From contig JBAZRF010000001.1 in NCBI GenBank assembly GCA_041663165.1, forward strand, positions 736 through 64,735: a stretch of DNA of 64,000 nt, written 5' to 3'. The DNA is from Minisyncoccota bacterium. Its GTDB lineage: Bacteria > Patescibacteriota > Minisyncoccia > Phycocordibacterales > XYD1-FULL-46-19. How positions within the stretch are numbered: the first letter of the stretch is position 1; each line of letters opens with the position of its first letter. The notes under the pieces were generated by a model. That model had not been told where the DNA came from, did no database searches, and saw only the letters and a program-made list of their open reading frames with translations. Shown piece after piece: positions 1 through 64,000 of the stretch. The translations under genes and the position numbers were made by a program.

Positions 1-119
1 TTTTTGTTGTCGTTTTTCAACGTGAGCTTCGACAGTTTTTTGACTGGATTTTTGTCTCGACTAGGCGTCTAACTTCTCCGCGCGGCCAGGTTTTATCTAA
101 AGAGGTTTCCTTCTTAATT

Positions 120-644
120 ATGAAAGCGGTTCAAGAAATGGCTGATAAAAAAATTGGTGCCCTAATTGTTCTACCCGGTCAACTACCTCTTGATGGCGTA
201 ATTGAGGGCGGTTTCAGCTTAGATGGGCTAATTTCTGTACCGCTCCTCCTGTCGATTTTTGATGTCACCAGTCCGGGTCATGACGGCGCAGTGGTCGTTG
301 ATGATGATCGGGTTAAAATGTTTGGCGTTCATCTACCCTTGGCTGAAAATTATTCAGCTTCTCGGGTAACGGGGACTCGTCATCGGGCCGCCGTTGGGGT
401 TACCGAGAAGTCCGATGCTCTTGTCATCATTGTCTCTGAAGAACGGGGCGAAATTTCAGTCGCTGAGCATGGTCAATTAAAAAAAATTAAGGAAGCACAT
501 GTTTTAGAAGAACGGGTTAGCCACTTTCTTAGCGAAGCCCAAGAGCCCGAATTTAATCGTTTTTGGTGGGTTTTTTTGGTGCGCAATTGGCGGCTTAAGA
601 TTTTATCTATTGTTTTAGCCATTATTCTCTGGTTAATTATTTAA
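120..644 (+). CDS. Diadenylate cyclase (DAC/DisA_N domain) protein with C-terminal TM helix
   Basis: DAC motifs DGAVVV and GTRHRAAVGVTE are present, plus a C-terminal hydrophobic helix (ILSIVLAIILWLII). An in-frame stop at 99-101 means there is no N-terminal TM region in this frame. Confidence 0.6.
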   Translation: MKAVQEMADKKIGALIVLPGQLPLDGVIEGGFSLDGLISVPLLLSIFDVTSPGHDGAVVVDDDRVKMFGVHLPLAENYSASRVTGTRHRAAVGVTEKSDALVIIVSEERGEISVAEHGQLKKIKEAHVLEERVSHFLSEAQEPEFNRFWWVFLVRNWRLKILSIVLAIILWLII

Positions 645-656
645 GGAAGTATTTAT

Positions 657-2084
657 ATGTATACCAAAAAAACAAAAATCGTGGCAACGATCGGACCGGT
701 CTCGGAAGATGAAAAGACCTTGGAGCGCCTGATAAAACACGGTGTTAATGTTATTCGTCTCAATTTTTCCCACGGTTCTTTTGCTGAACATGGCTTAAGG
801 GTTAAAAAGGTCAGAGAAATTTCGTCTCGACTCGATATTCCCGTTGCTATCTTACAAGATCTTTGTGGCCCCAAGATCAGGATTGGCGATTTCAATGAAG
901 AACGAGTTACCTTGATTGCCGGTAAAGAATTTGTTTTAACGACGACCGAGGGAGTTGGCGACGAACATCGGGTTTGGGTTAATTATCATAATTTGCCTCA
1001 AGAGGTTAAGGCGGGGAATATCATTTTTCTTGATGACGGCAAAAAGAAATTAGTAGTTAAGAGGATCGAAGGTAACGATATTTATTGCGAGGTCATTATT
1101 GGTGGCGAAACTAAGGGGCGACGGGGCGTTAATGTCCCCGGCGCTTATTTATCGCTTAGCTCTTTAACCGACAAAGACAAAAAGGATCTAGAATTTGGCA
1201 TTGAGCAAGGGGTGGATTTTATGGCCCTATCCTTTGTTCGTCGGCCCGAGGACGTGCTTGAATTACGCGAAATATTAAAACAGAAAAAAGCCGGAGAGAT
1301 TAAGATAATTTCAAAAATCGAGACCGAAGAGGGGATCGACAATCTCGATGCCATTTTAGCCGTCTCTGACGGGGTGATGGTGGCTCGTGGCGATCTGGCG
1401 ATTGAGATTCCGGCTGAGCAAGTTCCTTTTGCGCAGAAAACGATCATCAAAAAATGTAATCGGCTAGGTTTACCGGTGATTACCGCCACCCAGATGCTTG
1501 AGTCAATGATCAAATCGCCAACTCCAACGCGGGCCGAGGTCAATGACGTAGCCAATGCCATTTTTGATGGCACGGACGCCGTGATGCTCTCCGAAGAAAC
1601 GACGCTGGGTGAGCATCCCGTCGAGGCGGTAGATGTTATGTCTCGAGTGGCGGTGCAAACTGAAAAGCATCTTGATCACGAAGATTTTTTGGCTAATATT
1701 TGCGCTGACGGCCATTGTCGGCGCAGTGTGGCCGACGCTTTTAGTGAGGCAGCTATCAATGTTGGCCATACAATCGACGCTAGCGCCATCGTGGTACTGA
1801 GCAATTCTGGCTTTACCGCGCGAATGATTTCACGCCTAAAACCTCATCGGCCGTTGATTGTTCTTACACCACAAGAAAAGACTTACAACCAGTTGGCCCT
1901 GTCTTATGCTTGCTATCCGTTGATGGAGAGAAATTTTTCTTCTCTCTCACAAGTTATTGAAGAGTCCAAAGCGATGTTGATTGATAAGAAATTAGTAAAG
2001 AAAAATGATCGAATTATTATTGTCGCCGGTTTGCCCTTGGGCCAGTCTGGGGCGACCAATACGGTTATTGCTGAGACGATCTAG
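657..2084 (+). CDS. pyk: Pyruvate kinase
   Basis: Full-length PK fold motifs (KIVATIGP, ...MVARGDLAIEIP...). RBS AAGGAAG lies upstream. Confidence 0.93.
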   Translation: MYTKKTKIVATIGPVSEDEKTLERLIKHGVNVIRLNFSHGSFAEHGLRVKKVREISSRLDIPVAILQDLCGPKIRIGDFNEERVTLIAGKEFVLTTTEGVGDEHRVWVNYHNLPQEVKAGNIIFLDDGKKKLVVKRIEGNDIYCEVIIGGETKGRRGVNVPGAYLSLSSLTDKDKKDLEFGIEQGVDFMALSFVRRPEDVLELREILKQKKAGEIKIISKIETEEGIDNLDAILAVSDGVMVARGDLAIEIPAEQVPFAQKTIIKKCNRLGLPVITATQMLESMIKSPTPTRAEVNDVANAIFDGTDAVMLSEETTLGEHPVEAVDVMSRVAVQTEKHLDHEDFLANICADGHCRRSVADAFSEAAINVGHTIDASAIVVLSNSGFTARMISRLKPHRPLIVLTPQEKTYNQLALSYACYPLMERNFSSLSQVIEESKAMLIDKKLVKKNDRIIIVAGLPLGQSGATNTVIAETI

Positions 2085-2177
2085 CTTTCCCTTAAACCAA
2101 TTGGCCGGCTGTTCGCGTATGCTATAATGCGAGCAGCAAAGCTCCCATTATTAATTTCGTTGTTAATATAAATTAAG

Positions 2178-2537
2178 ATGAGAATCAATATTAAAGCAAC
2201 CGGGATTGAGTTGACGCCAGCGTTAACCAATTACGTTAATGACAAGGTTGGCATGCTCGACAAACTGGTCGCTAATTTTGGCGAGGTATTGGCTAACGTG
2301 GAGATTGGCAAAGAAACTAATCATCATAAAACCGGCAATTGGTTTTTTGCCGAGATAAATCTTAATTACCCGGGCCGGACCTTGCGCCACGTGGTTGAAG
2401 AGTCAGATTTATACGCGGCGATTGATAAAGCTAAAGATGGTATGGCCGAAGAAATTCGCGCCTCTGAAAAAAAGAAAAAATCGTTGTTTCGCCGTGGCGC
2501 GCGGGCGCTCAAGAATGTCTTTAGCCGTGGCGCTTAA
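2178..2537 (+). CDS. hpf: Ribosome hibernation promoting factor / RaiA family
   Basis: N-terminus MRINIKATGIELTPAL...YVNDKV is typical of HPF/YfiA. About 119 aa. Confidence 0.8.
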   Translation: MRINIKATGIELTPALTNYVNDKVGMLDKLVANFGEVLANVEIGKETNHHKTGNWFFAEINLNYPGRTLRHVVEESDLYAAIDKAKDGMAEEIRASEKKKKSLFRRGARALKNVFSRGA

Positions 2538-2560
2538 TAAGTAAAATAAGGTGAAGCTGT

Positions 2561-3487
2561 TTATTTTTTAAAGCCGTTCAAAAAAGCTACCCAGGTCATT
2601 TCTTTGCGCCCTTCAGGGGTAACTAAATCATAAACAAGCTCATTCTCTTCAAGGTGGGCCTGCCTTATAATCACTCGAATTTTGCCGGTTGGACCGGGGT
2701 ACTCGAGGTAAGTACCGGGCCAAGGATTAAGCGCCAAGATTTTTCGGTAATTAATAAGAGTGGAGGAGCTTGGATCAAGGAAGCCGTCTGGCTTTACAAA
2801 CTTTTTGGTATAGGTGGCTTGATCGTGGCCCTGTTCTTGCAGTTCAATTTTACCTGCCTGCGCAGGCAGGTCAGACAAATAATCGGGCAAAAATTTTACC
2901 AACAATTCTGCGCCTAGCTCGGCCGTTTTGTCGCGCAATTGTTCAAAATTGTATAAGGGGACACCTTGTTCTGAACTCAAGTCGAAGGGTTCTTGCGCCA
3001 AAACCGGGCCATGATCCATCTCGGTATCCAATTTGATAATGGTTACCCCCGTCTCAGAATCGCCGTTTAGAATCGCTGTCTCGAGTGGCGACGGTCCGCG
3101 ATATTTAGGTAATAGCGATGGATGAATATTAAGTGTGCCATGAGTTGGTAAATCCAAAATTTCCTGTGGAATAATTTTGCCATAACTAGCGACGAGCGAA
3201 AAATCCAATTTTTCGAAGTCTTTTTTTGAAAGCTGGTCAGAAGTCGTACTTTGTGGAACTAAGTCCGACTTCGGGTCAGCGAGAAAGTTCTTCAAACTTG
3301 CCGGCTGAATTATCTTCACCCCATTTTCCTCTCCCCAAACCTTCACCAGCGGGGGAGTCATAATCATTTTTCGTCCCTTTGGTTTATCAGGCACCGTAAC
3401 AATCAAGGAGGGGACAAGCCCTCTGCCTTTTAATGTTTCCAAAACCTTTACACTAAACTCATCAGTGCCGAAAAAAGCAAAATTCAT
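2561..3487 (-). CDS. fmt: Methionyl-tRNA formyltransferase
   Basis: Fmt motifs (FFGTDEFS, SLLPKYRGPSPL). The start is moved to the internal Met MNFAFFG at 3487. A TATAAT and a GGAG-like RBS lie immediately upstream. The gene is adjacent to def. Confidence 0.88.
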   Translation of the reverse strand: MNFAFFGTDEFSVKVLETLKGRGLVPSLIVTVPDKPKGRKMIMTPPLVKVWGEENGVKIIQPASLKNFLADPKSDLVPQSTTSDQLSKKDFEKLDFSLVASYGKIIPQEILDLPTHGTLNIHPSLLPKYRGPSPLETAILNGDSETGVTIIKLDTEMDHGPVLAQEPFDLSSEQGVPLYNFEQLRDKTAELGAELLVKFLPDYLSDLPAQAGKIELQEQGHDQATYTKKFVKPDGFLDPSSSTLINYRKILALNPWPGTYLEYPGPTGKIRVIIRQAHLEENELVYDLVTPEGRKEMTWVAFLNGFKK

Positions 3488-3580
3488 GCTCCAATTATAG
3501 CAAAAATGATGATTCTGGTCACTTGACAAATTACTGATATAAGAGTATAATCAAGAGCAGGATTGGAAAGGAGATCTAGC

Positions 3581-3697
3581 ATGAACAAAATTGGCGCCTT
3601 CCTAACTGGCCTTGTGGCTGGCTACGGTAAGCAGGTGTCTCGCGCTTGGCAAGATGTTATTGCCGCGGCGATTGCCGTGGCGCGAGCTATCCACTAG
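3581..3697 (+). CDS. Small hypothetical protein (38 aa, hydrophobic/Ala-rich)
   Basis: ATG preceded by the strong RBS GGAAAGGAG in a fmt-def intergenic gap. It falls below the ORF-track size cutoff. Confidence 0.3.
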   Translation: MNKIGAFLTGLVAGYGKQVSRAWQDVIAAAIAVARAIH

Positions 3698-3757
3698 ACC
3701 GACTCCTCGTTTTTACAGGGATATCCCCTGGGGTCCGAGTTTGGGATTCCGGGGGGT

Positions 3758-4276
3758 TTATTTTTTAACTTCCGGTTTATATTCTTTTAACTCTTTTGTT
3801 TTTTCGATAAACAGAACGCCATTTAAGTGGTCGGTCTCGTGCTGAAAGATTTGGGCCAAGAGGCCGGTGCCAGAGCGAGTAAATTTTTTGCCATCAATAT
3901 CATAAGCAGTGACGGTGGCTTTGACTGAACGCCTCACTTCGCCATAAAGCCAGCGCACCGATAAGCAACCCTCCTCCATGGTCATTTTTTCTTTAGATAA
4001 TTTAGTTAATTCAGGATTAATAAAAACCAAATCCGGTTTTATTTTCTTTGCTTCAAAATCTTCCTCGTTTGTAAAAATTCGGCCCGAGACAACGAAAATT
4101 CGTAACGGCAGGCCGATTTGCGGCGCCGCTAGTGCCACCCCGTCGTCTTCTTTAGCCAGCGCTTCGCTCATATCGGTGATAATTTTTTTCAGTTTGGGCG
4201 TACCAAAAAGCTCCTTACCCACCTCCTCAGCGGGCTGATGAAGCACCTCATTTTCTTTTTGCACAATCTTGACCAT
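3758..4276 (-). CDS. def: Peptide deformylase
   Basis: Motifs EGCLS and QHETDHLNG. Classic def-fmt arrangement. Confidence 0.92.
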   Translation of the reverse strand: MVKIVQKENEVLHQPAEEVGKELFGTPKLKKIITDMSEALAKEDDGVALAAPQIGLPLRIFVVSGRIFTNEEDFEAKKIKPDLVFINPELTKLSKEKMTMEEGCLSVRWLYGEVRRSVKATVTAYDIDGKKFTRSGTGLLAQIFQHETDHLNGVLFIEKTKELKEYKPEVKK

Positions 4277-4831
4277 AGCTAATAACTATAATTTACAACA
4301 AAAAACTCAATAAGTCGAACCCAGTTCTGGACAAATGTTCTTTTGAGCCCATAATGGTAATAGAAAGAGTGCAGTTCAAACAGGATGAGGAGGCGCGCCA
4401 TGAAACTGTGCGTTATTGCCAGAGCATTACACCCTAATAAGGGTCGGAACCCCAGATCGGCCGTAGCCAACATAACCGCGGTCGAACTGGTTGCCGACAC
4501 CACACCCGTTTTTGGCCTACCGATGACTACTACGGTTGTCATCTACAACGGGGTGACATATCCACTGAAGGGGATTAGAGCCGATGGACTTAGTCCGGAG
4601 CAGGGGATCGTTTCTCTGTTGATCGGTTTGGAAAACGATTCCGAGGGTGTGGGGGAAAGGTGTATGGAATTGTTTACCGACCAGCCCTGGGGCAACGGCA
4701 CACCCTGTGCGGCTATCCGAGCCCTTGTTAAGACGCTGGTGGAAAAGAAGATGCGGCCACGGCGGTGGTGATTGAGTTGCCCGTCTCGCAACAACGAACC
4801 CGAATCGTTTGCGCGAGGCGGGTTCTGTTGC
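4277..4831. other. GC-rich (~57%) non-coding-looking block between priA and def; possible structured RNA or degraded foreign insert
   Basis: There is a sharp GC shift relative to the flanks. Only overlapping unconserved ORFs occur on both strands, with many GC-rich helices. I could not match it to RNase P, tmRNA, SRP RNA or group II domain V consensus by eye. Confidence 0.3.
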
Positions 4832-6748
4832 TTATAAAACACTCTCAGGGTCTACTCGGATGATAAAAGTTGGTGGTAATGATTTGAGAATGGACAATAG
4901 TTTTTTATCGGGCCAGGCAGAGGTCGAAAGTTTAACTAAAATATTTAGAACAGGGAAGCCCTTAATGCTTTTGGTTAATGAGGGATAGATAATTGGCTGC
5001 CACTCGGCTAGAGATTTTTCTAATTGGGTCATATCTTTTTTTATTTCTTCTTTTTTACCTTCGCGCGAAATTTTAATTAAGACTTTAAACGGCGGATAAC
5101 CGATCTGTCGGCGTTCTTCAATTTCGTCGCGGTAAAAATCAAGCAAATTGCCGGAGAGTACATACTGAAAGACCTTTTCGTCTGGATTGCGCGTCTGGAT
5201 AAAGAGGCGTTTGCTGGCTAAGAGTCGGAGGCGTAGCAATTCGCTAAATAGTTTTTCACCCAAGCGATAATCGGGTTTGGCAAATAAATGATCTAGGCCA
5301 ACCATGGCGATGTTCTCGATTTTTTCACCCAAATAGTTTAAGGCCATTTCTGTGCCGATGAGCACTGAGCCTGGCGATGAATAAAACTTGGCCATGATTT
5401 CTTTGGCTCTCGTCGGCGTTTTGGCGTTATCGCTATCAAGACGAAAAACATTAATGTTGGGCAAACTCTTTTTTATTTCCTGCTCAATTTTCTCAGCGCC
5501 TAAACCAAGTAGAGCCAAACGAACACCCCCGCAATTTGAACATTTGTCTTCTACTTCGACAACCTGTCCGCATTTGTGGCATAAAAATAAATGTTCATCG
5601 TTTACGGCCAGAGAATCCCTTTTATTTTTTTGATGAATAGTGAGTGCCGAGTGACAAATGTCACAAGCCATTACTAGTCCGCAATCATTACAAATGGTCA
5701 CCGGTGTTAGACCCCGCTGGCCGGCAAAAATAAAAAATTGTTCGTTATTGTCGCCAGCATTCTCGATTTGTGCCAGCAATCTTTCGCCAAGAGAATTCAA
5801 AATATCTAAATCATCCTTTTTGTCTTTTTTTATCAGGGGCCAGAGCTGCTGTTTAATGTCCGAATAAACTCGATATTTGATCGCTGTGGCTGGCGTAATC
5901 TCGCCTCGGCCGAGACGATAAATTGTTTCGCTACGCAGAGCAATGTCGCCAAAAATGAGGCGAATCTTTTTTTCTTCGGACAATTTCTCCGCGAAAAATC
6001 TCCAATCGACGTGTGGCCGGGAAAAATTTTTGTAGGTACTCGAATTTTCTTTTTCCAAAATTAAAGTGGTAATGTCGGCTCGGGGGAGGGATAAAAAGAG
6101 GGGAGTGGCAACGATCAAAACTGGATGAGTCGTGGTCAAAACCTTTTTCCATAAACTCAACAATTGATTTTTGGCCAGTCCGCCATGAAGGACTGTAACA
6201 TATTGTTCAATCCCTTTAGAAATTAAAGGGACTACTCGCTCGATGTCGGGGAGGGTTGGCAAGCAAAGGAAAATTGATTGTTTCTTGGCAAAACTCTCCC
6301 GAATGAGGCTTCGATAAAAAGACAGTCTCTCTTCGTCAGGTTCTTGGATCGCTAGAAATTCGGCCAGGATCTTTTCTCGGGGATCTTCCCAGTCTGGCAA
6401 TTTTACGTCCGGCAACCGGTCAAGAATTGTTTGCGGTATCAGAGATTTAATTACCTGACCGGGAAAAGTGGCATAATACTCGGCGGTTAAGTTGGCGGCC
6501 TTAATGAACTCCGGAGAAAAATACCCTTCCTTTTTTACCCGATTTATTTTTCGCCAGCCAAAGTCAGTTTTTTTAATTTGAATTTTGAGATCTTTGACTG
6601 ATTTTTCGGCAACGATTAAACCATCGATCATTTTATTTCTGATCGGTATCGAGACGAGCGATCCTAAGGGTATTTCTTTGGCGGTAAAATAAGAGAGAGA
6701 ATCCCGCCAAACGCCCTTGCTGATGGGAATAACACTAACGATTTTCAT
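4832..6748 (-). CDS. priA: Primosomal protein N' (PriA)-like, with degenerate helicase motifs
   Basis: PriA-type Cys4+Cys4 zinc-binding region (CNDCG...CDICH...CHKCG...CSNCGG) and PriA-like helicase core architecture. Walker A and DExH positions are not conserved (FLCLPT / EKENSS). Confidence 0.7.
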   Translation of the reverse strand: MKIVSVIPISKGVWRDSLSYFTAKEIPLGSLVSIPIRNKMIDGLIVAEKSVKDLKIQIKKTDFGWRKINRVKKEGYFSPEFIKAANLTAEYYATFPGQVIKSLIPQTILDRLPDVKLPDWEDPREKILAEFLAIQEPDEERLSFYRSLIRESFAKKQSIFLCLPTLPDIERVVPLISKGIEQYVTVLHGGLAKNQLLSLWKKVLTTTHPVLIVATPLFLSLPRADITTLILEKENSSTYKNFSRPHVDWRFFAEKLSEEKKIRLIFGDIALRSETIYRLGRGEITPATAIKYRVYSDIKQQLWPLIKKDKKDDLDILNSLGERLLAQIENAGDNNEQFFIFAGQRGLTPVTICNDCGLVMACDICHSALTIHQKNKRDSLAVNDEHLFLCHKCGQVVEVEDKCSNCGGVRLALLGLGAEKIEQEIKKSLPNINVFRLDSDNAKTPTRAKEIMAKFYSSPGSVLIGTEMALNYLGEKIENIAMVGLDHLFAKPDYRLGEKLFSELLRLRLLASKRLFIQTRNPDEKVFQYVLSGNLLDFYRDEIEERRQIGYPPFKVLIKISREGKKEEIKKDMTQLEKSLAEWQPIIYPSLTKSIKGFPVLNILVKLSTSAWPDKKLLSILKSLPPTFIIRVDPESVL

Positions 6749-6844
6749 GGCGATATATTACCCGGCAGTATATCGGCTTTGCTAGATATCCACAACTCGG
6801 CCAAAAACTTTCCTCTTTTCTGGTTAAGTTATATAATGAAATGA

Positions 6845-7483
6845 ATGAAAGGGGTTATCTGGTTAGCTTCCGGGTTGATGCTCTCGCTTTTGTTGGTGAG
6901 TGGCATTAGTGTGGGTTCTCAACTTGCCGAATCGGGCAATTTTTTCGCCACACAAGATTTAAAAGTTATTGGCCAGTCTTCAAGTCGAGCTTTAGGAAAA
7001 ATAAATCAAGGGCTTAATTCTCAACTCAGCCCCCTTAAAAATTCGGCCGCGGTCGTCACCACCGGGAATATTTTTTCTGCTTGGCTCCCTTCTCTTACTA
7101 ATTGGCTCGGTAACTTATGGCAGAGAGCAGTTAGCGCCTGGAAGAATTTTCTTGGCTTAACGTCCCAAGAATCGCAAATTACTCCAGCCATGCGAGAGCA
7201 AATTAGGCAAGAGCTGTTAGCCGAATTAAAAAATCAGGGCTTATTTAACTCAAACCTATCAACAAATACTGATGCTTTGGGCACCAGATATGGCATTATG
7301 GTGGCTCCGTCTACTGGCTCAACGACTCGCGACGAATTGTTAAAGAAGAGTTTAAGTCAAATGTTTGCCGATCAAGTTAGTTTGAGGTTTGATCAAACCG
7401 GAATGTCTGGTGTCGTTACTCCAACTTTTCGAGATGGTCGAAAAGGCGGCGATTATATCTTTGTGCTAACTCCTTTACCCTAG
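6845..7483 (+). CDS. Hypothetical secreted/membrane-anchored protein
   Basis: N-terminal signal/TM helix. No recognisable domain. Confidence 0.5.
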   Translation: MKGVIWLASGLMLSLLLVSGISVGSQLAESGNFFATQDLKVIGQSSSRALGKINQGLNSQLSPLKNSAAVVTTGNIFSAWLPSLTNWLGNLWQRAVSAWKNFLGLTSQESQITPAMREQIRQELLAELKNQGLFNSNLSTNTDALGTRYGIMVAPSTGSTTRDELLKKSLSQMFADQVSLRFDQTGMSGVVTPTFRDGRKGGDYIFVLTPLP

Positions 7484-7489
7484 ATTAAA

Positions 7490-9493
7490 ATGAAGAAATT
7501 ACTCATTGGTCTATTAGCGGCGACTTTTCTTATCTCGATAACTGCCGGGATTGCCTCGGCTTACGTGGCGGCCAGCCCCAATTATAAATTAGAGAAGGAT
7601 AGCTTTAATTTTGGTGGGACGGAGTCTTCAGCTTCGGCTAATTATTTAAATAGCGGTACCCTGGGCGAAATAGTTTCCGGTCTTTCTAACGGTAGTAGTT
7701 ATAATGCGAGCACGGGTTATCGCTATATGAATCTAGATTCAAACAGTCCACCAACTGTTATCCGTGGTTGTACCGACCCAAGAGCTTCTAACTATAATCC
7801 GAGGGCAACTCAAAATGATGGTAGTTGTACCTATCCTCCGAGTGGTGGAACTAGGGGTTGTACTGATTCAAGAGCTTCTAACTATAATCCCAGCGCGACG
7901 ATTGATGATGGTAGTTGTACCTACCCACCCGGGGTTATCCGTGGTTGTACCGACCCAAGAGCTTCTAACTATAATCCCAGCGCGACGATTGATGATGGTA
8001 ATTGTACCTACGTGACCGGAGGTATTTTGGGCTGTCTTGATCCTCGGGCCCTTAATTATAATCCGAGAGCAACCGAAGATAATGGCAATTGCACTTATCC
8101 TCCCGGGCCGAGTCTAATTGGTTGTACCAACCCCAAAGCCAACAACTATAATTCGGCCGCTACTCAAGACGATGGGAGCTGTATCTATAGCCCATTTTAC
8201 TCAACAAGCACTGAAGAAATTATTACTCAACCGTCAAGTGATTGGGATTTTCGCTTCATTCAGCCTCAAGAAAAGGTCAAAACTTTCGACAATAAAATGA
8301 GGGTTTGGGTCTTAGGCGAAAAAGATTTAACCATCCTTTTTAATTACAATTTGGCGCCAAGAACTTTAAAAACAATCGGGGTTACCCTAACTGATCCCAA
8401 AGACAAAACAAAGACCTTCTCCTTTTTAATGCATCAAAGTAAAGACGGGGCATCTTATGAAGCAACAATTGCCCCACTTCTTCGCCAGGGGACTTACCCG
8501 GCCGATATTTATATTATCAGTTATGACAGTCAGGCCGTAAAACATATTAAGGGGCGCCTAATTGTTTCGGGGGTGGGAATTTTACCAATCATTGCTCTTA
8601 CCGGATTAGCCCTTAGCTTTTTGCCTTCGCTCTATAATCTATTGGTTGCTCTTTACCAGTTATTTAGCTATTTCTTTGGCCGACGCAAGAATGATAACCC
8701 CTGGGGAACAGTGTATGACTCGGTAACTAAGCGCCCGCTCGATCCGGCCTATCTGACAGTTAGTCAGGGTAGTTTGCCGACTCAGGCTGGTAAAGAAATT
8801 TCGACGGCGATCACCGATATTGATGGACGTTTCAGCTTCTTTTTGCCGGCCGGGGTCTACACCATTAAGGCGAACAAAACTCATTATCGTTTTCCTTCAG
8901 AAAGGTTGGCGGGCAAGAATTCTGACGAGCTGTACAATCATCTTTATTTTGGTAATCAATTTACGACGAACGGCGAGTCGGTTATAAACATTAACATTCC
9001 CATGGACCCGCTTGATTTTGATTGGAACGAGTTTGCCAAAACCAAAACTAATTTCTTTGAATTTTATAATCGGCGCCAATTATGGCTCAGCCGGCTTTAT
9101 AAACTGATTTTTGCTTCGGGCTTTCTCTTGTCAGCTTATGTTTCTTTTGTTTCTCCTTCCGTTTGGAATATCATTATTTTTGCTCTCTACATCGTAATTT
9201 TAGCCATCAATCGCTTTTGGAATAATCGTCAAAAACCACTACAAATCATCGATTCTCGCACCGGTGAACCATTACCCTTTGCTATTCTGCGAGTCTTTTT
9301 GCCCGAACTTAACCAACAAATTAAATATACCGTCGCCGACAAATTGGGACGTTTTTACCTCTTAGTTCGTCCCGGTGCCTACTATTACACAATTGAAGAA
9401 AAACAGTCTGACGGCTCTTATCTTAAGGTTTTGCAATCAAATTTATTAAACCTGCCCAAGGGTATTTTGACAGGGAACATTTATGTGAAATAA
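7490..9493 (+). CDS. Large surface/membrane protein: signal peptide, 5 tandem Cys-containing ~29-aa repeats, TM helices, two CarboxypepD_reg-like beta domains
   Basis: Repeat units (R)GCTDPRASNYNPSATIDDGSCTYPP x5 span about 7760-8190. Hydrophobic helices follow. DGRFSF...GVYTIKA and GRFYLLVRPGAYYYT segments resemble carboxypeptidase regulatory-like folds. Confidence 0.6.
   Translation: MKKLLIGLLAATFLISITAGIASAYVAASPNYKLEKDSFNFGGTESSASANYLNSGTLGEIVSGLSNGSSYNASTGYRYMNLDSNSPPTVIRGCTDPRASNYNPRATQNDGSCTYPPSGGTRGCTDSRASNYNPSATIDDGSCTYPPGVIRGCTDPRASNYNPSATIDDGNCTYVTGGILGCLDPRALNYNPRATEDNGNCTYPPGPSLIGCTNPKANNYNSAATQDDGSCIYSPFYSTSTEEIITQPSSDWDFRFIQPQEKVKTFDNKMRVWVLGEKDLTILFNYNLAPRTLKTIGVTLTDPKDKTKTFSFLMHQSKDGASYEATIAPLLRQGTYPADIYIISYDSQAVKHIKGRLIVSGVGILPIIALTGLALSFLPSLYNLLVALYQLFSYFFGRRKNDNPWGTVYDSVTKRPLDPAYLTVSQGSLPTQAGKEISTAITDIDGRFSFFLPAGVYTIKANKTHYRFPSERLAGKNSDELYNHLYFGNQFTTNGESVININIPMDPLDFDWNEFAKTKTNFFEFYNRRQLWLSRLYKLIFASGFLLSAYVSFVSPSVWNIIIFALYIVILAINRFWNNRQKPLQIIDSRTGEPLPFAILRVFLPELNQQIKYTVADKLGRFYLLVRPGAYYYTIEEKQSDGSYLKVLQSNLLNLPKGILTGNIYVK
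7760..8190 (+). repeat. Tandem ~87-90 nt coding repeats (5 copies; copies 2 and 3 nearly identical at DNA level)
   Basis: Direct reading: the segment ggttgtaccgacccaagagcttctaactataatcccagcgcgacgattgatgatggta occurs twice, with diverged copies flanking it. Confidence 0.8.
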
Positions 9494-9571
9494 ATCTCTC
9501 CTCCCCCCGCCAGACCTCAAATGAGCCCGAGGTGTGGCGGGTTAGGTATTTTTGTGAAATAATGAGCCATA

Positions 9572-10897
9572 ATGATAGGAACAAATGATAAATTCGTAAT
9601 CACCGGTTTAGCCGGCAGGAAGACTCTGAGCGGACGTATTGGCGTCGGTGGGGCCAAAAATGCTATTTTGAAGGTGTTGGCGGCATCGATTCTTTTTCGC
9701 GATGGCTTTTCGGCCAGTAATGTGCCAATGATTGAAGATGTCGCGCAAATGCTCAACCTGCTTAAAGAGCTCGGCGGTCAAGTTAAGGCACTCGGTCCTC
9801 ATCTCTATGAATTAAAAGCCGATTCGTTTAATAATTTTACGCTCGCTTCAGATTTGTCAAAAAAATTAAGAGCCTCAATTGTTTTGACTGGACCGCTTCT
9901 CGCGCGTTTTGGCGAGGTCCATTTTCCTTTTCCTGGTGGTTGCATAATTGGCAAACGGCCGATTGATTTGTTTTTAGACGGCTTCAAAAAAATGGGTGCG
10001 CAAATTACTGAAACCGACGGACTATTTATTGTTAAAGCGCCTAACGCTAAATTAAAGGGCGCTGAAATATTTTTCAAAAAACAAAGCGTCACCGTGACCG
10101 AAACTTTTTTGATGGCCGCAGTATTGGCTACTGGTAAGACGATTCTGAAAAATTGTGCGTTTGAGCCGGAGATCGAGAGTCTTGGTGAATTCTTAATAAA
10201 ATGTGGCGCAAAGATTAAAGGTTTGGGCACTTCTACTTTAGAAATCGAGGGCGGGGAACTACTTTCTGGCTCTGGTCAAGAATATGTGACTGTTCCTGAT
10301 CGCATCGAAGCGGGCAGCTTCATTATTCTTGGGGCGCTAGCGGCGACCGATCTCACTGTCGAGAACTGCCGACCGGATCACTTGGATTCTCTCATTAATC
10401 TTCTTCGTGAAACCGGGGTTGAATTAGAGGTTGGCGACAGCTGGGTAAGAGTAAAAAATCTTCAACCTGAGAAACAATTTACCGCGGTTGATATAAAAAC
10501 ACATGAGTATCCCGGATTCCCGACCGACTTGCAAGCGCCACTTTCCATTTTTTTGACGCAGGCGGTTGGACAAAGTTTTATTTTTGAAACAATTTTCGAG
10601 GGCCGACTTAATTATTTGGAGGCTCTCAACCGACTTGGCGCTAAAACTAAGATCCTTGATGCTCATCGAGCGATAGTTGATGGCCCCACTCCTTTATCGG
10701 GCCACGAAATTGAGAGCCCCGATCTGCGGGCCGGGCTAGCCTACGTTTTAGCCGCTGTCATTGCTTATGGGCAGTCAGTGGTCCATAATGTCAAATACAT
10801 TGATCGAGGTTATGAACAAATCGAAAAACGACTCCGGGCGATTGGGGTCAAAATCGAAAGAATCGTTGGAAATAAAGATGATTTATGTCTATCTTAA
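9572..10897 (+). CDS. murA: UDP-N-acetylglucosamine 1-carboxyvinyltransferase
   Basis: MurA N-terminus (...ITGLAGRKTLSGRIGVGGAKNAILKVLAASIL...) and full-length EPT fold. Confidence 0.9.
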   Translation: MIGTNDKFVITGLAGRKTLSGRIGVGGAKNAILKVLAASILFRDGFSASNVPMIEDVAQMLNLLKELGGQVKALGPHLYELKADSFNNFTLASDLSKKLRASIVLTGPLLARFGEVHFPFPGGCIIGKRPIDLFLDGFKKMGAQITETDGLFIVKAPNAKLKGAEIFFKKQSVTVTETFLMAAVLATGKTILKNCAFEPEIESLGEFLIKCGAKIKGLGTSTLEIEGGELLSGSGQEYVTVPDRIEAGSFIILGALAATDLTVENCRPDHLDSLINLLRETGVELEVGDSWVRVKNLQPEKQFTAVDIKTHEYPGFPTDLQAPLSIFLTQAVGQSFIFETIFEGRLNYLEALNRLGAKTKILDAHRAIVDGPTPLSGHEIESPDLRAGLAYVLAAVIAYGQSVVHNVKYIDRGYEQIEKRLRAIGVKIERIVGNKDDLCLS

Positions 10898-11898
10898 CAA
10901 CAAAATTAGGAATTGATCTCGGTACGGCCAATACGCTGGTTTACGTGCCTGGCAAGGGGATTGTTCTTAATGAACCGTCAGTGGTGGCGGTTAATCAACT
11001 TGATAACCGGGTAGTGGCGGTCGGTTCGGAGGCTAAGGATATGGTTGGCAAGGCGCCAGATAATATCATGGTTTATAAACCGATGAAGGACGGGGTCATC
11101 GCCGATTATCGCATTACCGAAACGATGCTACGATATTATATTTCTAAGGCTTTGGGTCGTTTTAATTTATTTAAGCCCGATATCATGGTGTCGGTTCCGG
11201 CTGGGGTTACTTCAACTGAACGGCGAGCAGTGATTGAAGCGACAATGCGAGCCGGAGCGAAAAATGCTTACGTGGTTAAAGAACCAATTTTGGCAGCCAT
11301 TGGCGCCGGCATCCCAATTTATGAAGCTCACGGTCACATGATTGTTGATATCGGCGGCGGAACAACTGACGTAGCAGTCATTTCTTTGGGCGGAATTGTC
11401 TCCTCAACTTCGGTTAAGCACGCTGGCAACAAAATTGATCAATCGATCGCCGACTATATTAAGAAAACTTTCAACTTGGCCATTGGCGACAAAACAGCGG
11501 AAGAAGTTAAAGTGACAATAGGGTCAGCGATTCCCATCGAAGATGAGATATCCTACGTTATTAAGGGCCGAGACTTTTTAACCGGCTTGCCCCGCTCAGT
11601 TGAGGTTCGTACCAACGAGATTGTTCGCGCTATCGATAGTGAATTAAAAGAAATCGTTCGCGCCATTAAGACCGTATTCCAAGATACACCGCCCGAGTTA
11701 TCGGCCGATGTAATTGATCAGGGGATTACTTTGACTGGTGGGTCGTCGCAACTGCGTAATTTAGCCGAGCTCGTCTTTCGCAAGACTGGGGTTAAGGCTT
11801 ATGTCGCTGATGACCCGATATATTGTGTCGCGAAAGGCACGGGGATTGCCCTTGAACATCTTGATGTCTATAAAAAAAGCATTATCTCTAAACGCTAA
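10885..11898 (+). CDS. mreB: Rod shape-determining protein MreB (paralogue 1)
   Basis: Actin-fold motifs LGIDLGTANTLVYV and DIGGGTTDVAVISLGG. It overlaps the murA end. Confidence 0.9.
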   Translation: MSILTTKLGIDLGTANTLVYVPGKGIVLNEPSVVAVNQLDNRVVAVGSEAKDMVGKAPDNIMVYKPMKDGVIADYRITETMLRYYISKALGRFNLFKPDIMVSVPAGVTSTERRAVIEATMRAGAKNAYVVKEPILAAIGAGIPIYEAHGHMIVDIGGGTTDVAVISLGGIVSSTSVKHAGNKIDQSIADYIKKTFNLAIGDKTAEEVKVTIGSAIPIEDEISYVIKGRDFLTGLPRSVEVRTNEIVRAIDSELKEIVRAIKTVFQDTPPELSADVIDQGITLTGGSSQLRNLAELVFRKTGVKAYVADDPIYCVAKGTGIALEHLDVYKKSIISKR

Positions 11899-12598
11899 TT
11901 TATTTTCCCATCACGCCTTTTTATTAACGGGGGATAGGGAGTTTTGGAGAGGTATTGTAGAGAAAGAATTAAAGATTTTTCTTAAGCTTGAAAATTTGAA
12001 TAGCTCGCCAGATATCTTATGGCAGAGTTATGAATCGTTCGGAATCAAAGAGGCGCACACGCTGATCGAGCGAGAGGCGCGTAAAGGGTTCGGTACCCAG
12101 GGGCGTTTTTTTGTATTAGAGATTTCGTCAATTACGCCTGAAGCCCAAAATGCTTTACTCAAAACTTTTGAGGAGCCGGCGCCTGATGCCCACTTTTTTA
12201 TTATTGCCCGCAATGCTGAAATTTTTCTTCCCACTCTTCGTTCGCGAATGATTATCTTAAGTAGCGGGGCAGAATTCGGACAGAACGAAGTTGGACTTCA
12301 GGTGAGTCCGAAGTCCAACTTCGTGGATGCCGATCATTTTTTGAAGCTGGATTTCCCCGACCGTCTGGATTTTATCCAAAAAGAATTTCTAAAAAATAAG
12401 GAAACAAATAAAAGCGCCATTATTGATTTTGTGATTGAACTCGAAAAAACCTTACGCGATAAAATCGAGATAAAAAAAATTACCAAAGATGAAGAATTTG
12501 CCCTTCACGAACTTGAGAAATGTCAGCGTTATCTCCAAAATCCGCGCTCGTCTAATCGTTTGATTCTTGAACATCTAGCGCTCATTTTACCAAATTGA
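11864..12598 (+). CDS. holB: DNA polymerase III delta-prime (HolB)-like clamp-loader subunit
   Basis: HAFLLTGD...EISSITPEAQNALLKTFEEP...LPTLRSRM pattern (AAA+ sensor/SRC region). Walker A is degenerate, as in delta-prime. The start is moved to an internal Met and overlaps the mreB 3' end. Confidence 0.6.
   Translation: MSIKKALSLNANLFSHHAFLLTGDREFWRGIVEKELKIFLKLENLNSSPDILWQSYESFGIKEAHTLIEREARKGFGTQGRFFVLEISSITPEAQNALLKTFEEPAPDAHFFIIARNAEIFLPTLRSRMIILSSGAEFGQNEVGLQVSPKSNFVDADHFLKLDFPDRLDFIQKEFLKNKETNKSAIIDFVIELEKTLRDKIEIKKITKDEEFALHELEKCQRYLQNPRSSNRLILEHLALILPN
12290..12325. repeat. Perfect 13-bp inverted repeat (GAAGTTGGACTTC ... GAAGTCCAACTTC) with 10-nt loop inside the holB-like CDS
   Basis: Read directly from the sequence. 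It is in frame, encoding NEVGLQVSPKSNFVD. Confidence 0.8.
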
Positions 12599-12625
12599 AA
12601 AATTACTATATAATCCGGGGTATAT

Positions 12626-13177
12626 ATGGCATATAATTTTTCATCATTTAAGACAAAATTAGGAGAAGTCGAGGAGTGGCTTGGGCGGGAGTATTTGGGC
12701 ATTAGGACGGGTAAGGCGGCGCCAGCAGTATTGGATGGGGTGATGGTGGATGCCTATGGCTCGAAAACGCCGCTTAAACATGTGGCGGCCATCGGCATTG
12801 AGGACGCACGCACCGTGCGCGTTACTCCGTGGGACAAGGGGCAACTGTCAGCTATCCAAACAGCCATTGAGACGTCTAACCTGGGACTGTCGGTGGCGCC
12901 TGACTCGACCGGTTTGAGGGTCATCTTCCCGGCTCTGACTGAAGAGCGGCGCAAGATGCTAATTAAGTTAATGGGCGAAAAATTGGAGGATGCACGGATC
13001 TCGGTACGCAAGGAACGCGAAAAAGTTTGGGGCGAAATTCAAGCCGAAGAAAAAGCGGGAAAGTTGAGCGAAGACGAAAAATTTAAAGGAAAGGATGAAT
13101 TACAAAAACTGATTGATGAAGCCAACAAAAAACTTGAGGATTTGGCCAGTAAAAAGGAAACTGAAATAATGTCGTGA
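12626..13177 (+). CDS. frr: Ribosome recycling factor
   Basis: RRF signature throughout. 183 aa. Confidence 0.92.
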   Translation: MAYNFSSFKTKLGEVEEWLGREYLGIRTGKAAPAVLDGVMVDAYGSKTPLKHVAAIGIEDARTVRVTPWDKGQLSAIQTAIETSNLGLSVAPDSTGLRVIFPALTEERRKMLIKLMGEKLEDARISVRKEREKVWGEIQAEEKAGKLSEDEKFKGKDELQKLIDEANKKLEDLASKKETEIMS

Positions 13178-14277
13178 CCATCATCTTATTCATTATAATT
13201 CTCGCGATTTTGATTTTAACCCACGAAGTGGGGCATTTTGTTACCGCTAAGTTGGCAAAAATTCGTGTGGATGAATTCGGCCTCGGCTTACCACCGAAGA
13301 TTTGGGGTATTAAAAAAGGAGAGACGACCTATTCAATCAATTGGCTGCCACTTGGTGGGTTCGTCAAAATTTTTGGTGAGGACCCAAACGAGGAAAATAC
13401 AACTGGCCCCGACAGTGCCCACTCGTTTGTTAATCGACCTAAATGGATCCAGGCCATAGTGCTCGTGGCCGGAGTTACTCTTAATCTTGTTTTAGCCTGG
13501 CTTCTCATCTCAATCAATTTGGGTATTGGTATGCCGGTTGGACTCGACGGTTTGCCTCAAGGTCTTAAAATCCAAAATGAGTCGCTCTCGGTTGTTAATG
13601 TTCTTAAAGATTCTCCGGCAGCTAAAGCTGGTCTTGAGGTTGGCGATCAATTAATTTCTCTTTCGGCCGATGGAGAAAAAATCAATAATCTGACAGTTGA
13701 GACTGTTCATGATTTTACTAAAAAATTTCCCGGTGAGCCGGTCAGGGTTGAATATCACCGATCTCAAGACCCGACTAATTCTTTTATTTCGGTTACACCC
13801 AAATTAGGAGTTACGGGAGACGGCGCCGCGATTGGTATTGCTACTCAGAAAATTGGCATTGTCTCAACTACCTGGTGGCAGGCGCCGATCTATGGTTTGG
13901 TTTTTACTTATCATTTGATTGTTAATACCTTTCTTTCTTTTGAAACTTTTTTCAGCAATCTTTTTACCGAGGGACGAGGAGCGCTTGGGGCCATTGCCGG
14001 ACCAATCGGCATTTATAGTTTAGTGAGCGATGCCAGCCGTTTAGGTTTTGTTTATTTACTAAATTTCACCGCCTTAATCTCAATTAACTTAGCCATTCTT
14101 AACCTGTTGCCCTTCCCGGCGCTCGATGGTGGTCGCTTGCTTTTTGTTATTATTGAGGCTGTTATTCGTCGACCCATTAACCCTAAGGTGGCCAATACTC
14201 TCAACATGATTGGCTTTGCCCTCCTTCTTCTCCTGATGGCCGTTATCGCCGTGAGCGATGTCATGAAGCTGCTTTAA
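13174..14277 (+). CDS. rseP: RIP metalloprotease RseP (site-2 protease, M50)
   Basis: HEVGHF zinc motif, PDZ domain and LLPFPALDGG motif. Confidence 0.9.
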   Translation: MTIILFIIILAILILTHEVGHFVTAKLAKIRVDEFGLGLPPKIWGIKKGETTYSINWLPLGGFVKIFGEDPNEENTTGPDSAHSFVNRPKWIQAIVLVAGVTLNLVLAWLLISINLGIGMPVGLDGLPQGLKIQNESLSVVNVLKDSPAAKAGLEVGDQLISLSADGEKINNLTVETVHDFTKKFPGEPVRVEYHRSQDPTNSFISVTPKLGVTGDGAAIGIATQKIGIVSTTWWQAPIYGLVFTYHLIVNTFLSFETFFSNLFTEGRGALGAIAGPIGIYSLVSDASRLGFVYLLNFTALISINLAILNLLPFPALDGGRLLFVIIEAVIRRPINPKVANTLNMIGFALLLLLMAVIAVSDVMKLL

Positions 14278-14319
14278 GCTACTTTTGACCTGCCTGGTCT
14301 TTTGCGATAAGATAGGGCT

Positions 14320-15570
14320 ATGCGACAGTCTCAACTTTTCACTAAAACGCGCCGCGAAGATCCCAAGGACGAAGTAGCCAAAAACGCCAAATTGCTCATT
14401 CGCGCGGGCTATATCAATAAAGAATTAGCCGGTGTTTATTCTTATTTACCACTCGGTCTCCGAGTTTTAAATAAGATCAATAATATTATTCGCGAAGAAA
14501 TGGAGACGCTTGGCGCGGTGGAACTGGCGATGACCGCTTTGCAAAACCCCGAACTTTATGAAAAAACCAATCGTTGGGAAGACGCGGTTGTCGATAATTG
14601 GTTTAAGACACAATTAAAATCTGGCACGGAACTTGGTTTGGGTTTTACTCACGAAGAAATGATTACTGAATTGATGAAAAGCCATATCAGTTCGTATAAG
14701 GATTTGCCGGTTTATGCTTATCAAATCCAAACCAAGTTTCGTAACGAAGCACGTGCCAAGAGCGGGATTATGCGTGGTCGCGAATTTTTGATGAAAGATC
14801 TTTATTCGTTTAACGACAGTGAAGTCAGTCTGAACGACTTTTATGATCAAGCTAAGGGCGCTTATGAACGGATTTTTGAACGCGTTGGTTTGGGCGACAT
14901 TACTTATATCACTTTTGCTTCAGGCGGAACTTTCAGCAAATTTAGCCACGAGTTTCAAACCTTGTCTGATGCGGGCGAGGATACGATTTATGTGAGTGAG
15001 GAGAAAAAGTTCGCAATTAACAAAGAAGTGCTCGACGAAGAGACTCTGGCCGAAGTCGGTATCGCCCGCGAGGACTTGGTAGAGAAGAAGGCGATTGAAG
15101 TAGGTAACATTTTTAAGTTGGGTGATAAATTTTCGGCACCGCTTGGCCTCTCTTTTACTGACGAAAATGGAGCTAAACGCCCAGTTATTATGGGCAGTTA
15201 TGGTATTGGCCCGGGCCGAATTATGGGCACAGTAGTTGAGACTTTTGCTGATGAGAAGGGGATTGTTTGGCCTAAAAGCATCGCCCCTTTTGATGTTCAT
15301 TTGGTTTGGTTGCCGGGCGATGGCGAATTAGCGGCCGAATTGGCCGACAAGCTTTATGATAGTTTGACCGAATCAGGAATTGAAGTTTTTTACGATGACC
15401 GATCGGCCAGTGCCGGCGAGAAGTTTGCCAACGCCGATTTGCTGGGCATGCCTTATCGCCTAATTGTTAGTGACAAAACTTTAGGGGAAGGAAAGTTTGA
15501 ATTGATGGAAAGGGCGACTGGCGAAACCCGGTGGGTAAGCGAAGAAGAGTTATTCGATTTACTGAAATAA
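14320..15570 (+). CDS. proS: Prolyl-tRNA synthetase, short form lacking the editing (INS) domain
   Basis: N-terminus RQSQLFTKTRREDPKD...LIRAGYI is ProRS-typical. At 416 aa there is no room for an INS domain. Confidence 0.85.
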   Translation: MRQSQLFTKTRREDPKDEVAKNAKLLIRAGYINKELAGVYSYLPLGLRVLNKINNIIREEMETLGAVELAMTALQNPELYEKTNRWEDAVVDNWFKTQLKSGTELGLGFTHEEMITELMKSHISSYKDLPVYAYQIQTKFRNEARAKSGIMRGREFLMKDLYSFNDSEVSLNDFYDQAKGAYERIFERVGLGDITYITFASGGTFSKFSHEFQTLSDAGEDTIYVSEEKKFAINKEVLDEETLAEVGIAREDLVEKKAIEVGNIFKLGDKFSAPLGLSFTDENGAKRPVIMGSYGIGPGRIMGTVVETFADEKGIVWPKSIAPFDVHLVWLPGDGELAAELADKLYDSLTESGIEVFYDDRSASAGEKFANADLLGMPYRLIVSDKTLGEGKFELMERATGETRWVSEEELFDLLK

Positions 15571-15571
15571 C

Positions 15572-16624
15572 ATGCAGTGGAAGATGCCAAAATTTTTTTC
15601 CAGTGCCATCGGGGTTGACTTGGGTACCTCTAATACTCTTATCTATGTCAAAGGCCGGGGAATTATTATTGCCGAGCCTTCAATTGTCGCGGTTAACCAA
15701 AAAACTGGTCGGGTAGTGGCGGTTGGGAATGATGCCAGTCAAATGATTGGTCGGACACCCGCTCATATTCAAGCCATTCGGCCCTTGGTTAATGGCGTGA
15801 TTTCTAATTTTGAAATGGCCGAGGAGATGCTCTCTTATTTTTTAAAAAAGACTGCTGGTGCAGTTGGCAATAATTTTTTTCGTCCCCGGGTCGTAGTGGG
15901 TGTTCCCTCAAGTATCACCAATGTTGAAAGGAGGGCCGTAAGAGATGCTTTGGAGAGTGCCGGCGCAAGAGAAATTCATGTTATTGAGGAGTCAATGGCG
16001 GCCGCCATCGGTATTAACATGCCTGTTTATGATCCAGTTGGCAACATGATTGTTGATATTGGCGGCGGAACGACCGATATCGCGGTTATTTCACTTGGTG
16101 GAATCGTTCGCTCTAAAAGCTTACATATTGCCGGCGAGCGTTTCAATCAAGATATCATTAATTATGTTCGCGACGAATTTAAAATACTGTTGGGCGAAAG
16201 AACGGCCGAAGAGGTTAAGATAAATATTGGAGCCGCTCTGCGTCAAGGATCAGGTAATGAGGCCCTGGTTCGCGGTAGGGATTTGGTTACTGGTTTGCCA
16301 CGAGAGGTAGCGATTACTGACTCTGACATTCGCGAAGCCATCTTTAATTCCTTGGCAATTTTTGTTGATGCGGTTAAAGAAGTCTTGGAATCCACTCCGC
16401 CGGAAGTTGTGTCTGATATTATGCGTCGCGGCTTGGTGTTAACTGGTGGCAGTGCTAACATGCGGGGACTCCGTGAACTTTTGGAAAAAGAATTAGAAAT
16501 CCCGATTCATTTAGCCGAGGATCCTTTAACGGCCGTGGTTCGTGGCACGGGGGTTGTCCTGGATGATCTTGATCATTACCGGGATATTTTAATTGATAAT
16601 GAGGACGAATTACCTCCACGCTAA
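15572..16624 (+). CDS. mreB: Rod shape-determining protein MreB (paralogue 2)
   Basis: GVDLGTSNTLIYV and DIGGGTTDIAVISLGG. Followed by mreC and mreD. Confidence 0.9.
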   Translation: MQWKMPKFFSSAIGVDLGTSNTLIYVKGRGIIIAEPSIVAVNQKTGRVVAVGNDASQMIGRTPAHIQAIRPLVNGVISNFEMAEEMLSYFLKKTAGAVGNNFFRPRVVVGVPSSITNVERRAVRDALESAGAREIHVIEESMAAAIGINMPVYDPVGNMIVDIGGGTTDIAVISLGGIVRSKSLHIAGERFNQDIINYVRDEFKILLGERTAEEVKINIGAALRQGSGNEALVRGRDLVTGLPREVAITDSDIREAIFNSLAIFVDAVKEVLESTPPEVVSDIMRRGLVLTGGSANMRGLRELLEKELEIPIHLAEDPLTAVVRGTGVVLDDLDHYRDILIDNEDELPPR

Positions 16625-17431
16625 ATGCTTGACTATCGCAATCGTAAAAATAAAAACTACTGGTGGCTCGCCGTCTTCACTATTTTAATTGCCTGCCTGC
16701 TTTTTGTTTGGGGTAGTTTCGGTCGGAGTCTGTTCTCGGGATCGTTAGCCTTTTTCACCAAACCGCTTTGGCAAGCAAGCGATAATTTGGGAACGGTCGC
16801 GGCGAATCAACTTTCTGGCTTAGGCCAAAGTCGGTCAGCGCTTTTAGCTGAAAATAAAAATTTACGGGAAGAGAATCGTAAACTAAAAAATTCACTGCTA
16901 GCTCAAAACAGCATTATCGCTGATAATGTTCGGTTAAGATCTATTTTCGGTCGAAACCAAAACAGCATCAAACCAGTTGTTGCTCGAGTTATCTTTTTGC
17001 CGAATTTTGTTCCTTATAATAACCTATTGCTGGATATTGGTAAGAATAACCGGAGTCGTTCTTTTCAGGTTGGTGACCTGGTGGTGGCCGATGGCACAAT
17101 TCTAATTGGCCGAGTCGCCGAAATAGATGATACTTACACCAAAGTTCGATTAATTTCAGCCGAGGCCAATCTGTCGGTCACTATTGGCGTTAAAAACGTT
17201 CCAGCCATCGCTAGCGGGTCGGGAGTTGGTAATTTTACGATCACCTTACCCAAAGACACGCCAGTTTTTGAGGGCGACCGAGTTACTACTCCCTCCCTTG
17301 GTAATTACTTAATTGGTTCTGTTGGCCATATCGAGAAAATGGCTAGTCGTCCAACCCAAACAATTTTAGTCAGAACACCCGTAAACCTTTGGCAACTTAA
17401 GTGGTTAGAAATCTATGACACTAAGACTTAG
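16625..17431 (+). CDS. mreC: Rod shape-determining protein MreC
   Basis: N-terminal TM, coiled coil (LAENKNLREENRKLKNSL) and beta-rich C-terminal domain. Located downstream of mreB. Confidence 0.8.
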   Translation: MLDYRNRKNKNYWWLAVFTILIACLLFVWGSFGRSLFSGSLAFFTKPLWQASDNLGTVAANQLSGLGQSRSALLAENKNLREENRKLKNSLLAQNSIIADNVRLRSIFGRNQNSIKPVVARVIFLPNFVPYNNLLLDIGKNNRSRSFQVGDLVVADGTILIGRVAEIDDTYTKVRLISAEANLSVTIGVKNVPAIASGSGVGNFTITLPKDTPVFEGDRVTTPSLGNYLIGSVGHIEKMASRPTQTILVRTPVNLWQLKWLEIYDTKT

Positions 17432-17657
17432 CTTTGCCCTTTTGTCTATTATTTTAGTCACATTCTTGCCTTGGTGGGCAAGCGCCTTGATCTTGTTATT
17501 GTCAGTTTTTATTTTTCCTTGGTATTATGAGGCCGTTCTCTCCGTTCTTGTGTATGATCTCCTCTATGGATCGGGCATTTTTTGGCTAACCATCATTACT
17601 CTTTTTATAATCCCGTTAATTGAGGAACTCAAAAAAAGGCTGTATGTTTTTAATTAG
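17415..17657 (+). CDS. mreD: Small polytopic membrane protein, MreD-like
   Basis: 80 aa, two or three hydrophobic helices. Positioned between mreC and PBP2. Confidence 0.55.
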   Translation: MTLRLSFALLSIILVTFLPWWASALILLLSVFIFPWYYEAVLSVLVYDLLYGSGIFWLTIITLFIIPLIEELKKRLYVFN

Positions 17658-19326
17658 GCGAAAAAACAAAAGACGTTACACCAACTTGTCTCCCGATGAG
17701 ATTTTTGTCGATGCGAGTAATTTGCCATCTCATAACGAGCAGCAATTTGAGGGCCGAATTGAGAAACCGATAAATCGGCGGACTTTTTTGGGGGTGACGA
17801 TTTTTTGTTTGGCTCTTATCGCTGTTTTTGGTCTAAGAATTTTTTATCTCCAGGTGATCAATGGTTCGGCCTATGCCGAAAGAAGTCTTAATAATAGTTT
17901 AAATTTTACACCGATTTTTGCCGAGCGGGGAAATATTTATGATCGAAATGGTCAAGAACTAGCCTGGACCGACAAGTCTCGGGCCTATCTGGCCGAAGAG
18001 GGTTTGGGGCATCTTCTTGGTTACGTTAGCTATCCAAATACCAAGGAAATGGCGACAGCCAAATATGATCCCAAGGAATATTTAGGTCGGGCCGGGGTCG
18101 AAAAAGTTAAAAATGACAATTTACTTGGCGAGCGCGGGGTGCGGATTGTTGAAGTGGATGCCAAGGGAGAGCCTTTATCCGATCATACCGTGAAAAAATC
18201 TCTTCCTGGTAAAGAACTGAAACTATCAATCGATCATCGGGTTCAGGCCAAATTTTACGAAGCGATCAAACAACTAGCTTCTGATCGTGGTTTTTCTGGC
18301 GGTAGCGGGATAATTATGGATGTTCAAACGGGAGAAATTTTGGCCATGGTTAGCTACCCCGACTATGATCCCAATATTATTTCGAACGGCAAGGATGCAA
18401 AAACCATCAGTCAATATTTCTCTGATAAAAGTAATATTATGCTTAATCGAGCCGTGGGTGGACTCTATACGCCAGGGTCGATCTTTAAACCCTTTGTTGC
18501 CCTAGGGGCTTTGACCGAAAAGACTGTTGATCCGCAGAAAAATTTTGTTACTAATGGAGAGTTGGCAGTTCCTAATCCTTACGATAAAACCCAAAAAACG
18601 GTTTTTAAAGATTGGAAAAATAATGGTACTGTCGACATGCGTCGCGCCATCGCCATGTCGTCAAATGTTTATTTCTATATTATTGGTGGTGGTTTTGGCG
18701 GACAAAAGGGTTTAGGTATCGACAATATCGGTAAATACGCAAAACTTTTTGGCTTGAGTTTAAAAACCGGGATAGATTTGACGGGCGAAGAAGAGGGTGT
18801 TATTCCCAGTCCTGCCTGGAAGGCAGAAAACTTTAAGGGTGAACCCTGGCGGCTTGGCGATACCTATCATACCGCTATCGGTCAGTACGGTGTTTTGGTT
18901 ACGCCAATTCAAATGGCCAGAGCTTATGCGGCGATTGCCAATAACGGAAAATTAATTCAACCAACAGTGATGGCTATTAAACCAGAGCAGGCGATTATTC
19001 AAGCTTCAATTCCGATTAGTGCCGAAAACTTCAAAGTTATTCATGAGGGAATGAGGCGGGTGGTTCTTGAAGGTACAGCCCAAGGTCTTAATCTGCCCAA
19101 CGTAGAAATTGCCGCTAAAACTGGTACCGCCGAACTGGGGATAACCAAAGACAAGGTTAATTCTTGGTCTGTTGGCTTTTGGCCCTACCAATCGCCTCGC
19201 TATGCCTTTGTGGTGGCGATGGAGAAAGGTTCTCGCAGCAATTTGGTTGGAGGCGTTTTTGCGATGCGTCAATTATTTGACTGGATGACCATTTATACCC
19301 CAGAATATCTTAAACCAAAAATTTGA
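17644..19326 (+). CDS. mrdA: Penicillin-binding protein 2 (elongasome transpeptidase)
   Basis: SXXK (GSIFKP), SSN and KTGTA motifs. Located in the mreBCD cluster. The start codon is uncertain (17620 or 17644). Confidence 0.85.
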   Translation: MFLIRRKNKRRYTNLSPDEIFVDASNLPSHNEQQFEGRIEKPINRRTFLGVTIFCLALIAVFGLRIFYLQVINGSAYAERSLNNSLNFTPIFAERGNIYDRNGQELAWTDKSRAYLAEEGLGHLLGYVSYPNTKEMATAKYDPKEYLGRAGVEKVKNDNLLGERGVRIVEVDAKGEPLSDHTVKKSLPGKELKLSIDHRVQAKFYEAIKQLASDRGFSGGSGIIMDVQTGEILAMVSYPDYDPNIISNGKDAKTISQYFSDKSNIMLNRAVGGLYTPGSIFKPFVALGALTEKTVDPQKNFVTNGELAVPNPYDKTQKTVFKDWKNNGTVDMRRAIAMSSNVYFYIIGGGFGGQKGLGIDNIGKYAKLFGLSLKTGIDLTGEEEGVIPSPAWKAENFKGEPWRLGDTYHTAIGQYGVLVTPIQMARAYAAIANNGKLIQPTVMAIKPEQAIIQASIPISAENFKVIHEGMRRVVLEGTAQGLNLPNVEIAAKTGTAELGITKDKVNSWSVGFWPYQSPRYAFVVAMEKGSRSNLVGGVFAMRQLFDWMTIYTPEYLKPKI

Positions 19327-19360
19327 TTGTCTAAACCAAATCTGCTATAATCTTTCCGAC

Positions 19361-19825
19361 ATGGTGGCCGCCAATCACTATCTTAGCCAAGAAAAATATG
19401 AAGAGCTCAAGCAGGAGCTCTCTTATCTTAAGACTGAAGAACGCAAGAAAATTGCGGAGAACTTGGAGTATGCCAAATCGCTTGGCGATCTATCAGAAAA
19501 TGCTGAATACCATGAGGCCAGAGACAAACAGGCTGATGTCGAAGATCGTATTGTCGAGCTTGAAGAAATTTTGAAAAGCGCCGAAATTATCTCGGCACAT
19601 CATGCTAATATTGTTGAGGTGGGAACAACTGTTTCGACCAAGCGCGACGACGGGCGAAAGGAAGAATTCCAAATTGTCGGCCCCGAAGAAGCCGATTTGC
19701 CAGCGGGCCGAATCTCGCACGAGTCGCCACTGGGCTCATCTTTACTTGGACACAAAAAGGGCGAAACCGTAAAGGTAACAACCCCCAAAGGGGAGATCTC
19801 TTACAAGGTTGTTGAGATTAAATAA
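19361..19825 (+). CDS. greA: Transcription elongation factor GreA
   Basis: GreA coiled-coil N-terminus plus C-terminal FKBP-like domain. Confidence 0.9.
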   Translation: MVAANHYLSQEKYEELKQELSYLKTEERKKIAENLEYAKSLGDLSENAEYHEARDKQADVEDRIVELEEILKSAEIISAHHANIVEVGTTVSTKRDDGRKEEFQIVGPEEADLPAGRISHESPLGSSLLGHKKGETVKVTTPKGEISYKVVEIK

Positions 19826-21289
19826 ATGGCCTCGCTTGAAGAATTAAGAAAAGAACGAATCAAGAAGCTAGAAATTTTAAGGTCTGCTGGTTATAACCCT
19901 TATCCGGCACAAACTGAAATCAATACCGGCCTCGAGAAGGCCTTTCTAAACTTTGATAGCCTGGCTGAAAAAGGGAGAGAAATTACTTTAGGCGGCCGGA
20001 TCATGGCTTTACGTCGGCAGGGTGGCCTGATTTTTATCGATTTAGTCGAAGGTGTCCATCGCTTGCAAGGTTTATTAAAAGAAGATGAGCTTGGCCAGCA
20101 ATTTGATTTATTTGTTGAGACAATCGATATTGGCGATTTTGTGCAATTGACCGGTAAATTAATGACGACCAAACGTGGCGAAAAAACGATTCAAGCTATT
20201 GGCTGGAAGATTTTAGCCAAGAGTTTGCGCCCCTTGCCCGACCAGTGGTCTGGTTTACAAGACACCGAGGAGCGTTTACGTAAACGCTATCTCGATATTC
20301 TCTTAAACGACGAAGTTCGGGCGATGGTAATTAAACGGGGAGAATTTTGGCAGGCGGTGCGGAATTTTCTTTTGAGCAAAGATTTCATTGAAGTGGAGAC
20401 GCCGGTTTTAGAAAACACGACGGGTGGCGCTGATGCTAAACCTTTCGCTACTCACCACAATGCCCTTGATCTTGATGTTTATTTGCGGATTTCAACTGGT
20501 GAACTTTGGCAGAAAAAATTGATGGTCGCTGGCCTCGATCGGACTTTTGAAATTGGTCGGCAATTTCGCAATGAGGGAATGGATGCCGAACACCTTCAAG
20601 ATTATACTCAGATGGAGTTTTATATGGCCTATGCTGATTATGAAAAAGGGATGGAGCTAGTGGAAGACCTATTTAAGCATGTGGCTAAAAAAGTTTTTGG
20701 CACCCTGCAATTTACCATTGGCGAATTTGAAATTGATTTGGACCAAAAATGGGAACGCTATGATTTTTGCGAAACAGTTAAGAAGATGACGGGAATAAAT
20801 ATTTTAACAGCCGATTTGGCCGAAATTGAAAAAAAACTCAAAGAGTTAGAGATAGATTATGATAAAAAGGGTTTCAACATTACTCGCGGGATTGATAATT
20901 TGTGGAAATATTGCCGTAAACAAATCGCTGGGCCTGGCTTCCTAGTTGGCACACCAATCGATATTTCGCCCCTGGCTAAACGCGACGAAAAAAACTCGCG
21001 TCTCGCTCAACGTTTTCAGCCAATTATTGCTGGTTCCGAATTGGGCAATGGTTATAGTGAGCTCAATGACCCACAAGATCAACTGGCTCGTTTTAACGAG
21101 CAAATGAAATTGCGCGAGGCAGGGGATGAAGAGGCCCAGATGAAAGATGAAGAATTCGTCGAAGCGCTCGAATATGGCATGCCCCCGACCTGTGGTTTTG
21201 GCATGAGCGAACGTGTGTTTGCCTTCCTTAGTAATAAGTCGATGAGAGAGGCGCAGATATTTCCTCTTATGCGCCCGAAAGATAAATAA
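19826..21289 (+). CDS. lysS: Lysyl-tRNA synthetase, class II
   Basis: Class IIb motifs (FIEVETP, FEIGRQFRNEG) and N-terminal OB fold. Confidence 0.92.
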   Translation: MASLEELRKERIKKLEILRSAGYNPYPAQTEINTGLEKAFLNFDSLAEKGREITLGGRIMALRRQGGLIFIDLVEGVHRLQGLLKEDELGQQFDLFVETIDIGDFVQLTGKLMTTKRGEKTIQAIGWKILAKSLRPLPDQWSGLQDTEERLRKRYLDILLNDEVRAMVIKRGEFWQAVRNFLLSKDFIEVETPVLENTTGGADAKPFATHHNALDLDVYLRISTGELWQKKLMVAGLDRTFEIGRQFRNEGMDAEHLQDYTQMEFYMAYADYEKGMELVEDLFKHVAKKVFGTLQFTIGEFEIDLDQKWERYDFCETVKKMTGINILTADLAEIEKKLKELEIDYDKKGFNITRGIDNLWKYCRKQIAGPGFLVGTPIDISPLAKRDEKNSRLAQRFQPIIAGSELGNGYSELNDPQDQLARFNEQMKLREAGDEEAQMKDEEFVEALEYGMPPTCGFGMSERVFAFLSNKSMREAQIFPLMRPKDK

Positions 21290-21309
21290 TTTTTGTTTAG
21301 TTAAAAATT

Positions 21310-21645
21310 ATGACAGAAGACGCACCAAAACCAACTCCTAAAAAAGAGACCATTCTCGGTCCGGCCGAAAAAATTGAGCGGGCGAGTCATCATACCGATT
21401 TTACGGAGCTTTTTAAAGTTCTTGACGAAATTGGCCCGATTGAGGGCTCTTTGGGCACATATCCACCAGAAGTATTAAAGGATGCTATCCGAAAACTTTT
21501 TACTGGCGAGAGCACTATCACTCAGATTCCTGGTACTTATAAACTGAGAAGCGCTATTGCCCGGTTATCTCAAAGTCGAGCAGAAAAGATTATCGCAAGC
21601 ATAAAGTTTAGCGATCGCGCTCTCTCTGGCGAGCAAAATTGGTAA
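21310..21645 (+). CDS. Hypothetical protein
   Basis: ORF only. No recognisable motifs. Confidence 0.35.
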   Translation: MTEDAPKPTPKKETILGPAEKIERASHHTDFTELFKVLDEIGPIEGSLGTYPPEVLKDAIRKLFTGESTITQIPGTYKLRSAIARLSQSRAEKIIASIKFSDRALSGEQNW

Positions 21646-21686
21646 GCTAGAAAAGCTCTCAAATTTCTGCTAGGCTGTGTCTAGTT

Positions 21687-22751
21687 ATGAAAAAAACACT
21701 GCTAGTTTTAGTTGTTATCTTTTTGCCGTTGGTGTCGCAAGCCAAGGCGCTGGAATTTTCGGCCTGGGTGCCGTATTGGAAGAAGGCGGCGGCGGTGTCC
21801 GAGACGCAAACCAATCTGGCCAAACTGGCCACGATTATGCCATTTTCGTACGAAGTTAAAACTGACGGTACAGTTTGGGACCCAATGAAAATAACTAAGG
21901 ACCCCTGGCCGGCGTTACTAGCTTCGGCTCGGGCCAAGAATGTCAAAATTATTCCCTCGATTTTATGGACTAATGGCACGGCCATCCAAAAGGTTTTATC
22001 TACTCAAAAATCACGCCTAGCCCATGTCAAGCAAATTAGTGATATCGTCAAAAATAATAATTGGTCGGGGATCGACATTGATTATGAGAGCAAGACGGTT
22101 GGCAGCTTCAACACTTTTGCCGCTTTTATTCGTGATTTGTCGATCTCTCTGCATAAGGATAAAAAATTATTATCTTGTACCATCGAGCCGCGCCTGCCGC
22201 CGACCTCGCGTTTTGCCAAGGTGCCCGAGGAGATTCAATATGCCAATGATTACGTTAAACTTAACCAATATTGCGACGAAGTGCGCATTATGGCCTACGA
22301 TCAAATGACGGCCGACATTCTGCTTAATAAGCGTAAAAAGTCGCTAGGTTATTACGCGCCGGTGGCGGACATCGATTTTGTCAAAAAGGTGGTCGCTTAT
22401 GCCAGCCATCAAATCAAACCGTCAAAAATTGTAATTGGTGTGGCTAGTTACGGTTATGCTTATCAAATTATTGATAAGGGTACTTACTATGATTACAAAA
22501 AACTAAGTGCTTTATCCTACAAAACTTTTTACGATTTGGCCAAAAGTACGGGCTCAACTCCTACGCGCAATACGGCTGGCGAATTATCCTTTGTCTATCA
22601 TAAGGAGGGGCAGACTCGTTTTGCTACTCTGTCTGATTCGGTGGCGATTGCCTCAAAAATTAAGCTAGCCAAAAATCTTGGTCTCAAAGGCGTCGCCTTG
22701 TTTAAGGTAGATGGCGAGGGTGATCCCAATCTCTGGAAGGTAATAAAATAG
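21687..22751 (+). CDS. Secreted glycoside hydrolase family 18-like protein
   Basis: Signal peptide present. The GIDIDYE segment matches the GH18 DxDxE catalytic motif. Confidence 0.65.
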   Translation: MKKTLLVLVVIFLPLVSQAKALEFSAWVPYWKKAAAVSETQTNLAKLATIMPFSYEVKTDGTVWDPMKITKDPWPALLASARAKNVKIIPSILWTNGTAIQKVLSTQKSRLAHVKQISDIVKNNNWSGIDIDYESKTVGSFNTFAAFIRDLSISLHKDKKLLSCTIEPRLPPTSRFAKVPEEIQYANDYVKLNQYCDEVRIMAYDQMTADILLNKRKKSLGYYAPVADIDFVKKVVAYASHQIKPSKIVIGVASYGYAYQIIDKGTYYDYKKLSALSYKTFYDLAKSTGSTPTRNTAGELSFVYHKEGQTRFATLSDSVAIASKIKLAKNLGLKGVALFKVDGEGDPNLWKVIK

Positions 22752-22846
22752 AAAAATAAAAAAACTTGCCACGTGATCCCGCCCAAGGGTGGGGTTTTAC
22801 GTGGTTATGGTCATACGACCATTGCTCGGCTCGCTACGCTCGCCGG

Positions 22847-22855
22847 TTATCCACA
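22847..22855 (+). promoter_or_regulatory. Perfect DnaA-box consensus TTATCCACA
   Basis: Exact 9-mer, upstream of the mraZ promoter. Confidence 0.4.
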
Positions 22856-22872
22856 GGTTTATGCACTTTTGG

Positions 22873-22923
22873 GTGGGAAATTGGTGTTGTGAAGTGGGGA
22901 ATGGTGGGGTAGAATGGGAAGTA
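22873..22923 (+). promoter_or_regulatory. mraZ promoter (TTGTGA-17-TAGAAT) embedded in five ~10-bp-phased GTGGG direct repeats (MraZ operator-like)
   Basis: -35 at 22887-22892 and -10 at 22910-22915. GTGGG-like repeats start near 22873, 22884, 22894, 22904 and 22915. Confidence 0.6.
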
Positions 22924-23358
22924 ATGTTGATCGGCGAATTTAGGCATATCATTGACGATAAAAAACGCATCTCCATGCCTGCCTCTTTTCGTCGCGAAGT
23001 GGGCAAAAAAATGGTTATCACCAAGGGCCTCGATAGTTGCTTGTTCGCCTATACGATTGATGGGTGGAAAAAGGTTAGCGCTGAACTCGATAAATTACCG
23101 ATGACCCAAGGGGCAGCGCGCAGTTTTTCGCGCTTTATTTTAGGTAGCGCTTTTGAAGTGGAGATTGATGCGATGGGGCGCGTTTTGATTCCCGATCACT
23201 TAAAAGATTTTGCCGATTTGAAGAGTCGGGTTGTGGTGGTTGGTTTAAATGATCGAATCGAAATTTGGGATGAAAGAAAGTGGAAGGAGAATATTGATAA
23301 AGTGGAGAAGCAGGCCGACGTGCTGGCCGAGCGCTTAAGCGAGGTGGGGATGTTTTAG
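22924..23358 (+). CDS. mraZ: Transcriptional regulator MraZ
   Basis: The start is moved to MLIGEFRHIIDDKKRISMP (tandem MraZ-type DxxxR domains). It sits first in the dcw cluster, and the extended ORF track start would overlap the promoter. Confidence 0.8.
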   Translation: MLIGEFRHIIDDKKRISMPASFRREVGKKMVITKGLDSCLFAYTIDGWKKVSAELDKLPMTQGAARSFSRFILGSAFEVEIDAMGRVLIPDHLKDFADLKSRVVVVGLNDRIEIWDERKWKENIDKVEKQADVLAERLSEVGMF

Positions 23359-23360
23359 CT

Positions 23361-24263
23361 ATGCACGTACCGGTTCTTTTACAACCAACAATTGAGCTAC
23401 TGGATTTGAAGGAAGGTGAAACGGTAGTGGACACCACACTGGGTCTCGGCGGGCACGCCAGGGAAATGGCCAAGCGAATTGGCAAAGACGGGTTCCTCAT
23501 CGGTTTCGACGCTGACCAGGGACTCATGGCCCAAGCCAAAGAGAATCTCAAGGATGTAGATTGTCGAAAACTTTTTATAAATACCAATTTTCGGAACATC
23601 GGGTCGGTCTTAGACAAGGAGGGGATCGAACAAGTCGACAAAGTCTTGTTTGATCTAGGCTTGAATTCGGAACAATTCGACGAGTCGGGGAGGGGATTCA
23701 CTTTTCAGAAAGATGAGCCATTGCTAATGACTCTGGCTAATGATATCGGCGAAGAAACGTTAACTGCCCAAGAGATAGTGAACACTTGGGATGAAGAGCA
23801 CATTGCTGACATTATCTACGGTTACGGCGAAGAACGAATGTCACGACGGATTGCTCGGGCGATTGTTCTGGCTAGGGTTGATAAACCAATCCTTACCACC
23901 TTTGATTTAGTTGAGGTCATTAGACAGGCTGTTCCCGTTTTTTATACCAAAAAGAAAATTCATTTTGCCACCAAAACTTTTCAGGCATTACGAATTACCG
24001 TTAATGATGAGCTTGGCGCCTTGTCGGATGGGTTAGCTGGCGCTTGGGAGAAATTAAGCCATGGGGGGAGAGTTGCTGCCCTCTCCTTCCATAGCTTGGA
24101 GTCTCGAATGATCAAGAATTTTTTTAAAACTAAAATGGCGGAGGGTACGGGTAAATTAATTAACAAAAAAGCCATCAGTCCAGAAAGAGAGGAGGAGCTG
24201 GTCAATCCACGTTCGCGCAGTGCTCAATTGCGGGTAATTCAAAAGATAGAAAAACAATTTTAA
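23361..24263 (+). CDS. rsmH: 16S rRNA (cytosine1402-N4)-methyltransferase RsmH (MraW)
   Basis: SAM-binding motifs (VVDTTLGLGGHA, FDLGLNS). Located downstream of mraZ. Confidence 0.9.
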   Translation: MHVPVLLQPTIELLDLKEGETVVDTTLGLGGHAREMAKRIGKDGFLIGFDADQGLMAQAKENLKDVDCRKLFINTNFRNIGSVLDKEGIEQVDKVLFDLGLNSEQFDESGRGFTFQKDEPLLMTLANDIGEETLTAQEIVNTWDEEHIADIIYGYGEERMSRRIARAIVLARVDKPILTTFDLVEVIRQAVPVFYTKKKIHFATKTFQALRITVNDELGALSDGLAGAWEKLSHGGRVAALSFHSLESRMIKNFFKTKMAEGTGKLINKKAISPEREEELVNPRSRSAQLRVIQKIEKQF

Positions 24264-24267
24264 AAAC

Positions 24268-24555
24268 ATGATTTTGGGAAAAAGATTAAAACTGATAATG
24301 GCCGTGGCCATCCTTGTCCTCGCCGGGACATACGTCTACTTGGTGAAAAGTTCGGTTTTTGCCGTGGCTGAAAGGCGAGACAACGAAGAAAAAATTTCCC
24401 AACTTGAGGCCGATGTCTCAACCTTAGAGGCTGACTACATGGCGAGGTCTAATAATGTTACACTAGAATTAGCCAGGTCACTTGGTTTTCTTGATGCGAC
24501 CGGCAAAGCGAGTTTCGCAATCAAAGATCGTCCGGTTGGCCTAGCCCGTAATTAA
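24268..24555 (+). CDS. ftsL: Cell division protein FtsL-like (single TM + coiled coil)
   Basis: 95-aa bitopic protein between rsmH and ftsI. Confidence 0.55.
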   Translation: MILGKRLKLIMAVAILVLAGTYVYLVKSSVFAVAERRDNEEKISQLEADVSTLEADYMARSNNVTLELARSLGFLDATGKASFAIKDRPVGLARN

Positions 24556-24557
24556 GA

Positions 24558-26273
24558 ATGAAGTTTAGCGCTTCAAGAATTAGAGTCCTGTGTCTGGTTA
24601 TTTTTGCGGTGGCTTTTTTATTTGTCGCCCGTCTTTTTTTTGTTCAGGTAGTGAGAGCTGATTATTATGCTGATCTGGCCGATCGCCAATATCTTCGGCC
24701 CAGCGTCGGGGTTTTTGATCGAGGAAGCATCATCGCTCTCAAACGCGATGGCACCGTTTTTTCTTTGGCCGGGTTAAAAACGGCTTATATTATTGCTCTC
24801 AATCCCAAACAATTAGCCGAGGGCAAAGCTAATTTGGCAGAAATTTATCAGAAATTAAACCAAATTTTGCCAATTGATAGCAACAATTTTATGAAAAGCG
24901 CTACCAAGGCCAATGATCCTTATGAAGAGATTGCCACTAAAGTTGACCAGGTAACGGCTGATAAAATTAAAAAACTAGACATTAAGGGCTTAAACTTATA
25001 CAAGCAAAAATTACGTTCCTATCCTTTGGGGGTAACCGCTTCCCATGCCGTTGGCCTTTTGGGTTATGAGGGCGATACGCTGGCGGGGCGTTATGGTTTA
25101 GAGCGATCTTATGATCAAATTTTGTCTCGTCAGGGAGAAACAACCTTTGCTAATTTTTTTGTTGAACTTTTCTCGGGTCTAGGTAAGTCTCTAACAAAAG
25201 ACGAAGATAAAAGTCAGGGCGATATTACCACAACGATCGAGCCGATCGTTCAAAAATTACTAGAGAAAGAACTCGCTCAAACTAAAGAGACTTGGCAAGC
25301 TGATGGCATGGGCGGCATAATTATTGATCCTAAAACCGGTGAAATCTTGGCGATATCAGCCTTGCCCAATTTTGATCCGGGCCAAAAGCAAACAGATCTT
25401 GGCGTCCTGTCCAACCCAATGGTTGAGAAAGTTTATGAGATGGGATCAATTGTTAAACCCTTAACCCTGGCGGCGGGCCTGGATTCTGGCGTTATCACGG
25501 AAAAAACAACTTACGATGACAAGGGTTGTATTACTTTGAACAAAAAAGAATTTTGTAATTACGATGGCAAGGCCCGCGGAGTGATTCCCATGCAAGAGAT
25601 TCTCAATCAATCGCTTAACTTGGGGGCAACTTTTGTCGAACAACAATTAGGACCCGAACGTTTTCGCAATTATTTTACCGCCTTTGGTTTAGGAACTAAA
25701 ACGGGAATAGATTTACCGAGCGAGGGAGTTGGTTTAGTAAAAAATTTAAATAGCCGAGAACCTGTCGATTTGGCCAATATTTCTTTTGGACAGGGTATCG
25801 CTGTTACCCCTATTGAGATCACTCGGGCCCTTTGCGTTCTTGCTAATGGCGGTTACCTAATTCAGCCCCATTTGGTTAAACGCATTGATTATCAAAATAA
25901 ATTATCTCGTACCATTGAGCCCAAAATCGGGCCATCGGTCATTAAAAAAGAAACCAGTGAACGTATTACTCGAATGCTCGTTACCGTTGTTGATCAAAAA
26001 TTGGCGGGCGGTAAAGCTAAAATGGAAAATTATTCGATTGCTGCTAAAACTGGTACAGCCCAAATTGCCAATCCGGCAACTGGTAAATATTACCCAGACC
26101 GCTATCTTCACTCTTTCTTCGGCTATTTCCCTGCCTATGAGCCGCGCTTTCTTGTTTTTATGTTTATGGTGTATCCTAAAGGGGTGAAGTATTCGTCAGA
26201 AACTCTGACCGAACCGTTTATCGATATTTCGCGATCCCTATTAAATTATTATCAAGTCCCGCCAGATCGATGA
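24558..26273 (+). CDS. ftsI: Penicillin-binding protein (FtsI/PBP3-type transpeptidase)
   Basis: SXXK (GSIVKP), SxN and KTGTAQ motifs. Located in the dcw cluster. Confidence 0.85.
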   Translation: MKFSASRIRVLCLVIFAVAFLFVARLFFVQVVRADYYADLADRQYLRPSVGVFDRGSIIALKRDGTVFSLAGLKTAYIIALNPKQLAEGKANLAEIYQKLNQILPIDSNNFMKSATKANDPYEEIATKVDQVTADKIKKLDIKGLNLYKQKLRSYPLGVTASHAVGLLGYEGDTLAGRYGLERSYDQILSRQGETTFANFFVELFSGLGKSLTKDEDKSQGDITTTIEPIVQKLLEKELAQTKETWQADGMGGIIIDPKTGEILAISALPNFDPGQKQTDLGVLSNPMVEKVYEMGSIVKPLTLAAGLDSGVITEKTTYDDKGCITLNKKEFCNYDGKARGVIPMQEILNQSLNLGATFVEQQLGPERFRNYFTAFGLGTKTGIDLPSEGVGLVKNLNSREPVDLANISFGQGIAVTPIEITRALCVLANGGYLIQPHLVKRIDYQNKLSRTIEPKIGPSVIKKETSERITRMLVTVVDQKLAGGKAKMENYSIAAKTGTAQIANPATGKYYPDRYLHSFFGYFPAYEPRFLVFMFMVYPKGVKYSSETLTEPFIDISRSLLNYYQVPPDR

Positions 26274-27577
26274 TAAAGAGACTTTTTAAATCAATAATTG
26301 CTAAAATTCTTCAGCTGGAAGCTCGTTTGGTGTTGAAGAAATATCACCCCAAAATTATTGGGGTAACGGGGAGTGTGGGCAAAACTTCGACCAAGGATGC
26401 TGTCGCTTCGGTTTTGGGTAAAAGCTTATCGGTGCGTTCAAGCGAGAAAAGTTACAATTCGAGCGACTTCGGCGTGGCCTTAACTGTGCTTGGTTGCCAT
26501 TCGGCTTGGAACGATTTGTTCGGCTGGCTCGAAATTATGATCTATGGCTTGGTTTTAATTATCATCCGCAAACCTTATCCGGAGTGGCTTATCCTTGAGG
26601 TCGGTTTGGAGTATCCCGGTGAAATCAAGCGGGTCCTTAAATGGGTTAAATTTGATTTAGCGGTAATCACCCTCTTACCCGAAGTGCCCGTTCACGTCGA
26701 ATTTTTTAAATCTAAAAATGAGGTTATCGATGAAAAAATGCTCATTGCTAAAGCTGTTCCCGCTTCTGGTCACATTTTTCTCAATGCCGACGACTCCAAC
26801 TCTCTTAAATTTATGTCAGAATTAACTGGTGAGGTAAATACCATCGGCTTTTCTCCTCAGGCCGATTATCGTGCAACTAGTCCATCAATTGCCTATGACA
26901 ATGAGGATGAACACTTGGTGCCGGCTGGTTTGAATTTTAATCTTGATCATAACGAAAAGAGTTTAATGGTAAAAATCAACGGGGTTGTCGGCGAGCATCA
27001 AATTTACCCCGTCTTAACAGCGCTGGCGGTTGGCGATAAATTGGGACTGAAGATGATTGAGATGATCGAATCTCTCGGCGAGTATAAACCGCCCGCCGGT
27101 CGGTTGCGTTTAATCGAGGGGATTAAAAGGACGATAATTCTTGATGACACCTATAATGCTTCACCGGCCGCTGTTGCCGCTGGGCTCAAAACACTTGATG
27201 ATTTTGAAGCAATTGGTCAAAAAATTGTCGTTTTGGGAGACATGCTTCAATTGGGTAAGCATACTGTCGAAGCCCATAAGGAAATTGGTTATCAAGCTTC
27301 CCAAATTTGTGATTTGGTGATAACGGTGGGTTTACGTTCTAAATTTATTGATGAAGGCCTGCGCGAGAAAAAATATCCCGATAAGAGGATAAAGCATTTT
27401 GACGATTCGCTCGAAGCCGGGGAGTATCTACAAAAAATTATAAAAAAGGGTGATGTGATTTTTGTTAAAGGTTCGCAGGGGATGCGGATGGAAAAAGTGG
27501 TTGAAGAAATCATGGCTCATCCCGAAGGCAAAGCTAAGTTATTGGTTCGGCAAGATAAGGAGTGGCTGAGTAAGTAA
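26270..27577 (+). CDS. murF: Mur ligase family, probably UDP-MurNAc-pentapeptide synthetase MurF
   Basis: P-loop GVTGSVGKTSTK and three-domain Mur ligase layout. It follows ftsI. A MurE assignment cannot be excluded. Confidence 0.65.
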   Translation: MIKRLFKSIIAKILQLEARLVLKKYHPKIIGVTGSVGKTSTKDAVASVLGKSLSVRSSEKSYNSSDFGVALTVLGCHSAWNDLFGWLEIMIYGLVLIIIRKPYPEWLILEVGLEYPGEIKRVLKWVKFDLAVITLLPEVPVHVEFFKSKNEVIDEKMLIAKAVPASGHIFLNADDSNSLKFMSELTGEVNTIGFSPQADYRATSPSIAYDNEDEHLVPAGLNFNLDHNEKSLMVKINGVVGEHQIYPVLTALAVGDKLGLKMIEMIESLGEYKPPAGRLRLIEGIKRTIILDDTYNASPAAVAAGLKTLDDFEAIGQKIVVLGDMLQLGKHTVEAHKEIGYQASQICDLVITVGLRSKFIDEGLREKKYPDKRIKHFDDSLEAGEYLQKIIKKGDVIFVKGSQGMRMEKVVEEIMAHPEGKAKLLVRQDKEWLSK

Positions 27578-27668
27578 TAAATAAAAAAGTTATAAAAATA
27601 AAACTGGCCCAAACCACTTTCGTGATCTGGGCCTGCCAACGAGATTGTTCTTGTTGGACTTGCGTTCG

Positions 27669-28553
27669 CTATGGCTTGTAATTCTTGCAGGTCATCTCGG
27701 CCCGCCATACGTACCATTCGGCTTTCGTATGGTCGTCGTCCCTCTTGGCCGCTTCCGTTGAGGGAGTCCCGAAGCTGTAGGTGCTTGGGATGACCATCTT
27801 TTCCCCGCCCCAGTCTAGTTTTAGGCCGGTCAACTGCATGATCTTGGCCGGGTCGATGGTTGCCACGACCCTGGTCCCGTAGTTCGTGTAACTGTGGGGC
27901 TCTCCCTCGATCGGCTCTACGTGTGGCGCATACACCTTCAATCCCTCGGGGGGTATTGAGTAGATATACCGCTCTGTCGAGAATTCCCGCTTGCCACTGG
28001 GCACGCTTGCGTGGATCTCTTCGAGATCTCGGAGCAGTACATACTTTTCCCGACTGTCGTAGTCTGCCTTGTCCTCTGGGACGTTGTATTCCGAAGAGTC
28101 CTCGAGGACGAGCTTCCATCCGTCGGATTTCTTCTGGACTTCTCCCAGGATGGGTAGATCACGATTGTAGGGCAGGGGCCGCTCTTCCCGGATTTCTCCT
28201 TTCGTGTCAATCTTGCGGGAATATACGGGTAAGCTCTTCAGGCCACTCTTCATCCGGTAGAATGTTCCGCTGACGCGTACCATCGTATCGGCGAAGAAGA
28301 AGTGGGCCCCATTCTTGTCCCACCGATCGAGGTACAACCCCTTCGGAATGTACATTCGATCTCCCTTGATGACTGGGTTGATTATGACGGGACGGTCCCA
28401 TCCGACACCGTCCAGGACATAATCGCCGTCGGCCTGCTCCACGGCACTCCAAGCATGGCATGTTACCTTGCAGTACACAGCATCCTCCGCCATGGCGATT
28501 CCACTGACAAACCCAATGACAAACAACATTGCGACCCACATCGTCTTACGCAT
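27669..28553 (-). CDS. Hypothetical secreted protein encoded in a GC-rich (~57%) insert
   Basis: Signal peptide MRKTMWVAMLFVIGFVSGIAMA and strong RBS GGAAGGAG. Codon usage is GC3-rich, unlike its neighbours. No recognisable domain. Confidence 0.6.
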   Translation of the reverse strand: MRKTMWVAMLFVIGFVSGIAMAEDAVYCKVTCHAWSAVEQADGDYVLDGVGWDRPVIINPVIKGDRMYIPKGLYLDRWDKNGAHFFFADTMVRVSGTFYRMKSGLKSLPVYSRKIDTKGEIREERPLPYNRDLPILGEVQKKSDGWKLVLEDSSEYNVPEDKADYDSREKYVLLRDLEEIHASVPSGKREFSTERYIYSIPPEGLKVYAPHVEPIEGEPHSYTNYGTRVVATIDPAKIMQLTGLKLDWGGEKMVIPSTYSFGTPSTEAAKRDDDHTKAEWYVWRAEMTCKNYKP

Positions 28554-28624
28554 AAGCGTATTCTCCTTCCTTGGCGCATGGCGACCGGTACTTAACCGGG
28601 CCGTAACTTACTCTTCCAATGTTG

Positions 28625-28652
28625 ATTATAGCATCTACACAAAATTTGTCAA
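28625..28652 (-). promoter_or_regulatory. Consensus sigma70 promoter (TTGACA-16-TATAAT) for the GC-rich secreted protein gene
   Basis: Reverse complement reads TTGACAaattttgtgtagatgcTATAAT. Confidence 0.6.
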
Positions 28653-28706
28653 GTGTTTGGCATTGCCCCAAAGGGGCTTAAATGTTACTATATTTTTAAC
28701 AATTTA

Positions 28707-28780
28707 GGCCCCATCGTCTAATGGTTAGGACATCACCCTCTCACGGTGGTAATCCGGGTTCGACTCCCGGTGGGGTCGCA
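28707..28780 (+). tRNA. tRNA-Glu (anticodon CUC)
   Basis: Cloverleaf: acceptor GGCCCCA/TGGGGTC, anticodon loop CTCTCAC, T-loop GGGTTCGACTCCC. Close match to bacterial tRNA-Glu. CCA is not encoded. Confidence 0.9.
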
Positions 28781-28842
28781 AAATTTATCAAGGAGCCGAG
28801 TGAGATTCCCGGTGGTTTTTAATTGTGTTAAAATCTTAAGAC

Positions 28843-29436
28843 ATGTTTACCTTAGCCCAAGTTGTTGTTTTACTTAAGACCTACGGCTACGTGTTGATTT
28901 TCCCGATCGCTTTTGTCGAGGGGCCAATCATTACTGTAATTTGCGGGTGGCTCTCGGCTGTTGGGATTCTTAATTTTTTTGTCGTTTACGCGATTTTAAT
29001 TATCGCCAACTTGCTGGGTGATGCTTTTTATTATGCCATTGGCTATTGGGGCGGCCCGTCCTTAATTAGGAGGTGGGGCCATTGGCTAAGGCTTGACTTA
29101 GAACAAACCGTCAAATTGAAAAACCATTTCGACAACCATGGTGGTAAAATTTTATTGACGGCTAAAATTACTCCACACTTGGCAGCGGCCGCAGTGCTTG
29201 CTGGTGCCGGCCTGGCTAAATATCGCTTCACGCTTTTTATTCGCTACTGTCTCTTGGTTGAGGTTCCTAAAACTCTTATCCTGATGCTGGTCGGTTATTT
29301 TGTCGGCGACGCCTATCAAAAAATTGTTGTCTATCTTGATTATTTAGGGGCGGTTTTATCTGCTGTCTTAGTTCTCATCTTGGGTTACGGGTTTTATTAT
29401 TGGCGTCGAAATCTGAAGAATCAAGCAAAAGATTAA
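28843..29436 (+). CDS. DedA/TVP38 family membrane protein
   Basis: DedA signature around YVLIFPIAFVEGPIITVICG. Polytopic membrane protein. Confidence 0.7.
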   Translation: MFTLAQVVVLLKTYGYVLIFPIAFVEGPIITVICGWLSAVGILNFFVVYAILIIANLLGDAFYYAIGYWGGPSLIRRWGHWLRLDLEQTVKLKNHFDNHGGKILLTAKITPHLAAAAVLAGAGLAKYRFTLFIRYCLLVEVPKTLILMLVGYFVGDAYQKIVVYLDYLGAVLSAVLVLILGYGFYYWRRNLKNQAKD

Positions 29437-29439
29437 ATT

Positions 29440-30618
29440 ATGCGCATTGCTATTTTTGCTGATACTTTTTACCCTTGTTTAGGCGGGATTGAGGACTCAA
29501 CCGCGATGCTGGCCCGGGCCTTGGGTGAACATAATTATTTAGTTGATGTTTACGTGCCCAAGTTTTCTCGGCGCTATTTTATTAAACACGGATTGCCTAA
29601 TCGAGAAATTGATTTGGGTCCAAATGTTAAAATTCATCGCTTGCCATCCTTGCCCTTGCCAATGTGGCTTTTTGATACTCGTTTGACTCTTCCCACTCTG
29701 GCTGGTTATCGTCAGCTTAAAAAAAATCGGCCCGACCTAATTCACACGCAAACTATTTGGGGTGCCGGCCTTGAGGCTTTATGGTCGAGTCGCAAACTAA
29801 AAATTCCGCTGGTGGGAACCAACCATACTATTATTGGCGAGTTTGGCACCTATTTTCCTTTTGCCAAAAAAACTTTTGTTAAATTGGCCATTTGGTACGA
29901 GACCTGGTATTACCACCATTGTGCTTTCGTTACCGCCCCGTCGCGGATTGCCCTTGAGGCAATGCAAAAAAATAATGTTGGTTGCCAAAGTCGAATTATA
30001 TCTAATATTATTGATACTGAAAATTTTAAACCACTAAACAATCAGGCGGATAAAGAAAAATTGAAGGCCGAATTTGGCCTGGCCGGTCGCCCGGTGATTT
30101 CTTTTGCTGGTCGATTTGCCATCGAGAAAAGGGGTGAGATTTTATTTCAAGCTATTTCTCTTATTCGCGGACGATTTCCACGAGTGATTTTGGCTCTGGC
30201 CGGGTCGGGCATCCAGCGTGATAATTGGGACAAAGAAATTCGCCAGCTTGATTTGCAGAATAATATTAAATTTGTCGGGGTTTTAGACAAACCACGTTTG
30301 GTTAAACTTTTTCAAGCCTCCGATGCTTTCGCTATTGCCAGCGCTATTGAATCACAAGGGATGGTGGCCTTGCAGGCGATGGCTTGTGGTCTGCCAGTGG
30401 TGGGAGTTAATGGCCGGGCTTTGCCAGAATATGTTAATAGCCAGAACGGTTTTATTGTACCGATTAATGATTACCAAGAAATGTCAAAATGCCTAACTAA
30501 GTTACTGATTGACCCAGTCCTTGCTCGCCATCTCGGTCAAAATGGTCGGCAGCAGGTTGAGAAATATTCCAAACAAAATATTATTAAAGAATGGGAAGAG
30601 ATTTATAAAAAAATATGA
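29440..30618 (+). CDS. Glycosyltransferase family 4 (GT-B, retaining)
   Basis: C-terminal GT4 motif region (...FAIASAIESQGMVALQAMACGLPVV...). Confidence 0.8.
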   Translation: MRIAIFADTFYPCLGGIEDSTAMLARALGEHNYLVDVYVPKFSRRYFIKHGLPNREIDLGPNVKIHRLPSLPLPMWLFDTRLTLPTLAGYRQLKKNRPDLIHTQTIWGAGLEALWSSRKLKIPLVGTNHTIIGEFGTYFPFAKKTFVKLAIWYETWYYHHCAFVTAPSRIALEAMQKNNVGCQSRIISNIIDTENFKPLNNQADKEKLKAEFGLAGRPVISFAGRFAIEKRGEILFQAISLIRGRFPRVILALAGSGIQRDNWDKEIRQLDLQNNIKFVGVLDKPRLVKLFQASDAFAIASAIESQGMVALQAMACGLPVVGVNGRALPEYVNSQNGFIVPINDYQEMSKCLTKLLIDPVLARHLGQNGRQQVEKYSKQNIIKEWEEIYKKI

Positions 30619-31379
30619 AACTTAGTATTATCATTCCAGCCTATAACGAGGAAGTCGGACTAGCTGATTGTTTAAAGATGGTTCTTAGCCGGATATCTGA
30701 GCAGAATCGCGAGGTTGAAACAATCTTAGTTAATAACGCGAGTACTGATCGCACGAGAGAAATTGCCGAACTCTTTTCTAATATAAAAATTGTCGATGAG
30801 TCGAATAAGGGCCTGGTTCGGGCTCGCCAGGCCGGCTTTATGGCCTCGATTGGCGATTTAATCGCCAATGTTGATGCCGATAGCCGAATTCCGGCCGGTT
30901 GGATTGAAAAGATTTTTACGGAGTTTGAGCGTAACCCTAATCTTGTGGCTTTGAGTGGGCCGTACATTTATTATGATTTACCTTGGTGGTTTAATTGGCT
31001 CTCAAAGATTTATTATTGGCTGGGCTGGCTTTCTACTTATCTAAATTTGAACCCAGCTCGGCACGGAGCGATGCTGCAAGGTGGCAATTTCGTTTTGCGT
31101 CGGACAGCGCTTGAAAAAATCGGCGGCTATCGTTTTGAGAAATTTGATTTTTACGGCGAGGAGACTGATGTCGCCATGCGCATTTGCGAAGTGGGGAAAA
31201 TCAAATTTACTTTTGGTTTGTCGATGGTTACCTCGGGTCGGCGCTTGGCGACTGAAGGGATGTTACGAGTATCCACTCGTTATGCTGTCAATTATTTTTG
31301 GACGATTTTTCTTGGCCGGCCGTACACGCAAAAAAATATCGATATTAGGGCCACTCAAAAACCCTCGGGACCCCAGTAG
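30615..31379 (+). CDS. Glycosyltransferase family 2, possibly a polyprenyl-phosphate sugar transferase
   Basis: Motif MKLSIIIPAYNEE...ILVNNASTDRT, DxD region and C-terminal hydrophobic segment. Confidence 0.75.
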   Translation: MKLSIIIPAYNEEVGLADCLKMVLSRISEQNREVETILVNNASTDRTREIAELFSNIKIVDESNKGLVRARQAGFMASIGDLIANVDADSRIPAGWIEKIFTEFERNPNLVALSGPYIYYDLPWWFNWLSKIYYWLGWLSTYLNLNPARHGAMLQGGNFVLRRTALEKIGGYRFEKFDFYGEETDVAMRICEVGKIKFTFGLSMVTSGRRLATEGMLRVSTRYAVNYFWTIFLGRPYTQKNIDIRATQKPSGPQ

Positions 31380-31431
31380 TTCTCGAGGGCTTTTGATCTG
31401 CCGATGCTGGGACGGCGGGCATGTTCTGTGG

Positions 31432-31827
31432 TCATGCGGGACGCCATTCCGTCGCTTCCATGAGACCAAAGCGGTTGCCCTCAGTATCTTTAGCGCTCGC
31501 AAACCAACCAACGTGAGGGATCTCCGATTTCTCCTTGATAATTATTCCACCGTTTTTTCTCACGGCTTCCATCGTCTTGTCGAGATCAGAAACCAAAACT
31601 GTGCAGTCGTAAAGATAAAACATGTCTTCTTTTTTGGCTGGGCGCTGATAAAGACCGCCGTTAATACCCGCCTCGGCATCTCCCGTTACCACTCCCCAGT
31701 AGTCCATGCCACCTTGATCCTTGGTCATCATCGGATCAATTTGCCAGCCAAGAGTCTTCTCATAAAAGGTCTTGGCGCGCGAGACGTCATCAGCTTGGAT
31801 CTCAAAATGTACCACTCGATTACCCAT
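31432..31827 (-). CDS. VOC/glyoxalase-bleomycin resistance family protein
   Basis: Glyoxalase fold motifs (VVHFEI...A..FY...LGW; GNRFGLME). Confidence 0.7.
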   Translation of the reverse strand: MGNRVVHFEIQADDVSRAKTFYEKTLGWQIDPMMTKDQGGMDYWGVVTGDAEAGINGGLYQRPAKKEDMFYLYDCTVLVSDLDKTMEAVRKNGGIIIKEKSEIPHVGWFASAKDTEGNRFGLMEATEWRPA

Positions 31828-31837
31828 AGCTTTTTAA

Positions 31838-32014
31838 TTAATTTAGTTCTGATAATGCTTCGATGATCGTTTCCTCAAATTGATCTTCATCAGCACTCTT
31901 CGCTTCGCTGATGATTTGCTGAACTTGCCAATTGGGCCAGCCCGCCCGGCGGGCCTGATACTTGAAGTAGCCGAGTAAGTCATAGGGATAAGAACTTTTT
32001 GCCGAATTTCTCAT
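31838..32014 (-). CDS. Small hypothetical protein (58 aa) immediately upstream of the VOC gene
   Basis: ATG-initiated ORF filling the gap, below the ORF-track cutoff. No obvious RBS. Confidence 0.25.
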   Translation of the reverse strand: MRNSAKSSYPYDLLGYFKYQARRAGWPNWQVQQIISEAKSADEDQFEETIIEALSELN

Positions 32015-32228
32015 AAATTAATTTTATTTATTAACTTTAAGATCTAATAATTTTTATTTTATAATAATGTCGACCTTTAACTTTAGTTGCGAAATTGTGG
32101 CAATGGCCTAATCGTATCTTGGTGACTATTAAATTTTTATGAAATCAGCAAAAAGTAATCCTCACTAAGCTTCTTGAAATTTTTTTTTACTGTGTTATTG
32201 TTTAAAGTAAAGTTAAAAATCGTCAAAA

Positions 32229-32903
32229 ATGAAGATCTTAATTGTTGAGGATGACAATGATCTGTGCGGGCTGATTAAAAAAGGCCTCAAACAGGAGGGC
32301 TATGCCGTCGATTGTTTGTCGGACGGTAAAGCGGCACTGACACGAATTCACATGAATCATCGTGATTATGACCTGATTGTTTTAGATTTGGGTTTGCCCG
32401 GTAAAAGTGGTTATGAAATTTGCGGGAGTGCTCGCGAAGCTGGCATCCAAACACCAATTTTGATCTTAACCGCCAAACACGAACTTGATAGCAAGGTAAA
32501 GCTTCTAAATATTGGGGCTGATGATTATTTAACTAAACCGTTCGAGCTCAAAGAGCTTCTGGCTAGGATTAGGGCAATCACTCGCCGGCCCAAGGAGAAA
32601 TTACCTGAGAAGTTGAAATTACGAGATTTGATCCTAAATCCCTCAACGCAAAAAGTAACGCGTGCCGGCAAAGAACTGAAATTGTCGCTCAAGGAGTTTC
32701 GCCTGCTCGAATATCTCATGCGCCGACCGAACAAAGCGGTTAGCCGACAGGACCTCCTCGATAATGTTTGGGATTCAGATTTTGACTCGATGAGTAATGT
32801 GCTGGATGTTTTTATCAAAAAATTGCGCGATAAAGTTGACAAGGGTCGTGGGCCCAAGCTGATCGAAACTGTTTGGGGCGTGGGCTATCGGCTAAAAGAC
32901 TAA
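32229..32903 (+). CDS. OmpR/PhoB-family response regulator
   Basis: Receiver domain (DLIVLDLGLPGKSG) plus winged-helix C-terminus (...TVWGVGYRL). Confidence 0.9.
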   Translation: MKILIVEDDNDLCGLIKKGLKQEGYAVDCLSDGKAALTRIHMNHRDYDLIVLDLGLPGKSGYEICGSAREAGIQTPILILTAKHELDSKVKLLNIGADDYLTKPFELKELLARIRAITRRPKEKLPEKLKLRDLILNPSTQKVTRAGKELKLSLKEFRLLEYLMRRPNKAVSRQDLLDNVWDSDFDSMSNVLDVFIKKLRDKVDKGRGPKLIETVWGVGYRLKD

Positions 32904-33007
32904 ATTTATCCCGTATTGGTGGCGATTCATCATTTTTTAATCTTTAGTGTTGTTTAATTGTGGGGCGATACAATGGCCCGTTTTTTGTTGACAAAAATTA
33001 AAAAACC

Positions 33008-35422
33008 ATGAATGATTATTCAATGGCCAAGAAAAAACTTGTTGGCGATATGCCCGAAGGACTTGCCTATTTGGTGTTCAAACAAAGTCCAGCTTCAATT
33101 GTGGTTACCGACCCTAAGGGGGTAATTCAGTATGTTAATCCTAAATTTGTAAAATTGACCGGTTATAAATTAAAGGAGGCCATCGGTCAAAATCCGCGAA
33201 TTTTAAAATCGGGACGAACGAGCGATAAGGAGTATGCCACGATGTGGCAGACCATAACTTCGGGCCGGGAGTGGCGAGGCGAGTTTTTAAATAAGAAAAA
33301 GAGTGGAGAGTTATATTGGGAAATTGCCTCAATTTCTCCGGTCAAGAATAAAAAAGGAGAAATAACCTATTTCGTGGCCGTTAAGGAAGACATCACTGAT
33401 CGCAAAAAAGCCGAAACCGAATTTCTCAAGTCTAATCAAATTTTGCGAGCCATTTCGCGGGGCAGTCAAGCGGTAATGCGGGTAGCGGATGAATTCGAAT
33501 TTTTACGGGAGGCTTGCCGAATTATTACTAAAGATTGCGGTTACTCTATGGTTTGGGTTGGCTATGCTGAGAATAATAAGGAAAAAACCGTTAAGCCCGT
33601 TGCCTCGGCCGGTTTTGCCAAGGGCTATCTGGATAAGATTAAGGTAACTTGGGCTGATAATCAACTTGGACGCGGTCCGACCGGCACGGCGATTCGCACC
33701 GGCAAAATTACCAAGTGCGAAAATATGTTGACTGACCCAAAATTTGCTCCCTGGCGCGAAGCGGCACGCCAGCGCGGTTACGCTTCGTCCATTGTTTTTC
33801 CTCTTAAATTGGCTGGTCGGATTTTTGGCGCGATCAGCATTTATTCAGAAGAAACTAATCCATTCACCGAAGACGAAGTTAGATTATTGACGGAGTTAAT
33901 AAATGTTTTAGCGACTGGCATTGGCGCGGTGCGCCTGCGCCAAAAAGTTAATCATCTAGCCTCCTTTCCACGGCTCAATGTTATGCCAGTAATTGAAGTT
34001 AATTTGTCCGGCCAAGTTGCCTATGTTAATCCGGCCGGCCTGCGCGCTTTTCCTGACTTAAAGAAAAAAGGAGCCAATCATCCTCTCTTGCTTAAACTTA
34101 ATCTTAAAAAGCTTAAGGGCGGAGCTGAGCCGTTTTTATTTGAGGCAAAAATTGATGACCGATGGTATAGCTCGGCGGCCAAGTTTCTACCAGAGACAAG
34201 TCAGGTCAGGATCTACTGTATGGATATTACCAAACGAATGGAGGCGCTTGACGAATTAGCCCGAGAGAAAAATCGACTGATCGAAATGGAGGAGCGTCAA
34301 CGCAATTTTATTGCTATTCTTGGCCATGAATTGCGAAATCCTTTGGCCTCAATTGTCTTAGCGCTCGATCTGATTGCGACACAGAAAAATAGAACCCTAT
34401 CGATTCAAGAGGAACTTGATGTAATTGGCCACCAAACCAACAACATGAGTAAATTACTCAAGGACTTGCTCGATGTTTCCCGTCTTGATCGCGGCCGTTT
34501 GGAGCTCGAAATTAAAAACGTTGATTTGACCCGAATAATTTATAATACCCTCGGTTCAATTCGGCCACTCTTGGGAAAAAATAAGCGGCAACTTAAGATT
34601 TCTGGCCATCTTGAATCGGTCAAAATTTTAGCCGATCGCCTGCGGATTGAACAAATTTTAATTAATCTGTTGAGCAATGCCGTGAAATATTCAAAGGAGG
34701 GAAGCTTAATCGAGCTCTCGGTTGACAGACAAGGCGGCGAAGCCTTTGTTGTCGTTAGGGATAATGGTATGGGTATCCCGGCTAATAAGTTGCTTCATAT
34801 TTTTGATCTATTTTCTCAGGGTGAACAGAATGCTCAAACGAAAAAAAGCGGCGGACTTGGTGTTGGCCTGTACATGTCCCGCGAATTGGCGCGCTTGCAT
34901 GGCGGAGAGGTCACAGCTTCAAGCGAGGGAGTGGGTAAGGGTAGTGAGTTTACGTTAAGATTGCCGATCAAGGCGAAAGAGATTCCGGAAAAAGAAAATT
35001 TTAAAACAAAAAAATTAAGCCATCAGGTCAAAACCCCAACCAGCCAGAAGCTGCGCGTCTTGAGTGTTGATGATAATGTCGAGTTAGCGAAATTTATCGG
35101 TCAGTCTCTTAAATTGCTCGGTTGCGAGGCTAGGGTGGTTCATGACGGTCAGACCGCGCTCAAGGTTCTTCGCCGTTTCAAGCCCCAATTCGCTTTGCTT
35201 GATCTGGGTATGCCCAAGATGGATGGCTTTGAGTTAGCCCGGCGTATCAAGGCTGACAAAAAATTAGCCTCAATAACCTTGGTGGCGATTACCGGTTTTG
35301 GCCAGGAAAGAGACAAAGACAAAGCTAAGCGCGCTGGTTTTGAATATTATATTGTTAAACCGTTGCGAATTGATGACTTGTCGAAACTTTTATCTGAGGA
35401 AAAAAGTAGCTTTCAGCTATAA
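33008..35422 (+). CDS. Hybrid sensor histidine kinase (PAS + GAF + HisKA + HATPase_c + C-terminal receiver)
   Basis: H-box ILGHELRNPL, G-box region and C-terminal REC domain (LLDLGMPKMDGFEL). Confidence 0.88.
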   Translation: MNDYSMAKKKLVGDMPEGLAYLVFKQSPASIVVTDPKGVIQYVNPKFVKLTGYKLKEAIGQNPRILKSGRTSDKEYATMWQTITSGREWRGEFLNKKKSGELYWEIASISPVKNKKGEITYFVAVKEDITDRKKAETEFLKSNQILRAISRGSQAVMRVADEFEFLREACRIITKDCGYSMVWVGYAENNKEKTVKPVASAGFAKGYLDKIKVTWADNQLGRGPTGTAIRTGKITKCENMLTDPKFAPWREAARQRGYASSIVFPLKLAGRIFGAISIYSEETNPFTEDEVRLLTELINVLATGIGAVRLRQKVNHLASFPRLNVMPVIEVNLSGQVAYVNPAGLRAFPDLKKKGANHPLLLKLNLKKLKGGAEPFLFEAKIDDRWYSSAAKFLPETSQVRIYCMDITKRMEALDELAREKNRLIEMEERQRNFIAILGHELRNPLASIVLALDLIATQKNRTLSIQEELDVIGHQTNNMSKLLKDLLDVSRLDRGRLELEIKNVDLTRIIYNTLGSIRPLLGKNKRQLKISGHLESVKILADRLRIEQILINLLSNAVKYSKEGSLIELSVDRQGGEAFVVVRDNGMGIPANKLLHIFDLFSQGEQNAQTKKSGGLGVGLYMSRELARLHGGEVTASSEGVGKGSEFTLRLPIKAKEIPEKENFKTKKLSHQVKTPTSQKLRVLSVDDNVELAKFIGQSLKLLGCEARVVHDGQTALKVLRRFKPQFALLDLGMPKMDGFELARRIKADKKLASITLVAITGFGQERDKDKAKRAGFEYYIVKPLRIDDLSKLLSEEKSSFQL

Positions 35423-35544
35423 AATTATTTTCATAATTTTTTAATAACTACTCCGCTACAATTAACTGAATATATTATTAGCCTTAATTATTATTCAGTG
35501 TTTTTGGGGTCTTCTTGCTTTAATAGTAAATATAAAAAATAATC

Positions 35545-35832
35545 ATGACTTTGAGCAAAAAATTTTGGGGGCTGTTGGCCTTGGCCATCACCCTAGTTTC
35601 GTTGGGGGTAGCTAGTTATAGTTACCAAGCGCAAGCGGCCGCTTATTCGGCCAATATCTTTTCTAATAATAGTGTTTTTGGGCAAGCCACGATCGGCGAT
35701 ACTGTTACGGCCGCTTTTGGCTTTACGGATCCAGCCACTGTTTTGGCTGGTTTACCGACGGCGACCATCGACAACCAGCCCGCCTCAATTATGGATATGG
35801 GGGCAATTATTTTTGGGCTTCGCGCGCGATGA
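35545..35832 (+). CDS. Signal-peptide-bearing N-terminal fragment, probably the 5' part of the following surface-protein gene
   Basis: Carries a signal peptide and ends at a TGA that overlaps the ATG of the next ORF (ATGA). The downstream ORF lacks a signal peptide. Confidence 0.45.
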   Translation: MTLSKKFWGLLALAITLVSLGVASYSYQAQAAAYSANIFSNNSVFGQATIGDTVTAAFGFTDPATVLAGLPTATIDNQPASIMDMGAIIFGLRAR

Positions 35833-37133
35833 CGGCGACTGATCCGGTCGGACCGGTAAGTTTTGACGTTAACTACGTAGACCAAACCGGTTATGGCACA
35901 ATAAACTCTACGACCGATGGCTCGGGCGTAAATTTTTCCCTAACACCTCCTGTTCCGGACACCGTTCCCCCCGTTATTACTCTGGTCGGTCCCTCGTCGG
36001 TTGATGTTCTTCTTAACTCTAATTACGTTGATGCCGGTGCTACCGCCTTCGATAATGTCGATGGCAACCTAACAGCTAATCTGGGCGAGTCGGATAATGT
36101 TGATACTTCAACAATTGGCACTTACACGGTTACTTATACGGTTTCTGATTCTTCTGGTAATGCGGCAATACCGGTTAGTCGTACCGTAAATGTGGTCTCC
36201 ACTGTACCGAGCGCGGACGTAACCCCACCTGTCATTACCTTACTTGGCACAACTCCTGTTGATAGCCTAGTTGGCACTCCATATTTTGATGCCGGCGCTA
36301 CTGCTCTTGATAATGTTGACGGTAACATTACTGCCAACATTGTAACCACTAACCTTGTTGATCCTAACACGATTGGTCAATACATCGTTTCTTACAATGT
36401 TTCCGATGCGACCGGCAATGCAGCAATACCGGTTACGCGGACGGTCAATGTTGTGGCAGCGACGACCACTCCTCCAATTGCCACTACCACTCCCGACACC
36501 ACTCCTCCAGTTATCACCCTCTTGGGCGTCTCGCTGATTAATATTACGATGGGTACAACGTATACTGATGCCGGCGCCACCGCTCTCGACAGTGTGGATG
36601 GGGTTAGGCCGGTAACGGTGTCTGGCTCAGTTAATACCGGCGCGGTTGGTACCTACCAGTTGATTTATCAAGCTTCGGACATCTCAGGCAACCTTGCTTC
36701 TTCAACGAGAACCGTTAATGTTGTAGCTATTATTCCTCCGGCCGGCGGTGGTGGAGGCAGTAACCCTGGTCGCGGCGGGGGTGGTTCCTCAACCGCTAGT
36801 GGCGGGTCAACCTTTCCTTCTAATGGAAATAAAGATTTGCCCAAGATCGAAAGGGTTTTGGGGGCATCCGTCTTTCGCTTTGGACACAGTATTTTAAAGA
36901 TGGGAGATCAAAACGGCGATGTTAAAGCTTTGCAATTATTCTTGATAGACCAAAATTCTGGTTCTATTGCTAAACAATTGGCCAAGGTTGGGGCGACTGG
37001 CTACTTTGGCCCTATGACTAGTCGGGCTTTGATTGAGTATCAAAGGAAGGTGGGCGTGGGTCCTTATCTTGGCCGACTTTTTCCCAAGCTTGCTCGTTAT
37101 ATCTCTAACAAGATTAGCTTGAACCAAACTTAA
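35829..37133 (+). CDS. Cell-surface protein with four DUF5011-type Ig-like repeats, Gly-rich linker and C-terminal peptidoglycan-binding (PG_binding_1-like) domain
   Basis: Four repeats of PPVITL.G...V.....Y.DAGATA.DNVDGN.TAN...T.GTY...Y.VSD..GNAA. C-terminal LFLIDQNSG...GYFGPMTSRALIEYQRK. Confidence 0.7.
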   Translation: MTATDPVGPVSFDVNYVDQTGYGTINSTTDGSGVNFSLTPPVPDTVPPVITLVGPSSVDVLLNSNYVDAGATAFDNVDGNLTANLGESDNVDTSTIGTYTVTYTVSDSSGNAAIPVSRTVNVVSTVPSADVTPPVITLLGTTPVDSLVGTPYFDAGATALDNVDGNITANIVTTNLVDPNTIGQYIVSYNVSDATGNAAIPVTRTVNVVAATTTPPIATTTPDTTPPVITLLGVSLINITMGTTYTDAGATALDSVDGVRPVTVSGSVNTGAVGTYQLIYQASDISGNLASSTRTVNVVAIIPPAGGGGGSNPGRGGGGSSTASGGSTFPSNGNKDLPKIERVLGASVFRFGHSILKMGDQNGDVKALQLFLIDQNSGSIAKQLAKVGATGYFGPMTSRALIEYQRKVGVGPYLGRLFPKLARYISNKISLNQT

Positions 37134-37353
37134 GATCGTCGTCGTAGCTCCTAGTACAGAAGGCCCCCAGCCCCTAGTAGACAGGCTGGGGGTCTTCGTG
37201 CTACTATGACGGTAGGCTTTCAACAACGCGCGCTGCACTTTCTTTGATGGTCATTTCTCCATCCCCGTCAGGGGAACACAGCCGCCACGGTTCTCCGGGG
37301 CGGCTTCGTTGTTTGTATTGAAGGCCGGGCTAATTTATGGGATTATGTAGAAG

Positions 37354-37812
37354 ATGGATCCGAGCGCCAAAATCCTTAATTTTTTGGATGATCACCACAT
37401 CAAGTACGAAGTTTTAGAGCATGAGCCGGTTTTTACCAGTGAACAAGCGGCTAAGATCAGAGGCACCGAATTATGCCAGGGCGCTAAGACTCTACTGCTT
37501 AAAACCGGGGGAGAGTTTGTTTTGGCCGTTTTGCCGGGGGAACGCCGACTTGATACAAAGAAACTGAAAAAGATTCTGGGCGTAAAAGATCTTCGTTTTG
37601 CCTTGCCAGAAGAAGTGGAAAAAATAATGGGCTGTCAAATCGGCGCCTGCTATCCGTTTGGCAATTTGATCGGCGTGCGAATGGTGGTTGATCAGGCAAT
37701 GGGTGATAATGAGATAATAACCTTTAACATCGGCCGGCACGATCGTTCAGTTAAAATGCGCTGGGACGATTATAAAAATATCACCAAAGCCGAAGTCGTT
37801 GAGATAACCTAA
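37354..37812 (+). CDS. YbaK/ProX-type aminoacyl-tRNA deacylase (trans-editing domain)
   Basis: YbaK fold segments (...GAKTLLLKTGGEFVLAVLPGERRLD...GCQIGACYPFG...). Confidence 0.75.
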   Translation: MDPSAKILNFLDDHHIKYEVLEHEPVFTSEQAAKIRGTELCQGAKTLLLKTGGEFVLAVLPGERRLDTKKLKKILGVKDLRFALPEEVEKIMGCQIGACYPFGNLIGVRMVVDQAMGDNEIITFNIGRHDRSVKMRWDDYKNITKAEVVEIT

Positions 37813-37819
37813 AAATATT

Positions 37820-38254
37820 ATGATGTCAGAAACATTAAAAAAATTCCGTTACCCAGAATCGCTAGTCAAAGAATATGAGAATTGGTTATTATTATGTCGG
37901 CCCAAACAAAAAACCTTAGGGTCTCTTGTCTTGTTGTGCAAAGATGAGATAACTAGTTTCTCGGCGATTTCTGATAAAAGTTTTACTGAATTATCTCAAA
38001 TAATTCGCGAAGTAGAAGGTAAACTAAGAAAAGAATTCAATTACGACAAAATAAATTATCAGATGTGGATGATGGCCGATCCGGAAGTTCATTTTCATAT
38101 TTTCCCCCGATATTCCGTGGATAAGGAATTATTCGGTTTCGTCTTTAAAGATACCGCTTGGCCCGGCACGCTTGGAGACAATGACCTTAATCAAATAGGT
38201 GAGGAGGTCTATTTAAAATTGGCCAGTAAACTAAAAGAATTATTTAACAAATAA
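37820..38254 (+). CDS. HIT-like (histidine triad superfamily) protein with variant HxH motif
   Basis: C-terminal EVHFHIFPRY resembles the HIT motif H-phi-H-phi-H with the third His replaced. The overall length is HIT-like. Confidence 0.5.
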   Translation: MMSETLKKFRYPESLVKEYENWLLLCRPKQKTLGSLVLLCKDEITSFSAISDKSFTELSQIIREVEGKLRKEFNYDKINYQMWMMADPEVHFHIFPRYSVDKELFGFVFKDTAWPGTLGDNDLNQIGEEVYLKLASKLKELFNK

Positions 38255-38317
38255 TAATGCAGATGAGAATGACCGGTCCTTATGGTGGGGGACCGGCCGT
38301 GGGAATTATTCGGAGGA

Positions 38318-38734
38318 CTAATTGTCTGAGGGCCGAAAGGTTCTGGCCCGAGGTCTTGCTTCGGGATCGACCCCTGGAGATGTTGACTGGGTAGTAATTA
38401 CTCCCATGGCGCTCGCTCCGCCCTCGTAGCCTTCGTGAAGCGCTTTCGAGATCGTCGGGGGCAGATCTTTGTCGTACAGGACGGATACCTGAATCTGTCG
38501 ACGAAGCATCTCTCTCTCACTATCCGATATCCAGCCACTATCGGCAAGCCTCTCAACTTCTCTTAAGGCTTCCGGTTTGCTGAGTACTAAGATGGGCTTT
38601 CTGCCTTGGACAAAGATTTGCCCCATGGCGTTTCCCTGCACCTCAACCTTTGACCCAAGTTCTCCGAGACCCGTTTTGATGGCCGCTATTAGCTCTTCTC
38701 GGGGAGGGGTTACCAAAAGACATGGCTTTTTCAC
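38318..38734 (-). CDS. Hypothetical protein, GC-rich foreign-looking gene (GTG start)
   Basis: GC-rich ORF with RBS GAGGAG and upstream promoter-like TTTACA-17-TATTAT. No recognisable domain. Confidence 0.5.
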   Translation of the reverse strand: MKKPCLLVTPPREELIAAIKTGLGELGSKVEVQGNAMGQIFVQGRKPILVLSKPEALREVERLADSGWISDSEREMLRRQIQVSVLYDKDLPPTISKALHEGYEGGASAMGVITTQSTSPGVDPEARPRARTFRPSDN

Positions 38735-38820
38735 TTCTCAATCTCTCCTCAGTTCGGGTGAACGTTACCTGCCTCCCATAATAACATCTAATTGATATAT
38801 TGTAAATGCTGATATCTATT

Positions 38821-38849
38821 CTTGACGGTTAACGCTTTTTTGTGTATGG
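38821..38849 (+). promoter_or_regulatory. sigma70-like promoter TTGACG-17-TATGGT on the + strand, divergent from the 38318-38734 gene
   Basis: Read directly: ttcTTGACGgttaacgcttttttgtgTATGGTg. Confidence 0.5.
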
Positions 38850-38852
38850 TGT

Positions 38853-38946
38853 TGTATATCCCCGCGAATGCACTCGCTGTGTGGTGAGTGTGGCATCACA
38901 ACCGGTTTAGGGGGTGAGCCTCTCGGCTTCCCCCTTACCTTATTTT
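38853..38946 (+). ncRNA. Candidate ~90-nt leader or small RNA ending in an intrinsic terminator (GGGGGTGAGCC...GGCTTCCCCC + U-tract)
   Basis: A promoter lies upstream. A GC-rich hairpin is followed by TTATTTTTT. The next CDS start is about 120 nt further downstream. Confidence 0.35.
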
Positions 38947-38947
38947 T
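38905..38947 (+). terminator. Rho-independent terminator-like hairpin + T-run
   Basis: AGGGGGTGAGCCTCTCGGCTTCCCCCTTACCTTATTTTTT. Confidence 0.5.
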
Positions 38948-39066
38948 TAAAGATGGCGTTTGTCAGAACTTACTAGCGATAGTGGGTTTTTTCTTTGCCA
39001 AGAGGTCATTTTTGTGTTAATGATAAACTGGAAAGTTGGCCTGAGCCTTACGGCAGAAAGGAGATT

Positions 39067-39426
39067 ATGACTATGCCAACGGCGAGAGTGCGATATGTCA
39101 ATACAGGAATTGGTCACGATACGTTGACCAAATTGAGAGACCATCTTCGCCGGTTGATCGCTCAAATTCTGACCGAGGTGGAAACGGCTCGGCCTGTAAG
39201 CGAAGACGGGGTTCGTTTGTTCTTCAAGAAAAACGAACCCTTCGATGTAATGCCCGATGATATCTTCATTGTGGTTGAAATCGGGATTACAGAAAGGCGC
39301 CTTCAGGCCAAAGACGCCATCGCTCGAAAGATACACCGAGGACTCGTGGAGGTGCTGGACGAAGGGCTGAAGTTCGAAGTCCAGGTCCGTCCTGTCGAGC
39401 GTGGTCGAGCCAAGAGCGGGGGGTGA
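39067..39426 (+). CDS. Hypothetical protein, GC-rich foreign-looking gene
   Basis: Strong RBS GAAAGGAGATT before ATGACTATG. The longer ORF-track start (38995) lacks an RBS. No recognisable domain. Confidence 0.5.
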   Translation: MTMPTARVRYVNTGIGHDTLTKLRDHLRRLIAQILTEVETARPVSEDGVRLFFKKNEPFDVMPDDIFIVVEIGITERRLQAKDAIARKIHRGLVEVLDEGLKFEVQVRPVERGRAKSGG

Positions 39427-39504
39427 CGCGAGGGGTAAGACCCTCCTCCGAAGATTGAATCGGTTCACTGGCAACAGTGGGCCTTTTCTTTTATAATTGA
39501 ACTG

Positions 39505-40566
39505 ATGAATACTGTTATTTTTATCGTCGTTGGGTTAGTGGTTGGTTTTGCTTTGGCCGTCATTGCCGTTAAGTTTTTTGGGTCAAAAAAAGAGGAGAAT
39601 GGGACGGATAATTCAGCCATGATGTTATTGCAAAATCAGATTGAGAATTTGACCAAAACGATTGATAGCCGTTTGCACGAAACTAATAAGCAATCGGCCG
39701 AGAGTGTGCGTGAGCAATTTAGCGAATTTGCCCGACTGTCGCGCGAAGTAACCGAGAAGTTGGTAAGGTTAGAAGAGACAAATAAACAGGTTATTAATTT
39801 TACCGACCAGCTCCAATCGCTCCAAGATATTTTAAAGAATCCCAAACAGCGAGGGATCTTGGGCGAATATTATCTTGAAACTTTATTAAAAAATGTCCTC
39901 CCGCCCGGCTCGTATCAAATGCAATATCCTTTTCCTGATGGCACGATTGTTGACGCCGTGGTGTTTGTGAAAGATAAAATTATTCCTATCGACTCCAAAT
40001 TTTCGCTCGAAAATTATAATCGAATTGTGGAAGAAAAAAGTCCGGCCGAAAAAGAAAAACTCGAAAAGATTTTTGTTAATGACTTAAAAAATCGTATTAG
40101 CGAAACGGCCAAATATGTTCAGCCTGATCGGGGAACGATGGAATTTGCCTTTATGTTCATCCCTCACGAGGCCATTTATTATGACCTAATTATCAATAAA
40201 ATTGGGGCGCTAAAAGACGAAAATACCGAAAACTTAATCCAGCGGGCGGCCTCAAAATACCACGTTATTATCGTTTCGCCGACCTCCTTCTTGGCCTATC
40301 TCCAGACCGTCCTACAGGGCCTAAAAGCCCTCCAGATTGAAGAATCAGCTAAGGAGATACGACAGAGGGTTGAAGAACTAGGCAAGCATATCGGGGCTTA
40401 TGAGAGCTATATGGCCAAGCTAGGGGGTGCCTTGGGGACCACCGTTAGCCACTATAATTTGGCCTACAAGGAGCTTAAAAAGGTGGATAAGGATGTACTA
40501 CGGGTAACTGGCGTCTCGGCCGGATTTGAGACCCAAACACTCGATAAACCCAATTTGGAGGACTAA
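39505..40566 (+). CDS. rmuC: DNA recombination protein RmuC
   Basis: N-terminal TM, coiled coils and conserved RmuC blocks (RGILGEYYLETLL; FMFIPHEAIYY; VIIVSPTSFLAYLQTV). Confidence 0.82.
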   Translation: MNTVIFIVVGLVVGFALAVIAVKFFGSKKEENGTDNSAMMLLQNQIENLTKTIDSRLHETNKQSAESVREQFSEFARLSREVTEKLVRLEETNKQVINFTDQLQSLQDILKNPKQRGILGEYYLETLLKNVLPPGSYQMQYPFPDGTIVDAVVFVKDKIIPIDSKFSLENYNRIVEEKSPAEKEKLEKIFVNDLKNRISETAKYVQPDRGTMEFAFMFIPHEAIYYDLIINKIGALKDENTENLIQRAASKYHVIIVSPTSFLAYLQTVLQGLKALQIEESAKEIRQRVEELGKHIGAYESYMAKLGGALGTTVSHYNLAYKELKKVDKDVLRVTGVSAGFETQTLDKPNLED

Positions 40567-40622
40567 AAACCAAAGCGTCCCGGCACTAAACGATGCGCGG
40601 GACGCGAGAACACATATGAGGG

Positions 40623-40907
40623 TTAAGGGTTGGCAATCGGGGCGAGGACCCTATCTTCAAGCTGCCGAATGATGGCGTCTGGGTCAGTTCCCATAAGCCC
40701 TTCCCGAAGAGAAGAGAGAAACTGGGCAGCTAGGCAACCCTTGGCGTGTTGGAGATATCCTCCCCAACGTCCAGGGATCTCGGCCTGCTGGTCAATCTCT
40801 ACTCCCATTACCACGGCAACTTTTCTAAGGTCGCCACTTGTCAGAGCGTTCTTAAGATCTCTTCTCCCCTCCGGACTTATTCGTCCGGCCACAATCTTTT
40901 CGTCCAT
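40623..40907 (-). CDS. Hypothetical protein, GC-rich foreign-looking gene
   Basis: Start set at MDEKIVAGR with RBS AAAGGAG. A consensus promoter lies upstream. No recognisable domain. Confidence 0.45.
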   Translation of the reverse strand: MDEKIVAGRISPEGRRDLKNALTSGDLRKVAVVMGVEIDQQAEIPGRWGGYLQHAKGCLAAQFLSSLREGLMGTDPDAIIRQLEDRVLAPIANP

Positions 40908-40929
40908 AAGGACTCCTTTCCCCGAGGAC

Positions 40930-40975
40930 CCCCTCGGAACACCTACTTGACATAATAGCATTTTAATTATAAAAA
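40930..40975 (-). promoter_or_regulatory. Near-consensus sigma70 promoter (TTGACT-17-TATTAT) for the 40623-40907 gene
   Basis: Reverse complement reads TTGACTttttataattaaaatgcTATTAT. Confidence 0.5.
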
Positions 40976-40995
40976 GTCAAGCATAAATTTGTTTT

Positions 40996-41020
40996 ATTAA
41001 AAAGCCGAAGCCGCGGGATT
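40996..41020 (-). terminator. Intrinsic terminator hairpin (AGCCGCGG-GATTGAA-CCGCGGCT) + U-tract on the minus strand, downstream of the 41054-41572 gene
   Basis: Perfect 8-bp stem. The minus-strand read continues CTTCGGCTTTTTAATAAAAC. Confidence 0.6.
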
Positions 41021-41053
41021 GAACCGCGGCTGGGGGTCAAACAAATTGTCGGA

Positions 41054-41572
41054 CTAGAAGAGGTATCCATCTGGTGGTTCTTCTCCGTCGGATCCGTCGT
41101 CGCGCCGGGGATCAGGTCGGGCGAGTTCTCCCTCGGGTGGCTGTCCCAATGGCCATTTCCCCGAACTTTCGCTGACCGAAGACCTGCTGTCTCCATCTTG
41201 CTCTCCGGACGATTCTTCTGACGGGAAACAGTCCGGTCGTCTCGGCGGAGCTTCGTCTACCGGAGCCCTTCCCGTGATCCGGTCAAAGACTCTGGCTTGG
41301 AGTTTGGCGATCAAGGATTTGAACCCTTTGTCGTCGAAGTCTCCCTGACGCACTGTTTCCTCGAGAATTGCTCCAATTGTGCCATCGATCTCACGATCTT
41401 TGGTTTGATCGAAACGATTTCCTCTCGTCTGGAGATAGGCAGAACCATATTGACTCAGGATCGTTGTTCTTAGTGCCTCGAGAGACATCGCTGGTCTCCC
41501 TGGATGGCCCTTGGCCATCCACACCTCCCAGGCCCTTCTTATTTCCCCAGTGTAAGGGTCGATCTTGGCCAT
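41054..41572 (-). CDS. Hypothetical protein with acidic, disordered C-terminal tail; GC-rich foreign-looking gene
   Basis: RBS AAGGAAGGA. The C-terminus is rich in D/E/S/P/G. No recognisable domain. Confidence 0.5.
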   Translation of the reverse strand: MAKIDPYTGEIRRAWEVWMAKGHPGRPAMSLEALRTTILSQYGSAYLQTRGNRFDQTKDREIDGTIGAILEETVRQGDFDDKGFKSLIAKLQARVFDRITGRAPVDEAPPRRPDCFPSEESSGEQDGDSRSSVSESSGKWPLGQPPEGELARPDPRRDDGSDGEEPPDGYLF

Positions 41573-41697
41573 TTGGCACCATCCTTCCTTTTCGCTCTGG
41601 CGAGCGCTCTGCGTTCAGTTCCACCCTTAACTTTAAATGAAAAAGAAAAAACGAGCAATCTTGCCATTAAACGGCTTTTGTGTATAATATAGTGGTT

Positions 41698-42006
41698 ATG
41701 TTCGCCATTATCGAAACGGGAGGTAAGCAGTACAAAGTCGCCGCGGGCGACTCTTTAAAGGTAGAAAAATTGCCCAAGACAGACAAGGGCGAAGTTATTT
41801 TTGATAAAGTTTTACTCGTCGCTGATGGCGAAAAAGTTCAGGTTGGCGATCCTTATCTTAAAGGGGCAACCGTTACCGCTAAGTTTGAAGAAGATGGCCG
41901 AGCTAAAAAAATTGTGGTTATCAAGTACAAAGCCAAATCGCGCTATCGCATTAAGACTGGCCATCGCCAGCCTTTTACCAAAGTCAAAATCGAAAAAATC
42001 GCCTAA
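41698..42006 (+). CDS. rplU: 50S ribosomal protein L21
   Basis: [14 protein letters not shown]... is the canonical L21 N-terminus. The start is moved to the ATG at 41698. Confidence 0.9.
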
Positions 42007-42067
42007 GGGCGATTTTTTCTTCGCCAGCCAGACATTTTTTAAAAACAGCTGGCAGGCTCGAAAAAAA

Positions 42068-42688
42068 TTAATGCCTGTTTGTCAGCGCATTTTTAATAGT
42101 CTCGGGGTCGGCATATTCGAGTTCAGAGCCGGTAGAGAGGCCACGGCCAAGGAGAGAAATTTTTAGTTTAGCTTGACCTGCCAATGGTTGTAATTTTTCA
42201 ATTAGCCAATCGGTCGTATGGTCGCCTTCGGTCGTGGCCGATAAAGCGATAATTATTTCAACCAAACCATCTTTAAGCCGTTCTTCTAATTGGGCCAAGA
42301 GGGGAGAAAAGCGGATGTGATTTTCAGGTTGCGGATCAAGAATTGGGACATTGCCACCAAGCACAAAATAATAACCATGGTAAGTTCGCGCTTTTTCGAT
42401 CGCGTCTAAGTCAATATCTTTTTCGACAATCATTAAACTAGACTTATCTCGCTCGGGGTCAACGCAAATTTTGCATTTGTCGGCTTTTGATTGATAACTG
42501 TTCGTGAAAAAACGACCACAACTGGCACACTGCTTGATATCTTTTTTTAAGTTTTTTATTTTATCGCCTAGCTGGTTCAGATAATTTTGATCGGTGCCTA
42601 AGAGATAATAAACAAAGCGCCGGGCTTGGCGTGGGCCAATGCCGGGGAATTTTCTGAAAAGTTCGGTTAAGCTATTTATTGTTTCCAT
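42068..42688 (-). CDS. recR: Recombination protein RecR
   Basis: HhH N-terminus (FPGIGPRQARR), C4 zinc finger and Toprim domain. Confidence 0.9.
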   Translation of the reverse strand: METINSLTELFRKFPGIGPRQARRFVYYLLGTDQNYLNQLGDKIKNLKKDIKQCASCGRFFTNSYQSKADKCKICVDPERDKSSLMIVEKDIDLDAIEKARTYHGYYFVLGGNVPILDPQPENHIRFSPLLAQLEERLKDGLVEIIIALSATTEGDHTTDWLIEKLQPLAGQAKLKISLLGRGLSTGSELEYADPETIKNALTNRH

Positions 42689-42798
42689 GTTTTAATTTTG
42701 TCTTCGGACTTGGTTTTGCTTTCTGAAAAGTCCTCGGTTCTCCTCAATCTGCGATTTCGGCCAGACATTTTCATAAAGCAAAATCAAGTCCTTAGTGC

Positions 42799-44157
42799 TT
42801 AAAAATTACCAAAATCACCCTTCTCGATATCCGAAAAGCTGGTGCGCGCGGCGTCAAAGTAGAGTTCAGCCTTACCGGTTGGACCGTTGCGGTGTTTTTC
42901 AATTAAAATTTCGGCGATATCTTTTTTTTCATTACTCTCCTCATCTTTTTCGCGGTGAATAAACATGACCACATCGGCGTCCTGTTCAATTGAACCGGAG
43001 TCGCGCAAGTCGGAGAGGCGCGGTTTGCCACCCCGCTGCTCAACGGCGCGGGAAAGCTGAGAGAGGGCGAGCACTGGTACGTCGATCTCACGGGCGAGCG
43101 CTTTGAGTGATCGAGAAATTTCGGTGACCATTTGCACTTGCGAATCAGTTTCTCGGCGAGGGACCATGAGTTGGAGGTAATCAACAATAATCAGGCCTAA
43201 ATTGTGTTCGGCTTTGAGTTTTCGCGCCTCCGACTTCATCCGCAAAATATTGTTTGACGGTTCATCATCAATAAAAATCGGCGCTTGGGCGAGCGAATCG
43301 AGCGCATCGCGCAAACGAGCAAAATCTTCGTCGGCGCGGATGGCACCGGTACGCAATTTCCATGAATCAACAAAACTTTCAGCGGCGAGCAGGCGGTCAG
43401 TTAATTGCTGGGTGCTCATTTCGAGTGAGAAGATACAGGTTGGGATTTTTTCGCGGCAAGCCACATGGCGGGCGATATCTAAGGCGAGCGAGGTTTTACC
43501 CATCGAGGGGCGAGCGGCTAAAATGATTAGGTCAGATTTTTGCAAACCGGCGAGCTTGGCATCAATGTCGCGAAAGCCGGTCGGCACGCCACGCATGGCG
43601 CCATCAGTCTTACTTAAATGATCAAAACGTTCCCAGGCTTCAGATAAGGCATCTTTAATATTGGTAACTTTTTTGTTGGCGTAGGAACCGAGGTTAAAAA
43701 TAATTTTTTGGGCGCGGTCTAAGACGTCAGTAACATCCTCATTTTCACGGTAGCCCAGCTCGGAGATTTGGTCGGCTGAACTAATTAATCCGCGCAAAGC
43801 TGCTTTTTTGTGCACTAATTCGGCGTAATGTTTGATGTTCGAAGCGGAGGGAACTTTGTTGGCCAATTCGGCGAGATAACTTGAACCACCAACGCTATCG
43901 AGCTGTCCCGCATCCTTCAGCTTTGATGAGACCGAAACAATGTCGACAGGCGAGCCAACTTCAGATAAGTCGATCATCGCGCTATAAATTTTTTGATGGC
44001 GCGTTGAATAAAAATCTTCAGGCCGAAGAAAATCGGCAATTTCACCGAGAACTTTTGGGCTAATCATAATCGACCCGAGCAAGGCTTGCTCGGCGTCCCC
44101 ATCATTTGGCGGAATTCTTAATTTTGTTCCGGCGAAGGGCTGTTTGTTTACGGCCAT
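42799..44157 (-). CDS. dnaB: Replicative DNA helicase DnaB
   Basis: Walker A GARPSMGKTSLAL and the DnaB C-terminal domain. No intein. Confidence 0.92.
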   Translation of the reverse strand: MAVNKQPFAGTKLRIPPNDGDAEQALLGSIMISPKVLGEIADFLRPEDFYSTRHQKIYSAMIDLSEVGSPVDIVSVSSKLKDAGQLDSVGGSSYLAELANKVPSASNIKHYAELVHKKAALRGLISSADQISELGYRENEDVTDVLDRAQKIIFNLGSYANKKVTNIKDALSEAWERFDHLSKTDGAMRGVPTGFRDIDAKLAGLQKSDLIILAARPSMGKTSLALDIARHVACREKIPTCIFSLEMSTQQLTDRLLAAESFVDSWKLRTGAIRADEDFARLRDALDSLAQAPIFIDDEPSNNILRMKSEARKLKAEHNLGLIIVDYLQLMVPRRETDSQVQMVTEISRSLKALAREIDVPVLALSQLSRAVEQRGGKPRLSDLRDSGSIEQDADVVMFIHREKDEESNEKKDIAEILIEKHRNGPTGKAELYFDAARTSFSDIEKGDFGNF

Positions 44158-44261
44158 GCTCCTATTCTATCACAAGCAAAAAGTTAAAAGAAAAGCATAA
44201 AAAATGAGAAATTCTCTTTAATTTGGGGACAAAATGTTATTAAAAGGGGGAGAAGAAAATA

Positions 44262-44292
44262 GTAAAGGGCCCTCCTCCCGGGGGCCCTTTGG
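44262..44292 (-). terminator. GC palindrome (GGGCCC...GGGCCC) flanked by A/T runs; likely terminator downstream of the antiporter gene
   Basis: aaagggccctcctcccgggggccctttgg. Confidence 0.4.
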
Positions 44293-44311
44293 TTGAAATG
44301 TTTGCGGCTAT

Positions 44312-46057
44312 TTAAGCCGCTCCTTTGCGATCTAACTCCTTTAAGCTGTCCCAGTGTTCTTTTCCGCGGTGTCGGAGTTCTTCTCCTGGTTTCAAGAGGA
44401 CATCGAGACTAACGTTCTGGGCATCGCTGCCTCGGTAACAACCGAGAGTCTCCGCCGCTAGCATGTGGGTCACAAGGACGAAATGGACCCCACGCTCGTA
44501 CAGGGCCAACGCGGTCCTGTTGGACGAAGTAATCGCTACGAAATTCGCGGTGGGGTTATCCCTGCTCAGGTGGGCAGCGAGAACCCCGTTGTCTTTGATG
44601 TCGGGCGCGGTTGAGATCATCGTCTCGACTTCGGAGAAATCGATACCCGCTCGAGACTCTTCACTGCAAGCGTCTCCGAATCGGCAGGGGACACGATCTT
44701 TCAACAATCTTGCGAAAATGTCTGGATCATGGTCAATCACGAGGTAATCAGTCTCTCTTCCTTTGAGCCCAAGCCCGATTGACTTACCGAGCCTGTCATA
44801 TCCCACTAGCACTATTTTGGGGTGCATGGTCTCGTCTGGCGCCAGTGGTTCCTGCTTCCATACTGTCAACTTGTCCAACCACCAAAGCTGTGAACGTAGC
44901 TTTTGGTAAAGGTCCAAATTGTACTTGATCAAGTATGACGATATCGTCATACTGACCACCGTCACCACAATGAAGGGTGGTAGGATCGTTGGATCCAGGT
45001 GCTTCAAGGCCACACCCTGGGCCACGAGCACGAGGCTAAACTCCGACAACTGGCCGAGGGCCAAACCGGAGTTAAAGGCCGAGGACCTTTCGTACCCGAA
45101 CAGGCCGACGATGATCATTACTAGGAGCGGCTTGATGACGATGACCGCAACAGACATCAGCACGATTAGGGTCAAATGGTTATAGATAATCAGGCCAAAT
45201 GATCCCAGCGAAGCACCACTGGTTGTCGGAGCGAGTTGGAGCCCTAGCGCCGCGAAGAACAAGACGGTGAAGAACGACTTCAACGCCTTGAAGTCCCCGA
45301 TGATCTCATGCTGGTACGCTAACGACGCCATCGCTAGGCCGGCTAGGAACGAGCCGATGCCCATCGACAGTTTCATCTTGGCCGCGTAAAAGGCGCAGAC
45401 GAACAGCACTCCCATAGCTACGACAAAAAGGGTTTCCCTTTCCCTCGCTACGCACCAGAACAGCCGTGGAAAAACGAACTTTCCGCAAACCATTACGATG
45501 AGTAAAATCAACCCGGCGGTAATCGTTCCTGTGCTTATCAACTCCGTCACTGAAAAATCATTGGCGGTAGTTAATATTGACAGGGCGAAAATCGCCATCA
45601 CGTCCTGCATTACTAGAATGCCTATGGAGATGCGTCCGTACAGGGTGTTAAGGTCGTATTTCTCGCCTAAGACCTTGACGACCAGCATCGTGGAGGAAAA
45701 GGATGTTGCGAAGCCGATGTAAGCACCCGCAATGCTAGTCATTCCCAGTAGCTTGGCCAGACCAAAACCTAAACCGAAGCTGGCGATGACTTGAAGACAT
45801 CCTCCGCCAATTGCGACAAGGCCGAGTTTCTTCAGGCGTGACAAGTCCATCTCGATTCCGATTACGAACAACATGATCGTAGCGGCGATTCCAGACATGT
45901 CACCGATCGACTCTACCTGGTTTATCCAGCCAAGGCAGAGAGGTCCTACTACTACTCCCGCCAAGACGTAGGCGGGGATCATGGGTTGCCGGGCTATTTT
46001 GAAAACTAGCCCAAACAATGCCGCTAACACGAACAAAATTCCTATATCCTGTTGCAT
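44312..46057 (-). CDS. Monovalent cation:proton antiporter-2 (CPA2/Kef-type) with C-terminal RCK/TrkA-N domain; GC-rich
   Basis: About 12 TM Na_H exchanger core. The segment KIVLVGYDRLGKSIGLGL is a Rossmann-type RCK fold. GC content is well above the flanks. Confidence 0.8.
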   Translation of the reverse strand: MQQDIGILFVLAALFGLVFKIARQPMIPAYVLAGVVVGPLCLGWINQVESIGDMSGIAATIMLFVIGIEMDLSRLKKLGLVAIGGGCLQVIASFGLGFGLAKLLGMTSIAGAYIGFATSFSSTMLVVKVLGEKYDLNTLYGRISIGILVMQDVMAIFALSILTTANDFSVTELISTGTITAGLILLIVMVCGKFVFPRLFWCVARERETLFVVAMGVLFVCAFYAAKMKLSMGIGSFLAGLAMASLAYQHEIIGDFKALKSFFTVLFFAALGLQLAPTTSGASLGSFGLIIYNHLTLIVLMSVAVIVIKPLLVMIIVGLFGYERSSAFNSGLALGQLSEFSLVLVAQGVALKHLDPTILPPFIVVTVVSMTISSYLIKYNLDLYQKLRSQLWWLDKLTVWKQEPLAPDETMHPKIVLVGYDRLGKSIGLGLKGRETDYLVIDHDPDIFARLLKDRVPCRFGDACSEESRAGIDFSEVETMISTAPDIKDNGVLAAHLSRDNPTANFVAITSSNRTALALYERGVHFVLVTHMLAAETLGCYRGSDAQNVSLDVLLKPGEELRHRGKEHWDSLKELDRKGAA

Positions 46058-46235
46058 GGTCCAAACCCTTCCGCCGATCTGGTTAAAACGCTAGAGTTAG
46101 TTAAATTGGTAGAGAACATCTCTCCATTTTCATTACTGGCACATTTTATTTATTATGTCAAGTATTAAAAACAGCAAAAAATCCCCAAAAAAGGATTAAA
46201 TTCAAGAAAGATCTTAAATTAATTTTAGCTCTAGT

Positions 46236-46688
46236 TTATTGCACTATTCTAGGCAGGGGTACGCCATCTCGGCCGTAATATAAGTAGTTACCCCTCCAGT
46301 TGTTATGACTAGATGAATAGAGAGCTGTTTGACACACTTCTCCTTCCTCGGGCATTTCCACTTGGCCGATAATTCGCTCAAAGAGGGTGATTGACTTGTT
46401 GTCATTATCTTCGGAATAAAAGGGTCCAGTTTTCGAACCAATATTACAATTAAAGATCTCTGTTCGCCAACAATTTTCCTCTAGTTTGTCAGGGCAATCT
46501 TTAGTTTGTTTGTAATTTTTTGACCAACAATCATTATCTTTTAAGGAGCAATTTCGAAAAACCATAATCCCTGTTGGGCTCAGTATCTCCATTCGGGGAG
46601 CATTAAAAACAGAATAAATTCCCCAAAGGACAAAGCCAATAACAACTAATAAGAAAATAAAAATCAGGTACTTTAATAGTTTTTTCAT
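46236..46688 (-). CDS. Hypothetical membrane-anchored Cys-rich protein
   Basis: N-terminal TM. About 8 Cys in the extracytoplasmic part. Confidence 0.45.
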   Translation of the reverse strand: MKKLLKYLIFIFLLVVIGFVLWGIYSVFNAPRMEILSPTGIMVFRNCSLKDNDCWSKNYKQTKDCPDKLEENCWRTEIFNCNIGSKTGPFYSEDNDNKSITLFERIIGQVEMPEEGEVCQTALYSSSHNNWRGNYLYYGRDGVPLPRIVQ

Positions 46689-47899
46689 AGAAGCTTAAGT
46701 CCCAAGACCTGATCAAATTTCGAGATAAGTTCCAGCTTTTGGGCGGAGGGGAGATCTTTAGCTGATAGAACCGCTTGTAGAACGGCGAGGGCGGAGGCGA
46801 TATTAAGGTTGGAGATTTTGGAGGTAAAGTCTGATAGATAACTTTCAGTTACCCGAAGTCCAACTTCGGGCGCATTTGAAACTGAAGTTTTGGTAGTTTT
46901 ATTTTTTAAGTTTTTATAGCCCTTGCTGGCCGCCTCAAGCGATTCCCAAGTGAAATTAACTTTTTGTTTGTAACTGGTTTGCAAAAGCAAGTAGCGGTAG
47001 GCGAGCGGGTCGTAATCTTTTTGCTCCAAGTCTTCTAGCGTGTAGAAATTGTTAGCGCTTTTGGCCATTTTTTTGCCGTCAACTAGCATATGTTCGGAAT
47101 GCAACCACTCGCGTACAAAAGTTTGGCCGGTCAGCGCCTCACTCTGGGCGATCTCATTAGTGTGATGGGGAAAAATTAAATCGACTCCACCGGTATGGAT
47201 ATCGGTGGTCTGACCATTAAAGGCGACATAATTGATAACGGAACATTCAATATGCCAGCCCGGCCGACCCTCGCCTAATTTTTCACTCGGCCAAAAAATA
47301 TTGGCATCGCTTTCGTCACGCGCCTTCCATAACGCGAAGTCGCTTAAATTATCTTTAGTGTATTCGTCAGCTTTAACGCGCGCGGAGGCTGATATTGAAC
47401 CACCGATTTTTTTGCCCTCCAAAAATTTCTCGCCGACCAACTCGCCATAATGGCCAAAGTCTTGCTGATATTTTTCGATGCTAAAATAGGTGCTGCCATC
47501 GTCGGCTTTATAAGCGTAACCTTTCTCAATTAATTTGACGATAAAGTCTTGAATTTGCGGCACTACCTCGCTGACTTTGATAAATTTTATCTCGTCAACC
47601 GAGACGTTTAACTTTTTTAAATCTTGCAAAAAGGCCTGGTAATATTTGTCAGTGTATTTTTTTAACTCTGCTACGTCGGCATCTTTCCCGAATTCTTCAA
47701 CGGTGTTTCTGATAGTTTTATCATCAATATCGGTAATATTCATTACCCACTTTGGGTTTTGACCAGCGAACTTTTTCGCGCGATAAACAAGATCAGCAAA
47801 AACATAACTGCGCAAATTGCCAATATGGGCAAAGTTATAAACTGTCGGCCCGCAGGTGTATAAGTTAAGATTTGAAGATTTTAGCGGTTCTAAATCCAT
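46685..47899 (-). CDS. cysS: Cysteinyl-tRNA synthetase
   Basis: HIGH region (CGPTVYNFAHIGN) and KMAKS (KMSKS) motif. Confidence 0.9.
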   Translation of the reverse strand: MDLEPLKSSNLNLYTCGPTVYNFAHIGNLRSYVFADLVYRAKKFAGQNPKWVMNITDIDDKTIRNTVEEFGKDADVAELKKYTDKYYQAFLQDLKKLNVSVDEIKFIKVSEVVPQIQDFIVKLIEKGYAYKADDGSTYFSIEKYQQDFGHYGELVGEKFLEGKKIGGSISASARVKADEYTKDNLSDFALWKARDESDANIFWPSEKLGEGRPGWHIECSVINYVAFNGQTTDIHTGGVDLIFPHHTNEIAQSEALTGQTFVREWLHSEHMLVDGKKMAKSANNFYTLEDLEQKDYDPLAYRYLLLQTSYKQKVNFTWESLEAASKGYKNLKNKTTKTSVSNAPEVGLRVTESYLSDFTSKISNLNIASALAVLQAVLSAKDLPSAQKLELISKFDQVLGLKLL

Positions 47900-48837
47900 T
47901 TTTTCGCTTTGGCAATAATGGTCATTACCACGGCGATAATGGCCATTAATGCCACCGCGATATAAAAGCCATCGGCGGATTTAATAATGGGCATATTAAG
48001 ATCGGTACCACTCATGCCAAAGATGGTGCCCATGAGAGTGACGGGTAGGAAGATAGCCGTGAGGGTCGTTAAGGCCTTCATGGTGTTGTTGGTTTTGATG
48101 GAGAGTAGAGATTCATTGGTGGAGCGTAATTCAGAAAAGTTTTCGCGATTGCTATCAACCAAGTTCGAAATTTTTTCGTATTCGCCGATGATTGAGCGCA
48201 GATAGTAATCAAATTTTTCACCGTAAAACTCACGAGCGGCGAGCTCCAGCGATTCTAAAACTTCACGGTGGAACTTTAAGGCCCATTTAAAATCAAGCAG
48301 ACAGCGATTTAAACCAGAGAGTGTTTTGACTATCTCGGCCTCTTGGCCAGCAAAAATCTTCTGCTCAGCCCGCTTCAAACTTAAATTAATATTATCTAAG
48401 CCGGTCTCTAGTGATTGATATAGCTGGCGGATAATATAGTAGAAAAGGTGTCCCGCATGGATATTTTTGTCTTTTCGGCCGTTGATCAATCCCGCACTGG
48501 CCTCCAGGATTTTGGAAAATTCTTCGAGCGGGGGAATGTTTTCATAATGGGTCGTGATTAAAAAATCTTTACCGAGGACAAAGTCAATCTCGTAGGTGTC
48601 ATCTTCGTGCAAGCCGTCGCCATAATTAGGCTGACAAACTTTGTCAACCGGGAAGTGGAGGATTAGGTAGAGATAGTCATCATAAATGTCAACCTTGGCT
48701 CGAACACTTGGGTGAAGCAATTCTTCACTCACCAACGGGTGGATGCTGTACTCTTGGCCAAGCTTGGCCACCTCATCCTTGGTCGGAGCAATCAAGCTAA
48801 GCCAGGTAATATTCTGGTACTTTAATTGTTTAATCAT
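47890..48837 (-). CDS. CorA-like Mg2+/Co2+ transporter (GMS variant of the GMN motif)
   Basis: Two C-terminal TM helices preceded by FGMSGTDLNMP, and a CorA-like cytoplasmic domain. Confidence 0.6.
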   Translation of the reverse strand: MIKQLKYQNITWLSLIAPTKDEVAKLGQEYSIHPLVSEELLHPSVRAKVDIYDDYLYLILHFPVDKVCQPNYGDGLHEDDTYEIDFVLGKDFLITTHYENIPPLEEFSKILEASAGLINGRKDKNIHAGHLFYYIIRQLYQSLETGLDNINLSLKRAEQKIFAGQEAEIVKTLSGLNRCLLDFKWALKFHREVLESLELAAREFYGEKFDYYLRSIIGEYEKISNLVDSNRENFSELRSTNESLLSIKTNNTMKALTTLTAIFLPVTLMGTIFGMSGTDLNMPIIKSADGFYIAVALMAIIAVVMTIIAKAKKWI

Positions 48838-48900
48838 TAGGTTTAATCATATCTTTTTCCCAGTTTGACCACAAGTGGATAGTTTGCGATAATGTAATTA

Positions 48901-50142
48901 ATGCTAAATCGTTCGTCTGCCAAATTTGTTATTTGGTTTGTTGTTTTGGTGGCAATTATTGCCGCCTTTGGTCTGGGCAATTATTGGGGTCAATCTCGCG
49001 CCGCTAGTCAAATCGCCCTTGACTTAGTTGGTCAAGAAGTTGGTAAACCAGACAAAGTTGATTTTTCACCCTTTTGGAAGGCTTGGAATCTAATTAACGA
49101 AAAATATATTGCCGATAATGGTAATAATCATAGCACGACGACCAAAATCGCCACTGATCAAGACAAGGTTTGGGGGGCAATTGAAGGTCTGACCACCTCG
49201 CTCGGCGATCCTTACTCCGTATTCTTGCCACCCGAAAAGAAAAAACGCTTCGAAGAAGATATCCGCGGTAATTTTAGCGGTGTTGGCATGGAAGTGGGGA
49301 TTAAGGATGAGGTCTTAACTGTCATTACCCCTCTGCCTGATTCGCCGGCAAAGAAAGCCGGAGTGCAAGCCGGTGACCAAGTCGTTAAAATTAACGATAC
49401 AATTACAGCCGGCCTCTCAGCTGATGAAGGGGTTAACCTTATTCGTGGTGAAGAGGGGACAACGGTTCGCTTAACTTTGGTGCGAGGCAAAGAAAAGCCA
49501 TTTGAAATTTCTATCACTCGTGCGGTCATTACCATCCCAACGCTTGACACAAAAAAACTGGCTGATGGAATTTTCGAAATTAAACTTTATAACTTTTCGG
49601 CTACCTCGCCAAATCTTTTTCGAGCGGCCTTGCGCCAATTTATTGAATCTGGTTCAACCAAATTAATTGTTGATCTGCGTGGCAACCCGGGCGGTTTTCT
49701 TGATGCAGCCGTCGACATGGCTAGCTGGTTTTTGCCAGCCGGCAAACCGGTCGTAATCGAGAAACATGGTGGGGGAGTAGAAGACAAAATTTATCGCAGT
49801 GCCGGTTATGATATTTTTAATGACAAACTAAAGATGGTAATTTTGGTTGATCAGGGTAGTGCCTCGGCCGCTGAAATTTTGGCAGGCGCTTTAGCTGAAT
49901 ATGGCAAGGCGATTTTGGTTGGTCAAAAAACTTTTGGCAAGGGTTCGGTTCAAGAACTGATCCCGGTAACGGGTGGCAGCTCGCTTAAATTAACCATTGC
50001 TAAATGGTACACACCCAAAGGCAAATCCATTTCAATTAACGGCTTAATGCCTGATATCTTGGTACCGGTTACTGAAGAAGATATTAAGGCCGGCCAAGAT
50101 CCGCAACTTGAGAAGGCTATTGAAATTTTGGGTAATAAGTGA
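48901..50142 (+). CDS. ctpA: Carboxyl-terminal processing protease (S41, Ctp/Prc)
   Basis: PDZ domain plus S41 catalytic region (DLRGNPGG, ...GSASAAE...). Confidence 0.85.
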   Translation: MLNRSSAKFVIWFVVLVAIIAAFGLGNYWGQSRAASQIALDLVGQEVGKPDKVDFSPFWKAWNLINEKYIADNGNNHSTTTKIATDQDKVWGAIEGLTTSLGDPYSVFLPPEKKKRFEEDIRGNFSGVGMEVGIKDEVLTVITPLPDSPAKKAGVQAGDQVVKINDTITAGLSADEGVNLIRGEEGTTVRLTLVRGKEKPFEISITRAVITIPTLDTKKLADGIFEIKLYNFSATSPNLFRAALRQFIESGSTKLIVDLRGNPGGFLDAAVDMASWFLPAGKPVVIEKHGGGVEDKIYRSAGYDIFNDKLKMVILVDQGSASAAEILAGALAEYGKAILVGQKTFGKGSVQELIPVTGGSSLKLTIAKWYTPKGKSISINGLMPDILVPVTEEDIKAGQDPQLEKAIEILGNK

Positions 50143-50157
50143 TAAGTATTTAATTAT

Positions 50158-50601
50158 ATGAAAATAATTTTACTTCAAGATGTTGCTAAGGTGGGGCGCA
50201 AAAATGAGGTTAAGGAAGTTAATGATGGTTTCGCCCGGAATTTTTTGCTAGGGGCTGGGAGAGCAATTCTAGCCACGGCGGCTAATATTGCCAAAATCGA
50301 GGGATTGAAAAAAGGTAAAAATGAACAGCAGGCCAAAACCATTTCTTCGGCCCAGCAATTAATCGAAACTCTTGGTGATCAGGCGATTGAAATTAAGGCT
50401 AAGGCGAGCGAAGAGGGGCATTTATTTGCGGCGCTCCATGCTAAAGATTTAAGCGCCGAGATCAAAAAGCAATTTGGCTTGGATCTAGCCGAACATCTAA
50501 TTGACCTACCCAAACCGCTCAAAGAATTAGGTGAACACAAAATCGCCCTTCAATTGGGCGATCGCGCGGTACCTCTTAAAATTTCGTTGACGTCTATTTA
50601 A
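50158..50601 (+). CDS. rplI: 50S ribosomal protein L9
   Basis: [21 protein letters not shown] is a typical L9 N-terminus. Confidence 0.88.
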
Positions 50602-50875
50602 CCGCCACTACCTCAACGGTTGATTTTGTTTTGACCAAACCAGCAAAACTCAATTTACGTTTGGAGCCAAATTTAACTACACCCGGGACACTGGCGAAAA
50701 TAGTGTGGTCCTTGCCGAGGCGAGTATTTTTGCCAGCCATGATTTTCGTCCCGCGCTGGCGCACAATAATACTGCCCGCTTTAGCCGTTTGACCATCAGC
50801 CAACTTTGTTCCTAGATATTTAGGATTAGAATCACGTAGGTTTTTAGCAGTACCCCCTGCCTTACGATGTGCCAT
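50594..50875 (-). CDS. rpmA: 50S ribosomal protein L27
   Basis: [16 protein letters not shown]...IIVRQRGTK. Its 3' end overlaps rplI convergently by 8 nt. Confidence 0.9.
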
Positions 50876-50895
50876 ATTGGTATAATATTAACGAC

Positions 50896-51084
50896 ATGAG
50901 TATAAAGGAAATGACAGAAAAAGTAAAGTTTTATTCGTCTTGGTGGCGAGCTCGCGAGAAGGAATTATTTGTTGCTCTACTGGTTGTTTTGGTTGCCCTG
51001 TTATCGTTCGGCCTTGGCCGTTTATCAAAAATTGAAGGTTGCCAACAGCCGGTTCAGATTGAGAATGCTTTACAGACGCAGTAA
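50896..51084 (+). CDS. Small hypothetical membrane protein
   Basis: A TATAAT element lies at about 50881-50889. One TM helix. The start is moved to MSIKEM. Confidence 0.35.
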   Translation: MSIKEMTEKVKFYSSWWRAREKELFVALLVVLVALLSFGLGRLSKIEGCQQPVQIENALQTQ

Positions 51085-51152
51085 CGCCCCGGATCATACC
51101 GATCGATCCGAGGCGCCGTTGATGGGGAAGGAATATACGGGCGTTGTCGTTG

Positions 51153-51665
51153 CTAGTCCCAAACCAGCTCGGAGTATTCGAGCATGATCTGGTCGAGGCG
51201 TTCGGCCGTGAACTTGCCGGCGTCAACCTCTTCCTGGGTGACAATACCACACTTGACCATGTCGTTGATGATGGCCAAGGTTACTGCTGGACAGTTCTTG
51301 CTACGAGCGGCGTTGGTCACTCGCGACCAGAGTGTCTTCCCGCGGAAGTTTAGGCGAGACCATTCCCACCAATCCGTGTCTCTGGGGTCGCCAGCTAGGT
51401 TGGAGGTCCAGACGAAGTGCCACTCCAGATACTCTGGGTTGAAGTAGAAAGTTCGTTCGCCTAGAACTAGTGGCCAGACAAGTAGTCCGCCGTCCCAGCA
51501 TGGGCCGGCTAACTGATCGCCCTCGGGCATTTCCCAGTACCAGGCGGGGACGTCCAACCCTCGGATCCAATAGCACCCCTCAAAGGGGTTTCCGTCGGCT
51601 TGAACGGTTTGACAAACTGCAACCGACAACAACACGAGAACAAAGAACGCATACGACGACTTCAT
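51153..51665 (-). CDS. Hypothetical secreted Trp-rich protein, GC-rich foreign-looking gene
   Basis: Signal peptide MKSSYAFFVLVLLSVAVCQTVQA. 13 Trp. No recognisable domain. Confidence 0.5.
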   Translation of the reverse strand: MKSSYAFFVLVLLSVAVCQTVQADGNPFEGCYWIRGLDVPAWYWEMPEGDQLAGPCWDGGLLVWPLVLGERTFYFNPEYLEWHFVWTSNLAGDPRDTDWWEWSRLNFRGKTLWSRVTNAARSKNCPAVTLAIINDMVKCGIVTQEEVDAGKFTAERLDQIMLEYSELVWD

Positions 51666-51782
51666 GGGCAAATCCTTTCGCGTGGCGCCCTTTATTGGGC
51701 TGTGGGCGCCGGTAGTTCATCCGTGAAAAATTATAGGACAAAAATAAGATAAAAGCAAGTAATAGAATTATTATGAAAAAGA

Positions 51783-52075
51783 CAATTGCTCCCGGCGGTT
51801 TACCCTAACCGGGAGCAATTAGCCAAATGAATCCGTTTGAGATCAGGCACGACAGAGGAAGTGCCTTTGCCTTACACACCGCGGCTTGAAGCCCTTGACA
51901 GATGCGACAATCGAGCTGCCCTTTTCCCCGATATTCGATCTTCCTTCCGGGGTGGGGGATTTGCTCGACGTACTCTTTGTTTCTGCTGGGGGACTCCCAA
52001 GTCTTCGGAAGTGCATAGTTCTTTCTCCTGATTCGGAGTGGCCACAACGGTCACTCATCCTTCCATAAAAATCTT
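51783..52075 (-). ncRNA. Candidate GC-rich non-coding transcript (promoter TTGACT-17-TTAAGAT at ~52075-52110; 12-bp perfect IR terminator at 51784-51820)
   Basis: Only overlapping unconserved ORFs occur on both strands. A promoter-like element and a hairpin plus U-rich tract are on the minus strand. Confidence 0.25.
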
Positions 52076-52134
52076 AACATCGCAGTTGCCATGAAGTCAA
52101 CACATTGTCAACGGGGGATATTTAAAAAGCTGGC

Positions 52135-52143
52135 TGTGGATAA
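52135..52143 (-). promoter_or_regulatory. Perfect DnaA-box consensus (TTATCCACA on the minus strand)
   Basis: The plus strand reads TGTGGATAA, immediately upstream of the iteron-like repeats. Confidence 0.4.
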
Positions 52144-52152
52144 CTACTATAT

Positions 52153-52274
52153 ATGTCGCACAACATAGATTTTGCGACATAGCGCTAGAGCTAATCTAGC
52201 GCTAATGTTGCAAAATCTAATCTTGGCGCGACGTGCTTCCCTATCATGTCGCGCAAGATATTTTGCGGCATAGC
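52153..52274. repeat. Iteron-like array: three copies (direct, inverted, direct) of a ~30-34-bp element with core TAGATTTTGCGACATAGCGCT, plus a 9-bp palindrome AGCGCTAGA/TCTAGCGCT
   Basis: R1 52153-52186, inverted copy 52198-52234, R2 52246-52274. Aligned by eye. Confidence 0.6.
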
Positions 52275-52418
52275 TTTAATTTAATTATTTTATTTAAAAT
52301 ATTTTTCTCGCTTCTCCTAAACTCCGTCACTAATTTTACTAGTCCTTACCCCTAACATTTACTACCAAAAAACCGAAGGATTTAACCCTCCGGTTTTTTG
52401 GTTTTTTGCGTTGATCGA

Positions 52419-52928
52419 TTAGACAGACTTGCCAGTATCCTTACCCCAACAGGGCTTGCTCCAATTCCAATGACGGTTGCCTTCTTTCTTCATTAACCAC
52501 ATGGCGTACTCAATATTGTCGTTGGTCTTATGAATATCGAAGCCCAGAGCCTGACTTTGGCTAAGGTGGTACTTCTCATTGATTTGAAAGATGCCAACAT
52601 CTAGCGGATTTTTATCTCCGCGCATGGCTTTGCCATTTTCATCGTATTGACGAAAGGTGCTCTCGCAATTAGCGATCCGTAGAGCGGTATCGGCATGAAG
52701 ACCGTACTTGGCGCTCGTTTCGATGATTTGATCATAAACAGCGGCGCTGGCGGTAGTTGTTGGGCGCTCAATTGAATAAGTCTTCTCGATAACCGGTTGA
52801 TTGTTATCAAACCTGCTAGCAAGTAAGGGGTTAAGAGCCAAAGCTGGTCCCGTTGTTGAGCTCGCCGTAATGATGAGGCTTGCTAAGCCTATTTGTAGGG
52901 TTGAATAAATAAGCCAATTGAAAACCAC
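52419..52928 (-). CDS. Secreted lysozyme-like / transglycosylase-like domain protein
   Basis: N-terminal hydrophobic anchor. ...IANCEST...GDKNPLDVGIFQINEKYH resembles the catalytic Glu region of lysozyme-like (SLT/Rpf-type) folds. Confidence 0.5.
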   Translation of the reverse strand: MVFNWLIYSTLQIGLASLIITASSTTGPALALNPLLASRFDNNQPVIEKTYSIERPTTTASAAVYDQIIETSAKYGLHADTALRIANCESTFRQYDENGKAMRGDKNPLDVGIFQINEKYHLSQSQALGFDIHKTNDNIEYAMWLMKKEGNRHWNWSKPCWGKDTGKSV

Positions 52929-53191
52929 CTATCGCTTAAGGGCCACAACGGCCAAGCGGTAAATAGTTTAATAAAAACGAGCCTTTTTCTTAATTTCGAC
53001 GATGCCAGCCTTACGGCCGGTTTATCCTACCCAACTAATGCTATTGGTGTAAGCTAACTCTTGACAATAGTAGGATATATGTAGTCTAGCATAAGAGGGC
53101 TTAAAAGTCAACCCAAAAGGGGAGTTTCTACTCCCCTTTTGACTAAAAAACCCTTATTTTATAACGTTATTTTAGAATTAAGGTTTTCTGC

Positions 53192-53482
53192 CTATTTACT
53201 TAAAAATGGTATTTTTAATCCCGAGAGCCAATTGGGCAGACCTTGGCCTTTAAATATCGTATTCCAAGCCTGGCCAATCGGCCCGGCGAGGTATTCTTGA
53301 TACAAATCGGCCAACCAATCCCAGGCCCTAAGGACTATTTGCCAAACGTAGCCAAAATTGGCCCGCCCGGTGTCACTCTCAGCAATCTTCTGCAGATTGA
53401 TTCCCAGATAGCTTAAGATGATAATGGCCACAATTAGTAAAATTATTAATTTTACTAAACCCGATTGAGAGTTGTTGTTCAT
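53192..53482 (-). CDS. Small hypothetical membrane protein
   Basis: One N-terminal TM helix. 96 aa. Confidence 0.4.
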   Translation of the reverse strand: MNNNSQSGLVKLIILLIVAIIILSYLGINLQKIAESDTGRANFGYVWQIVLRAWDWLADLYQEYLAGPIGQAWNTIFKGQGLPNWLSGLKIPFLSK

Positions 53483-53491
53483 ATGCTTATA

Positions 53492-54778
53492 TTATAAATA
53501 ATTTAAGGGATTTAGGTAAGCGTTATAGGAAGCAATTGGCAAAGTATAGGTACCGCAACCAGGCACTTTGCTCTTGAGCGAACTTACTTTTACTCCGTCT
53601 GAAGCATAGAGCGAAAAATGCAAATGGGGTCCAGTTGAGTAGCCGGTGTTACCAGAAAGAGCAATGACCTCTCCCCGCTTAACGCTTTGGCCAATATTAA
53701 CTTTGATTGAAGAAAGATGACCATAGAGCGTCGAAAGCCCATTATCATGTTTGATCAAAATCCATTTACCGAAAGAAGCTCCGGCACAGGTTTTATCGGT
53801 ATCGCCGGTTCCCGCAACCTGTCCATTTTCGGCAGAACGTATTTGGTCGCCAATATTGGCCGCGAGGTCAATGCCATTATGGCCTTTGCCGTTATAGACT
53901 GTCTGATGGCTCTGGGCGAAGTCGGTATTGCCAAAACCCTGAGTGATAAGATGTTTAAGCAATGGCCAGCCGATGGTGCCGGTACCGGTGCTTGGTAATT
54001 TGCTCGGATCAAGAGCGTAGCGCAAATCGGCTTCAGCTTTGGCAATCTCGGCCTCGACTTCCTGTTTTTTCTTTTTGCGGTCGGCGAGCAGTTTTTGGTA
54101 AGCCGATTCTTTGCTCTTGGTCTCAGTTAGCAAGGTGTTCTTAACTTGCTTGGTAATATCAACGGCTTGTTTTTGATCAGAGAGATCTCCTTTTAAATCA
54201 GCTAACTTGTTTTTTTCTTGCTCCTTTTGGCTCTTGTTTACTTCGAGAATCTGTTTGTCGCCCCTTAAGCTGGCAACATGATTATTTAGTTTTTCGCTCA
54301 AGGATTGAAATTTACCGAGATTGTCCCAGAGATCAGTCAGACGGTTAACACTCGCTATTATCTCTGGCAGGTTGCTAGTTTCGGTTTGCTTAATTTCGCG
54401 TAGCGTCTCAGCGAGAACAGTTTTATCATCGGTGATTTTTTCAGCTGTCGTCTGAATATTTTTTGCCAGGTTATTAATATTACTATCGGTTATCACAATC
54501 TTGTTTTGCGTTGAGACGAGGCTTGTTTGTAGTTTTTGTCTCGTCAAGTCAATTTGCTGAATTTCTTTTTTGAGAGAGTTGCCCTGTTGCCTCGTCGTGT
54601 CGATTTTTTGTTCATATTGTTTTATTTCCTCATCCAATTTTTTTACCGTATTTTGCCGATCACTAATTGTGCTCTTAATTTCATCAACCGAAACTGCTAA
54701 CAAAACGCTAAAAGTAAATAAATTAACGATTACAAAAAGTAAACTTAAAAATATATTAATTAAGAATTTTTTGTGCAT
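53492..54778 (-). CDS. M23 family metallopeptidase with N-terminal coiled coil (EnvC-like)
   Basis: HNGIDLAA...GNTGYSTGPHLHFSLY (HxxxD / HxH M23 motifs). Long coiled coil. Confidence 0.85.
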   Translation of the reverse strand: MHKKFLINIFLSLLFVIVNLFTFSVLLAVSVDEIKSTISDRQNTVKKLDEEIKQYEQKIDTTRQQGNSLKKEIQQIDLTRQKLQTSLVSTQNKIVITDSNINNLAKNIQTTAEKITDDKTVLAETLREIKQTETSNLPEIIASVNRLTDLWDNLGKFQSLSEKLNNHVASLRGDKQILEVNKSQKEQEKNKLADLKGDLSDQKQAVDITKQVKNTLLTETKSKESAYQKLLADRKKKKQEVEAEIAKAEADLRYALDPSKLPSTGTGTIGWPLLKHLITQGFGNTDFAQSHQTVYNGKGHNGIDLAANIGDQIRSAENGQVAGTGDTDKTCAGASFGKWILIKHDNGLSTLYGHLSSIKVNIGQSVKRGEVIALSGNTGYSTGPHLHFSLYASDGVKVSSLKSKVPGCGTYTLPIASYNAYLNPLNYL

Positions 54779-56054
54779 GCTTTAATCTTTGAAGACTTTC
54801 CTTTTTGCCTAAAATCGAAGCTACGGTAAATGGGTCGGGCGATTTCTCTCGGCCCGTTAAAGCGACGCGCATTGGCCACAAAACATCGGCCCTCCCCTGC
54901 TCGGTGGCAAAATCCCATAATTTATTTTTTATTTTTTCGGCCGACCAATCACCCCCATCCAGCTTTTCTAAGAGGTCGATTGTCTCATCCAAGAATTTTC
55001 CTTCTCTTAATAATTCTTTCGTCGGTTCGGGTGGCGCGAAAAAGAAATCAAACTCTCCGTTCCCCACTAAATTTTTGGCCTCGCTCAAATTATTAATGCG
55101 TTCCGAAATTATTTTGGCAAGTGGCAAAAACTTTTCTGGTATAAATCTGGTTAGCTCTTCCTCTAACCTGGCTAGGGAGAGACGTTTAATGAACTCGCGA
55201 TTGATCCAATCCAATTTTATTTGGTCAAAAATAGCGCCTCCTTTTTGCACCCTTGACAGATCAAATGATTTTATCAATTCTTCTTTATAAAATATTTCCT
55301 GTTCTGTGCCTGGGTTCCAACCCAAGAGGGCCATATAATTTAAAATTGCTTCAGGCAGATATCCTCGCTTTCGGTATTCAGCAATAGCCACAGCCCCGTG
55401 TCTTTTTGATAGCTTGGACCGATCGGGCGAAAGAACCAGAGGCAAGTGGGCATAGATGGGTGTCGGCGCTCCAATTGCTTCTTGAATTAAAATCTGTCGC
55501 GGAGTGTTAGAAATGTGATCCTCGCCTCGTATCACCTCGTTAACGCCCAGCTCAAAGTCGTCAACAACGACGGCTAGATGAAAGATGGGCTCATCAAGAC
55601 TCTTGGCGATCACAAAGTCGCCGAGATCGGTAGTATCCATCTCTACTAATCCCCTGATCTTATCTTGAAAGCTAACCTTTTTATTCGGATTACGGAAACG
55701 AATGACCTCTTCTCGCCAATCTTTGTCCGGTTCAAGATCGGCCGGCTTTTCTTCTTTGGATAGATAAGCCTTATCTTCGTTGATCAATTGTTGCAGATAC
55801 TTTTTATGAATGCTAACCCGTTTTGATTGATAATGTAGTTCATCATAATCTAACCCAAGCCAATCGAGGCTTTCAATAATGTCGTCAGCGTATTCTTTTT
55901 TTGAGCGTTCGCGGTCGGTGTCTTCAATTCGCAAAATAAATTTGCCACCAGCTTGTCTCGCGGCCAGGTAGCTAAAAACGGCCGTGCGATAGTTCCCGGC
56001 ATGAAAAAGTCCTGTTGGACTCGGGGCAAATCTGGTAACGACATTATTCTTCAT
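54756..56054 (-). CDS. gltX: Glutamyl-tRNA synthetase
   Basis: HIGH-region variant (PSPTGLFHAGN) and KLSKRHG (KMSKS). 432 aa. Confidence 0.88.
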   Translation of the reverse strand: MKNNVVTRFAPSPTGLFHAGNYRTAVFSYLAARQAGGKFILRIEDTDRERSKKEYADDIIESLDWLGLDYDELHYQSKRVSIHKKYLQQLINEDKAYLSKEEKPADLEPDKDWREEVIRFRNPNKKVSFQDKIRGLVEMDTTDLGDFVIAKSLDEPIFHLAVVVDDFELGVNEVIRGEDHISNTPRQILIQEAIGAPTPIYAHLPLVLSPDRSKLSKRHGAVAIAEYRKRGYLPEAILNYMALLGWNPGTEQEIFYKEELIKSFDLSRVQKGGAIFDQIKLDWINREFIKRLSLARLEEELTRFIPEKFLPLAKIISERINNLSEAKNLVGNGEFDFFFAPPEPTKELLREGKFLDETIDLLEKLDGGDWSAEKIKNKLWDFATEQGRADVLWPMRVALTGREKSPDPFTVASILGKKESLQRLKHAQKILN

Positions 56055-57183
56055 GACGCAGGGCGATTTTAAGCACTTCTTCGGCTATCAACTTGGCCGC
56101 CTCGGGCCGGGCAAAACTTTTGGCGCCCCTAGACATCTCAGCGTGCAATTTCTCATCAGTCATAATGCGATCGACCTCAGATAAAACGATTGAAGGGGTC
56201 AAGTTTTTTTCTTCGATTACCACCGCTCCTCCACTTCGAGCATAGGTCAGGGCGTTGGTCCTCTGGTCATGGCTAATTTCTTCGGGAATCGGAATAACAA
56301 TAGACGGTAGCCCCCAATTGGCAATCTCAAACAGGGCTGAACCGGCGCGAGTAATAACAAGCGAGGACACACCCGCCGTCATCCGCATGGCCGAATTATT
56401 AAGATAGTCAAAAATGCGATAACGATTAGCCAAAGGATTATCTTTTAGTAAAAAATTTGCCCGAGCTTGGACCTCGGCAAAATTATTTTTGCCAACCTGG
56501 TGGATAATCTGATATTTGGCTAGGAGCTTCGGTAAAATATCAAGAATAACACCATTGATTTTCATTGCACCGAGCGATCCGCCAACAACGAAGATTACCG
56601 GAGCGTCTTTCTCTAGACGTAAAAATTCTCGCGCGCCAATTTTGACGGGGGTCATTATTTCTTGGCGCAGAGGATTTCCCGTTACTGCCGTGCGATCTTT
56701 TGGAAAATATTCTGTGGCTTCAGGATAAGAGAGGGCAATTCGAACGGCAAATTTACCCGCCCAAAGATTGACTCGTCCCGGGTGTGAGTCCGATTCATGA
56801 ATGATTACCGGGATGCGCAAAATCCTGGCAGCAAGCAACGCTGGGAAACTGGCATAACCACCTTTGCCAAAGATGACATCGGGGTAAATAGCAAAAACTT
56901 TAAAGAGGGCTTTTACCGAGCCCAGCAAAGTTTTAAATAAATCAAAAAAGTTTTTCAGCAGACTTAAGGGCGATTTGTCTCGGCGCAATTTGCCGGCCGA
57001 AATAGGGACAAATTTAATGTTGTTTTCAAATAGGACTTGCTTATTATATGGCGCGTCAGACATAAGAATAAGTTCTGGCTCAACTAATTTCTCAGCCGTG
57101 GCCAAAAGTCTAATTTCTTGAGCGACGGCAATTATCGGATAAAAATGCCCGCCGGTGCCACCACCGGTAAATAAAATCTTCAT
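56044..57183 (-). CDS. murG: UDP-GlcNAc:undecaprenyl-PP-MurNAc-pentapeptide GlcNAc transferase MurG
   Basis: MKILFTGGGTGGHFYP is typical of MurG (GT28). Confidence 0.9.
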   Translation of the reverse strand: MKILFTGGGTGGHFYPIIAVAQEIRLLATAEKLVEPELILMSDAPYNKQVLFENNIKFVPISAGKLRRDKSPLSLLKNFFDLFKTLLGSVKALFKVFAIYPDVIFGKGGYASFPALLAARILRIPVIIHESDSHPGRVNLWAGKFAVRIALSYPEATEYFPKDRTAVTGNPLRQEIMTPVKIGAREFLRLEKDAPVIFVVGGSLGAMKINGVILDILPKLLAKYQIIHQVGKNNFAEVQARANFLLKDNPLANRYRIFDYLNNSAMRMTAGVSSLVITRAGSALFEIANWGLPSIVIPIPEEISHDQRTNALTYARSGGAVVIEEKNLTPSIVLSEVDRIMTDEKLHAEMSRGAKSFARPEAAKLIAEEVLKIALRHEE

Positions 57184-58277
57184 ATTTTTGTTTCGTTTTT
57201 AGATATGTTCAGTATAATACCGACCCCGATTAAAGCAAAGAGAAGTGCTGTTCCGCCATGGCTGATAAAGGGCAGGGGGACACCGGTTAATGGTAGGAGG
57301 CCAAGCATGGCGCCAATGTTGATAAACGCTTGGCTAGTGATGAGCACAATCAGGCCTGTGCCCAAAAGCCGACCAAAAGGGTCAATTACTTTAGACATGA
57401 TCTTGAGTCCCCAAATCGCAAAAGCTAAATACAAGAAAACCAATAAAGAAGCGCCTAACAAGCCAAATTCTTCGCTGGCAACGGCAAAAATAGAGTCCCC
57501 GATTGGTTGGGGTAAGAAGTTAAATTTTTGAACGCTTTGACCAAAACCCCGGCCCATTAATCCGCCCGAACCAATGGCAATCAGGGATTGGTTTATTTGG
57601 TAGGAAGAACCAGTTACATCATGTTTAGGGTTCAAAAATGTTTCAATCCGATCGCGAACATAGGGCCGGGTAAAAGCTAAAAGACCAACCGCCACGATAC
57701 CAAGTAGGAAAAGCAAAAAAAGGTGTCGCCAATGGCCGCCAGCGGCAACAAAAATACCCAAAGCACCGGCGACAATAACCATGAGCGTGCCAGTATCTGG
57801 CTGTAGAAGCATTAACCCACCAACTATTCCTAAAAAAATTAAAAATGGCAAAAAGCCATTACTTAAACTCTGTAAGCGATCTTTCCTAACGCTAGCCCAA
57901 GCGGCCAAAAAAATAATAAAAGTAAATTTAAGAAATTCTGACGGCTGAATCGTGAAGGGTCCAAGGAGAAGCCAGCGTTTGGCTCCACCATAAACAAAAC
58001 CGAGACCGGGAACAAAAACTAGTCCAGTCAAAACAACAGCCAAAGCAAAAAGATAAGGTGAATACGGCTTAATACTCCTGTAGGGTGTATTAGCAAAAAC
58101 AATTGTTAAAATAAGTCCACTCAACAGGACACCTAATTGTTTGAGGGCGACGGTAGTAAAGCTAGCACTATCACGGCCCATTTGACCGAGCGAGGCTGAC
58201 ATAAAAATAGCAAAACCAACCACGATTAAGGTTAGAACGATCAACAACAAAACTCGGTCTGGTCTTTTTGCTCGCAT
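57180..58277 (-). CDS. ftsW: SEDS family peptidoglycan polymerase (FtsW/RodA); FtsW by context
   Basis: 10-TM SEDS protein, co-directional with murG and overlapping it. Confidence 0.8.
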   Translation of the reverse strand: MRAKRPDRVLLLIVLTLIVVGFAIFMSASLGQMGRDSASFTTVALKQLGVLLSGLILTIVFANTPYRSIKPYSPYLFALAVVLTGLVFVPGLGFVYGGAKRWLLLGPFTIQPSEFLKFTFIIFLAAWASVRKDRLQSLSNGFLPFLIFLGIVGGLMLLQPDTGTLMVIVAGALGIFVAAGGHWRHLFLLFLLGIVAVGLLAFTRPYVRDRIETFLNPKHDVTGSSYQINQSLIAIGSGGLMGRGFGQSVQKFNFLPQPIGDSIFAVASEEFGLLGASLLVFLYLAFAIWGLKIMSKVIDPFGRLLGTGLIVLITSQAFINIGAMLGLLPLTGVPLPFISHGGTALLFALIGVGIILNISKNETKI

Positions 58278-58321
58278 TAGCTGGTTATTTTACTGTTTAA
58301 TTATTGATAGAGAATCCGTAA

Positions 58322-58843
58322 TTAATGATTTCGTTCATCATATTCATCATCCGTTAATAAATTCGCATACATTCTTGCTGTTTCCTCGTCTTTGACGCCA
58401 ATGGCCGCTTGAGCGGCCTCAAAAAGTGCATCAGCGAGACTTCTTCGCCAGGCAGGATTTCTTTCTGTTCGTTCCATGTAAAAGGCCACAAGCACCTTAT
58501 TAAAAGCGGCCGGATCATAGGTTTTGTCTTCAAATTTGCCTTGAATCAGGCCAATCTGAACGTTCAAGATCGGTGTAGCTTCAGGGTTTTCTGGGCCGAG
58601 GGTCGCTAATTTTTCGACGGCTTCTTCTCGCGACAGCCCACTCTCTGTTATCGGGGTGTTATTCGTTCTTCTCTCAACAACATCTGGATCATCATCTTTG
58701 AAGGGAAAAGGGACTTCTTTTTTCTCGTCGGGAACCCGGCCTTCCTCCTTTTGTTCTCGAGCTGCTTCTGAAAGTTCTGAAGCGCTAGTCATGGCGCCTG
58801 TTGACAACGGCGCCTGATCGGGTCCTGGTTCATCCCATCTCAT
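58322..58843 (-). CDS. Hypothetical protein with acidic N-terminal region
   Basis: ORF only. Confidence 0.4.
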   Translation of the reverse strand: MRWDEPGPDQAPLSTGAMTSASELSEAAREQKEEGRVPDEKKEVPFPFKDDDPDVVERRTNNTPITESGLSREEAVEKLATLGPENPEATPILNVQIGLIQGKFEDKTYDPAAFNKVLVAFYMERTERNPAWRRSLADALFEAAQAAIGVKDEETARMYANLLTDDEYDERNH

Positions 58844-58934
58844 GTTTTTATTTTATTAAGGTTATTAATTTTAATAACTTAGACTCTTGTCTATAATAAC
58901 AAAAATCTCCGAAAGGTGGTATACTCACAGGGCG

Positions 58935-59930
58935 ATGTTATTAGATGAAGTCAAAATCAAGGTAATCGCTGGCCATGGCGGGAGAGGCGCGGTGGCTTTT
59001 AATAAACTTAAACTGGTGCAGGGGCCCAACGGCGGCAATGGTGGCAAGGGTGGGAGCATTATCTTTGAGGGGGTTTCGGACCTTGGCGCCCTGTCTCAAT
59101 TTCGTTATCAAAAAGATGTTATTGCCTCAGATGGTGGTCGTGGCCATGGTAATTTTGTTGACGGTCCTGATGCGGAGAACCTGATTTTGAGAATTCCCGT
59201 AGGCACGGTTATTCATAATTTAACGACCGGTAAAGATGTCGAAATGACCGCCATTGGTGAACAACTCTTAATTGCTAAAGGGGGCAAAGCGGGCAAGGGT
59301 AATTTTAAATTTCGTTCTTCGACTAATACTACCCCAAAAGAATTTCAGCCCGGCCTACCCGGAGAAAGTTTCGAATTAGAGCTCGAATTAAAACTAATTG
59401 CCGACGTTGGTCTAATTGGTTTGCCCAATGTTGGCAAATCTACTTTGCTCAATTTACTCACTAATGCCAAAAGTAAGGTGGCTAATTACCCTTTTACCAC
59501 TCTCGAACCCAATCTCGGTGTTTATTATGATTTGGTTCTGGCTGATATCCCTGGTTTAATTGAGGGTGCCTCCGAGGGTAAGGGTTTGGGTCATAAATTT
59601 TTGCGTCACGTTGAACGAACTAAAACTCTTTTTCACCTTGTCTCGGCCGATAGTGCTGATCTTAAAAAAGATTACGAAACGATTCGGGCCGAACTCTCGG
59701 CTTACAACCCCAAACTGGCCGAAAAGCCTGAATATTTAATTATTGCCAAAACCGACATGGTCTCCCCCGCCGAACTCAAAAAACTAATTACCAAAGCCAA
59801 AAAACTAAAATGTTCGTCACTCGGTGACCAACAAAGTGATGTTCTTACCCTCTCAATTATCGATGACGCCTCGCTTGAGCCAATCAAAAAAGTGCTTAAC
59901 AGAATTGCTGACGGAAAAAAGAAAAGTTAA
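58935..59930 (+). CDS. obg: GTPase Obg
   Basis: Gly-rich Obg fold (GGRGAVAFNKLK, GGNGGKGG) and G domain GLIGLPNVGKSTLLN. The start is moved to MLLDEVKIKV. Confidence 0.9.
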   Translation: MLLDEVKIKVIAGHGGRGAVAFNKLKLVQGPNGGNGGKGGSIIFEGVSDLGALSQFRYQKDVIASDGGRGHGNFVDGPDAENLILRIPVGTVIHNLTTGKDVEMTAIGEQLLIAKGGKAGKGNFKFRSSTNTTPKEFQPGLPGESFELELELKLIADVGLIGLPNVGKSTLLNLLTNAKSKVANYPFTTLEPNLGVYYDLVLADIPGLIEGASEGKGLGHKFLRHVERTKTLFHLVSADSADLKKDYETIRAELSAYNPKLAEKPEYLIIAKTDMVSPAELKKLITKAKKLKCSSLGDQQSDVLTLSIIDDASLEPIKKVLNRIADGKKKS

Positions 59931-60991
59931 ATTTTGGGTCCGCCGATGAGGGTGATAATCATGCCAATGATGGCGAAGACGATGCCGATGATCCAGTAGC
60001 GCATCACGACTTTGTAAGCGGGCCAGCCGATGGCTTCGAAATGATGATGAAGAGGTGCTACGAGAAAAATCTTTTTGCCATGGCGGAATTTTTTTGAGGC
60101 CATCTGGATAATATTTGAGAGAACGGTGGCGACAAGTGGCAAAGCAATAATTGGCAAAGTGGCAACTGAATCAGTAAGGAAGGCGACAACTGTTAAGGCG
60201 GTAGTTAGGCCTAAAATACCTGTTTCGGACATATAAAAGCGCGCTGGTGGGATATTAAACCACAAAAAAGCTAAGAGTCCGCCGGTGACTGCTCCACAAA
60301 AAGCGGCCAGGTCGATTTGATTTTGAAAGAAAGCGATAACCGTGTAAGAAGCAAAAATAATGGCCATTACACCGCCGGAAAGGCCATCTAACCCATCAAT
60401 CACTCCGCTTGCGAATAAAGCAATCATCACTAAAACAAATAGCGGGATAATCAGCCAGCCGAGCGTTAGGATACCAACAAAAGGTAGGGTGATGGCCGTT
60501 ACTCCTAACTTAAAATAAAACCAATAAGCGCCAATTAGGCCCAAAAGGGTGACAATAAGTAGGCGGTGTGAGAAGGGCAAGCCGGCATTTTTACAGTCTT
60601 GCTCAGCTTTAACCTGGCGCCAGTCATCAACTAAGCCAACGATCGAGCCGACCAGGAGAGTAAAGAGCGGTAACCAAGTTTGATTACGGCTAAAGAAATT
60701 GAATTTATCTGTCCCAGCCCAAAACGAAGTAATAAGCCAAAAAAGCAGGGTAGTAATTAAGACGCTGCCCCAAATCACAATTCCGCCCATGCGCGGTGTG
60801 CCGGTATCTCGATTTTTATGAAGTTCATTAAAAATGGGTGTGGCGCAGCCATCGGGAGCAATCTTGCCAGCCTTTTTCTTCCACATTTTATTTTTATATA
60901 ACCAGTTAGTCAGAAACGGGGTTATCCCCATCCCAATAAAAAAGGCCACGGCCGCCGGCAAAAAAACTTTCAATAAACTCAAGTAAGCCAT
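59927..60991 (-). CDS. mraY: Phospho-N-acetylmuramoyl-pentapeptide transferase MraY
   Basis: Motif VIDGLDGLSGG and the 10-TM PNPT family layout. Confidence 0.8.
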   Translation of the reverse strand: MAYLSLLKVFLPAAVAFFIGMGITPFLTNWLYKNKMWKKKAGKIAPDGCATPIFNELHKNRDTGTPRMGGIVIWGSVLITTLLFWLITSFWAGTDKFNFFSRNQTWLPLFTLLVGSIVGLVDDWRQVKAEQDCKNAGLPFSHRLLIVTLLGLIGAYWFYFKLGVTAITLPFVGILTLGWLIIPLFVLVMIALFASGVIDGLDGLSGGVMAIIFASYTVIAFFQNQIDLAAFCGAVTGGLLAFLWFNIPPARFYMSETGILGLTTALTVVAFLTDSVATLPIIALPLVATVLSNIIQMASKKFRHGKKIFLVAPLHHHFEAIGWPAYKVVMRYWIIGIVFAIIGMIITLIGGPKI

Positions 60992-60997
60992 AGTTAG

Positions 60998-61942
60998 TTA
61001 TTTGTTAGAATAATAATTTAAGGTGGCCTCGACTAACTTTTGAGTGTCGGTAAATCGCCCTTGCTCGCTCGAACCAAGCACCACAATTGCTACCGGTCGG
61101 CGTAAGCCAAGGTTAGCGGCAATTGCCAAATTGCCTCCAGCCAAGTCGGTGAGCCCGGTCTTTGAGGCAAGTAGCCCTGGGATCTCATTAACAATCTCGT
61201 CTGTATTTAAAACCGTATGATTAAAGTTGTCCAAACTCTTCTCTGTTATCGAGGCTTCCCTTGTGGCCGACAAAAGTTTTGGATTATTTTTTATAACATA
61301 AGAAAATAATTTAGCTACCGACAGGGCTGAGCCGGAGCCTCCGGGCTGAAAGTTTTCGTCCAAGCCAGTTGGATTGATAAAGCGGAGATCGATTAGACCC
61401 AGTTCAAGCGCTTTATTGTTCATCTGGTCGATAAATTCTGTTTGGTTCGGGCCGGCGAGGGCGGTCGCGCCATCGTTTGACGAACCGACTAAAGTCAGGG
61501 CGGCGAGATTAGCTAATGACCATTTTTCGCCCAGACGCAATCCCCCGCTACTGTCGTTGCTTGTCTTGTCGATGGTAATCGACTTTTGGGGTGTTCCCGT
61601 TTCGCTGGCCACTAACACGGTCATTAATTTGGTAATCGAGGCGAGCGGTAAAACCTGCTCCTCTTTTTTCCCGGCAATGAGCTCGCCCTTTTCGATGTCG
61701 TAAACGGCAAAGGCTTTAGCTTCTAAATTTAAACGACCAAAGGCCAGGGCTCGATCTACTTCTTTTTGTTCCTCAACTTTTTGAGCCGCAATCTGGTTGG
61801 CTTTTTCTTGAAGTTCAAAAAAATTAGGATAAGAAAAATAAAATCCACCCCAAATTAAAAGCAGGGCCAAAATTAAACTAATGATGACGCCATTGTCATA
61901 TTTGTTCTTAATTTTCGGTTCCATCTTCGTTTGACTGTTCAA
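60998..61942 (-). CDS. D-alanyl-D-alanine carboxypeptidase (S11, PBP5/6-like)
   Basis: SXXK (LASITK), SxN (GSSND) and KTG (SKTGLTD). Confidence 0.8.
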   Translation of the reverse strand: MNSQTKMEPKIKNKYDNGVIISLILALLLIWGGFYFSYPNFFELQEKANQIAAQKVEEQKEVDRALAFGRLNLEAKAFAVYDIEKGELIAGKKEEQVLPLASITKLMTVLVASETGTPQKSITIDKTSNDSSGGLRLGEKWSLANLAALTLVGSSNDGATALAGPNQTEFIDQMNNKALELGLIDLRFINPTGLDENFQPGGSGSALSVAKLFSYVIKNNPKLLSATREASITEKSLDNFNHTVLNTDEIVNEIPGLLASKTGLTDLAGGNLAIAANLGLRRPVAIVVLGSSEQGRFTDTQKLVEATLNYYSNK

Positions 61943-62480
61943 TATTGACCAAAACCTGTTCGGTCAGAAAATTAGCGACTTGTTTTTTTATTGTCTCAAA
62001 TTCGGGCAAATCCTCAACTTTTTCAATACCAAGGTGTCGTAATAGGTCGAGTGTTGGTCGATAAATAAAACGTCGAGCATCTTTTTTATCAATCTCACGT
62101 TCAATTAAACCACGAACGAGGAGATGGCGCAAAATAAAGCTGGAGTTAACTCCGCGCACATAATCAATCTCGGCCCGCGCCAGCGGTCCCTCATAGATAA
62201 TTAAGGTCAAAGTTTCAAGCGCCGCTTTGCCCAAATCGCGCGATAACTCCTCCTTGGTAATTTGTTCAATAATCGCTCCGGCCTCGCTCGCGGTGCCGAG
62301 CATTACTTCTTCACCCTGCCTAATTATTCTAACTCCCCTTTCAGCGAGGTTCCCTCCCAGCTGATTAAGGCTGGACTCAATTTCTTCAGTCGAAACGCTA
62401 AGCCATTTAACCAATTGGCTCACAGTTACCGCTTCGGCTTTGTAAAATAAAATAGCCTCTATTTTTGCTTCTAAACTCAT
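61908..62480 (-). CDS. scpB: Segregation and condensation protein B
   Basis: Tandem winged-helix ScpB sequence (EAILFYKAEAVTVSQL...; LETLTLIIYEGPLARAEID). Confidence 0.85.
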   Translation of the reverse strand: MSLEAKIEAILFYKAEAVTVSQLVKWLSVSTEEIESSLNQLGGNLAERGVRIIRQGEEVMLGTASEAGAIIEQITKEELSRDLGKAALETLTLIIYEGPLARAEIDYVRGVNSSFILRHLLVRGLIEREIDKKDARRFIYRPTLDLLRHLGIEKVEDLPEFETIKKQVANFLTEQVLVNIEQSNEDGTEN

Positions 62481-62535
62481 GATTATTTTTTTATATTATA
62501 CCCTACCCGACATTCTAAATACTAATCCCGAAATA

Positions 62536-63261
62536 CTAATATCTCGGTACACCAACCGATTTATTTTCCATCTCAATTTCGGCAAAGTGCGCTTTTTGTT
62601 CGATATTGATGGCGCCTTGTTTAACGAGCTCAAGCATGCCGAGAAAACTGACAATAATATTAACTTTATCTTTTTTGTCCTTAACAAAATCACCGAACGA
62701 CATTTTGAGAGCTCGGCTAACCCGTTCAGCCAAGTCGCTAATCACCTCCTCCAAACTAATCACTTTTTTAATGATTGTTTGCGGAATAATTTCTTTAGTC
62801 GGCAAATTATTGAGCAGTCGCTTAACGGCCTCGAATAGGCCGGGCAAAGTTATTTCGCGCGTTGGCGAAAAAACAATTACCGGCGCCGAACCCTCTTCCC
62901 GGCCAAAAATGATGTCCTTACCGAATCTTTCTTTAAGATGCCGGCTTAGGTCACGGACGCGTTGTAAACGCTTGAGTCGGTCTTCGAGGTCTGACACGCT
63001 TTCTTTTTCTTCTTCACTCAACTGTAATCCTGGGAGTAAGGCTAGGGACTTAATGAGCATGAGGGTCGAAGCGACCATAATAAAATTGGCCATCAGCTCC
63101 ATCGATTGATTCTCTTGGTTTTTCAGATAATTAACATAGCCATCTGCCACTTGCGCTAAAGACACCTGCGAGATGTGCATTTTGCGCTTCTCGATCAGGT
63201 TGAGTAGCAAATCCAAAGGACCCTCAAAATCCGCGATTTTAACCCTAAAATTCTCTTCCAT
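62536..63261 (-). CDS. scpA: Segregation and condensation protein A
   Basis: ScpA N-terminus (FEGPLDLLLNLIEKRKMHISQVSLAQVAD). Confidence 0.85.
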   Translation of the reverse strand: MEENFRVKIADFEGPLDLLLNLIEKRKMHISQVSLAQVADGYVNYLKNQENQSMELMANFIMVASTLMLIKSLALLPGLQLSEEEKESVSDLEDRLKRLQRVRDLSRHLKERFGKDIIFGREEGSAPVIVFSPTREITLPGLFEAVKRLLNNLPTKEIIPQTIIKKVISLEEVISDLAERVSRALKMSFGDFVKDKKDKVNIIVSFLGMLELVKQGAINIEQKAHFAEIEMENKSVGVPRY

Positions 63262-63301
63262 TAAGCCAATTTTACCTTTTTATGGTGAGCTTGTCGAACT
63301 A

Positions 63302-64000
63302 CTATTTGTCGGTCGATAACAGATTGTCTATACGATTCATGTCCCTCGGGAAAGAGGTGGCCTCCTTGATGTTTGCGAGTTCAAGCAGTCGGGCAGTGAA
63401 GCGCTCAAGGCCAGTTGAGGATCCGCCATGGGGAGGCATACCATATTTGAAGGTTTGTAGATAAAACTTAAATTTCTCTGGATCCATGCCTCGGCTCTTT
63501 ATTTTTTCTACCAACTCTTCGTAATTATGAATTCGCTGGCTACCACTATTGATTTCCAATCCACGAAAGATTAAGTCAAAACTGAGCGATAACTTCGGAT
63601 TGGTTGGATCGGCATAAGTGTAAAAAGCTCGCTTTGATGTTGGGAAATGGGTAATGAAGACAAAGTCTGATCCTTTTTCTCTTTTTGCCCACTCGCAAAT
63701 TTGTCGCTCATGTTCCGGTTCCATGTCCGGTTCACCAACCGCTTTTGTGCCGAATTCTTTTTCGAGAATTTCTTGCGCTTCAAGCAGGGTTAAGATTGGA
63801 AATTTTTCGGGGATCAAGGGCTTTTCGGTGTTAAATTCTTTAAAAACCTCGGCATGTCTATCGGCTACCGCATTAACCGAATCTTTGATCGCTTGTTCGA
63901 GCACGGCCATCGGATCCAAATGATTTTTGATGAAACCCATCTCAAAGTCCATCTGGGTGATTTCGCTGATATGTCTCGTCGTCGCTGATTTCTCGGCGCG
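63302..64000 (-). CDS. Aspartyl/asparaginyl-tRNA synthetase (class IIb), C-terminal part; 5' end lies beyond the window
   Basis: Motif 2 end (FEMGFI), FDLIFRGLEINSGSQR and motif 3 GMPPHGGSSTGLER. The ORF stays open to the window edge. Confidence 0.8.
   Translation of the reverse strand, partial: RAEKSATTRHISEITQMDFEMGFIKNHLDPMAVLEQAIKDSVNAVADRHAEVFKEFNTEKPLIPEKFPILTLLEAQEILEKEFGTKAVGEPDMEPEHERQICEWAKREKGSDFVFITHFPTSKRAFYTYADPTNPKLSLSFDLIFRGLEINSGSQRIHNYEELVEKIKSRGMDPEKFKFYLQTFKYGMPPHGGSSTGLERFTARLLELANIKEATSFPRDMNRIDNLLSTDK

Follow-up and report, generated by a model that had tools for sequence, protein, structure and literature searches.

The site dif is a 28-bp sequence located at the replication terminus, where Xer tyrosine recombinases add a crossover that converts chromosome dimers to monomers. 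In the closest described systems, XerC/XerD-dif of Escherichia coli and CodV/RipX-dif of Bacillus subtilis, two 11-bp arms flank a 6-bp centre, conservation is higher in one arm than in the other, the site lies in an intergenic region of the terminus, and G-rich polar words (KOPS/SRS; FtsK/SpoIIIE) invert around it. All these properties are shared by one repeat, denoted copy A, in the 64-kb stretch of DNA analysed here (hereinafter, the window), with 16-17 of the 28 positions identical to the dif sites of E. coli and B. subtilis. The differences from these two systems are that the arms of copy A have sequences of their own (GTCGCAAAA / TTGTGCGAC) and are almost palindromic (symmetric at 10 of the 11 positions), the polar word in this group, the candidate phyla radiation (CPR), is RGGGGAG-like rather than GGGNAGGG, the linked CPR recombinases match XerC and XerD equally well, and in some CPR lineages, the xer gene adjoins dif. 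Copy A is very probably the dif site of the chromosome of a Paceibacterota (CPR) bacterium, situated where replication terminates, because it is a conserved 11+6+11 site, strand polarity switches there, and the same site is linked to Xer genes elsewhere. Its features are those used in published work to predict dif sites (PMC3025954, PMC2958812, PMC5357621).

Other Xer systems resemble the CPR site in part. The recombinase gene lies by the site in XerS-difSL of streptococci and lactococci, as it does in several CPR contigs, and the arms of the archaeal XerA-dif are highly symmetric, as are those of the CPR site; three of the six linked full-length CPR proteins also score above the NCBIfam cut-off for archaeal XerA. 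By contrast, the centre of the CPR site is 6 bp, compared with 11 bp in difSL and up to 10 bp in difH, the site of XerH in Helicobacter and Campylobacter. Unlike the archaea, which have no FtsK-type guidance, the CPR site is surrounded by strong polar words that argue for such guidance and, in contrast to the XerS, XerH and XerA systems, the lineage of the window itself showed no xer gene closer than 10 kb to the site.

The repeat array consists of the following parts (positions in the window).

52153-52180, minus strand: copy A, the probable core dif site, a 28-bp dyad (11+6+11)
52180-52204: palindromic spacer between the core and dyad C, with 10-nt arms, TAGCGCTAGA-gctaa-TCTAGCGCTA (N5 loop)
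52205-52234, plus strand: dyad C, dif-like, with an 8-bp spacer, inverted relative to the core; ATGTTGCAAAA TCTAATCT TGGCGCGACGT
52246-52271, minus strand: dyad D, dif-like, with a 4-bp spacer, in the orientation of the core; on the minus strand, ATGCCGCAAAA TATC TTGCGCGACAT

The original prediction had identified three repeats in direct, inverted and direct orientation, each with an internal dyad, as well as a palindrome, and all of these are present, although the length of about 30 bp ascribed to each repeat is not uniform, the units being 28, 30 and 26 bp long (spacers of 6, 8 and 4 bp, respectively). On the plus strand, copy A reads ATGTCGCACAA CATAGA TTTTGCGACAT; in the canonical orientation, that is, on the minus strand, it consists of the left arm ATGTCGCAAAA, the centre TCTATG and the near-invariant right arm TTGTGCGACAT. 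Half-sites are no more common across the window than in shuffled sequences, but those of dyads A, C and D all group within 120 bp, so that the cluster is not a chance occurrence. No further copies of the repeat were found elsewhere in the window, and the single cluster speaks against a dispersed repeat. The GC content of the repeat stretch is 0.40-0.44, compared with ∼0.44 for the entire window, so that the description of the region as AT-rich holds only for positions 52275-52424 (GC 0.31).

The 28-mer is present in 30 GTDB loci from related Paceibacterota genomes, once per locus and in a single orientation, and is often letter-identical while the flanking proteins are only 40-80% identical. 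These loci have in common the gene order GluRS-M23-mem96-SLT-[gap]-L27 and, in the basal arrangement, the site is found in a gap of ∼400 nt between convergent genes. The site is intergenic in every case, each pattern-matched stretch contains a single match, and a position-weight-matrix scan of 425 kb detected no second site with the 6-bp spacing. Across the dif loci compared, the right arm TTGTGCGAC is near invariant and the centre and the outer part of the left arm vary, the left arm being the more variable of the two; the substitutions in the outer arms are symmetric (GTGTCGC..GCGACAC, ACGTCGC..GCGACGT), and the resulting dif consensus for this CPR group is RYGTCGCAAAA-N6-TTGTGCGACRY. The DNA content on both sides of the site differs between genomes, and the 28-mer is encountered in several gene contexts, namely SLT/L27, ABC permease/M23, xer/gyrA and phage terminase.

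The position of copy A has the signature of a terminus. The cumulative G-C curve of the window reaches its maximum at 51473; the genes, too, are oriented so as to converge on the site. The GC skew is weak near the site; the left-minus-right difference in skew is positive in 20 of the 22 loci, with the locus-pooled skew confounded by the shared synteny. The strand bias of polar G-rich words (AGGGGA, GGGGAG and GGGGGA were counted) follows the same pattern. In the window, AGGGGA is found on the plus strand, at a ratio of 22:2, up to position 52152, even inside genes of the minus strand, and on the minus strand past 53131. The pooled counts on the two sides of the site are 203:43 versus 43:277 in the GTDB loci (Fisher test, 2e-65) and 241:64 versus 60:305 in independent metagenome contigs (8e-63), and the strand flip falls exactly at the site, at a resolution of 500-nt bins, in the window and 135 non-redundant loci. 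Past the right arm, the inward-pointing word attains 2.4 copies per kb over the initial 500 nt. By analogy, this polar word can be considered KOPS-like, in which case it would steer an FtsK-like translocase to the site, where Xer would bind to both arms and exchange strands across the 6-bp centre. The consensus, together with the inverting word, would mark the replication terminus of the CPR, a landmark of use in orienting and checking metagenome-assembled genomes and in studies of how chromosomes segregate in bacteria that cannot be cultured alone; our search of the literature on dif in CPR/Patescibacteria found no paper describing it.

Among the tyrosine recombinases encoded in all loci, 9 of the 10 are within 1.2 kb of the site, and six of these are full-length Xer-family proteins (240-260 bits against both the XerC and the XerD models), all encoded on the left-arm side. 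The distance between the site and an Xer-family gene is 0.3-1.2 kb in six metagenome contigs and in two large genome contigs of the CPR, and the linked family is annotated in Patescibacteria as XerD or tyrosine recombinase. In a prospective test that took only the protein as its starting point, contigs of 735 kb and 1.1 Mb both proved to contain the site, 390-690 nt upstream of xer, and in both, the polar words converge on it. A tblastn search with an approximate E. coli XerD query detected no Xer in the window or the syntenic loci, and the Pfam scans of 20 window ORFs yielded no DnaA, DnaN, FtsK or Xer; the cognate recombinase is assumed to be encoded in the window's own genome. With nearly palindromic arms and linked Xer proteins that are not clearly XerC or XerD, the system may employ either one recombinase or two.

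The two additional dyads invite comparison with recombination systems that use accessory subsites: res of Tn3 and gamma-delta (subsites I-III, with differing spacers), IRS of Tn4430 TnpI, integron attI, and the XerC-side sequences of cer and psi. The apparent likeness is that the window, too, combines a crossover site with two dyads made of the same arms and differing in their spacers, on one side of the core, within ∼120 bp; the dissimilarities are that most of the CPR relatives have no extra dyads and that one of the dyads in the window is inverted. Chromosomal dif sites are not known to depend on accessory sites. Both C and D are located on the left-arm side of the core, and this layout recurs. 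In the related loci L239 and L241, an inverted dyad with a 10-bp spacer is positioned 44-46 nt from the core, and L165, an unrelated contig with a different gene context, likewise has one; the spacer of the direct dyad equivalent to D measures 4 bp in L239 and L241, compared with 5 bp in L165. Thus, the window and these three loci share the order of a direct dyad with a short spacer, an inverted one with a long spacer, and the core. High-quality extra dyads number six on the left side and none on the right side. With the neighbouring arms included, the spacer that separates dyad C from the core makes up an imperfect palindrome of ∼54 nt (52166-52219; its centre is close to 52192), and the matching spacer is self-complementary in L239, L241 and L165, each time with a different sequence.

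From these sequence patterns, C and D might well bind Xer and support no crossover, either as accessory or decoy sites or as copies kept alike by concerted evolution; this is a tentative reading. Only slightly less likely is that the extra dyads have no function and were left behind by past events at dif, for example duplications of a palindromic kind or the scars of Xer-integrated elements. Most of the loci have no extra dyads, including the close relatives L002-L005 and L240, so that these dyads cannot be essential and may be relics. Spacers of 4 and 8-10 bp are unfit for strand exchange, the DNA content beside the site differs between genomes on both sides, and the unit is duplicated in tandem in L165, all of which would be compatible with relics. 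However, the orientation, spacer class and side of the dyads are kept in the window, L239 and L241, where the surrounding non-coding DNA is unalignable and the proteins are 72-83% identical, and, of the 11 consensus bases, 8-10 are retained in the arms of the extra dyads. The copies enclose no element, and the GC-rich segment next to the array has no second site at its far end. We place the accessory reading narrowly ahead of relics because the layout persists in diverged relatives and reappears in the unrelated context of L165.

The surroundings of the array contain the following features.

52135-52145, minus strand: DnaA-box-like 11-mer AGTTATCCACA, which holds the perfect TTATCCACA, 7 nt past the right arm
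52135-52143: the perfect DnaA box TGTGGATAA, 9 nt from copy A
52113-52118, plus strand: GGGGGA, the nearest polar G-rich word (KOPS-like), pointing to the site
52071-52111, minus strand: promoter-like block (TTGACA followed by TTGACT-18-TAAGAT), facing away from the site, in the direction of the small ORF and orf172
51843-52058, minus strand: possible ORF of 71 aa after GGAAGGA, coding uncertain
51153-51671, minus strand: orf172, the gene of the GC-rich island, encoding a lineage-restricted, Trp-rich protein with a signal-peptide-like N-terminus
50869-51084, plus strand: gene of a small membrane protein, transcribed toward the site, truncated compared with the 110-130-aa protein of basal relatives
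52364-52402, strand not assigned: hairpin carrying T-runs on both strands, probably the terminator of the SLT-like gene, which it parts from the array
52419-52928, minus strand: SLT-like lytic transglycosylase gene, transcribed toward the site, a synteny anchor

The consensus DnaA box reported beside the repeats is thus confirmed as a perfect one, and only one other perfect box exists in the window. The 11-mer occurs at the identical offset in loci L002-L007, L026, L132, L142, L203, L239 and L240, and L241 has it with a single mismatch. At least 14 loci keep the DnaA box in phase with the right arm, at a distance of 7 nt, and the perfect boxes within ∼300 nt of the site total 32 across all loci, compared with ∼6 expected. 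The C-run in the place of GGGGGA is conserved in relatives, and the TTGACA block is kept in those relatives that have the DnaA box. On the right-arm side, the 11-mer, the inward G-run and the promoter make up a conserved module, which reads into variable cargo and is not an origin. Together with the recurring extra dyads, the phased box departs from the canonical dif architecture.

The distribution of the 28-mer extends to viruses. It is found on >100 metagenome contigs, and in 60 of the 74 viral and 102 of the 120 metagenome pattern matches, agreement with the full consensus continues outside the bases that were searched for; ∼60 of the contigs that carry it belong to genuine tailed phages, with terminase and portal genes. 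The 28-mer could then be taken for an attB of phage integrases, with no part in dimer resolution, but this appears improbable: a single integrase was found among the 133 ORFs within 3 kb of the phage-borne site, the chromosomal site is linked to Xer genes of the housekeeping type, and it sits exactly at the polarity switch. Besides, a dif site can double as an attB, so that the two readings are not exclusive. The phages are reminiscent of integrative mobile elements exploiting Xer (IMEX), such as CTXphi, VGJphi, TLCphi and the gonococcal genetic island, in carrying a dif-like site of the host and mostly no integrase of their own; the CPR loci likewise resemble the IMEX targets in that variable DNA lies by the chromosomal dif and degenerate dif-like copies are found beside the functional one. 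The carriers in this case are, however, tailed phages rather than filamentous phages or islands, and no integrated element bounded by two sites is seen. An IMEX at the dif site of the window was considered and rejected: relaxed-arm, position-weight-matrix and half-site scans detected no second dif-like site bounding the GC-rich segment or the variable inserts, none lies past orf172 in the window, L239, L240 or L241, and nothing is enclosed between D, C and A.

The shared 28-mer ties tailed phages to CPR hosts and suggests that the phages use the host Xer. A broader and rather speculative proposal, which we regard as unlikely in its entirety, is that in one sub-lineage of the group, dif is an extended res-like locus, in which the phased DnaA box and two non-exchanging Xer dyads, one with a spacer of 4 bp and the other of 8-10 bp, would shape or gate recombination, and that tailed CPR phages carry the host dif beside their terminase genes and would employ the host Xer for integration, circularisation or multimer resolution. 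To our knowledge, an Xer-exploiting lifestyle has so far been described only for filamentous phages and genomic islands, and a literature search for tailed-phage IMEX returned nothing directly relevant.

The suggestion in the original prediction that the repeats are a multi-site operator for a dimeric protein was right in spirit, the dyads having the architecture of sites for tyrosine recombinases (Xer). Operators of a dimeric transcription factor that controls the promoter at 52071-52111, and with it the small ORF and orf172, would fit the location of the dyads 40-170 bp upstream of the promoter-like block. Nevertheless, such operators are very improbable, given that the 28-mer is conserved regardless of its neighbours and is also found in basal loci without the promoter module, and that regulation does not account for a strand polarity that flips precisely there.

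Even less credible are REP/BIME-like palindromes, a structured RNA or terminator hairpins, despite the alternating orientations of the dyads and the strong predicted single-stranded fold of the array (-43.9 kcal/mol, z = -8.6). Instead of the dispersal typical of REP/BIME, a single cluster occurs in the 64 kb and each locus has one site; no Rfam match was obtained in or near the region under the gathering and E-value thresholds; the array is downstream of a terminator; and the site is found in unrelated transcriptional contexts. A terminator or RNA hairpin as the explanation of the dyad was rejected, considering that variants of the left arm, opposite a fixed right arm, unpair the stem and that a separate terminator is present. 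The GC-rich segment, too, was considered as a structured RNA, a candidate that was dropped because this segment holds a real lineage-restricted gene, orf172.

An oriC comprises a cluster of DnaA boxes and an AT-rich unwinding element, usually by dnaA or dnaN, at the minimum of the cumulative skew and with genes diverging from it, whereas an iteron origin contains several direct repeats of ∼17-22 bp, regularly spaced, beside the gene of a rep initiator. The least probable reading, the plasmid or phage origin with iterons that was initially proposed, or an oriC, in which the repeats would bind an initiator and the box would recruit DnaA, can point to the perfect box adjoining the repeats, conserved and phased in relatives, and to the AT-rich segment at 52275-52424, but is contradicted because the polarity converges on the site: the skew, gene orientation and polar word all converge, where those of an origin would diverge; there is a single box within 1 kb and no cluster; the flanks are SLT-like, orf172 and L27, with no rep, dnaA or dnaN found nearby in the scanned ORFs; the dyads alternate in orientation, with unequal spacers of 4, 8 and 6 bp; and most genomes have one dyad only. 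The skew analysis suggested as a check did reveal a switch here, its sign being opposite to that of an origin.

The placement of the array at the boundary of a foreign insert is borne out in that variable DNA is present on both sides, but not with respect to the GC-rich segment, which has no second flanking site and carries orf172 co-located in relatives. A tblastx comparison of this segment with the phage contigs showed no similarity. With regard to the 71-aa ORF as a conserved gene, the only match is a weak one, of 16 residues, to an ORF at the same place in L239. The product of orf172, annotated as hypothetical protein WC640_00295, has no Pfam matches; its homologues show 63% and 36% identity, and the gene is found at the corresponding position in L239, L240, L241, L006 and L007.

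The repeat array at 52130-52280 includes a 28-bp dyad (copy A) that is very probably the dif site of this lineage. As in the original prediction, three related repeats with internal dyad symmetry are present in direct, inverted and direct orientation, and so are the palindrome and the consensus DnaA box next to them; the spacers of the repeats are unequal:

52135-52143, perfect DnaA box TGTGGATAA, 9 nt from copy A
52153-52180, copy A, core dyad, ATGTCGCACAA CATAGA TTTTGCGACAT, 11-nt arms, 6-bp spacer
52180-52204, palindrome between copies A and C, 10-nt arms
52205-52234, copy C dyad, inverted orientation, 11-nt arms, 8-bp spacer
52246-52271, copy D dyad, direct orientation, 11-nt arms, 4-bp spacer

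The AT-richness ascribed to this region holds for 52275-52424 only but not for the repeat stretch itself. On the window - strand, the orientation used here to name the arms, copy A reads ATGTCGCAAAA TCTATG TTGTGCGACAT, with a lytic transglycosylase-like (SLT) gene (52419..52928, -) on the left-arm side and the DnaA box and orf172 (51153..51671, -) on the right-arm side.

The window is chromosomal and carries housekeeping genes (GluRS, CysRS, MurG, PBPs, PriA, Obg, L27 and L9). With the 169-aa SLT-like gene adjoining the repeats as the query, 43 loci were retrieved from GTDB genomes, every one from Paceibacterota or Patescibacteria, and most of them retain the order GluRS-M23-mem96-SLT-gap-L27, then L9-CtpA on the opposite strand, then CorA. 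The SLT-L27 gap ranges from ∼400 to 2300 nt, its shortest version being flanked by convergent genes for SLT and a small membrane protein, and the DNA content beside the site differs between genomes on both sides. The small membrane protein (50869-51084 (+) and 50876-51152), divergent from L27, is truncated in the window (∼60-70 aa); in basal relatives, it has 110-130 aa and ends in a KYHxPxC...NCPGL domain. Neither the window nor the relatives examined have an L21 gene ahead of L27.

Copy A is found in 30 of the 43 loci, exactly once in each, in the same orientation and the same syntenic place. It is often identical across loci despite 40-80% identity of the flanking proteins and unalignable surrounding non-coding DNA, and by this comparison is among the most conserved non-coding elements of the lineage. 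The right arm TTGTGCGAC is nearly invariant, the 6-bp centre and the outer left arm are variable, and the two outermost bases are altered symmetrically in some genomes (GTGTCGC...GCGACAC, ACGTCGC...GCGACGT). The arms are symmetric at 10 of 11 positions, a single strictly conserved position sets them apart (AAAA-N6-TTGT), and they are unequally conserved; one recombinase or two may act on them. The pattern CGCAAAA-N6-TTGTGCGAC is matched by 74 viral and at least 120 metagenome contigs, never more than once per stretch. Most of these matches are true family members because GT at two adjacent positions outside the pattern is present in 60 of the 74 viral and 102 of the 120 metagenome matches, far over the chance level of ∼1 in 16. 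The search for further copies of the element came back empty: scanning 425 kb of loci and the window with a position-weight matrix from 141 distinct sites (consensus ATGTCGCAAAA GATATA TTGTGCGACAT) revealed no second site with 6-bp spacing, the half-sites of dyads A, C and D all fall inside the same 120 bp, and half-site words in the whole 64-kb window are not more frequent than in shuffles.

The array was likened to a plasmid or phage replication origin, a reading that is contradicted by its setting. The cumulative G-C rises from position 1 to a maximum at 51473, and most genes use the + strand as far as ∼40 kb and the - strand from there on; thus, the skew does switch near the repeats but with the sign of a terminus rather than oriC, and both genes and polar words converge. 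The origin reading is rejected given a single DnaA box located at a terminus; the 64-kb window contains no DnaA-box cluster and just one further perfect box.

An unbiased k-mer search for words directed at the site from both sides yielded AGGGGA, GGGGAG and GGGGGA, far above all others, and in the window these polar words invert at 52153-52180. Up to 52152, AGGGGA favours the + strand by 22:2, and past 53131 it is on the - strand; this is independent of transcription, because + strand copies also occur within - strand genes (2956, 3409, 6099, 42300, 44686 and 46747). In 30 syntenic loci pooled, the top:bottom ratios are 203:43 on the left and 43:277 on the right (Fisher 2e-65); in the metagenome contigs, which were found by DNA pattern alone and hence have varied gene contexts, they are 241:64 and 60:305 (8e-63). 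The strand flip occurs exactly at the site (500-nt bins, 135 non-redundant loci), and inward-pointing words are denser (2.4 per kb) over the initial 500 nt past the right arm; no polar-word convergence is seen in phage contigs carrying the site. Published dif predictions rest on the convergence of FtsK-orienting polar sequences at dif (PMC3025954, PMC2958812, PMC5357621), and this is the behaviour that the word counts display at copy A, making AGGGGA/GGGGAG/GGGGGA a candidate FtsK-orienting (KOPS-like) motif of Paceibacterota. Examples of polar words are at 1330, 2956, 6099, 42300 and 46747 on the + strand and at 53132, 54893, 55650 and 62334 on the - strand; the 8-mers AGGGGAGA, GCGGGGGA and AGGGGAGG score 41:1, 37:1 and 34:1 in the pooled loci. 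A perfect 13-bp-stem hairpin at 53113-53142 (CCAAAAGGGGAG...CTCCCCTTTTG), downstream of the 96-aa membrane-protein gene, has a polar word on both strands and looks like a terminator.

Copy A shares 16-17 of 28 bases with the dif sites of Escherichia coli and Bacillus subtilis, a level reported for archaeal dif, and, as far as sequence can tell, has every property expected of dif. No tyrosine recombinase gene was found in the window or the syntenic loci. Among 237 loci, there are only 10 tyrosine recombinases, 9 of these within 1.2 kb of the site; 6 are full-length Xer-family proteins, 33-37% identical to E. coli XerD, all encoded on the left-arm side and directed away from the site. Against the XerC and XerD NCBIfam models alike, these six reach 240-260 bits; three are above the archaeal XerA cut-off, and the proteins are not clearly XerC or XerD. 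The family is large and well conserved, under the source names XerD or tyrosine recombinase, Patescibacteria or Shapirobacteria. In a prospective test, two members on 735 kb and 1.1 Mb contigs were chosen without the DNA pattern, and in both contigs the 28-mer is 390-690 nt upstream of xer; its relative orientation is unchanged, and polar words converge on it. Xer-family genes transcribed away from the site, at 0.3-1.2 kb on its left-arm side, are found as follows:

L129, L136, L145, L172, L183, L214, metagenome contigs
L242:4612 and L244:4309, xer contigs, with gyrA and gyrB after xer, convergently

Two extra dyads and a phased DnaA box are the lineage-specific parts that depart from the known dif pattern. 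The 11-mer AGTTATCCACA lies 7 nt past the right arm, or 6 nt in the case of L006 and L007. The window, L002-L007, L026, L132, L142, L203, L239 and L240 have it at this offset, as does L241 with one mismatch. Further loci carry it 50-220 nt away, on the right side without exception and with unchanged orientation; over all loci, the count of perfect boxes within ∼300 nt of the site is 32 versus ∼6 expected. Beyond the box come an inward-pointing G-run (at 52113-52118 in the window) and a TTGACA promoter block directed into genes that vary by lineage. From these observations, the DnaA box is judged genuine and, in part of the group, a conserved companion of the site. In L083, to the right of the site, AGTTATCCACA occurs as two inverted boxes.

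On the left-arm side, the stretch from the SLT-gene terminator to the core holds dyads C and D, which relatives L002-L005 and L240 lack. Two further relatives reached via orf172 homologues (L239 and L241; proteins 72-98% identical to those of the window) repeat this layout, in the order direct dyad with 4-bp spacer (-77, -87), inverted dyad with 10-bp spacer (-44, -46) and core; the inter-dyad DNA is unalignable. In L165, where different neighbours (ABC permease and M23) converge on the site, a direct dyad with a 5-bp spacer and an inverted one with a 10-bp spacer occur twice before the core (1590-1762, oriented), giving four extra dyads. High-quality extra dyads are on the left-arm side in six loci and on the right in none; degenerate dif-like dyad arrays are also on that side in L165, L210 (several, spacers 5-12 bp), L177 and L064. 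A small perfect palindrome, of different sequence in each genome (window 52166-52219; L239:3425-3496; L241:927-1000), separates the inverted dyad from the core, which suggests that the two halves are still being homogenised or that a hairpin or cruciform is selected for; the whole array as single-stranded DNA is predicted to fold into a three-way junction (-43.9 kcal/mol, z = -8.6). Dyads C and D are predicted to bind Xer without being capable of strand exchange, and could be accessory or decoy sites or be kept alike through concerted evolution. Nearly as likely, they would be relics of palindromic duplication or Xer-mediated integration.

The viral contigs with the site come from genuine tailed phages and encode large and small terminases and portal proteins. 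The 133 phage ORFs within 3 kb of the site include at least 13 large terminases, 5 portals and only 1 integrase, and the terminase genes of the following contigs are on the left-arm side, directed away from the site:

L045:3469, site on phage contig
L046:5333, site on phage contig
L053:1902, site on phage contig
L062:6209, site on phage contig

A recombination site identical to that of the host, without an integrase, hints that host Xer may serve these phages, be it to integrate, to circularise or to resolve multimers; the contigs may represent Xer-exploiting tailed phages of CPR hosts. In ∼60 tailed-phage contigs (IMG/VR, L045-L118), the same 28-bp site occupies an intergenic switch region that immediately precedes the terminase genes. 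TAACAGGGGT or its complement lies beside the site on phage contigs (e.g. L046, L075, L098, L101, L111, L113 and L118), GGCTCAACnGAGCC-type hairpins are on both sides of it in some metagenome contigs, and metagenome loci with such recurrent words are L100, L120, L170, L187 and L205.

The segment 51000-52050 (53-61% GC), without an Rfam match, carries orf172, a Trp-rich protein with a signal-peptide-like start annotated by NCBI as hypothetical. L239, L240 and L241 have homologues at this position, and L006 and L007 have distant ones; L002-L005 and basal genomes lack the gene. An integrated Xer-exploiting element here is unsupported because no second dif-like site bounds the segment and no similarity to the phage contigs was detected. 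The proposed boundary of a foreign insert accordingly stands only insofar as content varies on both sides, but not as an insert edge, given the lack of a second site and the shared position of orf172 in relatives. A contig from an independent assembly (ERZ27249449, L001) is 100% identical to 51287-53682 and breaks inside orf172, which may reflect strain variation or a coverage change at 51287.
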